Translations under genes and position numbers: made by a program
The notes under the pieces: model-generated
The model's input: the letters and a program-made list of their open reading frames with translations, nothing else
Databases searched by the model: none
What the model was told of the DNA's origin: nothing
Part shown: positions 1 to 64,000 of the stretch, in pieces
Position numbering within the stretch: position 1 is the stretch's first letter
How the letters are laid out: the number at the start of each line of letters is the position of its first letter
NCBI GenBank assembly: GCA_030656555.1
Contig: JAUSPN010000101.1
Span: 2,941 to 66,940, forward strand
Direction: 5' to 3'
Length of the DNA stretch: 64,000 nucleotides
From: Candidatus Desulfaltia sp.
Lineage (GTDB): Bacteria; Desulfobacterota; Desulfobacteria; Desulfobacterales; ETH-SRB1

Positions 1-540
1 GATTTTTGTATCAAAGTTAAAGCTGTTAAATTCTTCCACATGCTGTTTAAACTGGTCTAAAAGATCGTCTCTATGGGCTAAAAATAAAATATCGTTTTCT
101 GGTATCTCTTTTTCCTGTATAAGCCTTCCTAACAGCCTGATAAGTTTAACAATTATAAGAGTTTTCCCCGAACCGGTCGCCATCCAGAAACTCATTCGGT
201 TAAGAAAGCAGGCAAAAGAAATTTTATCATCTGAAACAGAATAGTCTTTATCGTATTCCAAAAGATATTTAACTGTTTTGCCATCTTTCTTCTTTTTCAG
301 ATCATAATTAAAATCTTCCTTAAAACCATTGTATTGATAATATTCAAAAAGTTTATTTTTACTACCCTCTTTTTCTTTATAAAAAAGCCAAAGTCCTTTG
401 AGTACGTTTTGCAACCCTTGTTTTTGAAAATCAAAAAGAGTTTTGTCTTGAGAAAATCTTGCCAAATCAAAACTTTGCCATTTTGGAGGCAAGCTATCAA
501 AAGAAATATCGTCAATTATTGACTGCAAATAAAGTTTCAT
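1..540 (-). CDS. DEAD/DEAH-type helicase, N-terminal part (res-like partner of the adjacent methyltransferase); runs off the left edge
   Basis: Absent from the ORF track because it is open at the window edge. My translation from ATG 540-538: MKLYLQSIIDD...TLFDFQKQGLQNV...FWMATGSGKTLIIVKL...FLAHRDDLLDQF, with Walker A ATGSGKT. Its ATG overlaps the upstream stop (ATGA at 537-540). Confidence 0.6.
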   Translation of the reverse strand, partial: MKLYLQSIIDDISFDSLPPKWQSFDLARFSQDKTLFDFQKQGLQNVLKGLWLFYKEKEGSKNKLFEYYQYNGFKEDFNYDLKKKKDGKTVKYLLEYDKDYSVSDDKISFACFLNRMSFWMATGSGKTLIIVKLIRLLGRLIQEKEIPENDILFLAHRDDLLDQFKQHVEEFNSFNFDTKI

Positions 541-1388
541 TTTTTATCGCTTAACGATTTTTTACCTGCCTGACGGAGAGGCAGTTCTTGCGGATTTTTT
601 AGATAGTTTTCTTTGGAAACAATTGATTTACCCAGCCGTTTTTCTAATTTTTTTCTTGCCCCGCCGGCAATAGCTCCGCCGGATACAGCATCTGATTTCA
701 ATTTCGGCACGCCCCTGGAATTTTCCACACGGTGAATTTCCGTGGTGGCGCGCTCGCCCAGCATACTAAAAATTAATTCCAAATCGTCCATATGATCGCG
801 TAAATTTTCCCGCTTCAAACTCTTAATCTTCTTATACTGGCCTGGCGTTACGCCAAAAGTTGCCTTGGATATTTCCGCGGTTAAGATTTCGTAGTCTTTT
901 TGTTCTCGCGCGCCTCGTTTTTGCCATTCATCGGTCAATTCTTCACGAATAGCAATGCCCCGCATTCGTTTTTCTATCCAATCGTCACTATAGCCCTTAA
1001 GTTTATAAAGCATTCTTGTCCGTTTTGTTGCCAATTCAGGATTTTCAATTTCCTGCACTCTTTCGTAACCGACTTTTGCCAGCCAACGCTTAAATGGCTC
1101 TGCTTTGGGCGAAGGGATTGACTGTATAATGCGGAAAATACCTTCTGTATTAGCGCAATTTAGATCTTGTTTGCCTCCTGTGGTTTCTATGGAAAGGGGG
1201 GTGACAATTTGTCCCCACCCTTTGCCAATCTCTTTGTCGCGAATACGCATTTTGCGGATATAATCTTTAACATTAGGTGTATCAGTAAGCGCCTCCACAA
1301 CATCATTTACTACAAACCACCATTCGTTATTGTGAATGGTTTTTCTAATTTCCCTGCCTTTAAATAATGCGATTTTTGTTGTTTCCAT
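537..1388 (-). CDS. Bro-N domain protein with DinD-like C-terminal half
   Basis: N-terminus FKGREIRKTIHNNEWWFVVNDVVEAL...ANTEGIFRIIQSIPSPKAEPFKRWLAKVG matches the Bro-N pattern as I remember it. This architecture is often annotated DNA-damage-inducible protein D. There is a 9-nt gap to the upstream methyltransferase and a 4-nt overlap with the helicase. Confidence 0.6.
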   Translation of the reverse strand: METTKIALFKGREIRKTIHNNEWWFVVNDVVEALTDTPNVKDYIRKMRIRDKEIGKGWGQIVTPLSIETTGGKQDLNCANTEGIFRIIQSIPSPKAEPFKRWLAKVGYERVQEIENPELATKRTRMLYKLKGYSDDWIEKRMRGIAIREELTDEWQKRGAREQKDYEILTAEISKATFGVTPGQYKKIKSLKRENLRDHMDDLELIFSMLGERATTEIHRVENSRGVPKLKSDAVSGGAIAGGARKKLEKRLGKSIVSKENYLKNPQELPLRQAGKKSLSDKK

Positions 1389-1397
1389 GTTTTTAAT

Positions 1398-3923
1398 TTA
1401 CTCCCACCAGATTAGAGGCTTAATAAGCTTATAATCCAAATCCCTGGTATTTATTTTTGTCCCATCGCTAAATTCCACTTCATCTTTTCGGACAGCTTTT
1501 ATCCATTTACCGGTCAGATTTGATAATGTTTCGGCAATATCAATACTCGGGTAGAGCTTAGTCAAATCTACATTTACCTTATTATTCTCATAATCAATTT
1601 CCAATACCTTGAGCATTTTCTCGTCTTTCATAAAGACATATTCCTGATATGGTGCTGAGTTTGGTCTTGTGAACAAATCGCCGTCCTCGTATTTGCAATT
1701 CGCCAGTGACTCCTCGTATTGCTCAAGCTCGTAATATTTGAAAAACCCGCCACCTTGCCAATTTATATCTTTCGATAAGTGAGGCCTTCTTTCTATATCC
1801 GGAAGTGACATATTTCTATCACCAAACAAAACCCACTTCATGCGCCCCTTAACTCCTAATTTTTTACCATCCTCTGTCTCATACATTTCATTAAAATGAT
1901 TTCCCATTTCGACCCCAATCCATCTCCTGTTTAATTTATGGGCAACCGCCGTGGTAGTGCCAATTCCCAAAAAGTAATCCAAGACAATGTCTCTTTGTTC
2001 AGAAGAAGATTGTATTATACGCCGCAGTAGGTTTTCTGGTTTTTGAGATGATGTAAAACTAAAGCTCTCGCTAACTCTCATTTCCGACTGCGTGAACGAA
2101 AAAATATCATTCCAAATATCACCAACTGGAAATATTTTTTCATTTATAGTAACTGAATTTAATCCAAATTTATTGTTGGTCCACTTTTCGATTTTAAATT
2201 CAAAGTCGGTTATTTTTTTTGGGGATGTTATTCTCGGAAAAGCAATTAAATCGAGCCAACCTAACCCAAGTTCAGTAGTGTTTCTGTTTGGCTTCCATAG
2301 TTTTCTAAATAAATATTTATCATTATGGCAATAAAAGATCGTTTGATGTTTAAGTTGAAAATTGTCGCCAAAACTTTTATAACTGAATAAATCTGCTTCG
2401 ACATCTTTTGTCGCGTTCGTATCAAAAATAATCTCGTCAATCTGAGAAAACTTACTCTTAATAAGCTCCTTACCAAAAATATTGGCGTTATCGTCTAAAT
2501 GGAGCCAAAAACTACCATCTTTCCTTAAAAAATTTATTCCAGAATTTATTCTGTCTCTCATTAAACTCAACCAACTTGAATCTTGGAATTTATCTACATA
2601 AGGAAAATCCTTTCCCGTATTAAATGGCGGATCAATATAAATCGTCTGCACTTTTTCTTTAAACTTCGGCAGAATCGTATTTAAAGCCTGATAGTTTTCG
2701 CTTTTAATCAGCCAGCCGTCTAACTGATTGTCCAGATCGTCAAACAGCGCCAAAATTTCAAGTTCTAAATCCTTAAAATATTTGGTGTCAATCGGCAGAT
2801 GCTCATATTTTTTAGCTAAATGCGTTCCTGTTAAATCAGTTTCAAGAACATCATTTACTTTAAAACTTGCATCTACAATCCCGAGTTCCAGCCATTCTTT
2901 GATTTGCTCTTTTATGCCTCGGGCTTTAAGTGTTTTTTCAACTAGCGAGATTGCTTCGTCGTCGCGGAGTTTATCCGCCGAATTGGCGGGCTCCTCGCAA
3001 TGACAGGCGGAAATAATTCTGTCCAGCGTAATCACATAATTGCTGTTTCTCACAAATTTCGGTTTGTTCCATATCTTTACCAGCTCATCTTCAAACTGAC
3101 TGATAAAATCAATAACCTTAAAAGCAATATTTTTTAAAATTTGCAGTTGATCCACTCTTTCCGCCGACCATTCTTTGGCCCCATCCCAAAAATATTGGTA
3201 GCTCCAAAGCTTAAACTGCTCTTTCAAAAATGCTCTGGCGTTTTTATTAATAAAAAAATCTACTTCAGACTGCTTGCCGAAAACACGAAAAGCTTTTTCT
3301 AGTTCCTCCTCTTTTATCGCAACGCCTTTCTTCTTTAGTGCTGTTAATATCTCATCTGTTTTTGTCTTTCGTCCTCTTTCAGAATATGCCACATCAAAAG
3401 CAATTGTCCCATCTTCTCTGACCTTTTTTAATTCAAAAACAAGAGACCTCTTTTCGTTTGCCTTTTTGTTTTCAATGCTTTTTGCGTCAAAATAAAATTT
3501 CAATCCCCCTGTTTCCCCCTTTGATAAAGGGGGAGTAAGGGGGATTTCTACCGGCATACTGCGGAAAATCCTGTCGGTTTTGACATAGTAGAGCATCTGC
3601 GTTTTCCAAAAAAGAATGACATCTTTTTCATCTGTATAAACCTTTTCGTAAATATTGTTATGAAAAGGAGTGGAGTTAAAATAAATAGATCCGCTTTCAG
3701 TAAAATAGCGGCTGAAAAAGGAATATAGCTTGTCAAAAAGCTCTTCCCTGAATTTGGGATATTTTTCCAGCGCGTTATCAATATCATCTTTAAGCAGTTT
3801 TTCTATTTGCGAATAATAACTGGACTTTATCCGCATTAAATTGATAAAACCGCCTTCGCCATCAATTTTTGCGCCAATAAAAACATCTTGAAGCACTTTA
3901 TAAAATTTTTGTTCTTTAGTCAT
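1398..3923 (-). CDS. N6/N4 DNA methyltransferase, Type III Mod-like, with a long N-terminal region
   Basis: Motif IV in IYIDPPFNTGKDF; AdoMet motif I in VLDYFLGIGTTTAVAHKLNRRWIGVEMG; 841 aa. Confidence 0.8.
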   Translation of the reverse strand: MTKEQKFYKVLQDVFIGAKIDGEGGFINLMRIKSSYYSQIEKLLKDDIDNALEKYPKFREELFDKLYSFFSRYFTESGSIYFNSTPFHNNIYEKVYTDEKDVILFWKTQMLYYVKTDRIFRSMPVEIPLTPPLSKGETGGLKFYFDAKSIENKKANEKRSLVFELKKVREDGTIAFDVAYSERGRKTKTDEILTALKKKGVAIKEEELEKAFRVFGKQSEVDFFINKNARAFLKEQFKLWSYQYFWDGAKEWSAERVDQLQILKNIAFKVIDFISQFEDELVKIWNKPKFVRNSNYVITLDRIISACHCEEPANSADKLRDDEAISLVEKTLKARGIKEQIKEWLELGIVDASFKVNDVLETDLTGTHLAKKYEHLPIDTKYFKDLELEILALFDDLDNQLDGWLIKSENYQALNTILPKFKEKVQTIYIDPPFNTGKDFPYVDKFQDSSWLSLMRDRINSGINFLRKDGSFWLHLDDNANIFGKELIKSKFSQIDEIIFDTNATKDVEADLFSYKSFGDNFQLKHQTIFYCHNDKYLFRKLWKPNRNTTELGLGWLDLIAFPRITSPKKITDFEFKIEKWTNNKFGLNSVTINEKIFPVGDIWNDIFSFTQSEMRVSESFSFTSSQKPENLLRRIIQSSSEQRDIVLDYFLGIGTTTAVAHKLNRRWIGVEMGNHFNEMYETEDGKKLGVKGRMKWVLFGDRNMSLPDIERRPHLSKDINWQGGGFFKYYELEQYEESLANCKYEDGDLFTRPNSAPYQEYVFMKDEKMLKVLEIDYENNKVNVDLTKLYPSIDIAETLSNLTGKWIKAVRKDEVEFSDGTKINTRDLDYKLIKPLIWWE
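3502..3546. repeat. Small palindromic element inserted in frame inside the methyltransferase CDS
   Basis: aatccccctgtttccccctttgataaagggggagtaagggggatt is a nested perfect palindrome (tccccctttgataaaggggga inside atccccct/agggggat). It encodes EIPLTPPLSKGETGGLK. Confidence 0.6.
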
Positions 3924-4048
3924 ATATAAGTCCTGAATTTTATTGTTTAATCGATTTGTATTTTACTAAATGTTGTTTGAAATAAAAAAACTAATTTGAA
4001 GGGGAAAATAGCTGACGAGCCCTAACAGATGGCAAGCCATGTTGTAAA

Positions 4049-4142
4049 TGGCGGAGAGAGAGGGATTCGAACCCTCGGTGCCGCTTTTGGCAGCACACAC
4101 GATTTCCAGTCGTGCTCCTTCGGCCAGCTCGGACATCTCTCC
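4049..4142 (-). tRNA. tRNA-Ser (anticodon GGA)
   Basis: Reverse complement reads GGAGAGATGTCCGAGCTGGCCGAAGGAGCACGACTGGAAATCGTG...GAGGGTTCGAATCCCTCTCTCTCCGCCA. Acceptor pairs GGAGAGA/TCTCTCC, anticodon loop is CUGGAAA, with a long variable arm and encoded CCA. Confidence 0.9.
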
Positions 4143-4204
4143 GCAAGATAAGCAACAGCCAGGTATGGTTTTAATTTCAGCTGTTATCCTATGCTTACAA
4201 AAAA

Positions 4205-4239
4205 TTGATGATTGTCGATTGTCGATTGATGATTGAAGG
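4205..4239. repeat. Heptamer tandem arm (GATTGTC/GATTGAT variants), inverted partner of the 4321-4395 array
   Basis: gatgattgtcgattgtcgattgatgattgaagg is roughly complementary to the AATCTTC array. It is followed by the GAAGGTATTCT junction also seen at 7250 and 28300. Confidence 0.7.
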
Positions 4240-4320
4240 TATTCTATTCATTTTATAACAAAAAGACGGAGCGACCTGCCTGTGCGTTACTCGCAGACAG
4301 GAGCGATTCCATAAATCATC

Positions 4321-4395
4321 AATCTTCAATCTTCAATCTTCAATCTTCAATCTTCAATCTTCAATCTTCAATCTTCAATCTTCAATCTTCAATCT
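4321..4395. repeat. Perfect tandem repeat (AATCTTC) x10 plus a partial unit
   Basis: Read directly. The array ends 1 nt from the CCA end of tRNA-Ser(CGA). It produces the spurious SSIFNLQ repeats in track ORF 4233-4631. Confidence 0.95.
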
Positions 4396-4396
4396 G

Positions 4397-4489
4397 TGGC
4401 GGAGAGGGTGGGGTTCGAACCCACGATCCCGTTATTCACAGGATACCGCTTTTCGAGAGCGGGGCCTTCAGCCGCTCGGCAACCTCTCC
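4397..4489 (-). tRNA. tRNA-Ser (anticodon CGA)
   Basis: Reverse complement reads GGAGAGGTTGCCGAGCGGCTGAAGGCCCCGCTCTCGAAAAGCGG...GTGGGTTCGAACCCCACCCTCTCCGCCA. Anticodon loop is CUCGAAA, with a long variable arm and encoded CCA. Confidence 0.9.
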
Positions 4490-4545
4490 GGCAACAAATA
4501 ATTTAAATATATTTTTTTGTCGTTTCGTGTCAATAAACTTTATTC

Positions 4546-4782
4546 GTAGCCGTTCACAGGTTCACGGTTCAGAGGTTCAGGGTTATTTTTCTTGGAGCGC
4601 CGGGCTAACTGCTATGCACCAATATTTTTAAATCGAAGATTGTTAGCAGTCAGCTTTTAGCAATTAGCCTTTAGCTTAAAAAATCAAACAGTTAACACAT
4701 TCAGTTAAAAGCTGACATCTAATGGCTAATAGCTTTATCCTGAACCTTTGAACCTTGAACCTCTGAACCCGTGAACGGTTAC
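4546..4782. repeat. Nested inverted-repeat element with GTTCA-word outer arms and AGCTTTT/ATTAGCC-word inner arms
   Basis: Left arm gtagccgttcacaggttcacggttcagaggttcagggtt; right arm cctgaacctttgaaccttgaacctctgaacccgtgaacggttac. Inner pair is tcagcttttagcaattagcc / ...aaaagctgacatctaatggctaat. Confidence 0.7.
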
Positions 4783-4931
4783 CTTTATTCAAAGAGTCAA
4801 GGTGTCGGGAATTCAGTTTGTTTGGTGCATGCTGCTAAAATATTACAAATTTTTCAATAATTATTTGACTTGAGCAAGATTATCCTTTTTATTGTCACCT
4901 GTCTAAATTAATCGACCAAACAGGAAAAAAC

Positions 4932-6275
4932 ATGGCTAAAATTATACCATTTAGAGGAATTTTTTATAATCCCGATAAAATTCATAACCTGGCTGAAGTA
5001 ATGACACCGCCTTATGATATTATCTTAAAACAGGATCAGTGTAATTTTTATAAACAAAGTCCGTATAATATTGTCCGGCTGGACCTGGGCAAATTAACAA
5101 AAAAGGATACGGATAAAAACAACAGGTACACAAGGGCCGCGAACCTGCTTAACAAATGGATTTCAGAAAAAATACTGGTGCAGGACACATCCCCGGCTTT
5201 TTATCTGACAACCGTTGATTTTACTTTGGGAAATAAAAGAGTTACGCGCTCTGGTCTGATCGCTCTGGTCCGCCTTGAACCCTTTAATAAAGGTATAATT
5301 CTTCCCCATGAAAAAACCTTCTCCAAGGTAAGCGCGGAAAGATTCGAGCTGATAAAGGCCTGCCATGCCAATTTCAGTTCCATATTTTCACTCTATTCAG
5401 ATCAAAACATTATTTTGGATTCATTAAAGGATGCTGTCTGCAGCAAAAAACCTGACATGGATTTTATCGATAAACAAGGCATGAAACACAGGCTATGGCG
5501 AATAACCGACAGCTCTGTGCACAGATATGTTGCCGATGCAATGCAAGAAAAAAGCCTTTTTATAGCTGATGGTCACCATCGATATGAAACAGCCCTTAAC
5601 TACAAAAACCGCTTAGCAGGCACAATGCCTGATTTTAATGACGATAATCCAGTCAACTATGTAATGATGTATCTTTGCAGCATGGAAGATCCCGGGCTGG
5701 TTATACTTCCGGCCCACAGAATGCTGACAGGGATTAAAGATTCAACTCTTGCTTCATTTATCCAAAAAGCAGAAAATTATTTTTACATAAAGAAAATACC
5801 ATTTCAAAACAAAGGAATGGAAAAAGCCAAGACAAACTTTATCTCGGCTCTTCAATCAAACAGCTCAAAAAATATGATTGGAGCCTTTATGAAAACCCGT
5901 CAGGAATTTTATTTGCTGACATTAAAGCCAAACGTCATGAAGCACGTGACATACGACAACCTCCCAAATTCATTAAAATCGGATCCATTAAAAAATCTTG
6001 ACGTTACCGTGTTGACCCGTCTTATATTAATGGAGATTCTTGGTTTTGACCAGTCAATGCTTGATAATGAAAAACTGATTGCCTATTCAAGCAGCGAAGA
6101 AAAGGCGATCCAGGAGGTTGTCTCAGACAGATGTGATATCACCTTTATTCTTAACCCGACAAAAATTAATCAGGTGCGTGAAATAGCACAGCAGGGACTG
6201 ATAATGCCGAGAAAATCAACCTATTTTTATCCCAAGGTAATAACCGGCCAGATGATAAACAGCCTTACCCCTTGA
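4932..6275 (+). CDS. DUF1015 family protein
   Basis: N-terminus IIPFRGIFYNPDKI...VMTPPYDII and ADGHHRYETALNY match my memory of DUF1015. Confidence 0.65.
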   Translation: MAKIIPFRGIFYNPDKIHNLAEVMTPPYDIILKQDQCNFYKQSPYNIVRLDLGKLTKKDTDKNNRYTRAANLLNKWISEKILVQDTSPAFYLTTVDFTLGNKRVTRSGLIALVRLEPFNKGIILPHEKTFSKVSAERFELIKACHANFSSIFSLYSDQNIILDSLKDAVCSKKPDMDFIDKQGMKHRLWRITDSSVHRYVADAMQEKSLFIADGHHRYETALNYKNRLAGTMPDFNDDNPVNYVMMYLCSMEDPGLVILPAHRMLTGIKDSTLASFIQKAENYFYIKKIPFQNKGMEKAKTNFISALQSNSSKNMIGAFMKTRQEFYLLTLKPNVMKHVTYDNLPNSLKSDPLKNLDVTVLTRLILMEILGFDQSMLDNEKLIAYSSSEEKAIQEVVSDRCDITFILNPTKINQVREIAQQGLIMPRKSTYFYPKVITGQMINSLTP

Positions 6276-6279
6276 CCAC

Positions 6280-7020
6280 TCACTCCATCATCTTTTTAAC
6301 TTCATCTGTATAGGAACCATCTTCGCAATAGATGATAAGTGGTGGACCTATCTTTGTGCCGGGGCATCCACCTTTAATCCCTTCCACCAAAATAAGTTTT
6401 GCTTCCGAATTCAGATCCGAATAAATAATACGGAAAAATTTAGGCTCAATACCATTTGAACGCATTTGGGTGAGCATGTCGGTTATCCGCTGGGCAGGGT
6501 AAATTATAACAAATCTTCCTGAAGTTCGTAACATGCAACGGGCTGTTTCAATAACATCATTCAGATTAACCTTAATTTCGTGCCTGGCAACCGCTTTTTG
6601 TTGATCCGGATTCATCCTTCCTGCCCCGGCTTTCCTGTATGGGGGATTGCATACAATCAGATCCACTGGACCAGAAACCATATCATGCTTAAGCTCTTTC
6701 ATGTCACAGCAGAGAATGACAATTCGATCTTCCATGTGATTTTCTTTAACATTTTCGGCTGCAATATCAGCAAGCTCCTTTTGAATTTCAATACCATAAA
6801 CTTTTATTTTTTTATGCCTATGCGCAAGAATCAAGGGGATAATCCCGCATCCTGTTCCAAGATCAAGGACCTTGTCGCCCGGCCGCAATCTGATATGGCC
6901 GGCCAACAAAACTGCATCAATCGAAAAACGGTAGCCCAACCGATTCTGTTTGACCTGCAGACTGCCCTTAAAAAAAGTATCTGTGGTTAAAGTTTTCATC
7001 TTTTGTAATAGTTCAGCCAC
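6280..7020 (-). CDS. SAM-dependent methyltransferase, tRNA (adenine-N6) TrmN6/YfiC-like
   Basis: VLDLGTGCGIIPLILA (motif I) and LIVCNPPYRKAG (NPPY motif); 246 aa. Confidence 0.6.
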   Translation of the reverse strand: MAELLQKMKTLTTDTFFKGSLQVKQNRLGYRFSIDAVLLAGHIRLRPGDKVLDLGTGCGIIPLILAHRHKKIKVYGIEIQKELADIAAENVKENHMEDRIVILCCDMKELKHDMVSGPVDLIVCNPPYRKAGAGRMNPDQQKAVARHEIKVNLNDVIETARCMLRTSGRFVIIYPAQRITDMLTQMRSNGIEPKFFRIIYSDLNSEAKLILVEGIKGGCPGTKIGPPLIIYCEDGSYTDEVKKMME

Positions 7021-7086
7021 AAAGACACTAAGTCACCAAGATTATAAAATTATTGTCTTAAAATTCATGATTCATAATTTGATGAT

Positions 7087-7208
7087 CTCGTAAAAAGTCG
7101 AAATATGCACAATTTTGTCATTCCCGTGAAAACGGGAATCCAGTCTTTTCAAGTGCTTAGCCCTCTATGGATTCCCGCCTACGCGGGAATGACAGACTTT
7201 TTACGAGC
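7087..7208. mobile_element. MITE-like element with 13-nt terminal inverted repeats and two internal hairpins
   Basis: ctcgtaaaaagtc ... gactttttacgag termini. Internal gtcattcccgtgaaaacgggaatc and ggattcccgcctacgcgggaatgac. Confidence 0.6.
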
Positions 7209-7218
7209 TTGTCATAAT

Positions 7219-7318
7219 TTAGGAATTGCGAATTTAGGAATTTAGGAATTAAAGGTATTCTGTTGATTTCAATTCCTTAATCCCTTAATCCCTTAATCCC
7301 TTAATCCCTCAATCCCTT
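7219..7318. repeat. Hairpin element with octamer tandem arms (AATTTAGG vs CCTTAATC x5)
   Basis: ttaggaattgcgaatttaggaatttaggaattaaaggtattctgttgatttcaattccttaatcccttaatcccttaatcccttaatccctcaatccc. Confidence 0.75.
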
Positions 7319-7321
7319 GTT

Positions 7322-7642
7322 TTAGCTTAAAGGACCGATCTTGAATTTTATTTCTCCTACCATGTCCTTGCCTAAAGCATCATTTATATTTTGTATAATA
7401 TCTGTTTTTAAAAATTGAAGCTGGTGCATCCATGTTGAACTAACTACATGCACAAGAAGAAGCCGGCCTTTGAATGCGGCAGGCCTGGTATTTTCCGCAA
7501 CAACATCTCCTACCGCGCTGTTCCACAAATTCCAAACCTTAAGCAGCTCTTCATCAGATTCATGCCGGCATGTCTTCAGGATTTTATTAATAACACCGCC
7601 TATATGTTCAAATTCTTTGATATTTTTTCTTTTTTCCATCAT
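7322..7642 (-). CDS. DUF721 (DciA-like) protein
   Basis: 106 aa. LLKVWNLWNSAVGDVVAENTRPAAFKGRLLLVHVVSSTWMHQLQFLKTDIIQNIN fits the DUF721 pattern. Confidence 0.55.
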   Translation of the reverse strand: MMEKRKNIKEFEHIGGVINKILKTCRHESDEELLKVWNLWNSAVGDVVAENTRPAAFKGRLLLVHVVSSTWMHQLQFLKTDIIQNINDALGKDMVGEIKFKIGPLS

Positions 7643-7730
7643 AATGACAAAACCATAGCATCAATTAAGCAAAAAGCTCAATTTTTTATTTATTTACCAC
7701 AGAAAAAAACAAAAAATCTTATAACATATA

Positions 7731-7906
7731 GTAACCGTTCACGGTTGTCGGTTCACAGTTAACAGTTTTTATATTCGCTCGCTAACCCCGCAGCAAGCTA
7801 CGGGGAATGCGCTCGCTATTGCGGTTCAATGAACTATGCAACGATTGAAGCATTTTGGATATTGATTTCAACCGTGAACCGATAACTGTAAACCGTGAAC
7901 AGTTAC
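7731..7906. repeat. Inverted-repeat element (GTAACCGTTCACGG arms) carrying a short copy of the GCGAGCG/CCCCG core repeat
   Basis: gtaaccgttcacggttgtcggttcacagttaac ... aaccgtgaaccgataactgtaaaccgtgaacagttac. The core attcgctcgctaaccccgcagcaagctacggggaatgcgctcgctattgcggttcaa is the reverse of the copies at 34287, 36094 and 62925. Confidence 0.7.
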
Positions 7907-8097
7907 AAAATATATAATAGGATTTTATTTGTCGATCCGGAATATAATTTCTGCTTTTAGCTTGACTTGGAATAACTTGTAATTTATATTTTAATTTGAT
8001 CTTATCAAAATAAATACTTTATCTTATCACCTAACACTTAACACCTGATAAATTCAATTTTTTATGAATTCATCAATATTTACAGGATATTAAATCT

Positions 8098-9135
8098 ATG
8101 AATTGGGATTGGGACAAACTTAAGCAGCAACAACAGAATGTGGGCGGAGGCGGACTGCCGCCGAATGTAGAAGAATTTATAAAAAAAATTAAAGGGTTCA
8201 AATTGCCAGGCGGCCCGATTATTATTCTTATTCTAATCGCCCTGTTTTTTGGCTCTTCGATGTTTTATACTGTCGGAGTGGATGAGGTGGGTATTGTCCA
8301 GCGGTTTGGGAAATATATCCGTACCAGCCAACCGGGGCTTAATTTCAAGCTACCTTCAGGAATTGAAAAAATAACAAAAGTAAAGATAAAACGTGTCTAT
8401 AAAGAGGAATTCGGTTTCAGTTCACAAGGAAGAGACACTGGAGAACGTTTCCAAAAAGACAGTGAAAATGCAAACGTATCCCTTATGCTTACCGGAGATC
8501 TTAATGTGGGGCTGGTTCCATGGATTGTCCAGTACAGGATAAAGGATCCTTATGAATATATGTTCAAAGTACGAGATGTTCCTAAACTGCTCAAAGATAT
8601 GTCGGAAGCAGCAATGAGTCTTGTGGTGGGTGACAGGAGTATCAATGAGGTCATTACAAAACGGGAAGAAATTGCAATTGAAGCCAGGAACGTCCTGCAA
8701 AAAGAGATGGACAATGCAGAAGCCGGCATTAATATTGTAACAATAGAAATGAAAAAGACAAACGTTCCAGGGCCTGTGCAGTCATCGTTTAACGAAGTCA
8801 ACCAGGCAGTCCAGGAAAAGGAACAAATGATTTATAAAGCTAAGGAGGATTATAACAAGGCCATACCAGCAGCCATGGGTGAAGCGGAAAGAACCATCCA
8901 GGCGGCGGAAGGCTATGCTTTAGACAGGATAAACCGGGCTAAAGGTGATGCCGCAAGGTTTACGGCCGTTTATAACGAGTACATAAAAGCAAAGGATGTT
9001 ACTAAAAGGCGGCTTTATCTTGAAATGATACAGGAGCTGTTTCCAAAGCTTGGCCAGAAATATATTATAGATTCTGAACAAAAGAATTTTTTGCCTTTAC
9101 TTAATCTTGGAAAACAAAATGGTGCTCAAAAATGA
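8098..9135 (+). CDS. hflK: FtsH protease modulator HflK (SPFH/band 7)
   Basis: N-terminal TM segment, then VDEVGIVQRFGKYIRTSQPGLNFKLP; overlaps hflC by 4 nt. Confidence 0.85.
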   Translation: MNWDWDKLKQQQQNVGGGGLPPNVEEFIKKIKGFKLPGGPIIILILIALFFGSSMFYTVGVDEVGIVQRFGKYIRTSQPGLNFKLPSGIEKITKVKIKRVYKEEFGFSSQGRDTGERFQKDSENANVSLMLTGDLNVGLVPWIVQYRIKDPYEYMFKVRDVPKLLKDMSEAAMSLVVGDRSINEVITKREEIAIEARNVLQKEMDNAEAGINIVTIEMKKTNVPGPVQSSFNEVNQAVQEKEQMIYKAKEDYNKAIPAAMGEAERTIQAAEGYALDRINRAKGDAARFTAVYNEYIKAKDVTKRRLYLEMIQELFPKLGQKYIIDSEQKNFLPLLNLGKQNGAQK

Positions 9136-10076
9136 AATCTAAAGGTATAATTTTAATTGTCGCTGCAATTACGTTTTTTCTTGTTGTATTTGCTTCAGCT
9201 TATGCTGTTGACGAAACCGAGCAGGTAGTAGTCACTCAATTTGGGAAGGTAGTCGGCGTTCCAAAAACAGAACCAGGCCTTTACTTCAAGGTGCCTTTTA
9301 TCCAGCACGCCACATATTTTCCAAAAAATCTTTTGGCCTGGGATGGGGATCCAGGGCAGATACCGACTCTGGAAAAAACCTATATATGGGTTGACGCATT
9401 TGCCAGATGGAAAATTGTCGATCCCATCAAATTTTTTCAGACAGTAAACAACACTGTAAGTGCTCTGGGAAGGCTTGATGATATCATCGATCCGGCAGTA
9501 AGAAATTTTATAACTTCTTACAAGCTTATTGAAACCGCTCGCACGTCAAACAGAGAGATGGTGGCTTTTGAAACAGTCGCAGAAGATGAAAAGAAAAAGC
9601 AGCGCGACATATATTCCATTACTACGGGCAGGGAAAAGATATCAACAGGGATATTGGAACAGGCTCAACCTAAACTGGCTAAGTTTGGAATTGATCTCGT
9701 TGATGTTAAAATTAAACGCATTAATTATGTGGAACAGGTTAGAGAATCTGTTTATGGCAGAATGATTGCGGAACGCAGCCAGATAGCGGAAAAATTTCGT
9801 TCCGAAGGAATGGGGGAATCCCGAAAAATTCTTGGAAAAAAAGAGCGGGACTTGAAAAAGATAACATCGGAGGCTTACAGAACCGCCCAGGGAATAAAAG
9901 GAAAGGCCGATGCAGAGGCGACTAAATTATTTGCCGAAGCATTTGGAATAGACCCGAAGTTCTATTCATTTGTTAAGACCCTTGAAATTTATAATGAGGC
10001 GCTTGATGAAAACAGCTCCATTGTTCTTTCAACAGATTCAGAATTTCTTAAGTATCTTAAAGGAGATTTTAAATAG
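9132..10076 (+). CDS. hflC: FtsH protease modulator HflC (SPFH/band 7)
   Basis: VDETEQVVVTQFGKVVGVPKTEPGLYFKVPFIQ; position directly after hflK. Confidence 0.85.
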   Translation: MKSKGIILIVAAITFFLVVFASAYAVDETEQVVVTQFGKVVGVPKTEPGLYFKVPFIQHATYFPKNLLAWDGDPGQIPTLEKTYIWVDAFARWKIVDPIKFFQTVNNTVSALGRLDDIIDPAVRNFITSYKLIETARTSNREMVAFETVAEDEKKKQRDIYSITTGREKISTGILEQAQPKLAKFGIDLVDVKIKRINYVEQVRESVYGRMIAERSQIAEKFRSEGMGESRKILGKKERDLKKITSEAYRTAQGIKGKADAEATKLFAEAFGIDPKFYSFVKTLEIYNEALDENSSIVLSTDSEFLKYLKGDFK

Positions 10077-10093
10077 AGGTTTAGTTTGTCAGA

Positions 10094-10178
10094 GAATTTA
10101 AGGATTAAGGATTAAAAAAATATCGTGATTTGCCGCCTCTAATACCTTAATACTCTATTCCTTAATCCTTTAATCCTT
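10094..10178. repeat. Hairpin element with AAGGATT/AATCCTT word arms between convergent genes
   Basis: aatttaaggattaaggattaaaaa ... ccttaatactctattccttaatcctttaatcctta. Confidence 0.65.
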
Positions 10179-10275
10179 ATTTACCTTTTCTTCTCTGATG
10201 GCGTGTGCGTGCCAAAAGCTTTCTGTGCTTATGTCTTCGCATTTTCTTTCTACGTTTTTTAACTACACTGCTCAA
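10177..10275 (-). CDS. Unannotated 32-aa highly basic micro-protein resembling ribosomal protein bS22 (AURKAIP1/COX24-like)
   Basis: My translation: (TTG)MSSVVKKRRKKMRRHKHRKLLARTRHQRRKGK*. GGAGGTGA lies 4-7 nt upstream of two adjacent TTG codons. Too short for the ORF track. Confidence 0.5.
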   Translation of the reverse strand: MSSVVKKRRKKMRRHKHRKLLARTRHQRRKGK

Positions 10276-10485
10276 CAAATCACCTCCAATCATAATAATT
10301 GTATAAGTTTTATTTCTAACACTATTTATTGTTGTTTGTCTACAATTTTCTTGGCAAGTTAAATTTTATGAACTCATAGAAAATATAATTAGCACCGAAT
10401 ATAAAGCAAACACAAAGATAATGCTTTGCAATTACAATATTTTTTCCTCTGTGATCTCTGCGTGCTCAGTGGTGAAAGCGAATTT

Positions 10486-11025
10486 ATGATAAAACAACTG
10501 GAAAAGTTCAACCAGGATCAGCTCAAAGTAGTAAACAATTCAGTGGCAATGGCTGAGGAACTTATCAGCAACTTTTACAAGATGTCGGAAGCTCAGTGGC
10601 TTCACCGCAGGTATGATGTCAAAACTCTGGTTGATCTTTGCCACAATGAAACAACCGACGGGCCTTTTGCACAGATTGTCCGCTATAAAGGCCAACTAAA
10701 AGATACATCGCTCAGTTCGTCAACATATGATTTTTATAAAATATGCCTTCAGGACCATTCCATTCTTGCAGCATTAAAACAATCACCAGGCATGGAGCTT
10801 TTTCCATTTATACTATATATTGTAGCCCATGAATTAATTCATATTGTCAGGTTCAGCAAATTTATCCAGAGCTTTGATGCTTCATGCGAAGAAAAAAATA
10901 TGGAAGAAAAAAGGGTGCATGAAAAAACCCGTGAAATTTTAAGCTCTGTAAGAATTTCAGGGCTGGCAGATGTATTAAAGTTCTATAGTAAATGGCACAC
11001 AACCTTTGATGGGTTGCTAAACTGA
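10486..11025 (+). CDS. Hypothetical protein with an HExxH motif
   Basis: Track ORF 10426-11025; ATG at 10486 preferred (MIKQLEKF). Contains IVAHELIHIVRF. Confidence 0.45.
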   Translation: MIKQLEKFNQDQLKVVNNSVAMAEELISNFYKMSEAQWLHRRYDVKTLVDLCHNETTDGPFAQIVRYKGQLKDTSLSSSTYDFYKICLQDHSILAALKQSPGMELFPFILYIVAHELIHIVRFSKFIQSFDASCEEKNMEEKRVHEKTREILSSVRISGLADVLKFYSKWHTTFDGLLN

Positions 11026-11112
11026 TCAAAAAAAACTAATAGCCGTTGCTTGACAATAAAAAAACACTTACTATAATACAAAACAAAGCTTATATAAGGA
11101 GGTCATCAAACA

Positions 11113-11385
11113 ATGCCGGTTTATGAATATGAATGCGCTCAGTGTGGCGAAGTTGAAGAGGTAATACAAAATTTCTCTGACAAACCACTAACTAAATGCA
11201 GACATTGTGCTGGAAAGCTTCAAAAACTTATCTCACAAAGCACTTTTCATCTAAAAGGAACAGGCTGGTATGTGACAGACTATTCACACAAATCCCAAGA
11301 CTCTTCTGCTCCATGCAAAGCAAAAGACAAGGCATCGACTTCAAAAACCGACAAACCAGCTGAATCAGCCAAAAAAGATGATTAA
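11113..11385 (+). CDS. FmdB-family zinc-ribbon protein
   Basis: MPVYEYECAQCGEVEEV...CRHCAGKLQKLIS (CxxC...CxxC); AAGGAGG RBS upstream. Confidence 0.75.
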   Translation: MPVYEYECAQCGEVEEVIQNFSDKPLTKCRHCAGKLQKLISQSTFHLKGTGWYVTDYSHKSQDSSAPCKAKDKASTSKTDKPAESAKKDD

Positions 11386-11578
11386 AAATGGCGATTTTTT
11401 ATAATTCGTCTTATTTTTGGCCTTTTAAAAAATTAAATTTATTGCTCTTTACAAATTTAAATCTGTAACTATTTTATTAAAGATATAAACACAGGGTTTT
11501 TTGCAAAAAATCAAACCTAGAGATTTGGTGTAAATGATTTTGATAATTCGTGAAAAGAAAAAAAGGAGATTACAACCA

Positions 11579-11869
11579 ATGAAACTCAGACCATTACAAG
11601 ATCGAATTTTAGTACAACGCGTTGAAGAAGAAACCACCACCAGGGGAGGAATTATCATTCCCGACACAGCCAAGGAAAAACCGATAGAGGGAAAGGTTAT
11701 TGCTGTCGGTAAAGGCAAAACAGGTGATGATGGCAAGAGAATCGCTCTTGAGATAAAGAAGGATGACAAAATTCTATTCAGCAAGTATGGCGGCACAGAG
11801 GTGAAGATTGACGGCGAAGAATATCTCATCATGCGTGAAGATGATGTTCTTGGAATAATCGAAAAATAA
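11579..11869 (+). CDS. groES: Co-chaperonin GroES
   Basis: [35 protein letters not shown]; ATG at 11579 preceded by AAAGGAGA. The track ORF begins earlier, at 11534. Confidence 0.95.
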
Positions 11870-11874
11870 ATTGA

Positions 11875-13551
<1,677 letters not shown>

Positions 13552-13588
13552 AATAAAGCCGTCTTTATAACGATACCAATCATCTTAA

Positions 13589-13636
13589 AACGAAGAAAGC
13601 CCTCTTGCTGTTACAGCATGAGGGCTTTCTTCGTTG
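13589..13636 (+). terminator. Stem-loop after groEL
   Basis: aacgaagaaagccctc - loop - gagggctttcttcgtt (16-bp perfect stem). No clean T-run follows. Confidence 0.5.
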
Positions 13637-13743
13637 AAAACCTTGACAAACAAATAACAGGAAGGATATAAAATTAAAAATCTACATGCTGGATCAGGCT
13701 GAAAACTAAATAAACAAGCCAACATCAAATATCGGAGCAACCC

Positions 13744-14781
13744 ATGAATTATAATAAAATTATAAAAGCAATTATCTGCCTATGCATATTTATAGCAATA
13801 ATTGCCTGCCCCTTATATCTTTTTGCTGAAGATGAAAAGGGGATCGAACATGAGACAGGCTTTTATTATACTATTCAAAAGGGAGACACACTCTGGGATA
13901 TTTCGCAGCGATTCTTTGATTCACCATGGCAGTGGCCTGATTTGTGGGAAAAAAACAGCCAGGTTTCCAATCCCCATCTGGTTTATCCGGGCGAAAGGAT
14001 ACGCCTGTTTCATAAAGGATGGATGAAAATAACCGTTAAAACAGATGTGACTGAAAAATCCTTGCAAGAAAAAAAGCCGCAAAAAGAACTTCCATATCTT
14101 CTTTATACTGCAATTGACAAAATAGGTTTTATCAAAAAAGAACCTGTTGCCCCCTCAGGATATATATTCAAGTCATATAACGATAAAATTATTATCAGTC
14201 ATGGAGATAAGGTTTACATAAGGCAAAGCAATAACGCATCACTTATTCCAGGACAAAAATATACAATATATAGAACCATAGAACATGCAATAAATAAAAA
14301 AACAAAGGATCCTGTTGGATTCCAGCACCATCTTACAGGCATACTTGAAATCACAGAAAAGCATCCTGATTTTTCCGTAGCAAAGGTTGTTCAATCTTTT
14401 CGATCTATTGCAGTTAATGATCTTTTAATGCCATATCAGCCGCTGTCAAAGAAAATATTAATTACCGAGAGCAAAAAAGGGCTTGAAGGATCAATTATAG
14501 GCTCGGAAGAAAAAGCAACCATCATCGGAGACAGCGCAATAGCCTTTATTGACAGGGGGAGTTCGGACGGCGTAATGCCGGGGCAGTACTACAGTATATA
14601 TTACCAGGAAAAAAAGCGGCTCGATCCCAAAAGTAAAAAATATACCCTTCTTTCGGTTGTAGATTTTGGAACATTGTTTGTCCTGCGCACCGAACAGGCC
14701 ACATCTACGGTTCTTATTACAAGGTCGGATAAAAGCATTACTCCGGGCACTAAAATCTGCAGCCCTTTACCTAAAAAATGA
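13744..14781 (+). CDS. Secreted LysM-domain protein
   Basis: Signal-like N-terminus; YYTIQKGDTLWDISQRFFDSPWQWPDLWEKNSQVSNPHLVYPGERIRLF. Confidence 0.7.
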   Translation: MNYNKIIKAIICLCIFIAIIACPLYLFAEDEKGIEHETGFYYTIQKGDTLWDISQRFFDSPWQWPDLWEKNSQVSNPHLVYPGERIRLFHKGWMKITVKTDVTEKSLQEKKPQKELPYLLYTAIDKIGFIKKEPVAPSGYIFKSYNDKIIISHGDKVYIRQSNNASLIPGQKYTIYRTIEHAINKKTKDPVGFQHHLTGILEITEKHPDFSVAKVVQSFRSIAVNDLLMPYQPLSKKILITESKKGLEGSIIGSEEKATIIGDSAIAFIDRGSSDGVMPGQYYSIYYQEKKRLDPKSKKYTLLSVVDFGTLFVLRTEQATSTVLITRSDKSITPGTKICSPLPKK

Positions 14782-14934
14782 GGCCATTAAAGCTGATGAC
14801 TTCGCAAAAAATCAAAAACACATGCTTTTGTCATTCCAGCGAAGCTTGTTCTCAACTCAGATCGGGGAACAGAAATCAAGACAATTTGCGTACCAAAACA
14901 TTTACCATGCAAATTTCGGAGGAAGAGTTTTAAG

Positions 14935-17502
14935 ATGAATTTTGAGAAGTTGTTTGGGAAGAATTCCCTTAAAAATAAAAATCTTCATTATAAGCTCATT
15001 ATAATATTTGGCCTCTTTTTTCTGTTTCCTGTACTGGGATTTGTTATGTTTGGAATCAGATATAACTTAATGAATGACGAATATGTTTTGCTGTTTTTTC
15101 TGGGCGTTTTCGTTTTTTCATTGTTAGGATATATAATGCTAAAGAATGTGTTTGGTCAGATAGCGGATATATCCAAAAATATTTCTCAGAAAAGTATTGC
15201 ACGGATAGGAGGAGAAATTCAACCGGGCACGGATGAAATACATAGCCTTATCCAATCTTTTAACTCAATCGAGAATCAATTCAGTAAGACTTTCGAGCAG
15301 CTTCAAAAGAAGTCTTCTGAAATATCAATACTAAAGGAGCTTTCCGAACTTTGCTATGTTACATTTGATCCAACTGAAATCCTTTATATCACCCTGGAGC
15401 GTTCCCTGGCATTAACTGTTTCAGACGTGGGTTCAGTCATGATTTTGGATCGTTACAGCGACTCGTTTATTGTTAAGTCGACCATTGGAGCAGGAGAATA
15501 CATCAAGATAGATGACAGGGTTGATTTTAATACAAGCATCGCTAAGTATGCTGTAATCAATAAATCGCCTATTGTGGTTGAAGATATTGAAAAGGATACC
15601 CGGTTCGGAAGGGCAAACCGTCCTCAATATGCCTCGAAATCCTTCGTTTGTATGCCGATCAAAACCAGCAAAGAGATTGTCGGAGTGCTTACAATTTCGC
15701 ATAGAAATAATGATAAAATTTATACGCAGAACGACGTGGATGTTTTGACTCCCCTTTTGAGCAACGCTGCTTTCACATATGAAAACCTCAGTCTTTTGAA
15801 GTATAATGAAAAGGGAGAGCTCGTTCTAAGGGCAGTTGAGAAAATCTTCAAGATAATGAACTCAAGTCTCAGGGACAGTGAACTTTTACATGCTATTATA
15901 AATGAGATTCAAGCCGTTGTTCCGTTTAGTATGGCTCTGGTGATAACCATAGTTGAAAACATTTCTGATCAGATAAAAATTATTGATTTGCTGGTCAATG
16001 AGCCAACAGATATTACCCAAAAAGCCTTTTATCAATACCAGCAGGGTAGTGTCATTGATAAGATTCTGAAACAGGGAAACACTCTTATTGTAGATGATAC
16101 CAGTGTGCTTTCTAGTGAGATTGAGAAAAAACTCTTTGTGAATCAGGGTTTCAAGTCATGCATTCTTGCGCCATTGAAGATAAACGGTGTTATGAATGGA
16201 TTGGTTGCGTTAACTGCGGAAGAGTCGGTTGTGTTTTATGATAACAAGCAGCTGATAGAATGGATGGCGAATGCGCTTTCTATTGCCATAGAGCGCAACA
16301 GGTTGTCTAAATCTGTTGCTAAACACAATAAAGAATTGGATTCGATCAAACAAATTGGAAGCGCTCTTGCTTCATCAACTTTTGACATGAACAAGGTTCT
16401 TAAGTATACAATGGATATGATTCAAGTAATCATGAACGTTGAAGCGGGTACTCTATTTCTTGTGAAGGAAAACGAGCTTGAGTTTGCTGTTGGATTTAAT
16501 ATTGAACTTGAATCTATGAACAATCTGAAAAATTTGCGACTTAAAATGGGTCAGGGAGTTGCAGGTTATGCGGCGACACGGGGAGAATCTATCATTATGA
16601 ATGATACACACAAGTCACCGCACTTTGATCCTAGTGTAGACAAAACTATAGGTTTTAAGACGTTGTCGGCATTATGTGTGCCTATGATTTCTCAGGGAAG
16701 AGTTATCGGGGTTCTTGAAGTTCTCAATAAAATTAAGGGGGATTTTGACTCCAACGATGAGGATCTGCTGCAGTCTATAGCATCATCGGTAAGTATTGCC
16801 ATTGAAAATGCCCGGCTTTACAAGGAAACCGTCTCAATGGCCGAGCATGAGCGTGGTATCAGGAGCGTTTTTCAGAAATTTGTACCCAAGTATGTAGTCG
16901 ATAAGATCATCCACAATTCAGAAACAGGAAGGGAAATGGCTGAAGAGGTAAAGACTCTTACCATGCTGAATGTTGATATCAGGGGATTTTCAGGGCTTTC
17001 AGTAAAAATCGGAGCTCAGAAAACAGTTTCTCTGCTCAATCATTTCTTTTCCGTTATGGGAGGCATAGTCTTCAAATATCAAGGTATTGTTGACAAGTAT
17101 CTGGGTGATGGGCTGCTGGCGCTTTTCGGAGCGCCTGTCTCAAGCACTATGGATTCAGATAATGCTGTGCTGGCAGCGCTTGAAATGAAAAGCTCGCTTG
17201 CAACTATAAATGATTATTTTACCAGGGAATTTGACGCTTCTATAATCATAGGTATAAGTGTTCATACTGGTGAAGTAGTTGTAGGCAATTTCGGTTTTGA
17301 TATGAAAATGGATTATACTGTTATCGGCGATTCTGTGAATGATGTATTTAAGCTTCAGGAACTTACCAAATCCATTCCGAACGGTATTTTGATTAGTGAA
17401 AAAACCCGCCATTCCGCACGGTCACGCCTGAAACTGCGTGATGTTGATGACAGACTCGGAGACATGAAGATATACGAACTGCTGTGCTATAAAACGGATT
17501 AA
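14935..17502 (+). CDS. Membrane-anchored multi-GAF class III adenylate/guanylate cyclase
   Basis: Two N-terminal hydrophobic segments, several GAF-like blocks, and C-terminal LTMLNVDIRGFSGL...VDKYLGDGLLALFGAP...GISVHTGEVVVGNFG. Confidence 0.8.
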   Translation: MNFEKLFGKNSLKNKNLHYKLIIIFGLFFLFPVLGFVMFGIRYNLMNDEYVLLFFLGVFVFSLLGYIMLKNVFGQIADISKNISQKSIARIGGEIQPGTDEIHSLIQSFNSIENQFSKTFEQLQKKSSEISILKELSELCYVTFDPTEILYITLERSLALTVSDVGSVMILDRYSDSFIVKSTIGAGEYIKIDDRVDFNTSIAKYAVINKSPIVVEDIEKDTRFGRANRPQYASKSFVCMPIKTSKEIVGVLTISHRNNDKIYTQNDVDVLTPLLSNAAFTYENLSLLKYNEKGELVLRAVEKIFKIMNSSLRDSELLHAIINEIQAVVPFSMALVITIVENISDQIKIIDLLVNEPTDITQKAFYQYQQGSVIDKILKQGNTLIVDDTSVLSSEIEKKLFVNQGFKSCILAPLKINGVMNGLVALTAEESVVFYDNKQLIEWMANALSIAIERNRLSKSVAKHNKELDSIKQIGSALASSTFDMNKVLKYTMDMIQVIMNVEAGTLFLVKENELEFAVGFNIELESMNNLKNLRLKMGQGVAGYAATRGESIIMNDTHKSPHFDPSVDKTIGFKTLSALCVPMISQGRVIGVLEVLNKIKGDFDSNDEDLLQSIASSVSIAIENARLYKETVSMAEHERGIRSVFQKFVPKYVVDKIIHNSETGREMAEEVKTLTMLNVDIRGFSGLSVKIGAQKTVSLLNHFFSVMGGIVFKYQGIVDKYLGDGLLALFGAPVSSTMDSDNAVLAALEMKSSLATINDYFTREFDASIIIGISVHTGEVVVGNFGFDMKMDYTVIGDSVNDVFKLQELTKSIPNGILISEKTRHSARSRLKLRDVDDRLGDMKIYELLCYKTD

Positions 17503-17560
17503 TTAGTCTGGTTGTAACCCTTCACGGAGTGATGAAGTGATGGGATGATTGGAGGATCTT

Positions 17561-18109
17561 ATGAAAAAGTTTATTCTAATAATTGTAACCATCACCTTTT
17601 TCATATATCCCTCTATCTGCCTTTCCTCTTATCTTATAGAGTTAAAAAACGGCTCTACATTTATAACTAACCACTATTGGAAGGAAGGGCGGCAGATAAG
17701 GTTCTACTATCGCGGCGGAGTCGTGGGGATCAGCAAAAACTTAATCAGAAAAATAGAAGAAGCAGATATGGTTTACGAAGAAAAGGCGGTTTCTTCTGAA
17801 AAAAAGCCTGAAACAGCTCCGGTTAAGGCTAAGCCAGAGGATGACGCAAAGACTGAAGAAACACGGGACGCCGGAGCTGCAGTAAAGAAAGACGATCTGT
17901 TTATAAAAGAATTTAATGCACTTAAGAAAAGATTCGAAAATATCGAAAGCACACCAACACCTGAACTTTATGAGTTTTCGAAAGATTTAACCAACTTCAG
18001 AGATAAAATACACAAAAGCCGGTTAGGTCATGTTTATGTGAACCAGATCTACGAAATCCACGCAATGGGCGATGAACTGGAAACTGTCATTAAGTCGAGG
18101 GGTCAATAG
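17561..18109 (+). CDS. Hypothetical secreted protein
   Basis: MKKFILIIVTITFFIYPSICLSS signal-like N-terminus and a charged middle. No recognisable domain. Confidence 0.4.
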   Translation: MKKFILIIVTITFFIYPSICLSSYLIELKNGSTFITNHYWKEGRQIRFYYRGGVVGISKNLIRKIEEADMVYEEKAVSSEKKPETAPVKAKPEDDAKTEETRDAGAAVKKDDLFIKEFNALKKRFENIESTPTPELYEFSKDLTNFRDKIHKSRLGHVYVNQIYEIHAMGDELETVIKSRGQ

Positions 18110-19410
18110 GATTCCTTCCATCTGATGATGTCCAATGACTGGTTATTCAAGGAATTGTCCACCATGCAACTGTCATATTTTATGTCTATTCCGCCGTTAA
18201 TATCAACGGTTTGGTTCGCAAGTACAGCGCCCTTAATATTTATGCCCAACCCGCCTCCGTTAAAGACCAGTGTGCCTGTAACAAGGATAAGTCCGTTCCA
18301 GCTGAATCCTCCCCCCAGCGTTAAATCGCCTTCTACCAGAAGAGTTCCGTAGCCGGTCGCATTCGAAAGCTTCAGGCCCTGCACATTAAAAGGATTCGAA
18401 GTATCAGAATAGCAGGTAACAAAATTGCCGGCATCTCCGTAGTTTGCGCCACTCGTGTCTGCTGTTATTGTCTCGGTGGCAGAAGCCTTTAGGTCGTTAA
18501 CGTAAGCTGCAATGTCAATACTGTCTGTTCCCTGTTGAGGTGTCACAGGATTTCCCAAGAATGTTGGGCTGCCACTTGTGTTTGTTGTAGATAGGGTCAG
18601 TGTATAAATAGGTGGCTTGGCAGGAGCTGCGCCGCAGTTATCGTTTCCGTCAACACTCAGAGCGCTGCCGTTGCCCGTAACATCACCCTTTGCATACAGA
18701 GCGGAATTTACCAGAGGACCAGGATTTTTAACCACCTCAAGCTCTACTGTTTTAAGGCTGTTGCTGCTTTGTCCATAACCTGTTATGATCTCAACCGGTT
18801 TGTGCTCTATTGCTCCCGATGTTGTAAACTGGACCGCAGTTGTGGGCTGAGAGGGGTCTCCATAACCGTAATAAACAATATTTCCCGGTGCAGAAGCAGG
18901 ATTGGTTCCTGTATTCCCGTCACCATCATAGTAGTGTGGTGACGAGGTTGTATGCCCGGCCTGTTCAGCATCATGCTCTCTTTTGTGCCTGATTTTAACG
19001 AAATATGAGATATCTGTCTGAAGGCTGTTTACCGTTATGGCCGTGTTGGTGTGGGAAGTCGGAGTTGGAATATAGTTGTCATAATTTGTGTCATAGCCCG
19101 GATCATCGGATGTCTGCCATGAACCTGATGTTAATATGTAAGCAGACCACCATTCGTCATAAGAAGAGGGGTCTCCCGCATAATTGCCAGCCGTGGAGGA
19201 TCCCTTAAGCCGCGCCCTCGCCTCTTCTATCCCTGCTTCCGCCGCATAAAATGCCTGTTCGCTGGCCCTGTAATTGCTGCCGATTTTAAGGTCTGTTGTT
19301 GTTACTATAACCGCAGTGGTTCCCAGAATCGCTATAATAGCCAGAAACATAAGCCCGAGAGGAAGAACCATTCCTTTTTCATTTTTATGTATTAAGCGTA
19401 TATCTGACAT
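18103..19410 (-). CDS. PilX-like minor pilin / pilus assembly protein
   Basis: N-terminal TM segment, then TTTDLKIGSNYRASEQAFYAAEAGIEEARARL (PilX_N-like); last gene of the pilin operon. Confidence 0.6.
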   Translation of the reverse strand: MSDIRLIHKNEKGMVLPLGLMFLAIIAILGTTAVIVTTTDLKIGSNYRASEQAFYAAEAGIEEARARLKGSSTAGNYAGDPSSYDEWWSAYILTSGSWQTSDDPGYDTNYDNYIPTPTSHTNTAITVNSLQTDISYFVKIRHKREHDAEQAGHTTSSPHYYDGDGNTGTNPASAPGNIVYYGYGDPSQPTTAVQFTTSGAIEHKPVEIITGYGQSSNSLKTVELEVVKNPGPLVNSALYAKGDVTGNGSALSVDGNDNCGAAPAKPPIYTLTLSTTNTSGSPTFLGNPVTPQQGTDSIDIAAYVNDLKASATETITADTSGANYGDAGNFVTCYSDTSNPFNVQGLKLSNATGYGTLLVEGDLTLGGGFSWNGLILVTGTLVFNGGGLGINIKGAVLANQTVDINGGIDIKYDSCMVDNSLNNQSLDIIRWKESY

Positions 19411-19448
19411 TTGAACTGCCTTTATTGAACTGGAGATCTACACCCTTT

Positions 19449-20042
19449 TTATAAATTAAGATTTCTCGGCGTTATCAAAGAAGTTAAAGTGTGTGTCCTG
19501 TATCCGCCATAATCAGCATCTGCTTTGGATGTCCTGGCAGTTATTGTAATCTTTATCTGTCGGATATCGCCATTTTCGGCAGATGTAGTTACTTCCGTCA
19601 CGCCATCAGCTTTCAGGTAAACAAAGGTAAATGATTGGATGTTTTCGGCAAATGGCTGGTCGCCAGAACCGATATTCCTGTCAATCTGAAGATCTGTGGC
19701 ATCATAGATATATATGATATTTTCTTGACCCGTAATATTACCATCACCATCCAGGTCTGCGCGTATCTGAAGCTGACCGGCATTATACGGAATACCATCA
19801 AAAGTTGCGCCTGCTGGATCATATCCCGCCATCCTGATCTCTCTGGTCATCATATCCATAGTAGCTCTTGCTGTTTGCACCATCTCGACAATCTGTTCCT
19901 GAACGTCATAGATTTTGCGCTGCATAAGGAAAGTGCTCGACAATGCCGCCAGGATAATCAAACCTATTGCCATGGCAATCAGCAGTTCTACCAGGGTAAA
20001 CCCGCTTTCTTTATTTTTAGACAAATAATACAATAGCCTCAC
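19449..20042 (-). CDS. PilW-like prepilin-type minor pilin
   Basis: GFTLVELLIAMAIGLIILAAL N-terminal cleavage/methylation motif. Confidence 0.7.
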   Translation of the reverse strand: MRLLYYLSKNKESGFTLVELLIAMAIGLIILAALSSTFLMQRKIYDVQEQIVEMVQTARATMDMMTREIRMAGYDPAGATFDGIPYNAGQLQIRADLDGDGNITGQENIIYIYDATDLQIDRNIGSGDQPFAENIQSFTFVYLKADGVTEVTTSAENGDIRQIKITITARTSKADADYGGYRTHTLTSLITPRNLNL

Positions 20043-20443
20043 TCCGCAAGGATCGTCTTTAAAACAACCGAATGGTCATCAGAATCCCAATATACTGTAA
20101 CAGTTATCTTCTTCATGCCTGCCGCTGGATCACCGGCAGCTACGTCTGTGATTCTTTTGTATAAAGTATAATCTGAAATGGTATTATAGTCTTCTGTATC
20201 GTCTGCTGCGCCGGCATATCCTGTCCTTTTGATATCTTCCATCTTATCCTGCGCCAGAACTGTGGCAGTGCTAATCCTGTTGCTTAGCTTGTTGCTGTTA
20301 ATTATCCCTGCTATCAGAGCTGCCATTCCAAGCAGTCCCACTGTCAAAATAACCATGGCGACCAGAACTTCCATCAGGGTAAAACCACTATTATTATCGC
20401 GTAATTTGCGCATTAAAGAAGTTTTTCCTTTTAAAATTGCCAT
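20039..20443 (-). CDS. PilV-like prepilin-type minor pilin
   Basis: GFTLMEVLVAMVILTVGLLGMAAL; 4-nt overlap with neighbours. Confidence 0.7.
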   Translation of the reverse strand: MAILKGKTSLMRKLRDNNSGFTLMEVLVAMVILTVGLLGMAALIAGIINSNKLSNRISTATVLAQDKMEDIKRTGYAGAADDTEDYNTISDYTLYKRITDVAAGDPAAGMKKITVTVYWDSDDHSVVLKTILAE

Positions 20444-20901
20444 TATTCAATTTTAACGCGTCCCGTTAAAGCAACACAGACATCTTTCGTTGAACCAACA
20501 GAATTAGTTAGAGTTATAGTTGACCCGTAAGCAGTCCCTCTGGGATAAAAAATCGGATTAGCAGTTGCGCTAAATGTTACCTCAGAATATTCGCTTTGAA
20601 TATCTTTGGTGTTCGTCCATTCACCGCTATCTTCTGCATTATTATTGTTGTCATCATCTAATATCTTATACTGATGATTATTGCTAAGAAAGAAAACCTT
20701 AAACCTGTTATTCTCTTTAACCGCTTTCATCCTCGCTGCCATCAAATCTCCCATTACCTGCCTGGCCGCTCCGTTTAATCGGTGTTTCGGCATGTAAGAC
20801 AGAAAATTTGGAACGGCAATGCCCGCAAAAACCGCCAGAATAGCAATGATAACGATCAGTTCAATAAGTGTAAAGCCGGATTGTTTATTGCAAAGCCTCA
20901 T
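20443..20901 (-). CDS. GspH/FimT-like prepilin-type minor pilin
   Basis: GFTLIELIVIIAILAVFAGIAVPNF...RLNGAARQVMGDLMAARMKAV. Confidence 0.7.
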   Translation of the reverse strand: MRLCNKQSGFTLIELIVIIAILAVFAGIAVPNFLSYMPKHRLNGAARQVMGDLMAARMKAVKENNRFKVFFLSNNHQYKILDDDNNNNAEDSGEWTNTKDIQSEYSEVTFSATANPIFYPRGTAYGSTITLTNSVGSTKDVCVALTGRVKIE

Positions 20902-20939
20902 AGAGCCTCTGAAGAATGGGGTTTAAAATTGATTTACAT

Positions 20940-20954
20940 GCAAATTTTGCGCCA
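20940..20954 (-). promoter_or_regulatory. Candidate sigma54 (-24/-12) promoter for the minor pilin operon
   Basis: Minus strand reads TGGCGCAAAATTTGCA. The GG and GC spacing is identical to the TGGCACG-N4-TTGCW consensus. It lies about 39 nt upstream of the ATG at 20901. Confidence 0.45.
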
Positions 20955-21162
20955 GCCACTACTTCAGGCCTCGTCAAGTAGTCGAGTAGTTAACTGATCA
21001 AGTGGTTGTTGCTATGTGCCTGTCTACGCCGACCCCGTAGGTCGGAACAATCGTACTGGGATGAGTCTGCCTGCCCTGTTAAATTCCGAAGGACTATTTA
21101 ACCAGGGTGGCTAAATCTAAAAGAAAAAACAGTGAAAATAACCAGTTCCGGGGGAAAATCAA

Positions 21163-22053
21163 CTACCTGCTGCAAATAAAATCCACACCATTTTGAAACA
21201 TGCGTATGCCGGCTGTAGCGCCTGTATTTATTGCGCCTCCACGGCGCTTTATCTTTTCCTTATCGCGCGTCCAGTCCGGATGATTTGTCCAGTGGTTAAA
21301 GGCTTCGGGATGAGGCATAAGGCCGAAGATCCGGCCGGTGGGATCGCATATACCGGCAATATCATTTATTGACCCGTTTGGATTAAACGGGAATTTGCCC
21401 TCTGCGGGATTTCCGTCCGGCATGGCATACTGGATAACGACCTGGTTGTTTTTTGTTAGGCGCTGGATTATGTCCTTATCCGAATAAAATTTTCCCTCAC
21501 CATGCCTTATGGGAAGCTCAATCTTGTCAAATCTGACCTCTGACCTCTGACCTCTGACCTCTGACCTCTCTCCATGCCTTACAGGAAGCTCCAGGGTATC
21601 AAATCCTTTTGTAAATACACATGGAGATAAAGGATTAACCTTCAGCATTACCCAGTCGTCCCTGAAATTTCCACAATCATTAAATGTAAGGGCAATGGAT
21701 CGTGTCTTGTAATTGCCTTTAAAGCCAGGCAAAAGCCCCATGTTGACAAGCGTCTGGAATCCATTGCATATTCCAAGCACAAGATTCCCTTTGTCAACAA
21801 ATTCAAGTATTTTATCGCCTATATTTGTCTTCAGGCGCACAGCCTGAATCACACCGGCGCCATGATCGTCTCCCCAGCTGAACCCTCCCACAAAGACCAT
21901 TATCTGAAAATTATCAAGAGTCACAGAACCGTCAATAAGCGAGTTAATATGCACCCTACTGGCTGAAGCGCCAGCCAGTTCAAGGGCATAAGCTGTCTCA
22001 TTATCACAGTTCAGGCCGTATCCGGCCAGGACAAGAGCATTTACCATCTTCAT
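21163..22053 (-). CDS. purQ: Phosphoribosylformylglycinamidine synthase, glutaminase subunit PurQ (carries a 24-codon in-frame insertion)
   Basis: LGICNGFQTL (nucleophile Cys) and PIRHGEGKF (His/Glu); overlaps purL by 4 nt. Confidence 0.9.
   Translation of the reverse strand: MKMVNALVLAGYGLNCDNETAYALELAGASASRVHINSLIDGSVTLDNFQIMVFVGGFSWGDDHGAGVIQAVRLKTNIGDKILEFVDKGNLVLGICNGFQTLVNMGLLPGFKGNYKTRSIALTFNDCGNFRDDWVMLKVNPLSPCVFTKGFDTLELPVRHGERSEVRGQRSEVRFDKIELPIRHGEGKFYSDKDIIQRLTKNNQVVIQYAMPDGNPAEGKFPFNPNGSINDIAGICDPTGRIFGLMPHPEAFNHWTNHPDWTRDKEKIKRRGGAINTGATAGIRMFQNGVDFICSR
21534..21568. repeat. (TGACCTC) x5 tandem repeat inside purQ, flanked by a 24-bp imperfect duplication
   Basis: Array read directly. 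The duplicated segments ctcaccatgccttatgggaagctc (21496-21519) and ctctccatgccttacaggaagctc (21568-21591) encode ELPIRHGE / ELPVRHGE. Confidence 0.9.
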
Positions 22054-25000
22054 ATTAAATCTCCAAACGGTTTTTTCCAGGCAGACTTCAAGTCTTTAAC
22101 AGGGATGGAAATAATGGTCTTGTTTTTCTTTTTGCTTTTAGAATCGCTGATAATTAAATCACCGGATTTATCTGTTATAACCCCTATACAGGAACAAGGA
22201 AGCCCTTTAAAAATATCTTCAAATATCTTTCTGTTTTCAGGATTTATTGTTACTATAAAGCGACCCGCTGATTCTGAAAATAAAATGGTGTCAATACGAT
22301 TACTCAGGATTGAAGCCCTGTCTGCGTGCGGCGCACATGCAGGCACAAGGGCAAGATCAACTTTCATGCCCAGATCTCCGCCAATGGCAACCATTGTTAG
22401 ATGCACGCCCAGACCACCGCGATATATTCCATGGGCAGATGCAACAAGTTCTTTTTCAATAGCGCTGCCAAGCGCCCTGTAAAGCCTGGCGAACTGTCTG
22501 GCATGCACCTGCGGAACATTCAGGCCGACATATCCATAATGTTCGTAGTATTCGGAGCCTCCAAGCTCATTTCCTGTTTCTCCAAGTATATAAACCAGAT
22601 CACCGGGTATCTTGGAGTCCATTGTAATGCATTTGTTTATATCGTCGATAACAGATATGGTTGAAAACTGGATGGTTTCAAGAGCAGATACCTTGTGGGT
22701 TTCACCATACCGGCCTGCAAGATATCCATCAACATACATGCTGTCTTTACCTGAAAGGAGCGGTATCCCATATTCCAGGCAGATATCCCTAAGCGCCCGG
22801 CATGAACGTACCAGTTGCGCTGCCTTAAATCTGCCGTCAGGATTATCTTCAGGATGATATTGAATGTTGGGCCAGCAAAAATTATCCACACCACCTATCG
22901 CGTCCAGATCTGCCCCGACAGCAATTAGCCTGCGAACAGCCTCGTCAATAGTGCAACTTGTCATATGATAAGCATCTATTTTCGAATATGTGGGTAACAG
23001 CGCCTGGGCAAAAGCAAGACCCTTCTCTGAATCAAGCACAGGCCTTATAACGGACGCATCGCTGTTAACATCACGGCCAGCGCCTACAAGAGGTTTAATA
23101 ACACTTGTTCCCTGTACTTCATGGTCATACTGTCTGGATATCCATTCCCTGGAACATATGTTGGGACGCGACAAAATATCTGTCAGCAATACCTCATAGT
23201 CACGGGGCTCCCTTATAACCGGTTCAAAGAGTCCTCTTTGACCAGGCTCCTGCCAGTGCGCATCAAATTCCCACTGTGGAAAACCAGCGCTTAACAAATC
23301 AAGATTAATATAGGCGCACGTCTTCCCGTTATGGGTGATATGAAGTTTCCCTGAGTCCGTATATTTACCAATAACAGTGCTCTCAACAGCATGCTTTTTT
23401 GAAAGTGTAAGAAAACAGTCCAGATCCTCCTGCCTTATGGCCAGAGTCATACGCTCCTGGGATTCTGAAATCCATATTTCCCATTGATCAAGGCCTTTAT
23501 ATTTTAAAGGAACCTTTTCAAGCTGGATTTCACATCCATTTGAAAATCGAGCAGATTCCCCTACAGAGGATGAAAGCCCTCCTCCTCCGTTGTCTGTAAT
23601 AAATCTTATAAGCCCTTGGTCGCGCGCCTCTAATATAAAATCATGCATCTTTTTCTGGGTATATGGATCTCCTATCTGTACATGACCAGCTGGAGTGCTT
23701 TCAGAAAAAACCTCGGATGAAGCTGTCACACCATGAATCCCGTCTTTGCCGACCCTTCCGCCGCACATAATTACCAGGTCTCCAGGTGATGTTGTTTTCT
23801 GCTGTGCAGGCTCTCCCTTTATCTGCGAGGGCATTATGCCGACGGCTGTCACGAAAACCAGAGATTTCCCCATATAACCATGGTGAAAAATGAGCTGCCC
23901 AAAAGTTGTGGGAATACCGCTCTTGTTGCCGCCGTCCCGCACACCTTCTATAACCCCATCCAGAAGGCGTCTTGGATGAAGATGCGGGATAAGATCTCCA
24001 TTATAATCCCTTAGCCCGACACAATAACCATAGCCCCCCATAATCAGCTTTGCGCCCTTGCCTGTTCCCATGGGATCGCGATACACGCCGACAATGCCGG
24101 TTATTGCTCCGCCGTAAGCCTCCATGTTGGATGGAGAATTGTGAGTCTCACCTGTAATAACGTAATAGTGCTCGTCGTCAAATTGTCCTGCGCCGGCATT
24201 GTCCCACAACACAGACACAACCCACGGCTTTTTTTCCTTTAACGAGAGTGTCGGCTGCTTGATACAGGTCTCAAAAATATTGTCCTCAACCTCTGCATAG
24301 CCTGTTGAAAGATCCTGATAATGGAACAGCCCTTGGAAGGTATTATGGTTGCAATGATCACTTCTTGCCTGGGAAATATATTCAAGTTCAACATCTGTGG
24401 GTTCTGCAAGACCTACCAGAGCGCGCTCTGCCTGAACCTTGCTGTCAAAAAAATAGGCTCTGATGGTTGGAATATCGTTTGGATTCAAAGCAAGGTTTCG
24501 TTCATCGCTTATTCTTTTCAGTGTTTCATCGGTGTCAATCGGGATCGGCATAACAACCGGCTTATGATCAAGCCTGACTTTGGGAATAATAATTCCAGTT
24601 CCGATTTTATTGTCCCAGTTGCGCTTTGAATATATCTTGCATCTTTGTATAATGTTGTTGGCTAATAGTTCACCGGCGATTTTATCAACATCTTCAGCTG
24701 TCAAACCCTTTCCCTGCAGACAATACCGTTTTGAAGTATAAATCGCCTCTCCGGGGTTAAACTTTATTCCTAAAATATCCTCTACCGCCTCAACAGCGGT
24801 GCTGCCTGGATTATCCTTGACACCCGGCCTGAAACCAACCCAGATAATCCAGTCAAAATCAATTAAAAGAGAATTATAAGACGATGTCTGTGTTACAGGA
24901 TTTGTAAAGATTTCTTTCTGAATGGTTTTTAACTGGTCAGCGGTCAGGTCGGCATCAATAGTAAGCGCATTAATAGTGCGTACACATGAAAGCTTCAGGC

Positions 25001-25088
25001 CAAAATAATCAAACGCCTTCCGGCGAATCCCTTCCCCTTCAGCATCAATAAGATCCTGATTAAGCGCTATTTCGAGTCGATACGGCAT
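22050..25088 (-). CDS. purL: Phosphoribosylformylglycinamidine synthase PurL (long form with PurS-like N-terminus)
   Basis: 1012 aa with HNSPSNMEAYGGAITGIVGVYRD and AIGGVDNFCWPN motifs, directly upstream of purQ. Confidence 0.9.
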   Translation of the reverse strand: MPYRLEIALNQDLIDAEGEGIRRKAFDYFGLKLSCVRTINALTIDADLTADQLKTIQKEIFTNPVTQTSSYNSLLIDFDWIIWVGFRPGVKDNPGSTAVEAVEDILGIKFNPGEAIYTSKRYCLQGKGLTAEDVDKIAGELLANNIIQRCKIYSKRNWDNKIGTGIIIPKVRLDHKPVVMPIPIDTDETLKRISDERNLALNPNDIPTIRAYFFDSKVQAERALVGLAEPTDVELEYISQARSDHCNHNTFQGLFHYQDLSTGYAEVEDNIFETCIKQPTLSLKEKKPWVVSVLWDNAGAGQFDDEHYYVITGETHNSPSNMEAYGGAITGIVGVYRDPMGTGKGAKLIMGGYGYCVGLRDYNGDLIPHLHPRRLLDGVIEGVRDGGNKSGIPTTFGQLIFHHGYMGKSLVFVTAVGIMPSQIKGEPAQQKTTSPGDLVIMCGGRVGKDGIHGVTASSEVFSESTPAGHVQIGDPYTQKKMHDFILEARDQGLIRFITDNGGGGLSSSVGESARFSNGCEIQLEKVPLKYKGLDQWEIWISESQERMTLAIRQEDLDCFLTLSKKHAVESTVIGKYTDSGKLHITHNGKTCAYINLDLLSAGFPQWEFDAHWQEPGQRGLFEPVIREPRDYEVLLTDILSRPNICSREWISRQYDHEVQGTSVIKPLVGAGRDVNSDASVIRPVLDSEKGLAFAQALLPTYSKIDAYHMTSCTIDEAVRRLIAVGADLDAIGGVDNFCWPNIQYHPEDNPDGRFKAAQLVRSCRALRDICLEYGIPLLSGKDSMYVDGYLAGRYGETHKVSALETIQFSTISVIDDINKCITMDSKIPGDLVYILGETGNELGGSEYYEHYGYVGLNVPQVHARQFARLYRALGSAIEKELVASAHGIYRGGLGVHLTMVAIGGDLGMKVDLALVPACAPHADRASILSNRIDTILFSESAGRFIVTINPENRKIFEDIFKGLPCSCIGVITDKSGDLIISDSKSKKKNKTIISIPVKDLKSAWKKPFGDLI

Positions 25089-25091
25089 AAT

Positions 25092-25167
25092 GGTTCAGGG
25101 TTCAGGGTTCAGGGTTCAGGGTTCATTTCTTTCTAACTTGGAACCGTGAACCGTGGAACTGTGAACC
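25092..25167. repeat. Hairpin element: (GGTTCAG) x4 arm versus GAACCGTGAACC-type arm
   Basis: ggttcagggttcagggttcagggttcagggttca tttctttctaacttg gaaccgtgaaccgtggaactgtgaacc. Confidence 0.8.
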
Positions 25168-25185
25168 TAAATAGTTACATTCCTT

Positions 25186-26253
25186 TTAACTAAAAAATAT
25201 ACGTGAAATATCGTTATAAAACACGAAGATCATCAGCAATATTAATATTAAAATCCCTGCCTGCTGAGCAATTTCACGAACTTTTATACTGACCGGACGT
25301 CCTGTTGCGGCTTCGATAAAAAAGAAAACCAGATGACCGCCATCTAAAACCGGTATGGGAAGTATGTTTAAAATACCGAGATTGATACTAAGCAGAGCGA
25401 TGAAAAAAACAAAACTTGTCGCTCCTTCCCTGGCCTGTTGCCCTGCCATCTCGGCAATCATTATCGGACCGCCCATGGTTTTTATAGAGATAGTTCCCTG
25501 TATCATTTTACCAATACTAATTACAACTAATTTGGAAATTTTCCAGGTTTGGATAATACTCTCTGAAAAAGCCTGAAACGGATTCAACTCTCTTGCGAAC
25601 ATATCACCGGAGGATTTAATTCCGATCACATATCGGTTAATTTCATCGCCGAATATACTTTTTGTGGAAATTTGGTTTGGAATAACATTGAAAACAAGGA
25701 TCGATCCTCCCCTGAGAACCGTTAAGGCAAGGCTTTTACCTTTGCTCTCGGTAATAATTCCGGCCATCGTCTCCCAACTCTTGACAGCAAACCCATCAAT
25801 TTCTATTATCTCATCATCCTTTTGCAATCCTGCCTGATACGCCGGCGAACCCTCGGTAACATCTCCGACAGTAGGTTTTAAAACAAAGGTGCCATAACTT
25901 TGAAAAATTCCGAAAAATATTATTACAGCAAGAAGAAAATTAAAAAAAGGACCTGCCGCAACGATTAAAATCCGTTTAAAAACATGCTTATGTGTAAATG
26001 AAAAAGGCATGTCAACAGGAGATATATCTGCGTTTGGTTCTTCCCCCACCATCTTGACATATCCGCCAAGCGGCATTATAGAAACAATATAATCGGTTCT
26101 GCCTATCTTTTTTCCAAACAGTTTAGGGCCAAACCCTAATGAAAATTTTTCCACTCCCACTCCAAAAAACCTTGCGACAAGGAAATGGCCAAGTTCATGA
26201 AAAAAAATAAGTATCCCCAAAACTATGACAAATGAAAATATGGTAGTAAACAT
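25186..26253 (-). CDS. rseP: RIP metalloprotease RseP (M50 family)
   Basis: FFHELGHFLVARFFGV (HExxH), a PDZ-like middle, and NLGILNILPIPVLDGGH. Confidence 0.85.
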   Translation of the reverse strand: MFTTIFSFVIVLGILIFFHELGHFLVARFFGVGVEKFSLGFGPKLFGKKIGRTDYIVSIMPLGGYVKMVGEEPNADISPVDMPFSFTHKHVFKRILIVAAGPFFNFLLAVIIFFGIFQSYGTFVLKPTVGDVTEGSPAYQAGLQKDDEIIEIDGFAVKSWETMAGIITESKGKSLALTVLRGGSILVFNVIPNQISTKSIFGDEINRYVIGIKSSGDMFARELNPFQAFSESIIQTWKISKLVVISIGKMIQGTISIKTMGGPIMIAEMAGQQAREGATSFVFFIALLSINLGILNILPIPVLDGGHLVFFFIEAATGRPVSIKVREIAQQAGILILILLMIFVFYNDISRIFFS

Positions 26254-26271
26254 AATTATAAGTTCGAGCTC

Positions 26272-27429
26272 TTAGACGCCGATTATCTCCTTTTTTGCGT
26301 ATTCCCGGGCCCATTTGTCAGCTTCGATAATATCAGACAGCTCAGGATTTGCGACAACAGAGTGAATCTCCATTGTCCTGCTTATAACCTCTGGTATTTT
26401 AACAAACGAAATGCGCCTGTCTAAAAAAGCCTGCACAGCCATCTCATTTGATGCATTTAAAACCGCGGGAAGGGTTCCACCTGCCTTGCCTGCCGTATAA
26501 GCAAGGACTAAACAGGGAAACCTATCTAAATCAGGCTTTTTAAATGTCAAAGGTTCCATGTTTACAAAATCAGGTATCGGTTGTCTTAGAGAAAGACGCT
26601 CCGGATATGATATGGCATATGCTATCGGCACCTTCATGTCCGGTATGCCAAGTTGGGCAATTATTGCTCCATCCCTGAAAGAAACCATTGAATGAATCAC
26701 GCTTTGCGGATGAATCACAATCTTTACCATATTCAGAGAAACCTTGAAAAGGGATTTGGCCTCTATTACTTCAAGCCCCTTGTTCATAAGCGTGGCCGAA
26801 TCAATGCTGATCTTTTTGCCCATCTGCCAGGTTGGATGCGCAAGAGCATCTTCCGGCGTTATGCTTGCAAATTCACTTGCCGGCCGGTTCAAAAATGGGC
26901 CGCCTGAGCCTGTAAGTAAAATACAGTCAAGATCCTCTTTTCGCTGACCAACAATACATTGAAAAATAGCGCTGTGCTCGCTGTCGATCGGAAGTATGTT
27001 TATCCCTTTTTCATCAGCCCTTTTCGCAATGATCTCGCCTGCCATTACAATGGATTCTTTGTTGGCCAGCGCAATGTTCTTGCCTGCCTCTATTGCTGCA
27101 AGAGTCGGCACAAGACCTGCTGCACCCACCATTGCGGACACAACCATATCAACAGATCCATGTGTGGCTGCGGCCCTGTATCCATCTTCCCCATACATTA
27201 TTTCAACACGGGTCTTTGGAGGAAGTATTTTTTTCAGTTCAAGAGCCCTGTTTTCATCAATAACAACGGCAAGTTCAGGAGAAAATCTCTTGATCTGGCC
27301 GGCTAACAATTTAATGTTGGTTCCAGCCGCAAGAGCTTTAATACCGAATCGCTCAGGAAACATTTCTATAATTGCAAGAGCATTACAACCGATTGATCCG
27401 GTAGACCCAAGTATGGAAAGCTGTTTCAC
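26272..27429 (-). CDS. dxr: 1-deoxy-D-xylulose 5-phosphate reductoisomerase
   Basis: LSILGSTGSIGCNAL...LANKESIVMAG...PIDSEHSAIFQC. Confidence 0.92.
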   Translation of the reverse strand: MKQLSILGSTGSIGCNALAIIEMFPERFGIKALAAGTNIKLLAGQIKRFSPELAVVIDENRALELKKILPPKTRVEIMYGEDGYRAAATHGSVDMVVSAMVGAAGLVPTLAAIEAGKNIALANKESIVMAGEIIAKRADEKGINILPIDSEHSAIFQCIVGQRKEDLDCILLTGSGGPFLNRPASEFASITPEDALAHPTWQMGKKISIDSATLMNKGLEVIEAKSLFKVSLNMVKIVIHPQSVIHSMVSFRDGAIIAQLGIPDMKVPIAYAISYPERLSLRQPIPDFVNMEPLTFKKPDLDRFPCLVLAYTAGKAGGTLPAVLNASNEMAVQAFLDRRISFVKIPEVISRTMEIHSVVANPELSDIIEADKWAREYAKKEIIGV

Positions 27430-28271
27430 AGCAGTATATATTCCTTAAAAAAATATGCGACAGGAGCTGCAAACAAAAGCGCATCAATTCGATCAAGGAT
27501 ACCGCCGTGACCGGGCAGAATTGAGCCTGAATCTTTCACGCCGGAATATCTTTTAAGTTCGGATTCAAACAGATCGCCAACCTGCCCGGCAACTCCGATT
27601 AAAAGAAAAAACAGGATGCTTGGCCCCAGTGGCAATGATTTTAAAAAATAATTCATAAAGATAAGACCTGCCCCCAAAGTCGCTATAAGTCCACCAATAG
27701 CGCCTTCAATAGTCTTTCCAGGGCTAACGGCAGGACAAAGTTTATGTCGCCCCAAAAGGCGGCCAACATAGAATGCTCCTGTATCACCCGCAAAAACAAG
27801 AGCCAGCAGAAAGAAAATCCAGACTGCGCCATCAGCATCATTTCGTATTAACACCATGCAGGAAAGAAATAATGGAATGTATATAATGCCAAGGATCTGC
27901 TTTGCAATTAGCTCTACAACCGAGGGATTTGTCTTGAAGTAGCGCAGAGAAATCAGTCCGGAAAAAATAAGGTTTAAAATAATAAGGCCAAAAACAATAT
28001 TAAACGAGTTTATATATGCGGCCATAATAATGATAGGACTTATGATAAAAGCTGAAAGCTGAAAGCTGAAAGCTGAAAGGTTTTTAACTTCTTGCTTTGA
28101 GCTTTGAGCTTTATTGAACACTATGCGAAAATATTCTACAAGCGCCATCATGCATACTATACAAATAAATATAGCAAACAGAATTGATCCCCCTTTCCAA
28201 GTCAGCAAGACAAGAAGGGGAAGAGCCACGATAGCTGTAATCCAACGTTTAAAATGCATATTGTTTTTCAA
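27426..28271 (-). CDS. cdsA: Phosphatidate cytidylyltransferase CdsA (with an in-frame repeat insertion)
   Basis: C-terminal SELKRYSGVKDSGSILPGHGGILDRIDALLF signature. Confidence 0.85.
   Translation of the reverse strand: MKNNMHFKRWITAIVALPLLVLLTWKGGSILFAIFICIVCMMALVEYFRIVFNKAQSSKQEVKNLSAFSFQLSAFIISPIIIMAAYINSFNIVFGLIILNLIFSGLISLRYFKTNPSVVELIAKQILGIIYIPLFLSCMVLIRNDADGAVWIFFLLALVFAGDTGAFYVGRLLGRHKLCPAVSPGKTIEGAIGGLIATLGAGLIFMNYFLKSLPLGPSILFFLLIGVAGQVGDLFESELKRYSGVKDSGSILPGHGGILDRIDALLFAAPVAYFFKEYILL
28047..28112. repeat. Heptamer-armed hairpin element inside the cdsA coding sequence
   Basis: (GCTGAAA) x4 at 28051-28078 faces gctttgagctttgagcttt at 28094-28112. It encodes NKAQSSKQEVKNLSAFSFQLSAF in frame. 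Confidence 0.75.
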
Positions 28272-28272
28272 A

Positions 28273-28350
28273 TTAGGAGTTGGAAAATTTAGGAATTTAG
28301 GAATTGAAGGTATTTTAATGCTTTTAATCCCAAATTCCTCAATCCCTCAA
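28273..28350. repeat. Hairpin element with AATTTAGG-type arms, same family as 7219-7318
   Basis: ggaaaatttaggaatttaggaattgaaggtattttaatgcttttaatcccaaattcctcaatccctcaatt. Confidence 0.7.
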
Positions 28351-28364
28351 TTATTTGTCGTGTT

Positions 28365-29159
28365 TTAAACTTTGCCGAATCTGCGTTTTCGGTGCTGGTA
28401 GTTTTTCAAAATCTGCATAAACTCATCTTTGCTGAAATCAGGCCACAATGTATCTGTAACATAAATTTCAGTATAAGCGATTTGCCACAGAAGAAAATTG
28501 CTTATGCGCATCTCGCCGCTGGTTCTTATCAACAGATCAGGATCCGGCATCCCTTTTGTATAAAGGGAATCAGATATAACATCATCTGTTATTGAATCAG
28601 AATCGATTATGCCCTTTCTAACCTTTATTGCAATATCTTTTACCATTCTGACTATCTCAGCTCTGGCCCCATAACTCAACGCAAGGTTTAGAAGCATACC
28701 GTTATTTTTTTCCGTTAAAGCCATGGTCTTATATAGCGCATTACGAACATTTTCCGGCAAACGCTCAATCTGCCCTATTGCATTGAGCCGGATATTATTA
28801 TCCAATAATTTTTTTTGCTCTGATTTAAGAAAGTTTGCAAGAAGGGTCATAAGAGCAGCAACTTCCACTTGTGGTCGCTGCCAGTTTTCTGTGGAAAAAG
28901 CATACAGGGTCAGGATGGAAATTCCTATTTCACGGCAGCACTCAACAATTGTTCGAACTGTTTCAGCTCCTTTTTCATGACCTTTTATCCGGTTTAAAAG
29001 GCGCTGTTTCGCCCATCTGCCGTTTCCATCCATAATGATGGCCACATGAGAAGGATTTGCAGTGTTACGATCTGTATAAACATGGCCGTCTTCACTAAAA
29101 TTCAAGGATCTCTTTCTCTTTTTCGTTATAGATATCGTCAATTTGCTTGATATGCTCAT
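28365..29159 (-). CDS. uppS: Undecaprenyl diphosphate synthase
   Basis: HVAIIMDGNGRWAKQR...ENWQRP...RTSGEMRISNFLLWQIAYTE. The start is uncertain because the ORF overlaps the frr 3-prime end by 65 nt. Confidence 0.88.
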   Translation of the reverse strand: MSISSKLTISITKKRKRSLNFSEDGHVYTDRNTANPSHVAIIMDGNGRWAKQRLLNRIKGHEKGAETVRTIVECCREIGISILTLYAFSTENWQRPQVEVAALMTLLANFLKSEQKKLLDNNIRLNAIGQIERLPENVRNALYKTMALTEKNNGMLLNLALSYGARAEIVRMVKDIAIKVRKGIIDSDSITDDVISDSLYTKGMPDPDLLIRTSGEMRISNFLLWQIAYTEIYVTDTLWPDFSKDEFMQILKNYQHRKRRFGKV

Positions 29160-29661
29160 CTGTTATTTTCTGGACCTGATCCTGAGCCCTGAAAGCATCA
29201 TCTTCCGCAATCTCGCCGTCCTTTTTTAAACCTTTTAACAGATCTATTGAATCACGCCTTATATTACGCAGCGCAACCTTATAATCTTCGCACATTTTAC
29301 GCACGATCTTTACAAGCTCTTTTCTTCTCTCCCCTGTAAGAGATGGAATTGATATTCTTATTATCTTACCGTCGTTTGAAGGTGTTAGGCCAAGATCCGA
29401 TTTCAATATCGCCTTCTCGATCTCCTTGATTACAGAGCTATCCCACGGCTGTATTGTAATAAGACTGCTTTCAGGAACTGAAATAGATGCCATCTGGGCA
29501 ATTGGAGTCGGAGTGCCATAGTAATCAGCCCGTATGCCGTCAAGCAGAGACTGGGAGGCACGCCCTGTCCTGACCCTTTTTATTTCATTTTTCAGGGCTG
29601 ATGCCGACTTGCCCATTGAATCTCTTGTTTCCTGATAAATTGAATTAATCATCTCTTTCAC
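29095..29661 (-). CDS. frr: Ribosome recycling factor
   Basis: LKNEIKRVRTGRASQSLLDGIRADYYGTPTPIAQMASISVPE. Confidence 0.93.
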   Translation of the reverse strand: MKEMINSIYQETRDSMGKSASALKNEIKRVRTGRASQSLLDGIRADYYGTPTPIAQMASISVPESSLITIQPWDSSVIKEIEKAILKSDLGLTPSNDGKIIRISIPSLTGERRKELVKIVRKMCEDYKVALRNIRRDSIDLLKGLKKDGEIAEDDAFRAQDQVQKITDEHIKQIDDIYNEKEKEILEF

Positions 29662-29784
29662 CTAATAACTTGAGACTTTCGAAAAACCATCGTTATTTGT
29701 CGTTTCGACCAAAGAGAGAAGTCTTAACGGACCGGCAGTTTGCATAAAACCTTATGATAACATAACTGCTTGCGTGAATAACAA

Positions 29785-30513
29785 CTACTCGACTCCTCGA
29801 CTACTTATCATAGTCCCGATCTCCTCACCGCATACAATCTTTCTGAAATTTCCTTTTTCTTTAAGATTAAAAACAATAATTGGTAGTTTATTGTCCATGG
29901 CCAGAGAAATAGCTGTCGTATCCATGGCTTTGAGCTGTTTTTCAAGAACTTTCATGTAAGTGATTTTTTTTATGAATTTAGCATCTTTGTTAAGTTCAGG
30001 ATCTGAATCATAAAAACCGTCAACTCTGGTAGCTTTTAGTAAAATTTCAGCATGAATTTCCTGGGCTCTTAATACGGCAGCCGTATCCGTAGTAAAGTAC
30101 GGGTTGCCGGTACCGGCTGCAAAAAGCACAACACGTCCTTTTTCAAGATGGCGTATAGCTTTGCGAAGTATATACGGTTCAGCTATTTCATGCATTGATA
30201 TGGCCGACTGTATACGGGTTTGAACCCCTCTTTTCTCAAGAGCATCCTGCAATGCAATACTGTTGATCACCGTAGCAAGCATTCCCATGTGATCAGCAGC
30301 TGTTCTATCCATGCCGAATGAACCTGCGCTAACCCCTCTGAATATATTGCCGCCGCCGATAACTATAGCAATCTGAATCCCGAGATCAAATACCGAGCGG
30401 ATTTCATCAGCCATATACTTTATCCTTTCCTGGCTGATTCCAAAGTCCATATCTCCCATAAGGGCTTCGCCGCTAAGCTTTAACAAAACTTTTTTATACC
30501 GAGTTAATGTCAA
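29785..30513 (-). CDS. pyrH: UMP kinase
   Basis: [15 protein letters not shown]...[12 protein letters not shown] prefer the TTG at 30513, preceded by GGGGAG; the track ORF extends to 30582 and would overlap tsf. Confidence 0.9.
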
Positions 30514-30517
30514 AGTT

Positions 30518-31117
30518 TCAAGACTCCCCTGCCTGGAACCGTACAAAACGCTTAATCGTAATATTCTCACCGATCTTTGCAATCAAGCCGTTTAAAAGAT
30601 CCTCAACAGTTATATTGGGATCCCGAACATATGCCTGGCTCATGAGACAGCTGTCCTTATAGAATTTCTGTAGCTTACCTTCTGCTATTTTATCTATAAC
30701 CTTTTCAGGCTTGCCTGTTTCTATGGCCTGCGCACGATAGATTTCCTTTTCCCTGTTAATTATATCTTCGGGAATATCTTCAGGCCTGATCCCAACAGGA
30801 TTAATGGCGGCAATATGCATCGCTATATTTTTTGCGAACTCAATAAAATCATCGTTTTTTGCAACAAAATCGGTCTCGCAATTAATCTCAACCAACACGC
30901 CAAGTTTGCTGCCCATATGAATATAAGATGCTATCATGCCTTCACTCATAACCCTGCCGGATCTCTTTAAAGCCGTTGCCAATCCTTTTTTTCTTAAAAA
31001 ATCAATGGATTTACTTATATCACCATCGCACTCTTTAAGAGCTTCTTTACAATCCATCATACCTGCTCCTGTCTTTTCACGGAGCTGTTTAACCATTGCT
31101 GCGCTAATTGTTGCCAT
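30518..31117 (-). CDS. tsf: Elongation factor Ts
   Basis: [29 protein letters not shown]; ATG at 31117 with AGGAGA upstream. The track ORF starts 60 nt earlier. Confidence 0.92.
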
Positions 31118-31188
31118 TTTTTTCTCCTGTAAAGGCCTTTGAAAAACACAACTTTTTGCCTGATTAGCGCTTTTCAAAGCCCTCTTGT

Positions 31189-32091
31189 CTATTCTGCTTC
31201 AGTAATATTTGCCAATTCTTCGCTTACAGAATCATCCACAGGTTTTGGCGAAGTTGCAGATTTTACTTTTTTTATTATCTCTACAACCGGTCCATCTGCA
31301 CCATCTGAAACAACTCTCCTTTGACCTGGTTCTAATTCTTCACCAAAAGATACTGGTTCAGGTTGCTCTTCGATTTCTTTGTCGGCCTCTGCATGCTGTT
31401 TCTCGATCATTTGCTGGCGGCCCTCGATACAGGCATCGGCAATTCTGGCTGTAATCAGCCGTATTGCCCGTATGGCATCATCATTTCCCGGTATGATATA
31501 ATCAATCTCATCGGGATCGCAGTTAGTGTCAACAATAGAAATAATAGGTATGTTGAGACGTTTCCCCTCACGCACTGCAATAGCCTCATTTTTAGAATCA
31601 ACAATAAAGATAGCGCCTGGAACCCCATTCATTGTCTTGATTCCGCCAAGATTGTTGTCGAGCTTTACCCTTTCATTCTCAAGCTTCAGTCGCTCCTTTT
31701 TGGGAAACAAATTTATAGATCCATCATTAATTATATCGTTAAGATAGTTAAGACGATCTATACTCTGTTTAATGGTCTGAAAGTTTGTCAGCATTCCGCC
31801 CAGCCACCTGTTGTGCACATAAAACATTTCGCATCGATTAGCCTCTTCATAAATAGATTCCCTGGCCTGCTTTTTGGTGCCGACAAAAAGAACCGATTTC
31901 CCCTCTGCGGCAATACCGGTTACAAAATCATATGCTGTTTTAAACATACGAACAGTTTGTTGAAGATCGATAATATAAATACCGTTCCTTGCTCCAAAGA
32001 TGTATGGTTTCATTTTCGGATTCCAACGCTTTGTCTGATGCCCAAAATGTACCCCAGCTTCAAGAAGCTCCTTCATTTTAAGATAAGCCAT
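31189..32091 (-). CDS. rpsB: 30S ribosomal protein S2 (with an acidic C-terminal extension)
   Basis: [35 protein letters not shown]. Confidence 0.95.
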
Positions 32092-32273
32092 AGTTTTTTT
32101 CCTCTCTTTTAATCGGTTTTTCCTTTAACCTCCATCAACCCCGCTTCCGACCCTCAAAAAAATGAAGGCACCAAGAAACAGGTCCAAAGGTCTGTGAATT
32201 ATTTTAAACTATTTTTTGTATCAAACTTAAATAAACTTCGCAATATAAATTTGAGAATTTCGTAAAAAGCATA

Positions 32274-33191
32274 TCAGCAACCAATCAACCTTTTTATCTG
32301 AACCACACGATAGTATCCACTGTAGTCTTTTGTAAACACGACCTGTTCATACTGACCACAAGAATTGACGATCTTGCTGACATCCTCTTTCTGGTCATGA
32401 CCTATCTCCAACAAAAGACTGCCTCCTGGCTTAAGATAGGTATGCGCACCGCTTATAATATGCCTAAGCTGGCAAAGTCCGTCCCTACCTCCATCAAGAG
32501 CCATGGCCGGTTCATACATGGAGATTTCAGGCTGAAGCTTATTGATAAGCCGGGTATTAATATACGGCGGATTTGATATTATCATATCAAACAGATGGGT
32601 ATCCTCCTTTAACGGCATAAACCAATCACCTGAAAAAAACATGATCTTTTTATTAAGATTATGATGTTTTGCATTCTTTTCGGCCAGTTCAACAGCCTTA
32701 ATTGAACAATCTGAAGCAATAAAAACATTCTCAGGGCGATGCAATGCAAGAGCGCAAATTATTGCTCCGGAACCTGTACCAAGCTCTAAAATACGTTTTG
32801 GGATGTTGCAAGAATCATGAGCTGAATTTATTGGCAAAAGAGAAAGTGCTGCCTCAACGAGATGTTCGGTTTCAGGGCGGGGGATAAGAACATCCTTTGT
32901 AACAGCAATATCCATCGACCAGAACTCCTTAACTCCTACAATATAAGCAATGGGCTCTTTAGCTATCCTCCTTTTTATCAAAGCCTTAAAAAGCGCAAGC
33001 TCTTTTTCTGAAAGTGGCTGATCGTAACGCAGATACAGCTCTATTCTGTTTGATTTTAAGACATGCGCAAGAAGTATTTCGGCTGCAGCCCTTGGGCTGT
33101 CTATGTCGTGGGTTTGAAAATAGGAGGTGGTCCACTTAATGGTGTTAAGTATGGTCCATTCTTTGGCGCTGGTCTTCAATTGATCCTGCAT
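32274..33191 (-). CDS. prmC: Release-factor glutamine methyltransferase PrmC/HemK
   Basis: [11 protein letters not shown] and IISNPPYI motifs, immediately downstream of prfA. Confidence 0.85.
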
Positions 33192-34245
33192 TCTGTAAAG
33201 CCTGGCTCTGATAAAATGTTGAAAGTTCGTCTATTATTTTGTCTATATCACCCTGCAAAATACTTTCCAGTTTGTATAGGGTCAGCCCGATACGGTGGTC
33301 GGTAACCCTTCCCTGGGGAAAGTTATAAGTCCTGATTCTTTGGCTCCGATCTCCGCTGCCTATCTGGCTTTTCCGATTTTCGGATCGTTGTTCATCCTGT
33401 TCTTTAATGATATTGTCAAGAAGACGAGCCCTGAGTACCTTCATCGCCTTGTTTTTGTTTTTTAACTGCGATTTCTCATCCTGACATGTAACCACCAACC
33501 CGGTGGGAAGATGGGTAATGCGTACTGCAGAATCTGTTGTGTTGACCGATTGGCCTCCTGGACCGCTCGACCGAAATACATCGACCCTAATATCAGCAAG
33601 ATCAATGTTAACTTCAACATCCTCTGCTTCCGGCAGTACCGCAACAGTAACAGCAGATGTATGTATCCTTCCCTGAGCCTCTGTTGTTGGAACGCGCTGA
33701 ACACGATGAGTGCCGCTTTCATATTTAAAACGGCTGTATGCCCCTTTGCCGTGAATCATCGCAACAATCTCTTTTAAACCGCCGACACCTGTTGCATGAT
33801 GGCTCATGATCTCGACTTTCCAGTTTCTGTTTTCAGCATACCTGCTGTACATCCTGAAAAGATCGCTCGTAAAAAGACCTGCCTCTTCACCGCCTGTGCC
33901 CGCACGTATTTCAATGATAACATTTTTCTCGTCAAGAGGATCCGTGGGAATAAGCAGTCTTTTTAGTTCATCCTCATAACCTTCCTTTTTAAGTGTAAGA
34001 GCATCGACCTCATCACGAGCCATATCCTTTATGTCGGAGTCTCCATCCTTTAACAGATCCATGCTGCCATCGAGATCCGTCAATGTCTGCTTGTATGACC
34101 TGAAAACCCTGACAATCTTGTTTAAATCAGCATGCTCCCTGCTATATTTCTGGTATGCATCCCGATTCTGCAATATCCTTGGATCGCTTAAAAGTTTTTC
34201 AAGCTCTACAAAGCGTTCTTCAACCCCTTTTAATTTATCAAGCAT
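33145..34245 (-). CDS. prfA: Peptide chain release factor 1
   Basis: [25 protein letters not shown] (GGQ) and [17 protein letters not shown]. Confidence 0.95.
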
Positions 34246-34286
34246 AAGTTTAACTACATATCCCCATACGGAAACAAAAACAAGTA

Positions 34287-34430
34287 AACCGCGATAGCGA
34301 GCGCATTCCCCGTAGCTTGTCGGAGCAAAGCGGAGATCCCGTTCCAGCGGGGCTGCGAAGTTAGCGAGCGAATCTAAAAATGGCCAACTTCCTTACGGTC
34401 GAAAAACCCTTACTACAGAGAATCTTCAAT
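34287..34430. repeat. Copy of the core intergenic repeat (long form)
   Basis: aaccgcgatagcgagcgcattccccgtagcttgtcggagcaaagcggagatcccgttccagcggggctgcgaagttagcgagcgaatctaaaaatggccaacttccttacggtcgaa aligns with 36094 and 62925. Confidence 0.8.
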
Positions 34431-34527
34431 TAAACCACAAAGGACACGAAGAAGTAGTTAACCAATGTTCTATCCTCGTGTCCCTCATGGTGTGATTTTC
34501 TAATATAAAGTATACAGAAAAAGGCTA

Positions 34528-34740
34528 TTATTTTTGATTATTAAATTTTTCATATTTTTTGCGGAAACGCTCAATTCGACCTTCTGTATCTATGAGCTTT
34601 TGTTTACCTGTAAAAAAAGGATGGCATTTTGAACAGATTTCAACTCGAATATCCTCTTTGGTAGAACCAACCTCAATGACATTTCCGCATGCGCACTTTA
34701 TTGATGTTTCATAATATTCAGGATGAATCCCGGTTTTCAT
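34528..34740 (-). CDS. rpmE: 50S ribosomal protein L31
   Basis: [20 protein letters not shown]...[13 protein letters not shown]. Confidence 0.93.
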
Positions 34741-34800
34741 GTTTTCTAAACCCCCTGTTTGTTAATTTTATGCCTTAGTAGCTGAACCTTTACGTTAATT

Positions 34801-36048
34801 CTATGCATTCATAGCAGACAAAAATGATTTATTATCCTTTGTTCCGCTCATTTTTTCAAGCAAAAACTCCAAACTGTCAACAGAATTTAATGAAGAAAGA
34901 ACCTTTCTCAATATCCATACGCGGGTAAGTGTTTCCTTATCAAGAAGTAATTCTTCTTTCCGTGTGCCCGATTTCTTGATGTCAATCGCAGGGAACAGCC
35001 GTTTGTCGGAAAGTCTGCGATCTAATACAATCTCCAAGTTTCCTGTACCTTTGAATTCTTCAAAAATAACTTCGTCCATGCGACTTCCCGTATCAATTAG
35101 AGCAGTTGCAATAATAGTCAGGCTTCCGCCCTCCTCGATGTTCCTGGCAGCCCCAAAAAAACGTTTGGGACGCTGAAGCGCATTTGAATCAACCCCGCCT
35201 GACAGGATTTTCCCGCTTGGCGGCATAACGGAATTATAGGCCCGCGCCAGTCTGGTTATGCTGTCAAGAAGGATAACCACATTCTTTTTATGTTCTACCA
35301 ATCTCTTTGCTTTTTCAATAACCATTTCAGCGACCTGGACATGTCTTTCCGCAGGTTCATCAAAAGTGGAGCTGATAACTTCAGCTTTTACCGATCTGGC
35401 CATATCAGTAACCTCTTCAGGCCGTTCATCAATAAGGAGCACAAACGGAACAATATCTTTGTGACTCGCGATAAGGCTGTTAGCAATATTTTGCAGCAGC
35501 ATTGTTTTCCCTGATCTGGGTGGAGAAACGATCAGCCCTCTCTGGCCAAACCCGATAGGGGTCATAAGGTCCATAATACGCATAGAATAATTATCGGAAG
35601 AGTTTTCAAGATCCATCTTCCTGTCCGGATAAAGCGGGGTCAGGTTGTCAAAAAGTATTTTATCCCTGGCCTTTTCCGGATCTTCATAATTAACAGCCTC
35701 GACCTTCAATAATGCGAAATACCGCTCGGTTTCCTTTGGCTGACGGATCTGCCCTGATATGGTATCGCCGGTCCTGAGATTGAATCGACGTATTTGTGAT
35801 GGTGACACATATATGTCATCAGGCCCCGGCAAATAGTTGTAATCAGGCGCTCTTAAAAATCCAAAACCGTCAGGCAGTATCTCCAGCGTGCCTTCTCCAA
35901 ATATCTGCCCGTTTTTCTCAATCTGTGCCTGAAGTAATGCAAAAATAAGTTCCTGCTTCCTCATTCCTGCAGCACTGTCAATCTGAAATGTTTTGGCCAT
36001 CTCCATAAGTTCGTTTATTTTCTTGTCTTTTAGTTTAACTACATTCAT
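34801..36048 (-). CDS. rho: Transcription termination factor Rho
   Basis: GFGFLR..., [14 protein letters not shown] (Walker A), [19 protein letters not shown] at 36048 preferred over the track TTG at 36066. Confidence 0.95.
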
Positions 36049-36086
36049 TAAATCTTTACCTTTCAAAATATTTTATCCTTCCTGTT

Positions 36087-36387
36087 AGAGACCTTTGAAC
36101 CGCAAAAGCGAACACATTCCCGGTTGCTTGCTGCGGGGTTAGCAAGCGGATCCAAAAATAGCCAAACCTCCTTACGGTCGAAGATTCCCTGCTACTTGCG
36201 GCGGGAAGCTTCAAAAATGGTTAATTTTACATGCTATGCTTTTTATGTTTAAGAGGGGCGGCCGGGCCATAAGGTTTTCTTCTTCATTCACAATTAAAAT
36301 TTGAAAGCTCAAAATTATACTTGAGCTTGACAGAGGCGCTTTACTAAAGCACTAATTGGGCAAAAGGGGGTGTTTTGCAAAGGTCTC
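36087..36387. mobile_element. Composite intergenic element of about 300 bp with terminal inverted repeats (most complete copy of the family)
   Basis: Ends gagacctttgaaccgcaaaagc ... gttttgcaaaggtctc. The left half is the core repeat (as at 34287/62925). The right half is the aaaatttga..gcttgaca..gggcaaaaggggg module (as at 38756/61301). Confidence 0.65.
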
Positions 36388-36567
36388 AAGTCAAATATCA
36401 CAATCTAGCTAGCTTATGCAAAAAGCAAACAGAAAATGGAATCTGTCAAAGGCTTTAAAACGGGATAAAATCAAAGGTCTTAACTGAAGAAATTAACGAG
36501 GTATTCTCTCCAACAAGTAAACTTAATGCTTTAATTTAGAAAGAATTAAATTATAATTTTGTATTTG

Positions 36568-37188
36568 TCAAGCATTTTCAAACTCTTTTACATATTTTTG
36601 AACCAAATCTTTGTAAAGATGATCAACAGATCGTATCATCTGAGCAAATGAACCATCATTTTTTATTACGAATTCAGCCCGCGTCGCCTTATCTTCATCC
36701 GGTAATTGATGGCTCAAGAGGGCTTCGGCATCTTCGCGGGAAACATCATCACGATCCATAAGCCTTTTTACACGCAGTTTACGGTCTGAAATTACAACGA
36801 CAACTACATCAAAGCGACTCTCTATGCCTAACTCAAAAAGAAGTGGAACCTCTACCAGTACAACATGGTTCTCGTCCTTTTCTGCTTTAATCATCTGTGA
36901 ATGCATCAGTTTTATTATTTCAGGATGTACAAAGCTCTCAAGAGCCTCTTTTGCAGAATTATCATTAATGATAATTCTGCGCAGCATTCGACGATTTAAA
37001 CTCCCATCCTCTGTTAATACCTTTTTACCGAAATAATTAACAATCTTATTATAAGCAGGCGAACCCTCTGCAACCGCTTCTCTTGCGAGAACGTCTGAGC
37101 TGATAATCTTTACACTTAACTCTCTGAAACGGTTGCAAACAGATGTTTTTCCGGAACCGGCGCTGCCTGTCACGGCAATTTTAAGCAT
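36568..37188 (-). CDS. coaE: Dephospho-CoA kinase
   Basis: MLKIAVTGSAGSGKTSV, about 200 aa, with VVVVVISDRKLRVKRLMDRD. Confidence 0.85.
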   Translation of the reverse strand: MLKIAVTGSAGSGKTSVCNRFRELSVKIISSDVLAREAVAEGSPAYNKIVNYFGKKVLTEDGSLNRRMLRRIIINDNSAKEALESFVHPEIIKLMHSQMIKAEKDENHVVLVEVPLLFELGIESRFDVVVVVISDRKLRVKRLMDRDDVSREDAEALLSHQLPDEDKATRAEFVIKNDGSFAQMIRSVDHLYKDLVQKYVKEFENA

Positions 37189-37248
37189 AAATTTTTACCC
37201 GATTTTTTTGTTTATTATGGTTTATTGAAAAAAATTAAATTTTAAGAT

Positions 37249-38673
37249 ATGTTGAGATTTAATAATCTTATGATTCAAATCAATTCAAATATTATTCCCA
37301 AAACAAAAAACGCATATCTTGTCGGCGGTTCAGTCAGAGATCTTCTTTTAGGGTTATCTCCAATTGATTATGACATCGCTGTTTTAGGAAATCCAGAACA
37401 ATTCGCAAAAAATATTGCCTCTAAAATATCAGGCCGGATTGTCAGGATGGGGAAACCAGGGCAGATGATAATCCGTGTGGTCTCGGGCAATAAAATTTTT
37501 GACATTTCATCAATAAATGATGCCTCGATTGAAGAAGACCTTAATAAAAGAGATTTTACAATCAATGCCTTAGCATATTCTTTGTCTTCGGGTAAAATTA
37601 TCGACCCTCTCGGCGGCATACAGGACCTTGCCGACAAAAAAATTCGTATGGTATCAAAACAGGCCTTTATAAAGGATCCGATACGAATGATAAGAGCATA
37701 CAGGATATGTGCAATGCTTAATTTTAAAATCGATCCGCAAACAGCTTCCGTAATTAAAAAAGATGCAAAGCTTATTAAAAACTCAGCCGGAGAACGGGTC
37801 AGGACAGAACTTTTCAAGATACTTCGATCGTATAAGGCATATTACTATCTATCCCACATGTCCAGCACCGGGCTTCTTAGTGAAATCTTCCCTGAACTCG
37901 ACGCATTAAAAGGATGCATGCAAAACAGGTATCATTCTTATGATGTTTTTGACCATACAATGAAGGCTTTCTGCCGTCTTGAAAGAATCCTTAATGATTA
38001 TTCGGATTATATACCTGAAACATACAACCAAAACATAACGCAGCTTAATAAAAGCAAAGGATATCTTCTAAAACTGGCAATCCTTCTGCATGATATTGGG
38101 AAGCCTGCTGCGCAAAGTATCGACAGTCAAGGCAATATTCATTTTTACGGCCACGGTAAAAAGGGAGCTGATATGGCAAACAAAATCAGCAAAAGGCTGA
38201 AGCTTTCAAATGATGAAAGATATTATATAGATTTTGTTATCCGCAACCATATAAGGCCGTTATTTCTTTTTACCTCTCACCAAAAAAAAATATTAACAAA
38301 AAAAAGTATAACACGATTCTTTATAAAATGTGGCGATAATGCCCCTGCTTTATTGCTTCATACAATTGCCGACATTCAAGGAAAAGGGAACAAAGAGGAT
38401 GTAAGACCTGTCTGCGTGCAACGCACAGGCAGAGACGCGGCGTTTATCGAGTTTGCAAAAATAATGGTTCACGATTTTTTTTCGGATTTTATGCAGAAAA
38501 GAACAAAGGCGCCACTTATAACAGGTTACGACCTGATTCATGAGTTTGGCCTGACACCTTCGCCTTTATTTAAAAAAATACTGAAGATTGTTCGAGAAGA
38601 AAGGCTCTCTGATAAAATCAACACCAGACAGGAAGCCCTCAGGCTGGTAAAAGATTTTTTGACAAACCTTTAA
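37249..38673 (+). CDS. cca: CCA-adding enzyme / poly(A) polymerase family with HD domain
   Basis: YLVGGSVRDLLLG...DYDIAV...RDFTINALAY and later LLHDIGKP (HD). Confidence 0.75.
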   Translation: MLRFNNLMIQINSNIIPKTKNAYLVGGSVRDLLLGLSPIDYDIAVLGNPEQFAKNIASKISGRIVRMGKPGQMIIRVVSGNKIFDISSINDASIEEDLNKRDFTINALAYSLSSGKIIDPLGGIQDLADKKIRMVSKQAFIKDPIRMIRAYRICAMLNFKIDPQTASVIKKDAKLIKNSAGERVRTELFKILRSYKAYYYLSHMSSTGLLSEIFPELDALKGCMQNRYHSYDVFDHTMKAFCRLERILNDYSDYIPETYNQNITQLNKSKGYLLKLAILLHDIGKPAAQSIDSQGNIHFYGHGKKGADMANKISKRLKLSNDERYYIDFVIRNHIRPLFLFTSHQKKILTKKSITRFFIKCGDNAPALLLHTIADIQGKGNKEDVRPVCVQRTGRDAAFIEFAKIMVHDFFSDFMQKRTKAPLITGYDLIHEFGLTPSPLFKKILKIVREERLSDKINTRQEALRLVKDFLTNL

Positions 38674-38755
38674 AAAATTAAATTCATCATATTCATCAGT
38701 TCTTGACAAAATATAGCTATTTTAATAGTAAAGCTAAAAATAACAATCTTAATCT

Positions 38756-38896
38756 GAGACCCTTGAAAAATGTTCAATTTTGTTCGATCTCAAGGAAGGC
38801 GAAAATTTTAACTGTAGGAATACATTAAGTATTTCGAAGCTTAAAATTTGAGCCTGACACCGAGATTGGGCAAAAGGGAGCTTTCGCAGAGGTCTT
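38756..38896. repeat. Short TIR-bounded copy of the right-half repeat module
   Basis: gagacccttgaaaaatg ... ttcgaagcttaaaatttgagcctgacaccgagattgggcaaaagggagctttcgcagaggtctt. Confidence 0.65.
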
Positions 38897-38994
38897 AATC
38901 TATCCGGCCGCTTATGATCGGGTATTTGTGGTTAAAACCAGAACATCAGGGAACTATCGGAAAGAACTTATTATAATTGAAAAAGGAGAATTTA

Positions 38995-39669
38995 ATGAAC
39001 ATTTTGTTTTTTGGACCAAACGGCAGCGGCAAGGGAACTCAGGGGACTATTCTAAAGGATAAATACAACACTCCTCATGTTGAGTCAGGAGCTATATTTC
39101 GTGACAACATTAAAGGAGGAACAGAATTAGGGGCAAAAGCCAAGGAATATATCGACAAAGGGGATCTGGTGCCCGATGAAATTACAATTCCTATGATACT
39201 CGACCGCCTTCAGCAGGATGATTGTAAAAACGGGTGGCTTCTTGACGGTTTTCCAAGAAACAAGACACAGGCAATAAAACTGGATGAATCGCTTAAGAAG
39301 GCTAACATGAAACTCGATATTGTCGTTGAAATAATTCTTGACAGCGAAATCGCCAAAAACAGGATTATGGGACGCAGGCTTTGTGTTAACAACAATAATC
39401 ATCCAAACAATATCTTTATTGATGCCATTAAACCTGATGGAAACAAATGCAGAGTGTGCGGAGGTGAATTAACCAAAAGGGCTGATGACCAGGATGAGGA
39501 AGCAATAAGCAAACGACACGGTATTTACTATAATACCGAAAACGGCACACTTGCGGCATCTTACTATTTTAAAGATCTTGCCGCTAAAGACGGCTCTATT
39601 AAATATATAACGCTTGACGGCAAACCAAGCGTAACAGATGTTACGGCAGAGCTTGTTTCAAAGCTGTAA
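38995..39669 (+). CDS. adk: Adenylate kinase (long lid with Cys motif)
   Basis: MNILFFGPNGSGKGTQG...GWLLDGFPRN...CRVCGGELTKRADD; AAAGGAGA RBS. Confidence 0.93.
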   Translation: MNILFFGPNGSGKGTQGTILKDKYNTPHVESGAIFRDNIKGGTELGAKAKEYIDKGDLVPDEITIPMILDRLQQDDCKNGWLLDGFPRNKTQAIKLDESLKKANMKLDIVVEIILDSEIAKNRIMGRRLCVNNNNHPNNIFIDAIKPDGNKCRVCGGELTKRADDQDEEAISKRHGIYYNTENGTLAASYYFKDLAAKDGSIKYITLDGKPSVTDVTAELVSKL

Positions 39670-39892
39670 AAGCAAGCCTGACCATGCGAGAAAACTCTTC
39701 TATTTCTTGCCCTGTGTTTGATATTTTGTATTTACAGGAAATATTTTTCTTGCTTAAAGATATGTTTTAGACTAAACTATTTAATTTTAATATTGAGATT
39801 TGTTAATAACCATCGAAAATATTAATGGTTTAAGGCGGTTTGCAAAAGCTTAAAACCATATTCATCTGATGGAAAGAAGGGGGCGAGCGAGT

Positions 39893-40090
39893 TTGAAGGA
39901 AATTCAGGTCAAAGTTTTCGACAATGATCTTGAAAAGGCTATGCGCATTTTGAAAAAAAAGATTCAAAACGACGGGCTTTTTAAAAGATTAAAACTCAAA
40001 AAAAACTATGAAAAGCCGTGTGAGCATAAACGCCGTAAACAGCGTGAAGCCTTAAGAAGGCGAAGAATTACAGCTTCGAGATATAGATAA
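39893..40090 (+). CDS. rpsU: 30S ribosomal protein S21
   Basis: (TTG)KEIQVKVFDNDLEKAMRILKKKIQNDGLFKRLKLKKNYEKPCEHKRRK. In-frame TTG at 39893 after AAGGGGG; the track ORF starts at 39869. Confidence 0.85.
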   Translation: MKEIQVKVFDNDLEKAMRILKKKIQNDGLFKRLKLKKNYEKPCEHKRRKQREALRRRRITASRYR

Positions 40091-40112
40091 TACAAATTTG
40101 TATGGAAAATTA

Positions 40113-40148
40113 ACCCGGCATGAATATAAATTCTGCCGGGTTTTTTTA
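40113..40148 (+). terminator. Rho-independent terminator after rpsU
   Basis: acccggca tgaatataaattc tgccgggt followed by ttttttt. Confidence 0.75.
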
Positions 40149-40171
40149 TTAATGGCGTCGTATTTATTAAT

Positions 40172-41464
40172 ATGCATACAAAAGATTCTTATATTAATTG
40201 CATGAAGGCTATGAATAGCCTCAAAAAGTTCGGAATAAAATTCGGTCTTTCAACCATCGCAGGTATTCTAAAAAGTCTGAATAATCCGCAGGATGGTTTT
40301 TCATGCATACATGTAGCCGGAACAAACGGAAAAGGATCAATAGCCTCTGCTCTTTCCTTAATTCTGCAACTATCCGGATATAAAGTCGGTCTATATACTT
40401 CACCTCACCTTGTAAGCTTTAACGAAAGGATCCGCATAAACAATATCCCTGTCTCAGATAAAAAAGTTATAGAAGCTTATAAGGCTGTAAATAAGGTTAT
40501 ACCAAAAAACCTTGAAACAACCTTTTTTGAATTAACAACCGCAATGGCCCTTTATGAATTCAGCAGGCAAAAAGTTGACTGGGCTGTAATAGAAACAGGT
40601 ATGGGAGGAAGACTTGACGCAACAAATATTATAAAACCTGTTATTTCTATAATATCCAATATATCTGTTGAACATAAAAAATATCTGGGAAGCACTATAA
40701 GCCAAATAGCATCTGAAAAAGGAGGTATAATAAAAAAATCGGTTCCTGTTATTGCCGGCGTAAAACAAAAAAAAGCAACCTCGGTTTTAAAAAAGATGGC
40801 CGCAAAACAATCCGCTCCTTTTTATCGCCTGGGCAATGAATTCCGTATCAGGAGAAACAAAGATAAAAGCTTTTCCTATTTTGGGATTAACACAGTATGG
40901 AGAAATATGCGCACAGGTCTGCTCGGCAACCACCAGATTGATAATGCAGCCATTGTCCTTGCCGCATGCGAAATACTCAACCAGAATAAAGCAGCAAACC
41001 TTTTCTTCCAGAACATTAAACATGGCCTTGCGCAAAATAAGTGGCCCGGAAGGCTGGAAATAGTCTCCTCGTCTCCTCTTATCATCCTTGACGGAGCACA
41101 TAATTTAATTGCCACCCGCTATCTGGCAAAATTTCTGTCCGAAAATCTGGCTAAACGGAAGATAACGCTTGTTACAGGCATACTAGACGACAAACCTTAT
41201 GCTGCAATGCTTGCCTGCCTTCTCCCTCTTTGCAACAAGGCGATATTAACCCGCCCTAAGATTGACCGGGCTTTATCTCCGGAAAGATTATTCCATGCAG
41301 CAAAAAAAATCATTCAGGACATAGAAATTATCCCTGACGTCGGCAAAGCTATTAAATATGCAATTAAAACAGCATCTCTTAATGATGCAATTTGTATCGC
41401 GGGATCTCTATATCTTGTTGGAGAAGCAAAAGAGGCTCTTGACTTGTCAGCACTAATTAAATAA
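40172..41464 (+). CDS. folC: Folylpolyglutamate synthase / dihydrofolate synthase
   Basis: IHVAGTNGKGS...YTSPHLVSFNERIRIN...LDGAHN. Confidence 0.85.
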   Translation: MHTKDSYINCMKAMNSLKKFGIKFGLSTIAGILKSLNNPQDGFSCIHVAGTNGKGSIASALSLILQLSGYKVGLYTSPHLVSFNERIRINNIPVSDKKVIEAYKAVNKVIPKNLETTFFELTTAMALYEFSRQKVDWAVIETGMGGRLDATNIIKPVISIISNISVEHKKYLGSTISQIASEKGGIIKKSVPVIAGVKQKKATSVLKKMAAKQSAPFYRLGNEFRIRRNKDKSFSYFGINTVWRNMRTGLLGNHQIDNAAIVLAACEILNQNKAANLFFQNIKHGLAQNKWPGRLEIVSSSPLIILDGAHNLIATRYLAKFLSENLAKRKITLVTGILDDKPYAAMLACLLPLCNKAILTRPKIDRALSPERLFHAAKKIIQDIEIIPDVGKAIKYAIKTASLNDAICIAGSLYLVGEAKEALDLSALIK

Positions 41465-41491
41465 TTATCATGTGAAACCTTTGGAAAATAT

Positions 41492-41567
41492 GCGCCCGTA
41501 GCTCAGGGGATAGAGCGTCAGCCTCCGGAGCTGAAAGCCGCTGGTTCAAATCCAGCCGGGCGCACCA
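41492..41567 (+). tRNA. tRNA-Arg (anticodon CCG)
   Basis: GCGCCCGTAGCTCAGGGGATAGAGCGTCAGCCTCCGGAGCTGAAAGCCGCTGGTTCAAATCCAGCCGGGCGCACCA. The cloverleaf folds by hand, the anticodon loop is CUCCGGA, and CCA is encoded. Confidence 0.92.
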
Positions 41568-41595
41568 AAAAACGAACTACTCAGCCGGGATCCTT

Positions 41596-43023
41596 TTACC
41601 CTTTAACCCCCCTGTTCTGATAAGCTTTTTCATCTGAGGTAAAGTCTAAACTCCGACGTCTAAGAATATCGTAATAAATCATTACCTGATTAACATATTT
41701 TATTGGTTCTTCGCCCCTGCAATAACCGTATTTAGAGTTTTTATAATACTTTTCATATTGTAAAAGAGGTAGGGTTTTTTCCATAGAAGACCATTTGTCC
41801 GGGTCAAAGCTCCTTTGTCTCGCAAGATTTCTTGCATCCAGTATATGCCCCTGCCCGATATTATATGCGGCAAGAGCGATAAATAACCTGTCTGAAGAAT
41901 CTGCCTTGTCAAAATGGTCATATAGATTCTTTAAATGACGAATTCCTGCATTAATATTCTGTACCGGATCAAACACGTCATTTACGCCAAGACTGTCCGC
42001 AGTCGGAACTGTCAGTTGCATAAGGCCAAAGGCTTCTGAACGACTTGTTGCCTCAGGATTGAAATGAGACTCCTGATATATTTGAGCAGCTATCAGCCTC
42101 CAGTCAAACCCGTATTTACTTGCCACATCCTTAATAAGTTGACTGTATTGGGGCAATCTGGTTTTAAGCCTTATATGATATTCTCTAAGATCAACATAGT
42201 CAAAATTATCTATATCCGTATAGTATTTATTGTATATTTCGGCGAGCTTGCCGTTTCCTTTTATTTTTTTAAAAAAGAGATTGATTTTTTTTAGAAGTCT
42301 GGTTTCACCAGGCTTTACAGCCCAACCCAAATCTTCTTCGTTACTTATCGCTAATGCAAGCGCTATCTGAGGATAGTATCTTCGGTTAAGCAGGGCAATA
42401 TTTCTGTCCGCAATAGTGACTTCAATAGTTCCTTCCGCCACCTGTTTTATCAATTCATTTGTAGGTATATTGTCATACAGTTTAATTTTAATATCTATTC
42501 CATCTCTTTTAAGAGCTTCAATCCTTTCCTGGTAGGATGTTCCACTTCTGACGTGAACAGTCTTGCCTGCAAGATCCGCGGCTTTTTTAATGTCCATATT
42601 GTTACGACGGATGATAACATATTGTTGAGTTGGCATGTAACCGTCGGAAAAAGCAGCCTCTTTTTGCCTTTTAGGTGTAATATTCATGCTGGCGGCTATA
42701 AACGAACCTGTTCCATCTTTTAAAGCCGAAATCATCGAGCCCCATTTTTCAATGACATTTACCTCTAAAGCGACTCCAAGATAATCTGCAAAAAGCTTTG
42801 CAAGCTTATATTCAAAGCCCATGGCCTGGTCTCTGTATAAATAGTAACAATGTGAATTGTTACGAGTTATTACAGTGATTTTGCCTGCGTTAAGGATATT
42901 GTCCAGCTCACGAAACCCGGATGAATTTATATATACAAAAAGCAGATTGCAGGAAATAAACAAAAGAACAATTGCTTTATTGAACGGAGATTTCAGAATG
43001 TTATTGAAGCTATTTTCGGCCAT
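41596..43023 (-). CDS. MltF-like lytic transglycosylase (periplasmic solute-binding domain plus SLT domain)
   Basis: The N-terminal half resembles SBP family 3. The C-terminal half has IAAQIYQESHFNPEATSRSEAFGLMQL...AYNIGQGH. Confidence 0.8.
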   Translation of the reverse strand: MAENSFNNILKSPFNKAIVLLFISCNLLFVYINSSGFRELDNILNAGKITVITRNNSHCYYLYRDQAMGFEYKLAKLFADYLGVALEVNVIEKWGSMISALKDGTGSFIAASMNITPKRQKEAAFSDGYMPTQQYVIIRRNNMDIKKAADLAGKTVHVRSGTSYQERIEALKRDGIDIKIKLYDNIPTNELIKQVAEGTIEVTIADRNIALLNRRYYPQIALALAISNEEDLGWAVKPGETRLLKKINLFFKKIKGNGKLAEIYNKYYTDIDNFDYVDLREYHIRLKTRLPQYSQLIKDVASKYGFDWRLIAAQIYQESHFNPEATSRSEAFGLMQLTVPTADSLGVNDVFDPVQNINAGIRHLKNLYDHFDKADSSDRLFIALAAYNIGQGHILDARNLARQRSFDPDKWSSMEKTLPLLQYEKYYKNSKYGYCRGEEPIKYVNQVMIYYDILRRRSLDFTSDEKAYQNRGVKG

Positions 43024-43029
43024 TTAAAA

Positions 43030-43572
43030 TTAAAAAGCTCCTAATTGACATTTGATTATTTTGATATTCAGGGCTTCGCAGGCAGAGCTTACTATCATCT
43101 TAGGAACATTAAATTTGGATGCTATCTCCCATGCACTTATGCAAGACAGTCTTCCTTCAATCAGCCTGTCTTTAATTGCTGTTTTTAAGTTCTGGTCTTC
43201 GGGCTCTTTAGCTTTAATGGTTTTTTTTTCAGGTTTATAACCAAACAGGCCGAGCTGGCATTTGGTCAGCCTGAAATTTAGAAGATCGACAGTCCTTCCC
43301 ACTTCAGCAGCTGCAACCTGCAGGCTATCTGCAATCTGAAATGTAACAAGACATGGGAGCTTGCCGTCTTTATTCTGCTTTAAAATCTCGTTTTTAATAA
43401 TAGTATTTATTTGTGTTTTGTTTTGATGTTTTGCTGCAAATTTATTGTTTTTCTGATCGATCATTATTTTATCCCTTTCGTTAACATGGCTTGATGTTGA
43501 GCTGGCGATTTTATACAGCAATTCAATTAAAAACACAATTATAAAGCATAGCACTTCTATTTGCTTGAACAA
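43030..43572 (-). CDS. Hypothetical protein with two tandem modules each ending KCQLG(L/A)F
   Basis: LPCLVTFQIADSLQVAAAEVGRTVDLLNFRLTKCQLGLF and LSCISAWEIASKFNVPKMIVSSACEALNIKIIKCQLGAF. The true start is probably the internal Met near 43464. Confidence 0.4.
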   Translation of the reverse strand: MFKQIEVLCFIIVFLIELLYKIASSTSSHVNERDKIMIDQKNNKFAAKHQNKTQINTIIKNEILKQNKDGKLPCLVTFQIADSLQVAAAEVGRTVDLLNFRLTKCQLGLFGYKPEKKTIKAKEPEDQNLKTAIKDRLIEGRLSCISAWEIASKFNVPKMIVSSACEALNIKIIKCQLGAF

Positions 43573-43601
43573 AGTTGAAGCCTTTGTTAATATTTTTAAT
43601 T

Positions 43602-44714
43602 ATGAAAATAAAACGTAAAAAAACACGTCAAATCATGGTCGGAAAAGTAAAGGTCGGAGGAATGGCTCCAGTTGCTGTTCAGTCCATGACTAATACCTTT
43701 ACGCAGGATGTCACAGCCACGGTTTTACAAATAAAACGTTTGGAAAAAGCCGGGTGTGAGATTGTCCGGGTGGCTGTTCCGGATAAGGAGGCAGCCGAGG
43801 CAATTTCTGCAATAAAGGATAAAATATCGATTCCTCTTATAGCAGATATCCATTTTGACTACCGCCTGGCAATTGCCTCGGCTATGGCCGGAGCTGATGG
43901 CTTGAGGTTAAATCCAGGCAATATAGGAGGGGCCAAAAAAATAAAGGCAGTTGTTGACTGCGCAAAAGATTTTAATATTCCAATCAGGATAGGAGTTAAT
44001 TCCGGCTCTATTGAAAAAGATATTTTGAAAAAATATAAAGGCGTTACTGTTGAGGGTATGGTTGAAAGCGCCGTCCGTAATATAGAATTATTAACATCAT
44101 ATGGCTTTTATGATATAAAATTATCTATAAAAGCATCGGATGTGCTCCGCAGTGTTGAGGCTTACAGGCTGCTTTCATCAAAAACCGATTTCCCTCTTCA
44201 TGTGGGTATAACAGAGGCCGGTCCTCTTTATCCGGGAATAGTTAAATCATCACTCGGCATAGGGATGCTTCTCGCAGAAGGGATAGGTGATACGATCCGT
44301 GTTTCTTTGACCAGAGATCCTGTCGAAGAGGTTCGTGTGGGCTATGAAATCCTGAAGGCTCTTGATATTCGCCGGCATGGCCCTGATATAATATCATGCC
44401 CGACCTGTGGTCGGTGCAATATTGATCTGTTTAATATTGTAGAACAGGTTGAAAGCGCCCTTGTGTCAAATCCTATGCCGGTTAAGATAGCCATAATGGG
44501 ATGCATTGTAAACGGCCCGGGAGAAGCAAGGGAAGCGGATATCGGAATTGCAGGCGCTGACGGCGCTGGGATACTGTTTAAAAAAGGAAAGGTGATAAAA
44601 AAGTTTCCTCAGGAAAAACTCGTTGATGTTCTACTGAAAGAACTTGAGCAGATGGCAGGAAAAACCAACTATTTTCACCACGCAGCACACAGAGACCACG
44701 GAGAAAATCGGTGA
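43602..44714 (+). CDS. ispG: 4-hydroxy-3-methylbut-2-enyl diphosphate synthase IspG
   Basis: KVGGMAPVAVQSMTNT...RVAVPD...ISCPTCGRC. ATG at 43602 preferred. The last ~15 codons (HHAAHRDHGENR) read into a CACAGAG-word repeat arm. Confidence 0.93.
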   Translation: MKIKRKKTRQIMVGKVKVGGMAPVAVQSMTNTFTQDVTATVLQIKRLEKAGCEIVRVAVPDKEAAEAISAIKDKISIPLIADIHFDYRLAIASAMAGADGLRLNPGNIGGAKKIKAVVDCAKDFNIPIRIGVNSGSIEKDILKKYKGVTVEGMVESAVRNIELLTSYGFYDIKLSIKASDVLRSVEAYRLLSSKTDFPLHVGITEAGPLYPGIVKSSLGIGMLLAEGIGDTIRVSLTRDPVEEVRVGYEILKALDIRRHGPDIISCPTCGRCNIDLFNIVEQVESALVSNPMPVKIAIMGCIVNGPGEAREADIGIAGADGAGILFKKGKVIKKFPQEKLVDVLLKELEQMAGKTNYFHHAAHRDHGENR

Positions 44715-44741
44715 AGTCTGGGGTGAATGAAAGGAGCATTT

Positions 44742-45297
44742 ATGAGTAAAAATGGAGTTGTTCCGGTTGATCAGATTGAAAGCATTATCTTTCTGATACG
44801 CGCTCAAAAGGTCATGTTAAGCCCTCACCTGGCGGAACATTGAACCGCGCGTTCTGGTTCAGGCAGTAAAGCGAAATATCGATAGGTTTCCAGTAGACTT
44901 TATGTTCCAGTTATCAGATGATGAGTTTGCTAACTTGAAATCACAAATTGTGACTTCAAGTTGGGGCGGCCCTCGCAGAGCAAAACCATACGCTTTTACA
45001 GAACAAGGGGTTGCAATGCTTTCCAGTGTTCTGAAAAGCAAGCGTGCGGTTCAGGTTAATATTGAGATCATGCGTGCCTTCGTGCAACTCCGCGAAATGC
45101 TGGCTTCTAACGTGGAGCTTGCCGGTAAGCTGAAACAAATGGAAAAGAAATATGATAAACAGTTTAAGATCGTCTTTGAAGCTATTCGCCAGCTCATGAC
45201 GCCGCTTGCAAAACCACGCAAGAAGATTGGCTTTATAGTAAAGGAAAAGCAAGCTGCCTATGGCAAAATGACAAAGGGAAGTAGAAAAAAGAAATGA
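44742..45297 (+). pseudogene. ORF6N-domain (KilA-N-like DNA-binding) gene disrupted by a frameshift
   Basis: Frame A gives [33 protein letters not shown], stopping at 44841. Frame B, open from 44821, gives ..[66 protein letters not shown]. Together they rebuild a typical ORF6N protein if a small out-of-frame deletion lies near 44835-44841. Confidence 0.65.
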
Positions 45298-45518
45298 TAC
45301 CGAAAAAGACAACATTCAATAAAAATAATATCATTAAGGGTCAAAGGCAGACCTTACCCCTTTTTTATTCACCAGATAAAAGCGGCATCAAAGTGGCCAA
45401 ATACATGACCGAACTCCCGAAACGCGAACTACTGGAGCAGAAGTTTCACAAAGCGGTTGAATTAGCGCAAAAACGGCCGGAGGCAAAACCTGCATGGTGC
45501 AATACAGAACACAAATGA
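45294..45518 (+). CDS. Small hypothetical protein, start overlapping the ORF6N stop (ATGA)
   Basis: 74-aa track ORF with no domain I can name. Confidence 0.3.
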
Positions 45519-45633
45519 TGTCAGCGGGATAAAGTGAATCGGAGGATGGTATACATATTATTGCCTTTTTTCTTCGGGAAATAAGTGTACTGTACCTGGA
45601 ATTACAAAAACTAAAATATACACCCAAGGAAAA

Positions 45634-46794
45634 ATGAAAATGAAAAACATTGAGTTAAAACTGAAAGAATTTGAGTTTTCTGAAAAGAGTGAAAAACATC
45701 TTGATTGGAGCATTGAAAAATTCTCGTTAGGAGAATTTAATATAATATTAAGTGATAATGCTCAAGGCAAAACTAGAATGTTTAACATATTGAGATTTCT
45801 AAAGGATATTCACACAGTTGGACGGAAATTCAATAATCCTAATTACAAAGCTAAGGCTACTCTTTGGTTTGAATCAGGTGAAGATAAGATATTTTATGAT
45901 TTAGCTTTTGCCGGAGAGCCAAAAGGCGATGGGCTTGTTTTCAATGAAATTGTAAAAAGAAATGAAATTGTCCTGTTTGACAGATCAAAAAAGATGCTAA
46001 TTGATGAAACTAACAATGAACAGGTTGGTAAATTTTTTCTGCCAAGCAATGCGCCGGTGGCCTTAGCAGTGAAAGATAAAGAATATATAACTATAAATTT
46101 GATACAAGATTTCTTTTCTCGAATGCTCTTCTTAGAAGCAAACCGTTTTGCACCCGATAAATTATCAATTGATATGGCTGCCATGACTTTAGACACGAAG
46201 GGGCAAAATATCGGCTGTGTTTTGAATAATTGGAAGAAAAAGAAACCGTTATTATACAATGAAGTTGTTGAAGTTTTTAGAGATTGCTTCCCTTTTATAG
46301 AAGATATTTCTATCGAAAAAAAAGCATTTGTACCTGGAATACCCGATTCTCCGATGATGTACATAAAAGAAAAAGATATAGATAGAAAAATTATTCAAAC
46401 TGCATGGAGTGACGGTATGTTAAGGGCTTTGGGTCATTTTATCGTAGTTAGCACTCAATTCCAAAGCGAAACTGATGCAGTAATTAGACCAAGTTTCATT
46501 GGGGTTGATGAAGTTGAAAACGGGCTTGATTTTAATGTATTAGCTAAAGTTATAGAATACTATGAATCATATAGTAGTTTAATTCAAATTGTAATAGCGA
46601 CTCATTCACCTTTGGTTTGCAATATGGTTGGAGCAGATAACTGGTTGATAATGAAAAGGAAAGGTGTAAAAGTTAAGGTCTTTTCTCCTTCCAATGTTGA
46701 GAATTTAGAAACTGAGAGGCGGAAGATTAAAAAAGACAACTGGGAATTTTATCGAAGGCATATTGCTAAATCGAAACTATATAGGATTAAGTAA
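45634..46794 (+). CDS. ABC/SMC-like AAA ATPase (AAA_15/21-type) with an atypical Walker A
   Basis: ILSDNAQGKT (Walker A with Ser in place of the first Gly), WSDGMLRAL (signature-like), SFIGVDEVENGLD (Walker B/D-loop), VIATHSP (H-loop). Confidence 0.7.
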   Translation: MKMKNIELKLKEFEFSEKSEKHLDWSIEKFSLGEFNIILSDNAQGKTRMFNILRFLKDIHTVGRKFNNPNYKAKATLWFESGEDKIFYDLAFAGEPKGDGLVFNEIVKRNEIVLFDRSKKMLIDETNNEQVGKFFLPSNAPVALAVKDKEYITINLIQDFFSRMLFLEANRFAPDKLSIDMAAMTLDTKGQNIGCVLNNWKKKKPLLYNEVVEVFRDCFPFIEDISIEKKAFVPGIPDSPMMYIKEKDIDRKIIQTAWSDGMLRALGHFIVVSTQFQSETDAVIRPSFIGVDEVENGLDFNVLAKVIEYYESYSSLIQIVIATHSPLVCNMVGADNWLIMKRKGVKVKVFSPSNVENLETERRKIKKDNWEFYRRHIAKSKLYRIK

Positions 46795-47456
46795 TGAAGG
46801 CAGTCATATACTATGAAGGCCCTTCCGAGAGAAAAATGATTAATCATCTTCTATATAAATCCTCTCAAATCATTATTCGTACGGAAGATTATAAAGAGTT
46901 TTTAGACGCACCAATAGACCAGAATTGCATCCTGTTTTATGATTGTAAAGGAGATGGAAATGTCTTTCCGAGTATTGCTAAAACTCCTTATTACTATGAA
47001 AATGATGAGCAAATAATAATTATAAGGGATTTAGAAACTACAGATTGTTTCACTCTGCTAAAAGACGAGTTGAACGATTATTGTCCAGAATTACCAGAGG
47101 CCCGTACAAAGCCTATTTTTGCCAAATATACATTAGAACACGTATATCTTGCCGATTTGGATATCTTTAAACAAGTATTTCGTTTGACGTATAGGAAAAA
47201 AACAGGGAAAGAGATTCCTGACAACGAAAGATTTGAGAAATTAATCGGCAATTTAGACCCTATAAAACCTGACTTAAAGGGGATATTTAGGGCTTATGGG
47301 ATAGCATTTCATAAGTCAGCAATAGCACATGAATTTTTTGCAAGGTTCGACTTCCACAATTCGAACCATCCTTATTTCATCAGGCTCGTTAAGTCATTAC
47401 ATAAGCTATTGCATGAACCGGAAAATGGGGGCGGCCTTGACATGGAACAAAGTTAA
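46794..47456 (+). CDS. TOPRIM-like partner protein (DUF4276/RloB/DUF4435-like)
   Basis: 1-nt overlap (TAATG) with the ATPase. N-terminus is MKAVIYYEGPSERKMINHLL, with an acidic IIIIRDLETTD block and a C-terminal AIAHEFFARF...YFIRLVKSL. The family assignment is from memory of these families. Confidence 0.45.
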   Translation: MKAVIYYEGPSERKMINHLLYKSSQIIIRTEDYKEFLDAPIDQNCILFYDCKGDGNVFPSIAKTPYYYENDEQIIIIRDLETTDCFTLLKDELNDYCPELPEARTKPIFAKYTLEHVYLADLDIFKQVFRLTYRKKTGKEIPDNERFEKLIGNLDPIKPDLKGIFRAYGIAFHKSAIAHEFFARFDFHNSNHPYFIRLVKSLHKLLHEPENGGGLDMEQS

Positions 47457-47583
47457 GTACTTGGCCTACCAATCAATCCAGCGGACGTGGTAAAGGGTGC
47501 TGCTGATCTTTTTGTTGGTCCATGCAACTTGCAACAGTGTTCTTCATTAGAGTCTATGACCACTTAGAATCCAGGAGTATTTC

Positions 47584-47793
47584 ATGGCAAAGACCGATCT
47601 TACAGACGAAGAAAAGAAAACAATAATTGAGACGCTGAATAACAATGTTGAACCGCCTTCGGAGCTAATGACAAAACTCTTTCCGGGACTGGCGGAAAAA
47701 TTCGATGTGGCGAAACTGGACAGGGCTAAGGTCGTCACCCTTGAATATGTGGGGAAAAGGAATCGAAGGGGAAATCAGAGGACATATTATTGA
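47584..47793 (+). pseudogene. Orphan fragment resembling the N-terminus of a Mod methyltransferase
   Basis: TDEEKKTIIETLNNNVEPPSELMTKLFP...LEYVGKR parallels the N-terminus of the next gene (TESEKQKIIEMIKASKPIPVIYKNKLF...LVYKGKTRKEDI) at protein level only. It stops soon after. Confidence 0.35.
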
Positions 47794-47885
47794 AACAATC
47801 AAGCAATTGATGCAGCCGTCGAAAAAACCGAGAAAGAGAATAAGTTAGAAAATTAGAGTAACAGTATGATACCAAGGGCAATATT

Positions 47886-50174
47886 TTGAAACTTACCGAA
47901 AGTGAAAAGCAGAAAATCATTGAAATGATCAAGGCAAGCAAGCCGATCCCTGTAATTTACAAAAACAAGCTTTTTGATTCAGATGATTCGGAATTCATCG
48001 AGGCTACCAAAGACTACAGGCTGGTTTATAAGGGAAAAACACGGAAAGAGGATATTATTGCAGGCACGCCTGTCGCACCTTTTCAGAAAGTCCGTTCCTT
48101 TAACAGCGACAATTCCTTTGATGAAGACTGGCGGAATATGCTCATTTTCGGCGACAATCTTCTTGCCCTTAAAACCATCTATGATGATCAGCGAAACGAA
48201 AACAGATATAAGACAAAAAACCGCATAAAGCTCATCTACATCGATCCCCCCTTTGCCACCAAACAGGATTTCATGAAAGACCGGGAAAAGGCGTACCGTG
48301 ACAAGATTATCGGGGCGCAGTTTATTGAATTTTTGCGCAAACGCTTGATTCTCATGCGGGAGATTCTGGCCGACAACGGCTCTATTTATGTGCACCTGGA
48401 CTGGAAGAAAGGGCATTATATCAAGGCCATAATGGATGAGGTATTTGGAGAGCATAATTTTCAAAACGAAGTTATTTGGCATTATAGGCTGTGGACAGCT
48501 GGAGATAAAAAATTTCAAAATATGCATGACACAGTTTTCTTTTATACAAAATCAGAAAATTCTTTTTTTAATCTTCCCTATGATCCTTATGGTGATTGGA
48601 TAAAAAAGGATTATCAATATTTTGATGAAGAAAGTGGTAAACGATGGAGATGGCATACTGTAAAGGGAAAACGATATAAAGTATTTCTTGAAGATGAAAA
48701 TAGGGGTGTAAAGTCTAATGATGTTTGGGAAATTCCGTATATAGTATCTACTGCGATAGAAAGAAAAATAACTGGAAATTATCCAACCCAAAAACCGGAA
48801 CAATTATTAGAGAGAATAATATCTGCCTCATCTAACGAAAATGACATCATCCTCGACGCCTTCGCCGGTTCCGGCACCACCCTTGCCGTTGCAGAAAAAC
48901 TTGGCCGCCGCTGGATCGGAATGGACTGCGGGAAACTTGCTATTTACACCATCCAGAAAAGAATGCTCAATCTCACCACCCGAATCGGTTCCGCGAAAAA
49001 TGATGACCGCCGGGATTATGAACGGGTGGATGATTTCGAAGATCATTCCAAAAATTCCCGCGGTCTGTTTTTTGTCTATGAGAAAGCCCGCAGGGGTGAT
49101 CTGGCAATTACCGACACATTCCTCAAAAACTTTGCCGGTTTTATTTCAGAAAATCTATCCGGCAATAAAGAACAATCCTTTTCGCTGGCTTGTCCTAAAG
49201 ACAAGTTCAAAGTCCACAAGCTGAAAGTAACGGAAAACGAAGACGGAAAAGCGGGGGAAAAGATTGTAACGGTGGGCAAAGTCAGATTTCGAATTTCCTT
49301 TATCCTGTCAAAAGAAAAGACCGAAAAGGAAAAACCACTGAAGGCAAAAGAATTCACGCTCTACAACGCCGGCATCTACGATAATAAACAGATCCTTAAT
49401 ATGGATTGGGAGTCTTATAAGCCTTTTGTCACCCAGCTTTTTGGCCTTCGCCCCGAATCTCACAAGATACACGGCTTCATGGCAGACGGCTATATCGGCA
49501 TTCATTCAGCTTATATATGGGACTATCCGAATCAGAAAAATTTAATCCTTGATACAGGATATGTCAAAACACTGCACACGGTTTTAGGTGGCAGGGCCGG
49601 CAATAAATTCTATGTAATTGCCCCTGTTATCTCGATGGGATTTATGGAAGATGAAATTCCAATCGACGGAACCACCTACGTTTTTCTGAAAGTTCCTCTA
49701 TCCATATTGATGGCGCTCATTGAAAAGGGCGAGCCGGGAAGTCTGAAACAGCCGGTTAGTGAAAATGATGTCAACGAAGTAATCGACGCGGTTGGATTTG
49801 ACTTTATCTCCCAGCCCGTGGTTGCTGCAAGGTACTGCCGGAAAGCGCCGGAAAACCGGAATCTGTTTAACCAGGATCATAAGGATTTTGTCATTGAAAT
49901 CACTCAATTCAAGTCCAATACTCTTGTCTACGATCCGGAGGATTTTGAAAATTTTGAAACCCTTTCAATGGTATTGATCGATACCAATTACAACGGCGGG
50001 TATTTCAATCTGGATAATGCCTTCTGGGCAGATAAAATACTTGATGATGCTAAAACCAAAGCCGTTATAAGAATCCCGCAAAATGAATTTGCCGGCAAAA
50101 AGATGCTGGTAATATTTATGGATAAGTATGGAAATGAACTCAAAGTTTTGAAATCAAAAGGGGATTTCAAATGA
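47886..50174 (+). CDS. mod: Type III restriction-modification methyltransferase (Mod)
   Basis: IKLIYIDPPFATKQDF (motif IV) and ILDAFAGSGTTLAVAEKLGRRWIGMD (motif I). TTG start is uncertain. 4-nt overlap with res. Confidence 0.85.
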   Translation: MKLTESEKQKIIEMIKASKPIPVIYKNKLFDSDDSEFIEATKDYRLVYKGKTRKEDIIAGTPVAPFQKVRSFNSDNSFDEDWRNMLIFGDNLLALKTIYDDQRNENRYKTKNRIKLIYIDPPFATKQDFMKDREKAYRDKIIGAQFIEFLRKRLILMREILADNGSIYVHLDWKKGHYIKAIMDEVFGEHNFQNEVIWHYRLWTAGDKKFQNMHDTVFFYTKSENSFFNLPYDPYGDWIKKDYQYFDEESGKRWRWHTVKGKRYKVFLEDENRGVKSNDVWEIPYIVSTAIERKITGNYPTQKPEQLLERIISASSNENDIILDAFAGSGTTLAVAEKLGRRWIGMDCGKLAIYTIQKRMLNLTTRIGSAKNDDRRDYERVDDFEDHSKNSRGLFFVYEKARRGDLAITDTFLKNFAGFISENLSGNKEQSFSLACPKDKFKVHKLKVTENEDGKAGEKIVTVGKVRFRISFILSKEKTEKEKPLKAKEFTLYNAGIYDNKQILNMDWESYKPFVTQLFGLRPESHKIHGFMADGYIGIHSAYIWDYPNQKNLILDTGYVKTLHTVLGGRAGNKFYVIAPVISMGFMEDEIPIDGTTYVFLKVPLSILMALIEKGEPGSLKQPVSENDVNEVIDAVGFDFISQPVVAARYCRKAPENRNLFNQDHKDFVIEITQFKSNTLVYDPEDFENFETLSMVLIDTNYNGGYFNLDNAFWADKILDDAKTKAVIRIPQNEFAGKKMLVIFMDKYGNELKVLKSKGDFK

Positions 50175-52774
50175 GCCTTAAATATAAAAATGATGATTTC
50201 TTGCTCCGAACAGACGACTATTCTGAAAAAGTGCTATCTGTAGTCAATAAGTATGATGCCTTTTTAGACGCACTGACTACCGCTGATTTTGGGCATATTC
50301 GTGAAGCGACAAGAATGGCCATTCAATTTTTTGTCTCCGATAAATATAAAAATACAGAGCAGGTTGCAGTCCATACTTATAACCAATCCCCAAAACTTAA
50401 GATCCGCTATAATAGATTGAATGATTATTTGGGGCATATTCAGATCAGGGATAAGAAATCGTTCAGCATCGACTTGGCCACAGGCACTGGGAAAAGCTGG
50501 GTTATATACGCTGTGTCTCAGATTATGCTGGCGGAGGGTCTGGTGGACAAGGTGCTGGTGTTATGTCCGTCTTTGACTATCGAAGAAGAGCTAAAAATTA
50601 AATTTGAAGTATTCAGCGGAAATAACGTATTGACACAGATTCTGACTGAACTGGATGCGGCTTATCCCTCTCCTGCCATCAAGAGCGCCAATGTCCCAAT
50701 CTTGAACGGTGATATTTGTATCGAGAACATCCACGCCGCCTATCAGCGAACAGGCTCTTCCATTCCTGACAGCTTTAAAGGCAAAGGGCAGCGAACCCTG
50801 GTCATCAGTGATGAAGCCCATCACATATACAGTAAGGCAGACGCTAATGTGAAGAAGTGGTACGATTTCTTGATAAACCCGGATTACGATTTTCATTATC
50901 TGCTTGGACTAACAGGCACACCTTATATCGGTGATGAATATTTTCACGACGTGATTTACCGTTACAGCCTGAAACAGGCAATGGAAGACGGGATCATCAA
51001 AAAAATTGATTATAAGGTCGAAGAGGAGTCGGATAAAGAGAAGGGGTTTGATGAAACATATCAGAATCACGTAGCCATACAGGAAATGTATTCCGGCAAT
51101 TTAAAGCCCATCACTATTATCATAACCGACAGGATCGTTACCTGTATCCAGGTGTGGAACAATCTGGTTAAATATATCTCTGAAAAAGAAAACCTGTCCT
51201 ATGACCAGGCGGCAAAAAAAGTCATCTGGGTGACTTCCGGCCTGCCATCTTCGGCAAATGAAAGAACGGTTGTTGATGGTATTTTAAGCAACGGTGAAAA
51301 AGTGCGGAAAGAAAACCTGACATTGCTGAAATCTGTGGATGAAAAGGAGAATCCCGTAGAATGGATTGTCTCTGTAAGTATGCTTACCGAAGGATGGGAT
51401 GTTAAAAATGTATTTCAGATTGTGCCTCATGAACAACGGGCTTTTAATTCCAAATTGCTTATTTCACAGGTTCTGGGCAGGGGGTTAAGAATACCGAAAG
51501 GGTTGGAACACCCGATCTTTGTAAAAATCAATAATCATGAAAAATGGACGCCAAAGATTGTTAATCTATATAACGAAGTCCTGGAAATAGAAAATAAGAT
51601 CTCATGGTTTTATGATGAATCCAAAAAACGCTATGCCTTCCCGCTTTACAATTTAGAATATGCATCCCTGCAGGACACCATAGAGATCAAGAAAGAGCCT
51701 GCAAAAGAACCGGGAAAGGTGGATTTTTCGCCACAGAGCAGAAAATGGGAAGAAACCAGCCGCTATTCGGAAACAGGTTCTTTTCGTTTCACCGTTGAGA
51801 ATAAGGACATATTGACCATCGAGCAGGCCGCGCGCCAGATCAAACTTTTTTTAAAGGAAAAAGACGCCTCTATTTCAAAGCAGTGGTCGATTAAGAAAAT
51901 CAAGGATTTTATTGTTAAGAACCTTGAGAAAGATGATTACGATTCGTCATTTCTTACAAATGAAAATTTATCAAAAGCAAAACAGGCATTTGGGCCGATG
52001 TTTAGGGAATTAGACAAGAAAGCGCCCAGGATGAAAATGCGGCCTGATTCGCTCTATCCGTTAATCTGGGAGGAGATGTCGTTACAGTCTTTCAATGAGA
52101 GTGCAATAAAGGAGAACAGTTACGTTTATTATACAAAAGATTCTGTCAATTCTCTTTCAGCCGAGCAGAAAATTTTATTTGGCGACTTTTTAAAAGATAA
52201 AGAAAACTATGATCAGGTTAGAGAAAAGGTTGTCAGGTATGGTGGCAACGAAGACGAAATCAAATTTTTACAGGAAAATCTCTTTGAAAGAACGGATGAT
52301 GAGTTCAAAACGCCGTTAAATATGCTTTTTGTCTCCTATGAGCCGGAACATCGATTTGCCAACTCATTATTTAATAATATTAATTTGTTTGACTCGATTT
52401 TCAAATCACCGGATAAGGGCTTTTATTGGTTCCCCTATTCTTATAAACCGGACGAGAAAGGAAGCACTCACGTTAAGAGGGAAAATTTTAATCCTGATTT
52501 TTTCATCAAACTGAAAGATAAAAATGAAATACTGGTGGTAGAGATAAAGGCGGACAGCGACACCAATCAAAAAAACAAAGCAAAATATCGGGACGGAAAG
52601 GCGCATTTTGATTCGTTGAACAAGAAATTGAAGGAAAATGGCATTGATTGGAAATACCATTTCTACTTTTTATCGCCGGAAGACAGAACAGAGTTTTTTC
52701 AGGCTGTTCGTGATGGTCGGTATAAAAACTGGAAATCCGGATTGATGCAGGAATTAAGTAGTAACGGAAAGTAA
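50171..52774 (+). CDS. res: Type III restriction enzyme Res subunit (SF2 helicase plus C-terminal PD-(D/E)xK)
   Basis: DLATGTGKSWVI (motif I), VISDEAHHIY (DEAH), GLTGTPY, MLTEGWDVKNV, QVLGRGLR, and C-terminal NPDFFIK...ILVVEIKADSD. Confidence 0.85.
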   Translation: MSLKYKNDDFLLRTDDYSEKVLSVVNKYDAFLDALTTADFGHIREATRMAIQFFVSDKYKNTEQVAVHTYNQSPKLKIRYNRLNDYLGHIQIRDKKSFSIDLATGTGKSWVIYAVSQIMLAEGLVDKVLVLCPSLTIEEELKIKFEVFSGNNVLTQILTELDAAYPSPAIKSANVPILNGDICIENIHAAYQRTGSSIPDSFKGKGQRTLVISDEAHHIYSKADANVKKWYDFLINPDYDFHYLLGLTGTPYIGDEYFHDVIYRYSLKQAMEDGIIKKIDYKVEEESDKEKGFDETYQNHVAIQEMYSGNLKPITIIITDRIVTCIQVWNNLVKYISEKENLSYDQAAKKVIWVTSGLPSSANERTVVDGILSNGEKVRKENLTLLKSVDEKENPVEWIVSVSMLTEGWDVKNVFQIVPHEQRAFNSKLLISQVLGRGLRIPKGLEHPIFVKINNHEKWTPKIVNLYNEVLEIENKISWFYDESKKRYAFPLYNLEYASLQDTIEIKKEPAKEPGKVDFSPQSRKWEETSRYSETGSFRFTVENKDILTIEQAARQIKLFLKEKDASISKQWSIKKIKDFIVKNLEKDDYDSSFLTNENLSKAKQAFGPMFRELDKKAPRMKMRPDSLYPLIWEEMSLQSFNESAIKENSYVYYTKDSVNSLSAEQKILFGDFLKDKENYDQVREKVVRYGGNEDEIKFLQENLFERTDDEFKTPLNMLFVSYEPEHRFANSLFNNINLFDSIFKSPDKGFYWFPYSYKPDEKGSTHVKRENFNPDFFIKLKDKNEILVVEIKADSDTNQKNKAKYRDGKAHFDSLNKKLKENGIDWKYHFYFLSPEDRTEFFQAVRDGRYKNWKSGLMQELSSNGK

Positions 52775-52891
52775 GTGAAATCGGAAGCAGGCTCACATTT
52801 ATTCCTGACTTTGCTTTTTTGAAGAACAACCGACATTGAGAAGTTCGAAGCTGTTAGGGACGTGCCTTGGGGACATCCATTGGATTATAAC

Positions 52892-53020
52892 GGGAGGTTA
52901 GGGGACGTAGCTCAGTTTATAAGTTTATATCGTCGGGAAGGAAACCCATGGGAACAGCCATTGAAAAACAAGGGGGAATATGCAGTACATTAGTTTATAA
53001 GTTGATGTGGTAATTGAACT
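52892..53020 (+). repeat. Direct repeat copy 1 (~128 bp) upstream of the Panacea/toxin cassette
   Basis: gggaggttaggggacgtagctcagtttataagtttatatcgtcgggaaggaaacccatgggaacagccattgaaaaacaagggggaatatgcagtacattagtttataagttgatgtggtaattgaact aligns over its full length with 54811-54938, with scattered substitutions. Confidence 0.85.
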
Positions 53021-53202
53021 GAAGAACGTAGTTGACCCCAGTTAAATAAAAGCAAACATGATATTATAGCTGTTTAATTTAAATATGAATATTTAAGATG
53101 CGACCTCAATGAACTCTTTATAAGAAAACAGTCTTCGCCGTTAAAAGAAGATTCCGAGAAAGAGTAATATGATGAGAAAATTTAAATATATGGTTGTTTA
53201 TA

Positions 53203-54000
53203 ATGAAATCCAGTAAAATTGACATCCTCATACAATACGCAATTTTAATTGCCGGTCAGGAAGATGAGTATCTTGACCGCCAGCTTGGTCCAATCCACTT
53301 GATAAAATACGTCTATCTGGCGGATTTGGCATATGCTGAGCGTAATTGCGGTGAGACTTTTACAGGAATTGCCTGGCAGTTTTATAAGTTCGGGCCTTGG
53401 TCTGAAGCAGTTAACGAGCGGATTGAACCTGCTCTTGCTGCAATTGGAGCAAACAAAAAAACATTTCCCAGCAACTTTGACGACAAAAATGATTGGTTTA
53501 GGTGGCAGATTACAGATGATCGTTTGCTGGATGATATAGAACGAAAGCTACCTTTTCCTGTTACATCGCGCCTTAAAAGAGATATTCATAAGTTTGGTCA
53601 AGACACTCCTTCACTGTTAAGCTATGTCTATCTGACCTCCCCGATGCTTTTGGCCGCCCCGAATGAGTATCTCGATTTCTCGCACTTGAATCAAAAAAGC
53701 GAAGATATAAAAAAGCCTTTGCCGTTAAAGAAAGAGAGCTTGACTGCCAGGGAAAAGAAAAAATTCAAAGAAGGCATGCAAAAAATACGTGAAAAGAACT
53801 TCGAAAGGCAGTCCGCTGATCGCAGGAAAACACAACTCGTAAATCCTGTTCCGCATCCTAAATATGACGATGTCTATTATGACGGGCTGAAGTGGCTTGA
53901 CAGCCTTGCCGGTCCCCCGCTACCTGAAGGGGAAAAAGAAGCCATTTTCTCCGATTCTGTCTGGAAGTCAAGTAGCAGAAGGGGTGAAGATGTTTCCTGA
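53203..54000 (+). CDS. Panacea (DUF4065/SocA-like) domain antitoxin candidate
   Basis: LGPIHLIKYVYLADLAYAERNCGETFTGIAWQFYKFGPWSEAV matches the DUF4065 pattern (KLxYLAD...W..GPW). ATG at 53203 preferred over the track TTG at 53194. Its stop overlaps the next ATG (ATGTTTCCTGA). Confidence 0.6.
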   Translation: MKSSKIDILIQYAILIAGQEDEYLDRQLGPIHLIKYVYLADLAYAERNCGETFTGIAWQFYKFGPWSEAVNERIEPALAAIGANKKTFPSNFDDKNDWFRWQITDDRLLDDIERKLPFPVTSRLKRDIHKFGQDTPSLLSYVYLTSPMLLAAPNEYLDFSHLNQKSEDIKKPLPLKKESLTAREKKKFKEGMQKIREKNFERQSADRRKTQLVNPVPHPKYDDVYYDGLKWLDSLAGPPLPEGEKEAIFSDSVWKSSSRRGEDVS

Positions 54001-54696
54001 TGATTCGGTCCAGTCCATTATTAGCCCTTCTTTATGGTGGGAAGAAACCAAAACAAAAAACTTCGAGAGGGGTTGCCTTGTTTATGCCTTTATACCACAT
54101 GTTGACCAAGTGCCTTATACTATAAGACTTGTCGGAAGATCACAGGCAGAACGGCATGACAGCGCAAAGCTGGATATTGCTCCATTGAGGATAAAGACAG
54201 GCGCAAAAAAGAAGATTTGCCTGTAGCTGCAATGGCGCTTCATGATGATGAGCTGTGGGCAGCTTATAGGGCAAAGAAAAGACCGTGTCTTGTATTGGGA
54301 AGTGCTGTCCCAGCTGTAGACAATAAATTAAGATGGGGTATGCCAAAGAAATCGACGGCACCAACGGTGATTGTTGCACCCTATTATGGTTCTGACCATG
54401 ATGGCACGCGTGCCGGATATAATCCTGAGCTTGTTGAGCGAATACGACACGCAGAATATCCGCAATTTTTTTGGGATAAACTTCCTATTTTCGGGCCGAA
54501 AGAGTCGATATTGAGACTTGATCACATTCAACCCGTTGGAACACATTACAATTCGTATGAATTGGCCAAATATAAGCTGAGCAAAAATGCCATGGAGCTC
54601 ATGGATGATTTACTCCAATGGCTCATTTGGGGTGGCGTCCCTGCTGACAGCCTCATTTTAGATTACAGAAAACAAATTGAATCTACCTTTGGCTAA
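53990..54696 (+). CDS. MazF/PemK-fold-like toxin candidate in two frames, joined by a -1 shift at A_AAA_AAG (54205-54211) or else disrupted
   Basis: Frame 1 reads MFPDDS...ERGCLVYAFIPHVD...APLRIKTGAKKKICL*, stopping at 54226. The -1 frame continues ..EDLPVAAMALHDDELWAAYRAKKRPCLVLG...TVIVAPYYG...ILRLDHIQPV. The joined product would be about 235 aa. Confidence 0.5.
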
Positions 54697-54810
54697 CATA
54701 TATCATGTAGTTGGCGTAATTACGTAGAGGGCAATGGAGGTATAGCATGATTGTATCCGTGGGACTTACGGGACATTCTCAACTTTTAAACTTGTAAGGC
54801 AGATGAAACA

Positions 54811-54938
54811 GGGGATTAGAGGGCGTAGCTCAGTTTATAAGTTTATATCGTCAGGAAGGAACCCCACGGGAACAGCCATTGAAAAATAAGGTGGAATATA
54901 CGGGACATTAGTCTATAAGTTGGCGGGGTAATTGAACT
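54811..54938 (+). repeat. Direct repeat copy 2 (~128 bp) downstream of the cassette, upstream of proS
   Basis: ggggattagagggcgtagctcagtttataagtttatatcgtcaggaaggaaccccacgggaacagccattgaaaaataaggtggaatatacgggacattagtctataagttggcggggtaattgaact. Confidence 0.85.
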
Positions 54939-55017
54939 ATTATGATATCTGGTTTGCATGCCACGCCAATCAAGAATAGATGCCCGGCCGCCTCGCCTGT
55001 GCTCTCTGTGGTAAATG

Positions 55018-55047
55018 TTTACAACTGTAGATAATTTGTTGTATAAT
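55018..55047 (+). promoter_or_regulatory. Candidate sigma70-type promoter for proS
   Basis: TTTACA, 18 nt, then TATAAT (55042-55047), about 25 nt before the ATG. Confidence 0.35.
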
Positions 55048-55072
55048 ATTAAAGTATTATAAAAGGATCAAT

Positions 55073-56593
55073 ATGGCAAAACAAGTTAAAACCGCAATAA
55101 GCCCGACAAGAGCTGAAGATTATCCGGAATGGTACCAGCAGGTGGTCAAGGCCTCGGATATGGCTGAGAATTCACCCGTAAGAGGCTGCATGGTAATAAA
55201 GCCGTGGGGATATGCCATTTGGGAAAATATTATGCGCATCCTTAATGAAATATTTAAGGCAACAGGGGTGAAAAATGCATATTTCCCGCTATTTATTCCC
55301 CTTTCTTTTCTTGAAAAAGAGGCCGAGCATGTTGAGGGGTTTGCAAAGGAATGCGCAGTTGTATCGCATCACAGACTTGAAAAAGGCCCAAACGGCGGCC
55401 TGGTGCCTGCAGGTCCGCTCAATGAACCTTTGATAGTGCGACCGACTTCAGAAACAATTATCGGAGATGCCTTTTCAAAGTGGATTTCCAGTTATCGTGA
55501 TTTTCCGATACTCATCAACCAGTGGGCAAATGTTGTCAGATGGGAAATGAGGCCCCGGATATTTTTGAGAACCAGTGAATTCCTGTGGCAGGAAGGGCAT
55601 ACAGCCCATGCTGCAAAAGAAGAGGCAATTGAACGGGCTCACATGATGCTTGATCTTTACGCGCATTTTGTTGAACAATACCTTGCTATGCCTGTAATGA
55701 GAGGGAAAAAATCCGAGTCGGAAAGATTCCCGGGAGCTGTTGATACTCTTTGCATCGAAGCTATGATGCAGGATAGAAAGGCTTTGCAGGCTGGCACATC
55801 ACATTTTTTAGGGCAGAATTTTGCCAGAGCATCCAATATCAAATTTCAGTCTGCCGAAGAAAAAGAGGAATATGCGTGGACGACTTCATGGGGAACATCT
55901 ACGCGTCTTATCGGAGGTCTTATAATGACACACAGCGATGATGACGGCCTTGTGCTTCCCCCTAAAATCGCATCCTCACACGTTGTTTTGCTGCCTATTA
56001 TAAGAAAGGCTGATGACAAATCAAGGGTGATGGAGTTTACTGAAAGCCTTGCAAAAGAGCTTAAAGATAAATTTTTCTGCGGCCGCAGGCTGGAAGTTGA
56101 AATTGACGATCGTGAAATCGGCGGCGCAAGAGGCTGGGACTGGATTAAAAAAGGTATTCCTCTACGGGTTGAAATAGGACCCAGAGATATTGATGATAAT
56201 TCCGTATTTGTGGGAAGGCGTGACAAGCCTCACAAGGATAAACAATCATTTAAAAGAGATGATTTTATCAACCAGGTAACAGATATACTTGATGAAATAC
56301 AGATATCTCTTTTTGAACGCGCCCTCTTGTTCAGGAAAGAGCATAGTGTTACAATCGAAGACAAAAAAACATTTGTTGATTTTTTTACACCCGCAAATAG
56401 TGAAAAACCCGAAATTCACGGTGGATTTGCATCATCATGCTGGTGCGGATCAAAAGAGTGTGAATCAAAAATAAAGCAGGATCTTAGCGTTTCGATACGA
56501 TGTGTTCCGCTTTTCGATATAAAGGAAAAAGGCGAGTGTGTTTACTGCGGACAGCCTGCAACTAACCGTGTAATATTTGCAAAGGCATATTAA
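55073..56593 (+). CDS. proS: Proline-tRNA ligase (archaeal/eukaryote-like type)
   Basis: YPEWYQQVVKASDMAENSPVRGCMVIKPWGYAIWENI...RPTSET...FLRTSEFLWQEGHTAH. Confidence 0.93.
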   Translation: MAKQVKTAISPTRAEDYPEWYQQVVKASDMAENSPVRGCMVIKPWGYAIWENIMRILNEIFKATGVKNAYFPLFIPLSFLEKEAEHVEGFAKECAVVSHHRLEKGPNGGLVPAGPLNEPLIVRPTSETIIGDAFSKWISSYRDFPILINQWANVVRWEMRPRIFLRTSEFLWQEGHTAHAAKEEAIERAHMMLDLYAHFVEQYLAMPVMRGKKSESERFPGAVDTLCIEAMMQDRKALQAGTSHFLGQNFARASNIKFQSAEEKEEYAWTTSWGTSTRLIGGLIMTHSDDDGLVLPPKIASSHVVLLPIIRKADDKSRVMEFTESLAKELKDKFFCGRRLEVEIDDREIGGARGWDWIKKGIPLRVEIGPRDIDDNSVFVGRRDKPHKDKQSFKRDDFINQVTDILDEIQISLFERALLFRKEHSVTIEDKKTFVDFFTPANSEKPEIHGGFASSCWCGSKECESKIKQDLSVSIRCVPLFDIKEKGECVYCGQPATNRVIFAKAY

Positions 56594-56596
56594 CCC

Positions 56597-58738
56597 TTGA
56601 TTCGAATCACCGATATACTTGACAAGGTCGCCGACAACAACCCTGATGCAGATCTGGACATTATAGACCGGGCATATATTTACTCGGCCAAGGTACATGA
56701 CGGACAGATGCGGCTGTCGGGCGAGCCCTACCTTACCCACCCACTTGAAGTGGCCTATATTCTGGCAGATATGAAACTCGATTCCGTCAGCATTGCAGCC
56801 GCTCTCTTACATGATGTAATCGAGGATACCCACGCTACTTCAGAAGAAATAACAGATATATTCGGCCCTGATGTATTGCATATTGTATCCGGCGTAACCA
56901 AGCTTAGCTCGCTTGCCTTTGACACTTCACAGGCCCGTCAGGCTGAAAGTATCCGAAGGATGATTCTTGCCATGGCGGATGATATCAGAGTTATACTGAT
57001 TAAGCTGGCTGACCGCCTTCATAATATGAGAACCCTGCATTTTCACACAAATAATCAAAAAAAAATAAAAGTTGCACAGGAAACCCATGATATTTACGCG
57101 CCGCTTGCCGCGCGTCTTGGGATTTACTGGATGAAGAAGGAGCTGGAAGATACTTCCTTTATGTATCTTCAGCCTGAAGAATATTATAAAATAAAAAGTC
57201 TTATCCACAAAGATAAGGAGGAACGCGAACAATATGTTGCAACAGTCAAAGATTACATCAAAAAAAAGATGGATGAAAATGGTCTGAAAGGTGAAGTTAC
57301 AGGCAGATATAAATATTTTTACAGCATTTACAAGAAAATGGTTGATCAGAATTTATCCTTTGAAGAAATCTACGATATTATAGCATTCAGGATAATCCTT
57401 GATACAATACCCCAGTGCTACGAAGCGCTCGGGCACATACATTCATTGTGGAAACCTGTTCCTAAAAAATTTAAGGATTATATAGGGGTCCCCAAACCAA
57501 ACATGTATCAGTCTCTCCATACAACGGTGATCGGACCTTATGGCGAACGTATTGAAATACAGATCAGGACATGGGAAATGGATGGGGTCGCAGAATCAGG
57601 TATAGCGGCTCACTGGGGGTACAAAGAGGGTAAGCGTATTGACGAGAAGATAACCAATACTTTTGCATGGATTCAGAAACTTGTTGAAAACCAGCAGGCG
57701 ATAAAAGATCCGGATGAATTCATGGAAAGTGTTCGCATAGATCTTTTTCCTGACGAAGTCTATGTTTTTACGCCAAAAGGAGAAGTTAAATCGATTGCCA
57801 AGGGCGCCACGCCTGTTGATTTTGCTTATTTAATTCACTCAGAGGTAGGTGATCGGTGTGTTGGAGCTAAGGTTAACGGGCATATCGTGCCGCTGCAGTA
57901 TGTATTAAAAAACGGAAATATAGTAGAAATTATTACTTCAAAAAACCATCATCCAAGCAAGGATTGGCTAAGGTTTGTCAAGACGGTCAAAGCCCGTTCA
58001 AGAATAAGGCAGTGGATAAAAACTCAGGAAAGAGAACGCAGCATTACACTTGGCAGAGAGATGTGTGAAAAGGCTTTTCGTAAATACAGCCTTAATTTTA
58101 ATGAACTGTTGAAATCAAAAGAAATGCAAAAGGTAGTAGAGGATTTTGGTTTTAAGACGGTTGATGACCTTATTGTAACCGTTGGTTACGGTAAAATCAC
58201 ACCTTTGCAGATAATCAGGAAGGTTGTTCCAAAATCTGAATTAGACGAAGAAAAATCTATTTTAACCAAAATCATAGGTCACGTTAAAAAGAAAAAGCCA
58301 AACGCAAGTGTAATTGTACATGGTATTGATGACATACTGATAAAATTTGGAAAGTGCTGCCAACCTGTCCCAGGAGATTCTACAATCGGCTATATTACAC
58401 AGGGCTACGGCGTAACAGTTCATCGCACTACATGTTTAAATGCTTTAAAAATGAATCCGGAACGGCGGATAGATGTGGAGTGGGATAAGGATATTTCAGA
58501 AACTTATCCGGTAAAAATAATCGTTCGTTCAAACGACAGGATTGGTTTGCTGGCCGACATCGCAGCCAGCATCAGTAAACATGGTTCGAATATTGTCAGC
58601 GCCAAAACAGAAACTATGGAAAGCAGCAACGTCGAAATTTTTTTTACAATTTATGTTAAAGACATCGACCATCTAAATACGCTTCTATCAGCGATTAAAA
58701 AAGTAAAGTTTGTTTATGATGCCAGCAGAGAAAGTTAA
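56597..58738 (+). CDS. Bifunctional (p)ppGpp synthetase/hydrolase RelA/SpoT
   Basis: [20 protein letters not shown]...LHDVIEDT (HD), [15 protein letters not shown] (synthetase), plus TGS and ACT-like C-terminus. Confidence 0.92.
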
Positions 58739-58926
58739 GGAGCTTTGACAACCAGACCTGACTTTATACAGCCTGTGCACACGACCATTCTTTTTACCTT
58801 CCCGTTATATAATGCTCTTACTTTTTGAAGGTTTGGGTTAAAACGCCGCTTTGTAACATTATGGGCATGACTTACATTGTTTCCTGTTAGAGGTTTTTTC
58901 CCGCATATTTCGCACATTTTAGACAT
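58735..58926 (-). CDS. rpmB: 50S ribosomal protein L28
   Basis: [36 protein letters not shown]. Confidence 0.93.
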
Positions 58927-59067
58927 GATTATTTCTCCGTTTTCTTGATTTAAAATTCAGTTAGCAATTTAGGTCTTTCAAAAAAGACTTCTTTGACAGG
59001 ATTAAAACATCAAAACTTATCCTGTTATCCTGTCTGGTTTTTTTCAAATAATTAAAGTATTACAAAT

Positions 59068-59523
59068 TCAGCTTATTTCTTCAATCTTTATTCCTTGCCT
59101 GATTAAAAGAGCTGCCGCAACTCCGGTTATAGCGTTTGATTCCGTGTCGCCCGATATCTCAGGACGCGACCGCTCCCCCATACCCACCCCTCAAGAAGGG
59201 CTTTTATCTTTTAAAAAACAAAACTTGATATTATGCGCTTTTATCCGATTCAAAGCAGCATAGGCTCCGTCAATAAAAGCCTTTGTATTGTCTATTCCAT
59301 GAATGTTTACGACTCTTGCATTTCCATCCAGCACATTAAAACCATCTCCGTCAACAAGTCTGGACGGATCTCTCGGAGTTGTGAGCCCTCCTAACTGTTC
59401 AGGACAGATCGGCAGAATCCTTTCCGTTGCCAGCCGCTTAAAGACAACAGCACTTTTTTTGCTTTTTCCATCATATCTGCAGTTATAACCAAGCAGACAC
59501 GCACTTGCAGCCACCATTAACAT
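59068..59523 (-). CDS. DUF523/TudS-like protein with in-frame TGA (59193-59191) at the conserved SPSCG cysteine; candidate selenoprotein, otherwise a nonsense pseudogene
   Basis: The track ORF ends ...FLKDKSPS*. My in-frame continuation reads [TGA]GVGMGERSRPEISGDTESNAITGVAAALLIRQGIKIEEIS*, stopping at 59070-59068. Total length of 151 codons is typical for the family. SACLLG..CRYDG and ICPEQLGGL are present upstream. Confidence 0.55.
59146..59171 (-). other. Stem-loop about 19 nt downstream of the in-frame UGA (candidate SECIS)
   Basis: RNA GGUCGCGUCCUGAGAUAUCGGGCGAC. GUCGC pairs with GCGAC and CC with GG around a 9-nt loop, with a 2-nt bulge. Confidence 0.35.
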
Positions 59524-59530
59524 ATATCCT

Positions 59531-60184
59531 TTATTGATTATTTTCTTTTATCAAGACTTCACATTGAACGATATATTGAAGCGCCTTATAATGCACCCCG
59601 ACATCAGGATAATCGGATATAACCGACTTGAATCTGGCCAGTGCCCCCTTGTAGTGTTTGCTCTTATAATATTGCAACCCCACCTCGAACATAGCTTCAG
59701 CAAGGCTTTTATCGCATTTATTGATATATGCTTTCCCCATATGAGCGTATTTATCACGCGGGAACTGTTTTATCAGGCGTATAAACGTGGTTTTTGCCTT
59801 TTCCGCCGAACTCTGGTCCCTGTCCGGCGTGCTCACCTGTTCAAAATAACACAGCCCGATCTGGTATATTACATAAGGTATGGCCTCGTTATTGGGATGA
59901 AGATTTTCAAACTCCTCATAAGCAAAAATAGCATCTTCATATTCCTCTAAACAGTAATAAGCGTCGGCAACTTTTAGTTCCGCAAGAATCGCAAATTTGC
60001 TGAAAGGATACCAGTCTTTTAACTTTTCAAACGATTCAATCGCTTTTTTATAATTTCCGCTTTTGAAATCATCCATTCCGTTGCTTGCAAGTTCCTGAGC
60101 CGATTTTTCTTCCTTTGTTTCAAACCACGCGCAACCGGAAAAAACAAAAAAAGAAATTAGACAAAATATTAATATACGTTTCAT
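59531..60184 (-). CDS. bamD: Outer membrane assembly lipoprotein BamD (TPR)
   Basis: Lipobox FVFSGC, then TPR-like repeats: GNYKKAIESFEKLKDWYPFSKFAILAELKVADAYY... Confidence 0.8.
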   Translation of the reverse strand: MKRILIFCLISFFVFSGCAWFETKEEKSAQELASNGMDDFKSGNYKKAIESFEKLKDWYPFSKFAILAELKVADAYYCLEEYEDAIFAYEEFENLHPNNEAIPYVIYQIGLCYFEQVSTPDRDQSSAEKAKTTFIRLIKQFPRDKYAHMGKAYINKCDKSLAEAMFEVGLQYYKSKHYKGALARFKSVISDYPDVGVHYKALQYIVQCEVLIKENNQ

Positions 60185-60233
60185 TATAATATGTTAGCCT
60201 TATAAAATAAACTATTTGTATTTGTAATACATT

Positions 60234-60319
60234 TACCACAAAGATCACAGAGCACGCAAAGTAAATTAATTTGTTTTTTATCCTTCTATTTCTCTGTAGT
60301 CTCTGTGTGCTCCGTGGCA
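60234..60319. repeat. Hairpin element with CACAGAG-word arms
   Basis: taccacaaagatcacagagcacgcaaag - loop - ctctgtagtctctgtgtgctccgtggcaag. Confidence 0.7.
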
Positions 60320-60337
60320 AGAATGGTTGGTTTTCTT

Positions 60338-61270
60338 CTAATTTATATTTTCTATATAATGCTCGGCTGAAAATGCCGCAATTGCAGCGTCACCCACTGC
60401 TGTTACAATCTGTCGCAGCGGAGTATTGCGCACATCTCCTGCAACAAATACCCCGGGCACCGAAGTCTCCATGTTTGAATCGGCTATAACAAATCCGGAT
60501 TCATCCAACCTGACACAGCCACCTAAAAATCCTGTGTTTGGATGTATGCCTGTCCAGACAAAGCATCCATCAACCTTCAACTCTTTTGTGTCGTTTGTTT
60601 TAACATTCTTTACCGTAATATTTTCGACATTGGTTAAGCCGCCGTTAATGCTTGTTACTATTGAATCCCAGATAATTTCTATCCTGTTGTTGGCAAAAGC
60701 CCGTTCCTGCAAAATCTTTGTTGCCCTGAGTTCGTTCCTTCGATGAATAAGATATACCTTGTCGGCAAATTTAGTAAGAAATAAGCTTTCCTGCACAGCG
60801 GTATTTCCTCCTCCAATTGCAGCGACTACAAGACCTTTATAGAACGGCCCGTCACAAGTAGCGCAAAACGATACCCCTTTACCATAAAATCTATCTTCAC
60901 CGGGAACACCCAGTTTTCTTGGGGAAGCTCCTGTAGCTATGATAATTGTATAAGCGGTAATGGTTCTATCGGAAAGCCTGACTTCCTTGACTTTTTCGGA
61001 GCAATCAATTGAAATTACTTCGTTGTTTTCAATATTAAGATCAAACCGCTTTGTTTGCTGTGTTATATTTTGGACCAGATCGGCTCCGCTAACACCTTTG
61101 GGAAAACCCGGATAATTTTCGATCCAGTCGGTTGTAATAACCTGTCCGCCTGGAATGGCCTTCTCAACCAGGATAACATTTAACCTGGCTCGTGCCGCAT
61201 AAAGACCGGCGGTCAGCCCCGCTGGACCACCGCCTATTATTACAAGGTCGAAATCAGCCTTTTTCATCAC
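60338..61270 (-). CDS. trxB: Thioredoxin reductase
   Basis: VIIGGGPAGLTAGLYAAR...FCATCDG...GGGNTAVQE. Confidence 0.93.
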   Translation of the reverse strand: MMKKADFDLVIIGGGPAGLTAGLYAARARLNVILVEKAIPGGQVITTDWIENYPGFPKGVSGADLVQNITQQTKRFDLNIENNEVISIDCSEKVKEVRLSDRTITAYTIIIATGASPRKLGVPGEDRFYGKGVSFCATCDGPFYKGLVVAAIGGGNTAVQESLFLTKFADKVYLIHRRNELRATKILQERAFANNRIEIIWDSIVTSINGGLTNVENITVKNVKTNDTKELKVDGCFVWTGIHPNTGFLGGCVRLDESGFVIADSNMETSVPGVFVAGDVRNTPLRQIVTAVGDAAIAAFSAEHYIENIN

Positions 61271-61300
61271 AAAATCTTCTACAAAACTCTTTAAAAAAAT

Positions 61301-61465
61301 ATTGAAGCTCCCAGCTGCTTACGGCGGGGAGCTTTAATATTTCGAGAATTAAAATTTAAGCCTGACACAGACACGTTAGTGACACACAGTGAAGCATTAG
61401 TGCCAACCATCAGCGCTAACCTTTAGCGCTAAATCAAGCAAAAGGGGGTATTTTTTCAAAGGTTC
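61301..61465. repeat. Partial copy of the composite repeat (end of left half plus right-half module)
   Basis: attgaagctcccagctgcttacggcggggagctttaatatttcgagaattaaaatttaagcctgacac ... caagcaaaagggggtattttttcaaaggttc. Confidence 0.65.
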
Positions 61466-61792
61466 TTACAGTATTTTATTTATAACTTCCTCAAGTTTTT
61501 TTTTCGCGACTATACCTATTATCTGATCAACAACATTACCCTGTTTGAAAAACATTAATGTTGGTATTGATCTGATACCGTATTTTCCCGGTGTGGCTGG
61601 ATTGTCATCAACATTGAATTTTACAAATTTGACCTGCTTGCCGAAAGAACCTGATATCTCATCTATTACCGGACCGATCGCCCTGCATGGCCCGCACCAC
61701 GGAGCCCAGAAATCTACCAGCACAGGTTTATCCGCTGCCAATACCTCGGCATCGAAACTGTCATCGTCAACTTCCACAATGTTTGCTGCCAT
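61466..61792 (-). CDS. trxA: Thioredoxin
   Basis: VLVDFWAPWCGPCRAIGP. Confidence 0.93.
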   Translation of the reverse strand: MAANIVEVDDDSFDAEVLAADKPVLVDFWAPWCGPCRAIGPVIDEISGSFGKQVKFVKFNVDDNPATPGKYGIRSIPTLMFFKQGNVVDQIIGIVAKKKLEEVINKIL

Positions 61793-61982
61793 AACATATC
61801 CTTTTTATTTGTGTGGTTACAAGATAATTTAATAAGGCATCTTAACAATAAAGTTAAATATAGTAATATAAATAATCATTGTCAATATTTATGGATTTCC
61901 AATCGGAAAAATCCTTACAATTGACACATGAAATCGATTTTGTTACACAATCGCTATTGCGGTTCAAGGAGGAAAATAATAA

Positions 61983-62810
61983 ATGGGCAAAAAAATAAGT
62001 ATCGGCGCGCTAATCTCAGGGGGTGGCACAAACCTTCAGGCCATTATTGATGCATGCGAATCAGGCAGGATAGATGGAAAAATGGTGTTTGTGGGATCGG
62101 ATAACCCTGAAGCGCGAGGGCTTGAAAGGGGTCTTAAACACAAAATCCCTACCTTTGTTGTTAACTACAAATCGATAATACTAGATTATAAGAAAGAGCC
62201 TGAGCAGGTTATACTGCCGGATGATTTTGATCTGGATGATATAATTTCCAAACAGCATCTGTTTTCAGATAATGCAGCCACTGAAAAGATAAGATCCTTT
62301 ATTATTACAAGGGCTGTTGCCGAGGCAAAGCTTCTTGAAGAGATGAAATCTTATCCATTTGACCTTCTTGTTTTAGCCGGTTTTATGAGAAATTTTACCC
62401 CATATTTCATTAACAGGGTAAATACTGATCCGGGTGTTCAGCGCATCATGAATATCCACCCTGCCCTGCTCCCGTCGTTTTCGGGAGTTGATGGATATGG
62501 AGATACATTCAGGTATGGATGCAAGGTCGGAGGCTGCACAGTACACTTTGTCGATTATGGTGAAGACTCCGGGCCCATAATAGGCCAGAAGGCATTTCAG
62601 ATCGAGGAGGACGATACGTTGGATTCAATCAAGGAAAAGGGCCTAAAATTGGAGTGGGAACTTTACCCCGAATGCGTTCAACTGTTCGCACAGGGCCGCC
62701 TGCAAACCGTAAAAATGTCATATAAACTTAAAAACGATAAAATACTGCAACGAACCGTGGTAAAAATTGCGCAACCGGCAAGCCTTCAACATGCATCACC
62801 CCGGTTATGA
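61983..62810 (+). CDS. purN: Phosphoribosylglycinamide formyltransferase PurN (with an internal insertion)
   Basis: ISGGGTNLQAIIDAC...LVLAGFMR...NIHPALLPSFSG...GCTVHFVDYGEDSGPII. An extra segment of roughly 45 aa lies between the first and second blocks. Confidence 0.8.
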   Translation: MGKKISIGALISGGGTNLQAIIDACESGRIDGKMVFVGSDNPEARGLERGLKHKIPTFVVNYKSIILDYKKEPEQVILPDDFDLDDIISKQHLFSDNAATEKIRSFIITRAVAEAKLLEEMKSYPFDLLVLAGFMRNFTPYFINRVNTDPGVQRIMNIHPALLPSFSGVDGYGDTFRYGCKVGGCTVHFVDYGEDSGPIIGQKAFQIEEDDTLDSIKEKGLKLEWELYPECVQLFAQGRLQTVKMSYKLKNDKILQRTVVKIAQPASLQHASPRL

Positions 62811-62924
62811 AAAGGGACAATCCTGGGCCGCCGCATCACATCACGCATATCATCAAGAATCTTATTTGACATGGTTTTTTCCCTATTTTATAGTGTTTTT
62901 CATAATCAGAAAGAATATACTATA

Positions 62925-63081
62925 TTGAACCGCAAAAGCGAGCGCATTTCCCGCTGCTTGTCGGAGCAAAGCGGAGATCCCGTCCCATCGGGGCTGCGGG
63001 GTTAGCGAGCAAATCCAAAAATAGCAAACTTCCTTACGGTCGAAGATTCCCCGCTGCTTGCGGCGGGGGGCTTCAATATTG
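62925..63081. repeat. Copy of the core intergenic repeat (long form, left half only)
   Basis: ttgaaccgcaaaagcgagcgcatttcccgctgcttgtcggagcaaagcggagatcccgtcccatcggggctgcggggttagcgagcaaatccaaaaatagcaaacttccttacggtcgaagattccccgctgcttgcggcggggggcttcaatattg. Confidence 0.8.
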
Positions 63082-63169
63082 AAAACAAGCAAATTTGCCT
63101 GTTTGTCAGTTCAATATCAGGATATCAGGCAAAATTGCCTTATATGTAAATGTTGGGTTTGGAGGATTC

Positions 63170-64000
63170 ATGGATAAACGCTACCAGGTCTTTGTCAGTT
63201 CAACGTATGCCGACTTGAAGCAAGAACGACAAAAAGTCATTCAGGCCCTAATGGAGATGGACTGCATTCCAGCGGGAATGGAGATCTTCCCTGCAGCAGA
63301 TGAAGAGCAGTGGGAATTCATTAAGCGCGTTGTTGATGATTGTGACTACTATATCCTTATCATTGGCGGACGATATGGGTCACTCACCCCCGAGGGAATC
63401 AGCTATACCGAGAAGGAGTATGACTACGCGATATCTGTTGAGCTCAAAATTCTAGCCTTCGTGCACGAAGCACCGGACGACATTCCTGTCGGGAAGTCAG
63501 ATGTTGAACCTGATCTTCGAGAAAAATTGGCAGCATTCCGCGACAAGGCCTGTCAGGGCCGCCTTGTCAAGTTCTGGACGAAGGCAGAGGAATTGCCTGG
63601 CCTTGTTGCCCTCAGCCTATCAAAGACTATCAAGGTCCACCCAGCCATCGGCTGGGTCCGCGCTAACAATGTAGCCAACGACGGACTCCTTGCCGACATC
63701 AACATGCTTCGTAAGGAGAATCAGCATCTCCACTCAACCTTGCTGAATCTTCAAGCGACGGTTACGCAACCGGAGCCAGAACTCGCCTCGCTGGACGACA
63801 CGATCGAGCTGACGATCTCATACAGAACCACAAAATACGATCGTTACTACACAGAAACCGAGAAGCAGAGCGTCTCATGGGGCGAATTGTTCACCTGTGT
63901 AGCCCCAGAGCTGATGCAACATCCGAGTGATGATGGTGCGAACTACAAGCTGGGGGCTGCTCTTTACCGTCGACTCCACCCTGGGCATGAGAAACTTGCT
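63170..64000 (+). CDS. DUF4062-domain protein, partial (runs off the right edge)
   Basis: Absent from the track because it is open-ended. My translation after the GGAGGA RBS reads [99 protein letters not shown]..., the pattern I associate with DUF4062. The open frame continues to position 64000. Confidence 0.65.

Follow-up and report, generated by a model that had tools for sequence, protein, structure and literature searches.

The window, i.e. the whole stretch of 64,000 nucleotides analysed here, carries a putative two-gene cassette of the Panacea toxin-antitoxin (TA) type upstream of proS, bracketed by two direct repeats which we call unit A and unit B (Table 1; loci used for comparison carry L numbers). 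A repeat search returned the units as a two-copy family of 132 nt with 87% identity and a spacing of 1918 nt, and in the pairwise alignment the right-hand limit of similarity lies at ...GGTAATTGAAC. The 19-mer GTAGCTCAGTTTATAAGTT has exact copies only at 52907 and 54825 and a further copy with 3 mismatches at 52985, compared to 0.00 copies expected in shuffled sequence; ACATTAGTYTATAAGTTG occurs in the window only at 52987 and 54905. The preliminary description was correct in treating the direct repeats as a real feature at the DNA level and in relating them to mobile DNA. All four SGGGACRT words of the 64-kb window are found at the repeat locus, all four on the plus strand. The extra GGGACRT words described upstream of the copies are present, but their positions were slightly off, and none begins at 54781. 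The module in front of unit B contains GGGACTT (54761-54767) and GGGACAT (54770-54776).

Table 1. Features at the repeat locus, with positions in the window.
Feature	Position	Strand	Evidence and remarks
Partial or degenerate TIR copy upstream of unit A, GGGACGT	52857-52863	+	sequence
Diverged box copy upstream of unit A, GGGGACATCCATTGGATTATAAC	52869-52892	+	sequence; includes GGGACAT 52870-52876
Unit A, core and left-end module	52889-53020	+	repeat search; nhmmer core match 52896-52974, 85.8 bits
Box 1A, right-end TIR of minus-strand sister TIRYT element	52902-52934	-	minus-strand translation
Box 2A, left-end TIR and inner left end of plus-strand TIRYT element, ACATTAGTTTATAAGTTGAT GTGGTAATTGAAC	52985-53020	+	
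Module M_a2	53017-53062	+	BLAST matches L001:264-340, L002:1371-1444, L003, L007, L016, L017, L019
TA cassette, extent common to other genomes	53120-54703	+	blastn against L170-L176
PanA-like antitoxin gene	53203-54000	+	265 aa; alternative TTG start 53194
Partner gene, putative toxin	53990-54696	+	235 aa in relatives; alignment with L170, L175
Module upstream of unit B	54761-54810	+	blastn 54761-54890 against L006, 86%
Unit B	54807-54938	+	repeat search; nhmmer 54810-54892, 87.5 bits
Box 1B	54820-54852		part of unit B
Box 2B	54902-54938		part of unit B
Inner left end and vestigial TIRYT gene, unit B	54939-55014	+	ATG at 54958
Promoter-like site for proS, TTTACA-18-TATAAT	55018-55047	+	consensus scan, 11/12; consensus match only

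The PanA-like protein matches the Pfam family SocA_Panacea below threshold (E=1.4e-3, 20 bits, cut-off 25.7). It has 860 homologues, many of which contain PF13274 and one of which is named 'Panacea domain-containing protein'. The partner gene is intact (235 aa) in L170-L175, where it overlaps the PanA gene by 11 nt, and its product has no match in Pfam, NCBIfam, PADLOC or PDB. In the window it is inactivated by a 1-nt deletion after 54192, and the identical frameshift is present in the independent contig L049, which stems from the metagenome SRR13727525 and is 100% identical. The two repeats do enclose two genes, as had been described for an antitoxin/toxin pair, but the partner is no longer an intact gene. 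Seven other contigs (L170-L176) carry the cassette of PanA and partner at 88-95% nucleotide identity and show no remnant of the repeats. The homologous part of the window is 53176-54703 at 88% and begins at 53120 in L176 (95%), i.e. its limits lie 58-115 nt inside the left bracket and 58 nt inside the right bracket. The TA cassette and the repeats are independent of each other. Because seven contigs carry the cassette alone and the repeats flank many unrelated genes, too (HEPN/MNT, Fic, AlbA_2, AbiE-like, RhuM-like and proS), we could not sustain the earlier proposal that the repeats delimit a mobile TA module or serve for its recombination. A weak inverted box (54778-54795, fuzzy match on the minus strand) has mismatches at 4 of 18 positions and no GTCCC tip; a reading of the cassette as cargo between this box and the box at 52985 was rejected, and the strict box pattern revealed cargo in no other inverted pair.

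It might also be that the boxes serve as operators or iterons for the Panacea antitoxin or for a replication or partition protein, as each box is nearly a palindrome (AGTTTATAAGTT) and two of them stand 5' of panA at a distance of about 80 bp. However, PanA cassettes with 88-95% identity exist without boxes, boxes lie beside proS, Fic, HEPN/MNT, AlbA_2 and other genes, 140-180 nt separate the end of unit A from the panA start, and the boxes are demonstrably transposon ends (see below). An operator or iteron array for the antitoxin, which had been suggested before, is extremely unlikely in view of the cassettes lacking repeats and of a copy located beside a housekeeping gene with a promoter-like site of its own.

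The second box of each unit leads to transposase genes of the TIRYT type. Box 2A shows 83-97% identity to the sequence immediately 5' of TIRYT genes or their remnants in L037, L040, L041, L045 and L047, and boxes 2A and 2B match ACATTAGTTTATAAGTTGAC at 19 and 18 of 20 positions, respectively. In 16 loci GGGACGTACATTAGTTTATAAGTTGAC...TGGTTTGC stands immediately 5' of the ATG of MPRQSRIDAPGALHHIIARG..., and the TIRYT gene is complete (334 aa) in L036, L040 and L047. The sequence after the TIRYT stop codon, AACTTATAAACTAATGTACGTCCC, is the left box in exact reverse complement. Likewise, L036, L040 and L091 have a box of 24-28 nt 5' of the gene and its reverse complement directly after the stop codon or overlapping it. 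The 334-aa protein of L036 matches Pfam Y1_Tnp (E=2.1e-10, 41 bits compared to a cut-off of 23) and contains HFH and RYIHLNP motifs; its best match in NCBIfam is the REP-associated tyrosine transposase (REP_Tyr_transpos) with 65 bits, the equivalog cut-off being 80. Its length is compatible with a C-terminal extension, for which only weak matches were obtained (MarR_2, E=0.003, residues 297-323; DnaA equivalog, E=0.0025, residues 209-333). In unit B the similarity reaches into the gene: positions 54905-54987 show 84-90% identity to the 5' ends of the TIRYT genes of L036, L040, L041 and L047, and codons 1-9 (MPRQSRIDA, 54958-54984) are followed by unrelated sequence until the stop codon. These matches indicate that box 2 is the left end of the gene for a predicted RAYT-like Y1 HUH transposase of 334 aa that belongs to the IS200 superfamily. 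No complete TIRYT gene was detected by tblastn in the 64-kb window, so that the repeats are probably inert at this site; the analysis covered these 64 kb of the genome, and an intact transposase may be present outside them.

The first box can be assigned to a sister element on the opposite strand. On the minus strand, positions 52917-52934 read GAC GAT ATA AAC TTA TAA and would encode the final five codons DDINL plus the stop codon; the translation of box 1A is ...VPMGFLPDDINL followed by the stop (...GFLPDDINL). The full-length sister transposase of L091 (63.5% identity) has the C-terminus ...LLDDTNL, with its stop codon inside the box as well. Box 1 is the same as the 23-nt pattern at the right ends of sister elements, and this end was found in at least 140 distinct contexts. 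Judged from the shared codons and pattern, box 1 represents the right end of a putative minus-strand sister element. Some observations count against a derivation of the units from TIR debris. The 45-nt inner core AGGAAGGAAACCCACGGGAACAGCCATTGAAAAATAAG contains no recognisable transposase coding sequence, and the putative inverted right end at 53017-53029 is degenerate in unit A and missing from unit B. This latter stretch comprises the first 13 nt of M_a2, AACTGAAGAACGT; as the sister right end has the identical sequence in its terminal portion, they are regarded as a degenerate inverted TIR. An inverted-repeat search pairs them with 52905-52917, and the sequence compared with the start of M_a2 downstream of the sister gene in L091 is ACTGAAGAACGTCCCC. 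The remainder of M_a2 is a 42-nt segment common to units in front of unrelated cassettes. Two other readings of the core were rejected: the match to sister-transposase coding sequence is limited to the final 8 residues or so, and a local alignment of the sequence after the box to the left end did not exceed shuffles.

Two genome scans yielded 26 true repeat loci, mainly in Desulfobacterales MAGs, and at least 42 distinct full units were collected from Desulfobacterales genomes and sediment metagenomes, the metagenome scan giving at least 120 matches. The family TIR has the form (C)TT(G/A)(C/A)GGGAC(G/A)T-N5-AGTTTATAAGTT and a length of about 25-33 bp. Inverted box pairs are spaced by about 1.05 kb, 186-209 bp or 384-414 bp, and with the strict box pattern they contain only transposase genes or miniature elements and no cargo. 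The miniature elements with inverted TIRs fall into two classes of 233 bp and about 455 bp, and their flanks differ between copies. Direct box pairs show spacings of 289-2962 nt. TIR dimers 78-82 nt apart are found, as are clusters. In 85 family contexts, the 45 nt preceding the boxes contain 12 additional GGGAC words compared to 2.0 expected, an enrichment of about sixfold. Duplications of the TIR tip were seen in L008, L041, L043, L052, L062, L111 and L145, and the extra GGGACRT words of the window match such partial tip duplications.

A published group of elements resembles this family. TIRYT transposases and their elements, the TIRtrons, were described by Di Nocera et al. 2013 (PMC3733652), with the motif GGGGWSAS in the majority of TIRs and with TIRs occurring as singles, dimers or clusters. 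Quentin et al. 2018 (PMC6006769) described the related subclass 2.1 of the TnpA_REP-like proteins, whose members have DnaA_C/HTH C-termini and lack REPs. Our family shares with the TIRtrons the RAYT-like Y1 HUH transposase with a possible HTH-like C-terminal extension (the HTH matches being weak here), long terminal inverted repeats around the gene instead of hairpin REPs, a TIR beginning with a GGGG(A)(C)-type motif and the dispersal of copies as singles, dimers and clusters. It differs in several respects. The match to GGGGWSAS comprises 6-7 of 8 positions (GGGGACAT at 52869, 7/8; GGGGACGT at 52901, 6/8), and many members begin with GGGAC and lack the fourth G. None of the published examples has the TIR family GGGACRT-N5-AGTTTATAAGTT or a host from Desulfobacterales and sediment metagenomes; the text of PMC3733652 does not contain 'Desulf'. 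One subfamily has the stop and last codons within the TIR, the dimers join ends of two subfamilies and read as direct repeats, and miniature derivatives occur in two sizes (233 bp, about 455 bp). In the literature searched, these elements are mentioned in only two papers and no experimental or biochemical study of a TIRYT or TIRtron was found.

Full elements, miniature derivatives, dozens of unit contexts and the gene remnant in unit B all exist. Very probably, the repeats of the window are therefore a dispersed composite repeat built from the TIRs of TIRYT-type transposons, i.e. end debris. Sub-box 1 together with TATATCGTC would be the right end of a minus-strand element with the stop codon and the final five codons inside the TIR, and sub-box 2 with about 35 nt would be the left end of a plus-strand element which continues in unit B into transposase codons 1-9. 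As one end stems from a minus-strand element and the second from a plus-strand element, the boxes appear in direct orientation at a distance of 78 nt. The units may have been mobilised in trans by TIRYT enzymes cleaving single-stranded DNA via their HUH/Tyr site, with targeting possibly guided by the C-terminal HTH domain. Against this explanation, the direct orientation of the boxes departs from the standard inverted-TIR geometry of miniature elements, so that the route by which the whole composite unit would have been copied to more than 40 sites is hypothetical. At most, the local effect of the repeats is to offer 132 bp of 87% homology for a RecA-mediated loss of the decaying TA module. 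The apparent cassette with iterons would thus be transposon-end debris, and the main value of this result is the removal of a false lead. In addition, the family is large and active-looking in sulfate-reducer-rich sediments, with full-length elements, two miniature classes and well over 100 solo ends. Its features include a terminal repeat that contains a stop codon, tips that are often duplicated and a strong co-orientation with genes. The sequences of the boxes and the proteins of L036 and L091 are substrates with which the mechanism of TIR-type Y1 transposases can be probed, and the box signature allows annotators to recognise such debris in defence islands.

A duplicated structured RNA, considered in the preliminary description, received no support from our data. 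The string GGGGACGTAGCTCAG resembles the 5' half of a tRNA (acceptor/D-arm), a resemblance that had been called superficial and is so. ARAGORN found no tRNA at the repeats (only three unrelated tRNAs elsewhere) and no Rfam family matched there at gathering threshold or with E<=10. In sister elements the 'AGCTC' segment of this string is replaced by TTCCT, TTCTT or ACATT, so that the tRNA-like string is one variant of the TIR. Single-sequence folds reached z values of +0.3 to +1.5 against shuffles, three of the four strands lying at +1.2 to +1.5 and thus worse than shuffles. RNAalifold on 14 mutually similar copies gave -10.2 kcal/mol with a covariation term of -0.51 and one compensatory pair. 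We give virtually no credence to a duplicated RNA gene or a tRNA-derived element. The unit proved to be a common dispersed repeat without covariation, which largely corresponds to the outcome that had been named beforehand as speaking against the earlier proposals. A short coding ORF through the unit was rejected, as some copies contain plus-strand stop codons and no start is conserved, and a CRISPR-like or CreTA-like reading of the ATTGAAA tail was rejected after the boxes had been traced to transposon ends. GC skew was uninformative as a clue to the replication strand.

Alternatively, the unit may have been co-opted at the RNA level, as a 3'-UTR or intercistronic signal for REP-like stabilisation or punctuation of mRNA. 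Of the neighbouring genes, 31/34 upstream and 23/31 downstream have the same orientation as the unit, and in the majority of the loci examined the preceding stop codon is located -120 to +8 nt from it. This co-orientation and the position just past stop codons are compatible with a selected role in RNA, too. An orientation bias is, however, equally predicted by strand-specific HUH transposition, and a strand-specific spread of the TIRYT ends would account for units co-oriented with their neighbours. Moreover, the units show no stable fold, with energies worse than shuffles, covariation among the 14 mutually similar copies is almost nil, and no terminator-like site was found inside the units. 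A role of this kind appears unlikely; it would be compatible with an origin of the units from transposon ends. The REP/REPIN-RAYT systems (Nunvar 2010; Bertels and Rainey 2011, PMC3116915) and the BIME clusters of E. coli are comparable in that short intergenic repeats, mostly just 3' of genes and forming clusters and mosaics, derive from and are presumably mobilised by a (semi-)domesticated IS200-like tyrosine transposase. REPs are imperfect palindromes of 20-40 nt, usually tagged with GTAG and arranged as inverted doublets, whereas our units have no palindromic hairpin, their boxes are direct and GTAG is present in box 1 only. In contrast to the single, vertically inherited RAYT, several TIRYT copies or remnants occur per genome (L001, L047 and L048 belong to one MAG), indicating an IS-like behaviour. 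Canonical IS200/IS605 elements have subterminal hairpins on one strand and no TIRs; the ends described here are inverted repeats without hairpins.

The units could furthermore be attachment or recombination sites where TA and defence cassettes enter and leave, as in an integron, by the action of an HUH transposase or by homologous recombination between units. Co-oriented accessory cassettes separated by units form arrays in L003, L004, L007, L017 and the window. The module of box 2 and M_a2 precedes at least six unrelated cassettes, direct box pairs occur at the spacings given above, and in L015 a unit is fused to a 5'-truncated gene, suggesting that the unit edge is a breakpoint. In integron attC arrays and CALINs, too, co-oriented and often promoter-less TA or defence cassettes lie between recurring elements of 60-140 bp near the preceding stop codon. 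However, the units lack the R''/L''-L'/R' structure of attC sites. Neither folding nor an inverted-arm search revealed a stable hairpin in the boxes, inverted arms were not longer than 14-21 nt at 76-79% complementarity with none across the whole unit, and the sequence has no GTTRRRY at the unit edge. Without hairpin and GTTRRRY core the units are not attC-like. The PanA cassette is unit-free in seven contigs and its homology ends inside the brackets, not at the repeats, and the inverted pairs of the strict pattern hold only transposase genes or miniature elements. Unit B, with 97.6% identity to L021, corresponds throughout to the resident type, and unit A throughout to the M_a2 type; as neither is a hybrid, the pattern expected from a Campbell-type integration is missing. 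An integron-like function of the units is thus quite unlikely. We consider it very unlikely, too, that direct TIR dimers are docking sites for the insertion and exchange of co-oriented TA and defence cassettes, be it by TIRYT transposases or by recombination of one unit with another. If true, a single-strand tyrosine transposase would here operate a cassette platform resembling an integron, and this would account for the five arrays and for the shared 'leader' of box 2 and M_a2. In their modular structure, with alternative 5' and 3' modules joined at short words (here the TIR tip CTTGCGGGACGT), the units resemble the NIMEs and dRS3 of Neisseria and the pneumococcal BOX elements, but here the modules have a recognisable source in the termini and gene fragments of a transposon family.

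The proS-proximal copy is kept in four related genomes. L001, L017 and L021 have preserved unit B with the same right junction next to proS, with a TIRYT remnant of 9 codons in L017 and L021 and of 17 codons in L001. The sequence 5' of this conserved unit differs in all four relatives, an observation in favour of the reading as attachment or recombination sites. No true empty site was found between res and proS; in L021 the order is res-like ORF, unit and proS, its res not being orthologous to that of the window. The proS-proximal copy is probably ancestral, and the distal copy may have arrived with or beside other accessory DNA. The gap between ispG and proS may be a hot spot for such ends and accessory cassettes. 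The second copy is indeed located in the upstream region of proS, as had been stated in the preliminary description, and the promoter-like site lies between unit B and the proS start.

The direct repeats of the preliminary description are real: two copies of 132 nt with 87% identity, 1918 nt apart (see table), bracket the two-gene antitoxin/toxin (TA) pair. In the pairwise alignment, similarity ends abruptly on the right-hand side at ...GGTAATTGAAC. Box 1 (GTAGCTCAGTTTATAAGTT, chance expectation 0.00) was found in the window only at 52907 and 54825, with a 3-mismatch relative at 52985, and box 2 (ACATTAGTYTATAAGTTG) only at 52987 and 54905. Both are confined to the repeat locus, and so are the only four SGGGACRT words present in the 64-kb window, each on the plus strand. 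The additional GGGACRT words reported near the copies do exist, at positions slightly offset from those originally given. The repeats are composite remnants of transposon ends of the TIRYT type (RAYT-like tyrosine transposase genes flanked by terminal inverted repeats, TIRs) in a defence-island hot spot.

Features of the window and of non-autonomous elements on related contigs
Feature	Sequence	Coordinates	Remark
ispG (gcpE)	window	43575-44714	
AAA_21 ATPase	window	45634-46794	
220-aa partner of the ATPase	window	46794-47456	
Type III mod	window	47886-50174	
Type III res	window	50171-52774	
Copy A	window	52889-53020	
M_a2 module	window	53017-53062	follows copy A
PanA (Panacea-like antitoxin)	window	53203-54000	
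PanA partner (putative toxin)	window	53990-54696	
Copy B	window	54807-54938	
Promoter-like TTTACA-18-TATAAT for proS	window	55018-55047	downstream of copy B
Non-autonomous, 233 bp	L038	876-1108	first 28 transposase codons kept
Non-autonomous, 233 bp	L043	6706-6938	first 28 transposase codons kept
Non-autonomous, ~455 bp	L130	231-693	terminator-like hairpin
Non-autonomous, ~455 bp	L138	2747-3203	terminator-like hairpin
Non-autonomous, ~455 bp	L092	3981-4435	terminator-like hairpin
Non-autonomous, ~455 bp	L064	10019-10473	terminator-like hairpin

Box 2 is the left terminus of an element that encodes a tyrosine transposase. Translation of ATGCCACGCCAATCAAGAATAGATGCC, which follows copy B, gives MPRQSRIDA, a reading extended as MPRQSRIDAPGAFHHII at the orthologous proS locus of the related contig L001, which also carries a second transposase remnant of 35 codons. 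A junction scan yielded 16 loci, each with GGGACGTACATTAGTTTATAAGTTGAC(A/G)GGGTA(C/A)TTGAAC...TGGTTTGC directly before an ATG and with unrelated sequence farther upstream. An intact 334-aa transposase gene is present in contigs L036, L040 and L047; directly 3' of its stop lies CAGT-AACTTATAAACTAATGTACGTCCC, which is the left box in reverse complement. In Pfam the protein hits Y1_Tnp (E=2e-10), and its best NCBIfam match was REP-associated tyrosine transposase (65 bits, below the equivalog cut-off of 80 bits). The 64-kb window itself contains no full transposase copy.

Box 1 is the right terminus of a sister element lying on the opposite strand. Among the metagenome matches listed, this 23-nt box runs on into several different sequences. 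In contig L091 a full-length gene for a sister transposase (339 aa, 63.5% identity) has its 3' end in this box. The protein ends ...KEHQYSLLDDTNL*; the codons GAT ACA AAC TTA TAA fall within the box, and ACTGAAGAACGTCCCC comes next. A core of 70-80 nt (GGATTAGGGGACGTAGCTCAGTTTATAAGTTTATATCGTCAGGAAGGAAACCCACGGGAACAGCCATTGAAAAATAAG) is common to the aligned copies. On the minus strand both window cores read ...GFLPDDINL* and then the box, which makes box 1 plus TATATCGTC a right-end TIR that retains the final transposase codons. The two boxes look like direct repeats solely because their remnants derive from opposite-strand elements. The 140 distinct box-1-end contexts listed comprise one full ORF, three long but partial ORFs truncated at contig ends, and otherwise stumps. 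The other 45 nt of the core show no resemblance to the left end or to any recognisable transposase-coding sequence.

RAYT-like genes with long TIRs in place of REPs were named TIRYTs and TIRtrons by Di Nocera et al. (PMC3733652); they have a common GGGGWSAS motif, and copies of their TIRs make up repeat families that occur singly, as dimers or in clusters. Most TIRYTs belong to subclass 2.1, characterised by DnaA_C/HTH-like C-termini and a lack of REPs in the vicinity (Quentin et al., PMC6006769). The repeat family of the window fits the TIRYT/TIRtron features, with a partial match to the published motif (6-7 of 8 positions) and weak HTH/DnaA-C-like signals at the C-terminus of the 334-aa protein. 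It does not fall under the definitions of REP/REPIN or canonical IS200/IS605 elements, nor the unit under that of attC. The family is absent from the examples in PMC3733652, and the term TIRYT/TIRtron is used in only two works within the literature searched. It is a new example of a known but barely studied kind. L042 carries at 2426-3394 a distant second TIRYT-like gene, 39% identical over 184 aa, whose C-terminus differs and which lacks a matching box; these genomes harbour more than one lineage of tyrosine transposases.

The idea of a duplicated structured RNA was not borne out. ARAGORN and Rfam, even at E<=10, detected no tRNA or RNA family in the repeat region, and an inverted-arm search found no arms spanning the unit. 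Compared with dinucleotide shuffles, three of four strands folded worse (z +1.2 to +1.5) and the fourth was indistinguishable (z +0.3). A covariation analysis (RNAalifold, 14 units, ~130 columns) gave -10.2 kcal/mol; the covariation term was -0.51, and a single pair was compensatory. Its power is limited because the copies are closely related. These searches and folds speak against the unit being an RNA, a tRNA or an attC site, and the promoter-like site for proS lies outside the repeat, downstream of copy B.

Scanning one genome per species with a 19-mer gave 18 loci, of which 16 are true copies. Almost all of these lie in MAGs of Desulfobacterales or Thermodesulfobacteriota, and there are 2-3 copies at some loci. 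Further loci were added by a gapped-pattern scan, and a metagenome scan for the box gave at least 120 matches. The core is joined to alternative 5' and 3' modules; 3' module M_a holds box 2, and M_b lies upstream of Fic genes. Neighbouring genes are mostly co-oriented with the unit (upstream 31/34, downstream 23/31), and in most loci examined for gene context the preceding stop lies -120 to +8 nt from it. Typical accessory genes make up these neighbourhoods (HEPN, MNT nucleotidyltransferase, Fic, Schlafen/AlbA_2, AbiEii-like, UPF0175, restriction subunits).

Near-identical units or elements occur on contigs binned in Nitrospirota, Bacteroidales and Methanococcoides MAGs (L002, L005, L038, L046), reflecting either mis-binned Desulfobacterales contigs or recent horizontal spread. 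In L015 (2746-2824, minus strand) a RhuM-like ORF that lacks its 5' part is joined to the core without a gap, marking the 3' edge of the core as a rearrangement breakpoint. L018 (minus strand) carries a diverged direct box, CTTGCGGGACGTCTATTTGTAAATCAGTTG, after a Fic stop, then a small ORF (MTHHYSKPIRKKL…), which is seen again in L009. In L008 (1746-1990, = L106) the 22-nt tip CGGATTAGGGGACGTAGCTCAG is present in three tandem copies, and the core is split at CATTGAA|AAAATAAG by a ~115-nt insert with two GTAG-containing hairpins (CCCCGTAGCTTGCTGCGGGG and CCCTGTAGCTTGCTACAGGG), which look like a different, genuine REP/REPIN family.

The TIRYT-type elements look mobile. With the strict box pattern, convergent (inverted) pairs occurred only at spacings of ~1.05 kb (full elements), 186 bp and ~384-391 bp, and divergent pairs were absent. 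The 233-bp and ~455-bp elements have intact inverted TIRs, and their flanks differ between contigs. Outer flanks are TAA on both sides (…TAA|GGGAC…GTCCC|(A)TAA…) in L036, L092, L130 and L138; L038, L040 and L043 do not fit. These four elements hint at a target duplication of 3 bp or at TAA as the target, although clean cases are few. Partial tandem duplication of TIR tips is frequent (L008, L041, L043, L052, L062, L111, L145): the 45-nt stretches upstream of boxes hold 12 extra GGGAC words in all, against 2.0 expected. This family-wide duplication explains the extra GGGACRT words in the window. The start of M_a2 (53017-53029, AACTGAAGAACGT) is identical to the inverted tip-proximal part of the sister right end, so that degenerate inverted ends loosely delimit unit A; in copy B this feature is missing.

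The gap between ispG and proS (44715-55072) is a ~10-kb accessory island, which contains the AAA_21 ATPase with its partner, the Type III mod/res pair and the TA module. The C-terminus of res shows a weak TnsA-like endonuclease match (E=8e-4). Copy B, correctly placed upstream of proS, is conserved together with the transposase stump and the proS promoter region in four related genomes; identity is 97.6% to L021 and 94% to both L017 and L001, in L001 as far as 54987; there, ~100 additional nt of L001 intervene before homology resumes at 54997. Upstream of the conserved part each locus is different, with HEPN/MNT and AlbA_2 fragments (L017), MNT/HEPN and the second stump (L001) or an unrelated res-like gene (L021). 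Copy B has the resident-type marker TAGTCTATAAG, copy A has TAGTTTATAAG and M_a2, like units before unrelated cassettes elsewhere. From these markers and the conservation we infer that copy B is probably ancestral and copy A a separate arrival of the same family. No hybrid pattern of the kind that integration through recombination inside the unit would leave is seen. That the units act as a platform for cassettes is of low probability.

The TA module occurs independently of the repeats. Of the 860 homologues of PanA, many have PF13274 and one is named Panacea protein. Contigs with PanA at 87-97% protein identity encode an intact 235-aa partner with an 11-nt overlap in quite different neighbourhoods. 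At the nucleotide level these contigs align with the window over 53176-54703 (88%), in L176 from 53120 on (95%), with no match to the repeat regions. Such closely related cassettes without repeats argue against the proposed role of the repeats as borders or operator of the module. Compared with the intact homologues, the partner gene of the window has lost one base after 54192, and the independent contig L049 is 100% identical across this site; the window module is therefore an orphan antitoxin beside a decaying putative toxin gene. The 235-aa partner family (L170 5791-6498 and homologues), without sequence matches in Pfam, NCBIfam, PADLOC or PDB, may represent an undescribed, putative Panacea-associated toxin family.

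Follow-up and report, generated by a model that had tools for sequence, protein, structure and literature searches.

A PanAT-type toxin–antitoxin cassette of Candidatus Desulfaltia sp. with a toxin gene probably disabled by a one-nucleotide deletion near a slippery heptamer

The pairing of a Panacea antitoxin with a MazF-like toxin is of an already published kind. Kurata et al. (2022) validated PanA antitoxins whose partner toxins resemble EndoA, PemK and MazF in HHpred searches, have no CDD hits and inhibit translation (PMC8832971). Such PanAT pairs were described from Pseudomonas moraviensis and Bifidobacterium ruminantium (PMC8832971). The locus discussed here lies in a window of 64,000 nucleotides from Candidatus Desulfaltia sp. 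(contig JAUSPN010000101.1), in which all coordinates below are counted. It resembles the PanAT pairs in its layout, with a Panacea (DUF4065/PF13274) antitoxin gene upstream of and overlapping the toxin gene, in a toxin that has no CDD or Pfam match and is MazF-like at the level of structure prediction, and in its occurrence on mobile DNA in defence contexts. The likeness is one of layout, domain, predicted structure and context, and the toxin of the window, unlike the validated PanT proteins, is 235 amino acids (aa) long and encoded by a frameshifted gene.

A second system that invites comparison is the dnaX gene of Escherichia coli. The two loci have in common an identical A_AAA_AAG heptamer, an upstream Shine–Dalgarno-like element and a downstream hairpin, which in the window is predicted and stands 4–8 nt away. 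The Shine–Dalgarno-like element of E. coli dnaX is AGGGAG, about 10 nt upstream of its heptamer, compared with GAGGA at 13 nt in the window. The dnaX signals are conserved and let an intact gene yield a truncated product besides the full-length one. The third likeness is to decaying chromosomal toxin–antitoxin (TA) loci, in which a single inactivating indel strikes the toxin gene and the antitoxin is retained; independent lesions are found in three further loci of the same family (L052, L059 and L060), and nothing notable distinguishes the locus of the window from such decaying loci except its chance placement beside a slippery heptamer. Overall, the locus is best explained, with fairly high confidence, as a mobile PanAT-type cassette whose toxin gene has been disabled by a recent 1-nt deletion.

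Gene pair and toxin fold

The antitoxin gene (53203–54000, + strand) is an intact open reading frame (ORF) of 265 aa. Its product combines an N-terminal Panacea domain (PF13274) with a Lys/Glu-rich, partly disordered C-terminal part. The initial annotation had called the upstream gene a Panacea-type antitoxin from its sequence pattern, and the call is borne out at the level of the family: PF13274 is matched by 41 of the 45 aligned relatives (53–97% identity; best E-value 9e-7), whereas the protein of the window taken alone stays below the threshold of the SocA_Panacea model (E 1.3e-3; 20 bits, with the cut-off at 25.7). Further, the homologue P0223 is named ‘Panacea domain-containing protein’ by NCBI, and the gene adjoining it, by consecutive accession, is a member of the toxin family. 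The AF2 model of the antitoxin has a pLDDT of 82.8, exceeding 90 over residues 1–160. A structure search of the PDB with this model returned nothing interpretable, and sequence profile searches of the PDB with the antitoxin and with the toxin were empty or gave noise.

The toxin gene starts with the ATG at 53990 and overlaps the antitoxin stop by 11 nt. When its two frames are joined, the resulting 235-aa protein has 402 homologues, the best 120 of which are nearly all 233–252 aa long and covered over ~100% of their length; an exhaustive profile search collected 538 clusters of the toxin family at 50% identity. A Panacea gene stands immediately upstream of the toxin in 58 of 60 loci, usually overlapping the toxin start by a few nucleotides, and the loci span Cloacimonadota, Desulfobacterota, Binatota, Gammaproteobacteria and Nitrospirota, among others. 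Judged from gene order, this conserved and overlapping pairing is characteristic of type II TA operons. By analogy with known PanAT systems, the Panacea antitoxin would neutralise, by binding, the protein encoded by the overlapping downstream gene, to which its own gene is presumably coupled in translation.

The MazF/PemK likeness that the initial annotation had read from short sequence blocks stands in part. It finds no echo in family databases: the toxin matched no Pfam family at E ≤ 1, PemK_toxin (PF02452) included, searches of NCBIfam and PADLOC gave no match, and the profile search of PDB sequences with the toxin contained no MazF. In contrast, when the AF2 model of the toxin (built on 47 sequences; pLDDT 81, pTM 0.79) was compared with the PDB by Foldseek, the top nine matches were all MazF chains (prob 0.85–0.99), although the matches are weak, with E-values of 0.025–0.19, an rmsd of 5–7 Å and TM-scores of 0.50–0.56 on MazF and 0.24–0.28 on the query. 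An hhalign comparison of the toxin with five MazF/PemK sequences was also weak (E 0.041) and placed the motifs in canonical order, with KKRPCLVLG on G-x-RP-VLVI, TAPTVIVAPYYG on the hydrophobic-strand-plus-PxT motif of MazF and ESILRLDHIQP on DSVILLEQIRT. In this weak alignment the invariant R98 of the toxin falls on the catalytic R29 of E. coli MazF, and the position of MazF T52 falls on Y132/Y133.

The differences from MazF are considerable. At 235 aa the toxin is about twice the size of MazF, its ~120 extra residues including added N-terminal strands and two long C-terminal helices. It has Tyr-Tyr at the Thr52 position, and its invariant polar residues (D39, Q40, R50, H56, E88, R141, D163 and R176) form a set different from that of MazF. 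Collectively, the model comparisons moderately support a MazF-fold-like core for the toxin; the matches are weak and do not establish the toxin as a member of the MazF/PemK family. The downstream gene would then encode a 235-aa toxin with a MazF/PemK-like β-barrel core and a C-terminal helical extension, which may act as a translation-targeting RNase or similar.

Mobility and genomic setting

DNA homology between the window and other TA loci begins at 53120–53178 and ends at 54703–54757, and the neighbouring genes are different in every locus. As the homology is confined to the cassette while its neighbours change, the unit moves on its own. The transferable unit (53120–54757, + strand) is DNA common to unrelated contexts at 86–95% identity, and the cassettes of a Cloacimonadota MAG and of a MAG labelled Syntrophales (L012 and L013) are 92% identical in DNA.

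In the window, the cassette stands at the end of an accessory block of ~10 kb between ispG (43575–44714) and proS (55073–56593). The block also contains an ORF6N fragment, an AAA_21 ATPase weakly resembling MAD3 together with a 220-aa partner, and a type III restriction-modification pair (Mod, 47886–50174; Res, 50171–52774); a search for a CRISPR array in the window found none. The locus can probably be regarded as a horizontally mobile two-gene PanAT-type cassette set in a defence island that has ispG and proS as its neighbours.

Direct repeats of 132 nt on the + strand enclose the cassette, the left copy at 52889–53020 and the right copy, 87% identical to it, at 54807–54938; the window contains no further copy. 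A core of ~75 nt from this repeat was found again in 20 metagenome contigs; the sequences to its left and right are unrelated, and it always adjoins defence or accessory genes such as SIR2_2, HEPN/RES, SMODS, a type I HsdR with YgjP, Schlafen AlbA_2, AAA_14/DUF4143, AbiEii and KilA-N. In contig L061, a SIR2_2 gene lies between two direct copies spaced 1.9 kb apart, much as the PanAT pair lies between the two copies in the window. Three identities were considered for the 132-nt repeat and rejected: the test for a tRNA was negative, no Rfam family matched, and there was no folding signal of a structured RNA (z +0.9 and +1.6). The repeat was absent from IMG/VR. It resembles a sequence for the joining or recombination of defence-island cassettes.

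The missing nucleotide

As it now stands, the toxin gene is read in two parts, both on the + strand. Frame A (53990–54226), delimited by its ORF and by alignment with orthologues, encodes 78 aa; its coding is genuine as far as 54192 and continues with 11 out-of-frame codons and the TAG at 54224–54226. Frame B, which is −1 relative to frame A, is open from 54160 to the stop at 54694–54696, and its portion 3' of the break (54193–54696) holds ancestral residues 69–235 with no further lesion before the normal stop. The initial annotation had noticed that the downstream frames overlap the antitoxin stop and are joined into 235 aa by a −1 shift, and that an A_AAA_AAG heptamer preceded at 13 nt by GAGGA is in phase at the site; both observations were confirmed in the sequence. 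A −1 slip at the heptamer would join the frames through ...IKTGAKKEDLPVAAM... into the 235-aa product. The annotation had also placed the frame break exactly at the heptamer and offered two causes for it, the loss of one nucleotide from the A-run and programmed −1 frameshifting. Comparison with intact orthologues contradicts the placement and both causes.

The DNA alignment with intact orthologues (98% identity over the 132 nt around the site, 92% across the cassette) contains a sole indel, one G absent between 54192 and 54193 on the + strand, where AGGATGAAAGAC of the orthologue is reduced to AGGAT-AAAGAC in the window. The codon affected is the ATG of Met68, which becomes AT, and the site lies 13 nt upstream of the heptamer. 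All 11 close intact loci (86–93% protein identity) carry AGGATGAAAGA...CGCAAAAAAGAAGAT; their shared pattern is AGGATGAAA(G/A)A...CGCA(A/C)AAAAGAAGAT, with the A6G run present in 10 of the 11. The A-run of the window is A6, equal in length to the A6 of the close intact orthologues, which rules out the loss of an A. Orthologues with an uninterrupted ORF and an A7 run had been anticipated for a simple pseudogene. The uninterrupted ORF is what was found, which points in substance to a simple pseudogene, but the orthologues have A6 and the lesion lies elsewhere.

The same result is obtained from the protein sequences. The closest homologue, P0001, a protein of 235 aa and 91% identity from the Cloacimonadota MAG Candidatus Celaenobacter antarcticus, reads ...P-L-R-M-K-D-R-R-K-K-E-D-L-P, and frame B of the window reads ...E-D-K-D-R-R-K-K-E-D-L-P already upstream of the heptamer. 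Since frame B gives K-D-R-R ahead of the heptamer, the homology changes frame between L-R-(M/I) and K-D-R-R, and not at the A-run.

One concern is that the G might be present in the organism and have been dropped in sequencing or assembly, in which case the toxin gene would be intact. The allele is known from a single sequencing run (SRR13727525). Logan contig L011 from this run is 100% identical to window positions 53033–54630 over 1598 nt, missing G included; identical copies of the window's antitoxin and ProS were found in SRR13727525 only, and L011 is thus a second assembly of the same sample and not an independent population. Exact look-ups of both split toxin products returned no other record, the pattern of the deletion allele was absent from IMG/VR, and the contig of the antitoxin's closest relative, P0121 (97%), ends short of the lesion site and so says nothing about the deletion. 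An error is nevertheless very unlikely. Two separate assemblies are identical over the 1598 nt, and the G missing from GGATGAAAG stands alone, the deletion allele being GGATAAAG; it lies outside any homopolymer and is hence not a typical indel error.

The branch leading to the window carries 9 synonymous and 4 non-synonymous private changes, numbers similar to those of sister branches, and no second lesion, so the deletion appears to be recent. One of the private changes, P47L, affects a position at which at least 90% of family members agree. On the evidence of these alignments, with both assemblies drawn from one sequencing run, the split toxin is very probably the outcome of a 1-nt deletion that struck this lineage recently and turned the toxin gene into a pseudogene. 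Loss of the G from the Met68 codon would lead ribosomes out of frame to the stop at 54224–54226 and leave a 78-aa fragment. The toxin would in this way be inactivated or strongly attenuated, with the antitoxin intact.

Signals around the heptamer

The frame-A codons at the site are GGC GCA AAA AAG AAG. GC_A_AAA_AAG occupies 54203–54211, and the heptamer itself (54205–54211, + strand) is in frame-A phase solely through the upstream deletion. The Shine–Dalgarno-like GAGGA (54187–54191, + strand) falls within the Leu-Arg codons TTG AGG and is found in intact orthologues as well. Folding predicts an RNA hairpin at 54216–54270 on the + strand (−22.4 kcal/mol, z −2.35; equalled by 4 of 200 shuffled sequences). 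The conserved codons for LPVAA and WAAYR make up the hairpin, and its arms are unchanged where they could be aligned to intact orthologues (to 54260, the 3' arm being not fully covered).

Close orthologues read the same A6G run in the other phase, as Lys-Lys-Glu, within one uninterrupted 235-aa ORF. Over the segment compared, heptamer, GAGGA and hairpin are essentially unchanged in these intact genes, in which the heptamer is out of phase, and the signals therefore give no evidence of selection for frameshifting. As to chance, the window contains 62 copies of AAAAAAG, both strands counted, and about 0.011 in-phase copies are expected in the ~67-nt overlap of the two frames. An in-phase heptamer is uncommon for any one gene and unremarkable for a scan that selects such coincidences; the Lys-Lys-Glu codons of the true frame account for it completely.

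These observations bear directly on the proposal that dnaX-type programmed −1 frameshifting has evolved here as a control layer on toxin synthesis. The locus does have a canonical heptamer, with a Shine–Dalgarno-like element and a 3' hairpin at plausible distances from it. However, the frame junction defined by homology does not coincide with the heptamer and lies 13 nt upstream of it. Further, a conserved two-frame layout was sought in the 11 close orthologous loci, in ~60 loci and in more than 400 proteins, and was found neither in the close loci nor in the rest of the family; essentially all are single ORFs, contiguous over ~235 aa in the orthologues. Frame-aware tblastn of 60 loci detected damaged or split copies in L052, L059 and L060 only. 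The single other −1 lesion nearby is that of L052, where a C-run three codons upstream of the site hit in the window has lost 1 nt and no heptamer is present; in L059 the toxin has an internal deletion and the antitoxin is lost, and in L060 the toxin is truncated. In distant family members the segment corresponding to the heptamer is a variable loop of unrelated sequence. A literature search on frameshifting in TA toxins found no precedent. Programming is, on this evidence, extremely unlikely.

A recurrent split at the same place was also considered, as representatives of 150–178 aa starting near residue 61–82 looked suggestive. The one that was checked (P0378, locus L083) proved to be intact: it begins at a GTG, in place of which the gene caller had chosen an internal ATG.

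It is a different matter whether the broken gene leaks. A −1 slip at the fortuitous A_AAA_AAG, aided by GAGGA and the hairpin, would yield a reduced amount of full-length toxin and keep the module functional at a lowered dose. The heptamer is in frame-A phase, with GAGGA 13 nt upstream and the hairpin 4–8 nt downstream. The predicted slip product differs from the ancestor at four residues (M68I, D70T, R71G and R72A; junction peptide IKTGAKKEDLPVAAMALHDDELWAAYR), all in a variable coil between model strands 59–65 and 76–85. There is no second lesion, and non-synonymous changes are not in excess. The position of the deletion is also particular. In the frame that an orthologue would adopt after a 1-nt deletion, a TGA (A-TGA-AA) precedes the heptamer by 12 nt, and its G is the nucleotide that the window has lost; as this G belongs to the blocking codon, the deletion falls within the only ~14 nt (about 2%) of the 705-nt gene in which a deletion gives access to the heptamer.

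Against this, ancestral coding accounts for every element, and intact orthologues have each of them unchanged, if out of phase. The finding was itself selected for coincidence, and 0.011 per frameshifted gene is not small across a genome-wide scan. Further, the shiftiness of A_AAA_AAG depends on the tRNA-Lys set of the host, and P47L, at its conserved position, hints at decay. A leaky pseudogene is accordingly rated as rather unlikely. The stronger form of the idea, in which the allele is a dose-attenuated functional toxin kept by selection for a ‘rescuable’ frameshift, its deletion having removed the blocking TGA, is unlikely. Leaky rescue, if true, would be a natural frameshift mutation buffered by ribosomal slippage and still not a programmed system.

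The preferred reading remains a recent deletion in a decaying toxin gene. Heptamer, GAGGA and hairpin would then be by-products of ancestral coding (L-R-M...K-K-E...LPVAA...WAAYR) and not an evolved frameshift signal. In contrast to the signals of dnaX, these coding by-products came into phase only via a private 1-nt deletion, and a slip at them would repair the frame instead of diversifying the product. The case carries a caution, namely that a textbook slippery heptamer with both of its stimulators can arise purely from Lys-Lys-Glu coding and adjoin a frameshift by chance. The locus would represent routine toxin decay in a chromosomal TA module and no new layer of toxin control. Beyond the single locus, the analysis brings to light a widespread two-gene family without a Pfam model, in which a Panacea antitoxin is paired with a double-sized, uncharacterised toxin that is probably MazF-fold-like.

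Flanking repeats, accessory genes and possible spread of the TA unit

The cassette of Panacea-type antitoxin gene (53203-54000) and overlapping MazF-fold-like toxin gene (53990-54696) is flanked on both sides by 132-nt direct repeats in the window, the left copy at 52889-53020 and the right copy at 54807-54938, which are 87% identical to each other. A core of ~75 nt, GATTAGGGGACGTAGCTCAGTTTATAAGTTTATATCGTCAAGAAGGAAACCCACGGGAATATCCATTGAAAAATAAG, was found in 20 metagenome contigs (L061-L080) whose flanks are unrelated to one another. Every time, the neighbours of the core are defence or accessory genes: SIR2_2, HEPN/RES, SMODS, HsdR+YgjP, AlbA_2, AbiEii and KilA-N. In one of these contigs, L061, two copies (728-798 and 2606-2658) enclose a SIR2_2 gene. 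The flanking repeat gave no signal as a tRNA, against Rfam or in folding, and a look-up in IMG/VR returned zero copies. The repeat is a possible cassette junction or recombination sequence.

Between ispG and the TA cassette lies an accessory block (44902-52774). Its genes are a fragment of ORF6N/Rha (44902-45297); an ATPase of the AAA_21 family (45634-46794), weakly similar to the MADS ATPase MAD3, and its partner of 220 aa, which has no annotation (46794-47456); and the Mod (47886-50174) and Res (50171-52774) genes of a type III-like R-M pair. The Res C-terminus (residues 769-828) has a sub-threshold match to a TnsA-like endonuclease. The TA unit itself (53125-54757) shares ~92% DNA identity with loci in two MAGs placed in different phyla, Ca. 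Celaenobacter antarcticus (L012, Cloacimonadota) and a MAG labelled Syntrophales (L013), a level that suggests either horizontal transfer in the very recent past or a binning error.

In several places of the window (4314-4395, 7271-7318, 13501-13545, 21532-21569, 25092-25125 and 28048-28079), short units of 7-9 nt are repeated in tandem, perfectly or nearly so; among these arrays are AATCTTC x11.7, flanked by two tRNA-Ser genes, and GGCGGAATG x5. These arrays may be contingency-locus-like repeats.

Lesions and decay in the toxin family

Codon 47 of the window's toxin gene (54128-54130) encodes Leu, while Pro occupies this position in at least 90% of the family and in all close relatives; this non-synonymous substitution, P47L, is private to the window's gene and alters a conserved residue, on top of the window's frameshift. 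A toxin homologue in a Candidatus Muproteobacteria MAG (L052, MFTB01000040.1, 3189-3200) has lost one base from a C-run (C5 to C4 in GTCCCC-TCAGC), independently of the window's deletion and three codons upstream of it; this 1-nt loss splits the gene, again in a -1 layout but with no slippery heptamer. That the two lesions fall within about 10 nt of each other may be coincidental (about 3%), or may mean that lesions are tolerated in this variable loop. Because P0259, a homologous protein in the representative library, begins at the same point as the L052 lesion, this lesion may be common to relatives.

Other toxin copies are decayed: that of L059 lacks an internal stretch (residues ~101-169) and its antitoxin is absent, that of L060 is reduced to residues 2-96, and L004 has an intact copy and, 1.6 kb further downstream, an additional orphan 3' fragment (6282-6449; residues 180-235, 84% identical).

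Start codons and apparent fragments

The toxin homologue of L083 (1273-1983) has a GTG start, and public gene predictions wrongly begin at an internal ATG (Met82 region). Such start miscalls of GTG-start homologues produce 150-160-aa 'fragments' that resemble split genes in protein databases.

Follow-up and report, generated by a model that had tools for sequence, protein, structure and literature searches.

The closest characterised relative of the protein described here is TudS, a thiouracil/4-thio-UMP desulfidase whose [4Fe-4S] cluster is ligated by only three residues, Cys10, Cys43 and Cys104, with the substrate sulfur binding to the fourth iron; catalysis is helped by Glu45, Ser101 and Ser103, and the phosphate group of 4-thio-UMP is bound by Arg17 (PMC10611767). 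Within the same family, a DUF523 selenoprotein has been predicted by deep-Sep (mSystems 2025) in Desulfosarcina sp. BuS5, an organism that encodes 18 selenoproteins, and its sequence in Table S2 of that study contains the motif SPSUG (PMC12013277). The study describes Cys homologues of the BuS5 protein, yet reports none with TGA from other bacteria that use Sec (PMC12013277). A 2026 review gives the family as PF04463 with the motif SxSUG and the entry WP_419761712.1, and puts at about 20% the share of selenoprotein families for which Cys homologues predict the binding of metals or Fe-S clusters (PMC13188914). From deep-Sep and the review, therefore, both a DUF523 selenoprotein family and Sec at cluster-ligand positions are already known. 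On TudS-type cluster ligation for DUF523 the two main texts are silent: the term "iron-sulfur" has 0 occurrences in that of PMC12013277, and none of the Fe-S passages in that of PMC13188914 concerns DUF523. For HdrA, a literature search for an Fe-S cluster with a documented Sec ligand returned nothing usable.

The locus analysed here is a DUF523/TudS-like gene on the minus strand of a 64-kb stretch of DNA (the window, meaning the whole stretch that was analysed). Its N-terminal coding part (59194..59523, minus strand; residues 1-110), assigned from the ORF list, its translation and Pfam PF04463, starts at the ATG at 59523 and runs for 110 aa to ...FLKDKSPS, where it meets an in-frame TGA (59193..59191). 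Past this TGA, the frame remains open for 40 codons (GVGMGERSRPEISGDTESNAITGVAAALLIRQGIKIEEIS) and ends at another TGA (59070..59068), which we take as the true stop of the full-length gene, as homologues end at the same place. The C-terminal extension (59071..59190, minus strand; residues 112-151), which would be made only if the UGA is decoded, contains the conserved TGVAAALLIRQGI helix and strand, and its assignment draws on profile coverage, conservation and selection. The read-through protein, with the TGA read as Cys, scores 114.3 bits against PF04463 (2-thiouracil desulfurase/DUF523) and covers profile positions 2-136 of 141, whereas the ORF in its truncated form scores 95.3 bits and covers positions 2-103 (cut-off, 34.7 bits). 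The first-pass annotation of this stretch had described an ORF stopping at TGA after ...KDKSPS, an open frame of 40 further codons and the return of a family-typical length upon read-through, and all three are borne out by these results. No NCBIfam model matches the read-through protein, and a look-up with the exact sequence of the 110-aa ORF retrieved no record. Translation probably starts at the second ATG (59517), which has AAGGA 9 nt before it, a better spacing than that for the ATG at 59523, and database homologues start with MVAAS.... Depending on the start, the full-length product of 59523..59068 (minus strand) is very likely a protein of about 149-151 aa.

The TGA at 59191-59193 is identical in contigs from four independent metagenome runs and is therefore not an assembly error; a sequencing or assembly origin of the codon is rejected on this agreement. 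The metagenome run that covers the whole window at 100% is a groundwater metagenome.

Alignment of the read-through protein with TudS places the in-frame UGA (59191..59193, minus strand; residue 111, motif SPSUG) at a cluster-ligand position. Specifically, a phmmer search against PDB sequences returns TudS only (6z92, E = 7e-16), with the TGA opposite Cys104 in SPSCG, so that the invariant-cysteine position proposed in the first-pass annotation holds, as does its statement that three cysteines including this one bind the TudS cluster (Cys10, Cys43 and Cys104; PMC10611767). Two TudS-type ligands are present, Cys9 (59499..59497, minus strand; aligned with TudS C10) and Cys40 (59406..59404, minus strand; aligned with TudS C43), and the third position is the UGA codon. 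Decoding of the UGA as Sec (or Cys) would thus be required to complete the three-ligand set. Additionally, E42, S108, S110 and R16 lie opposite TudS E45, S101, S103 and R17, and an alignment of 65 homologues shows these four residues, together with C9 and C40, to be invariant or conserved to at least 90%. The fold was modelled on P0003, a Cys homologue with a long loop that is 72% identical to the window protein. The AlphaFold model of P0003 has a pLDDT of 88.6; only residues 114-128 are disordered (pLDDT below 50), and the helix 133-140 and the strand 144-148 that follow are predicted at high confidence. Foldseek comparison of this model with the PDB retrieves TudS entries only, with E of about 1e-14 and a TM score of 0.75. 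As judged from the P0003 model, the window protein has the TudS fold.

The codon at the UGA column was compared across 160 homologous loci from scans of species-representative genomes and metagenome contigs. TGA occupies the column in 17 of the 160 loci, and TGC or TGT in the other 143. Of 50 clusters of roughly 108 aa drawn from the protein database, about 46 stop precisely at ...SPS, and eight of the most divergent of these truncated clusters were looked up at the DNA level. All eight have the TGA, a conserved read-through and the hairpin described below, which brings the number of TGA loci to 25. In the truncated forms the stop is TGA throughout, with no case of TAA or TAG, and the hairpin follows every time. 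Every TGA locus has an open and conserved downstream frame ending in ...TGV(A/T)AALLIR.GI..EE. In comparisons of diverged Sec forms, pN is 0.11-0.25 and pS 0.5-0.9 over the last 19 codons, with pN/pS of about 0.2-0.3, which argues that the sequence after the TGA is translated and under selection. The first-pass annotation had named Cys/Sec pairs at this column and conservation of the 40 downstream codons as informative; both are found, with the 17 TGA and 143 TGC/TGT loci and the eight of eight clusters on the one hand, and on the other hand a downstream stretch that is kept in all TGA homologues, its last 19 codons under purifying selection. The gene order trx, trxB, bamD (YfiO), DUF523, rpmB is common to the Sec forms and the Cys forms of the clade, and bamD adjoins DUF523 in 0 of 121 more distant homologues; the genes are thus orthologous, with Sec and Cys exchanged at an unchanged locus.

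Downstream of the UGA lies a short hairpin spanning nt 16-33 counted from the U of the UGA (59161..59178, minus strand), which is present in all 25 TGA loci and covaries. In the window, it begins 12 nt past the UGA and consists of the 5' arm GGGGAGC (59178..59172), the loop GGUC (59171..59168; nt 23-26 from the U) and the 3' arm GCGUCCU (59167..59161). The element is short: 6 pairs and a single A.G mismatch, with a predicted energy of -5.9 kcal/mol. The 4-nt loop is placed at nt 23-26 in the TGA loci, and at nt 21-24 in L020, L093, L404, L405 and L407, whose stem sequence is unrelated. Across 20 distinct sequences, 85% of cells form standard pairs; column shuffles give 62%, and none of the 500 attains the real figure. 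This result is biased toward structure because the register of the five nt 21-24 sequences was set by the hairpin itself. In the same 20 sequences, double-sided changes number 26 versus 9.5 expected. Compensatory change affects five of the seven hairpin pairs, slid registers pair only at 36-51%, and 19 of the 20 have G as the second base of the loop. A first covariation run with 9 sequences was uninformative, RNAalifold giving a weak alternative pairing, and the signal was resolved only once more diverse sequences were added. With a looser hairpin criterion, the element is found in 15 of 17 TGA loci versus 22 of 143 Cys loci. Natural variants within the hairpin in the four metagenome runs are confined to 59171, the first loop nucleotide, and 59165, at the mismatch. 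Local folding energy near the UGA is not more stable than that of shuffled sequences, and neither an Rfam scan of the window at gathering thresholds nor a permissive scan of 59040-59260 found a SECIS or other credible RNA family. The nt 16-33 hairpin lies a short distance 3' of the UGA and has a G in its apical loop, as is typical of a bacterial SECIS, in which this G usually belongs to a GU.

Genes of the Sec machinery were sought both in the window and in related genomes. In the 64-kb window, no SelA, SelB or SelD domain turned up when about 49 ORFs were scanned against Pfam, and no tRNA-Sec is present in the window or in any fetched locus. A six-frame scan of the window for ORFs joined by an in-frame TGA yielded only the DUF523 gene as a selenoprotein candidate; the other TGA-joined ORFs were rejected as shadow ORFs. 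The region consists of housekeeping genes and two restriction-modification-like islands. Related genomes were scanned for SelD, a protein already known to occur in a Sec-containing form, with the published BuS5 SelD and then the SelD of the closest MAG as seeds. Among the matches listed, a SelD with an in-frame TGA at the active site co-occurs with a TGA-DUF523 gene in at least four MAGs: RPGP01 (Eth-SRB1; SelD L323, DUF523 L010), JABMRH01 (L324, L005), CAYYMU01 (L328, L008) and JAGGWL01 (L162, L021). Sec-SelD is also found in sister MAGs with the Cys form of DUF523, including the closest, JAUWQO01. Since SelD has the active-site TGA both in MAGs with TGA-DUF523 and in their sisters, the clade decodes UGA as Sec. 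For the TGA-bearing JASEIZ01, JAYENE01, JAUVHU01, CAZQOH01 and JABXJX01, no SelD is among the matches listed, possibly owing to MAG incompleteness. The SECIS of the clade's SelD has its apical loop at nt 24-26.

Most of the hairpin is held by a 14-codon insertion, ERSRPEISGDTESN (59134..59175, minus strand; residues 117-130), recognised by loop comparison. The loop between U and the GV(T/A)AALL helix is 22 residues long in Sec forms and 12 in the L020 group, and in most Cys forms of the clade it has 8 residues and the insertion is absent. The insertion corresponds to the segment of the P0003 model with pLDDT below 50 and is predicted to be a disordered surface loop. The loop-coding region shows pS of 0.46-0.54 versus 0.7-0.84 in the C-terminal 19 codons, and a loop pN/pS of about 0.7-0.9, values that fit constraint at the RNA level and little constraint at the protein level. 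In relatives that are 89-92% identical to the window protein, two different 14-codon deletions, leaving CGVGTGGMTGV and CNAKSNAMTGV, remove the hairpin. Some Cys forms (L013, L016 and L019) retain the long loop, and in L019 a perfect 7-bp hairpin with a GGUU loop remains. In a neighbour-joining tree built on about 105 residues, the Sec forms are paraphyletic and the Cys forms are nested among them. Although this tree is weak, the pattern suggests that Sec is ancestral in the clade and reverted to Cys at least five times, usually with subsequent loss of the SECIS-bearing insertion.

Which RNA element would direct decoding, and whether the UGA is decoded at all, can be weighed against these observations. 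The first-pass annotation had pointed to a stem-loop about 19 nt downstream of the UGA. Such a structure exists at nt 22-51 from the U (59143..59172, minus strand; apical loop GAUA), where it forms 11 of 11 pairs and is the MFE helix of the window, and 9-10 of the 11 pairs are kept in relatives above 88% identity. Its apical loop starts with G about 33 nt past the UGA, a position within the published search range for bacterial SECIS elements, which counts in its favour. It is, however, not conserved, and its folding is no more stable than that of shuffled sequences: z is +0.94, and in L008, L009, L010, L087, L015, L021 and L094 only 4-6 of the 11 pairs form, when about 3.9 are expected by chance. 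Moreover, this stem-loop overlaps the 3' arm of the nt 16-33 hairpin, so that the two are mutually exclusive folds, and it is the nt 16-33 hairpin that occurs in all Sec forms and covaries. The SECIS of the clade's SelD and of E. coli fdhF likewise have their loops at nt 22-26. It is thus unlikely that Sec is inserted under the direction of the nt 22-51 stem-loop or of a larger structure that holds it, and the conserved SECIS candidate is the nt 16-33 hairpin. The view that the TGA is a true stop, leaving a pseudogene or a truncated protein of 108-110 aa with a decaying remnant downstream, agrees with the 108-aa proteins annotated by gene callers and public databases, and the truncated ORF alone still scores above the Pfam threshold (95 bits). 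Such a product, however, would be without one of the three cluster ligands and without the last helix and strand, and a remnant would hardly remain open at the same length in 25 independent loci, show pN/pS of about 0.2-0.3 at near-saturated pS, or follow a stop that is invariably TGA with the hairpin after it; we regard a true stop as extremely improbable. Low-level insertion of Cys or Trp at UGA occurs in bacteria, which counts for read-through by near-cognate tRNA with no Sec involved, and a GTG-initiated 39-aa ORF at 59187..59068 would allow the C-terminal 39 aa to be made separately and assembled with the N-terminal part. Against both variants, the UGA falls exactly on the invariant Cys column of a clade that decodes UGA as Sec in SelD, and it is followed by a covarying hairpin with SECIS geometry, which Cys revertants delete, a behaviour hard to explain if the hairpin had no role in decoding. 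The split gene starting its second piece at GTG 59187 was rejected because the third ligand would remain missing from the assembled protein. Both variants are very unlikely, and decoding of the UGA at 59193..59191 as Sec in a full-length TudS/DUF523 protein is, on the comparative evidence, strongly favoured.

If Sec is inserted, the role of Sec111 is a separate question. Rather than being a passive ligand, it could act as a sulfur or selenium acceptor or as a nucleophile, or could serve a different substrate, for example seleno-nucleotides. Most characterised Sec residues are catalytic, as is generally known and reviewed (PMC13188914), and the trx and trxB genes in conserved synteny with DUF523 could supply a system that reduces a selenenyl-sulfide. 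That synteny, however, also takes in bamD and rpmB and may be a mere housekeeping neighbourhood. Furthermore, the other two ligands and all TudS catalytic-type residues are conserved, and the free exchange of Sec for Cys among orthologues of this one locus speaks for equivalent roles of the two residues. A role beyond that of a passive ligand, or a different substrate, is accordingly improbable, and, provided that the UGA is decoded as Sec, Sec111 probably ligates iron as Cys104 does in TudS.

Taken together, we propose that codon 111 is decoded as Sec under the direction of the hairpin 12 nt downstream, with its GGUC loop at nt 23-26, and that SelB with Sec-tRNA(Sec) would bind the nt 16-33 hairpin, as in E. 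coli fdhF. The selenolate of Sec111 would then replace the third Cys ligand and, with Cys9 and Cys40, hold a [4Fe-4S] cluster whose fourth iron may bind the substrate sulfur. Because Glu42, Ser108, Ser110 and Arg16 are conserved, the same chemistry as in TudS is expected, and the predicted reaction removes sulfur from 4-thio-UMP or thiouracil by way of a [4Fe-5S] intermediate. A further-reaching possibility is that Sec111 ligates the substrate-binding [4Fe-4S] cluster of a non-redox desulfidase as a true selenolate and alters the function of the enzyme beyond what replacement of Cys would imply; this we consider doubtful. If it were true, Sec111 might adjust the unique iron to anoxic, sulfide-rich habitats, or might open the way to seleno-nucleotide substrates or to a Se-S intermediate that the adjacent thioredoxin system resolves, and the enzyme would be a natural case of selenium-tuned catalytic Fe-S chemistry.

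The comparative result has consequences for annotation and for the family as a whole. Dozens of these genes are stored publicly as 108-aa truncated "DUF523 domain-containing proteins", and as no NCBIfam model covers the read-through form, the genes are systematically mis-annotated. A family once known from a single genome is spread through an uncultured Desulfobacterales clade, including MAGs labelled Eth-SRB1, and this breadth of the Sec form supplies the comparative data needed to accept the DUF523 selenoprotein family. The enzyme is small and crystallisable, and its natural Sec and Cys orthologues, up to about 90% identical, offer a way to assess the effect of a selenolate on a catalytic [4Fe-4S] cluster. 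Additionally, a SECIS that is carried as a disposable, disordered protein insertion and deleted after reversion from Sec to Cys would be a clean evolutionary example.

Among described proteins, the BuS5 DUF523 selenoprotein is the nearest to the window protein: the two belong to the same PF04463 family, are 59% identical over 148 residues in a gap-free alignment with U on U, and both have the SPSUG motif and a long loop after U. The BuS5-type homologues L021 and L094 have in common with the window the bamD/trxB/trx neighbours and the hairpin. BuS5 is nevertheless a different organism from that of the window, whose match is a groundwater metagenome, and the set assembled here comprises 25 TGA loci and about 46 truncated clusters. 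TudS (PDB 6z92, 6z93, 6z96 and 6zw9) is of the same Pfam family and fold and has the equivalents of C9, C40, E42, S108, S110 and R16; at about 38% identity, the window protein differs from it in having a UGA-encoded residue in place of Cys104, followed by a disordered insertion of 14 residues. As for the RNA element, the fdhF SECIS of E. coli, whose sequence was confirmed by matches of 99% identity or above in 5,413 genomes, is likewise a hairpin within the coding sequence just 3' of the UGA. By the structure assigned to it in the literature, its apical loop is GGUC at nt 22-25, compared with nt 23-26 in the window. Both hairpins have an irregularity 2-3 pairs below the loop, which is a bulged U in fdhF and a mismatch in the window. 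The fdhF stem sequence differs from that of the window hairpin, and binding of the latter by SelB is proposed by analogy. Sec at a position that serves as a metal or cluster ligand in Cys homologues, as predicted for the window protein, is also predicted for, among others, the Fe-S cluster domain protein UxxC, 2Fe-2S-binding selenoproteins and the FDH3 beta subunit with CMHUADAPC (PMC13188914; deep-Sep Table S2, PMC12013277). In those proteins the clusters serve electron transfer, whereas that of the window protein is a predicted catalytic, substrate-binding cluster in a non-redox enzyme; for all of them, the window protein included, Sec is assigned as a cluster ligand from Cys homologues. Relative to these systems, what is new here is the breadth of the Sec form, its conserved locus and a covarying SECIS with fdhF-like geometry, together with the coupling of the insertion and its deletion to the Sec/Cys state and the explicit assignment of U to the position that supplies the third ligand of the catalytic cluster in TudS.

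When diverged Sec forms of the DUF523 gene, which carry TGA at the Sec codon, are compared, the 21 loop codons at 59134-59190, which bear the SECIS-like hairpin, display lower synonymous divergence than the 19 C-terminal codons (59071-59127), with pS of 0.46-0.54 and 0.7-0.84, respectively, yet higher non-synonymous divergence. This combination suggests that, in the loop codons, it is the RNA and not the peptide that is under selection. The long loop, that is, the segment after the Sec codon with its 14-codon insertion, is also retained in Cys orthologues, at the homologous loci L013, L016 and L019. In particular, L019 (JAUVKB010000052.1), in which the codon is TGT (3325-3327), retains within 40 nt past this codon a perfect 7-bp hairpin, UGUGCGC-GGUU-GUGUGCA, the GGUU loop of which lies at nt 23-26 in the numbering from the U of UGA. 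This hairpin looks like a fossil SECIS left by a recent Sec-to-Cys change.

Throughout the clade of Sec and Cys forms, the gene order thioredoxin, thioredoxin reductase, BamD/YfiO lipoprotein, DUF523 and ribosomal protein L28 is kept (59531-61792 in the window, and the homologous loci), and this order is missing from more distant DUF523 loci. Because 8 nt (ATG at 59523) to 14 nt (ATG at 59517) separate the bamD stop from the DUF523 start, the two genes are probably co-transcribed. On the other side of DUF523, the intergenic segment between its stop and rpmB (59016-59049) occurs once in the window. Many short contigs from three other metagenome runs break at this segment, where word depth rises up to approximately fivefold (for example, 75 versus 14); one contig carries an 8-nt deletion at 59017. 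The segment includes an inverted repeat, GACAGGAT (58995-59002) and ATCCTGTC (59027-59034), with a T-run after it on the + strand. Possible readings are an element that is repeated or varies between strains, or a terminator.

Two restriction-modification-like islands lie in the window. The region 44902-52774, a likely defence island, encodes an ORF6N-domain protein (44902-45297), an AAA_21 (AbiEii-like) ATPase (45634-46794) followed by an unassigned 220-aa ORF, an N6/N4 DNA methylase (47886-50174) and a ResIII / SWI2-SNF2 helicase (50171-52774). The last two genes overlap by 4 nt and look like the mod/res pair of a type III restriction-modification system (47886-52774). In the other island (537-4489), the genes for a Bro-N domain protein (537-1388) and a DNA methylase of 841 aa (1398-3923) directly adjoin two tRNA-Ser genes (4049-4142 and 4397-4489), and may be what is left of a mobile element that had inserted at tRNA-Ser.

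In the protein databases, approximately 46 DUF523 clusters (at 90% identity; within P0006-P0093) are recorded as products of approximately 108 aa with an ...SPS end, which are truncated at the Sec codon. Several bear the NCBI or JGI name "DUF523 domain-containing protein", and NCBIfam holds no model for the family. As for SelD, a known selenoprotein, the active-site codon is TGA (...G(S/A)G-U-ASKL...) in all 27 genes checked from the window's and neighbouring Desulfobacterota clades (loci noted are L161-L174, L241-L245, L257, L320-L329, L339 and L346). In the window's clade, the SelD TGA is followed by a hairpin, CUCCAGG-GGA-CCUGGAG, with its loop at nt 24-26.
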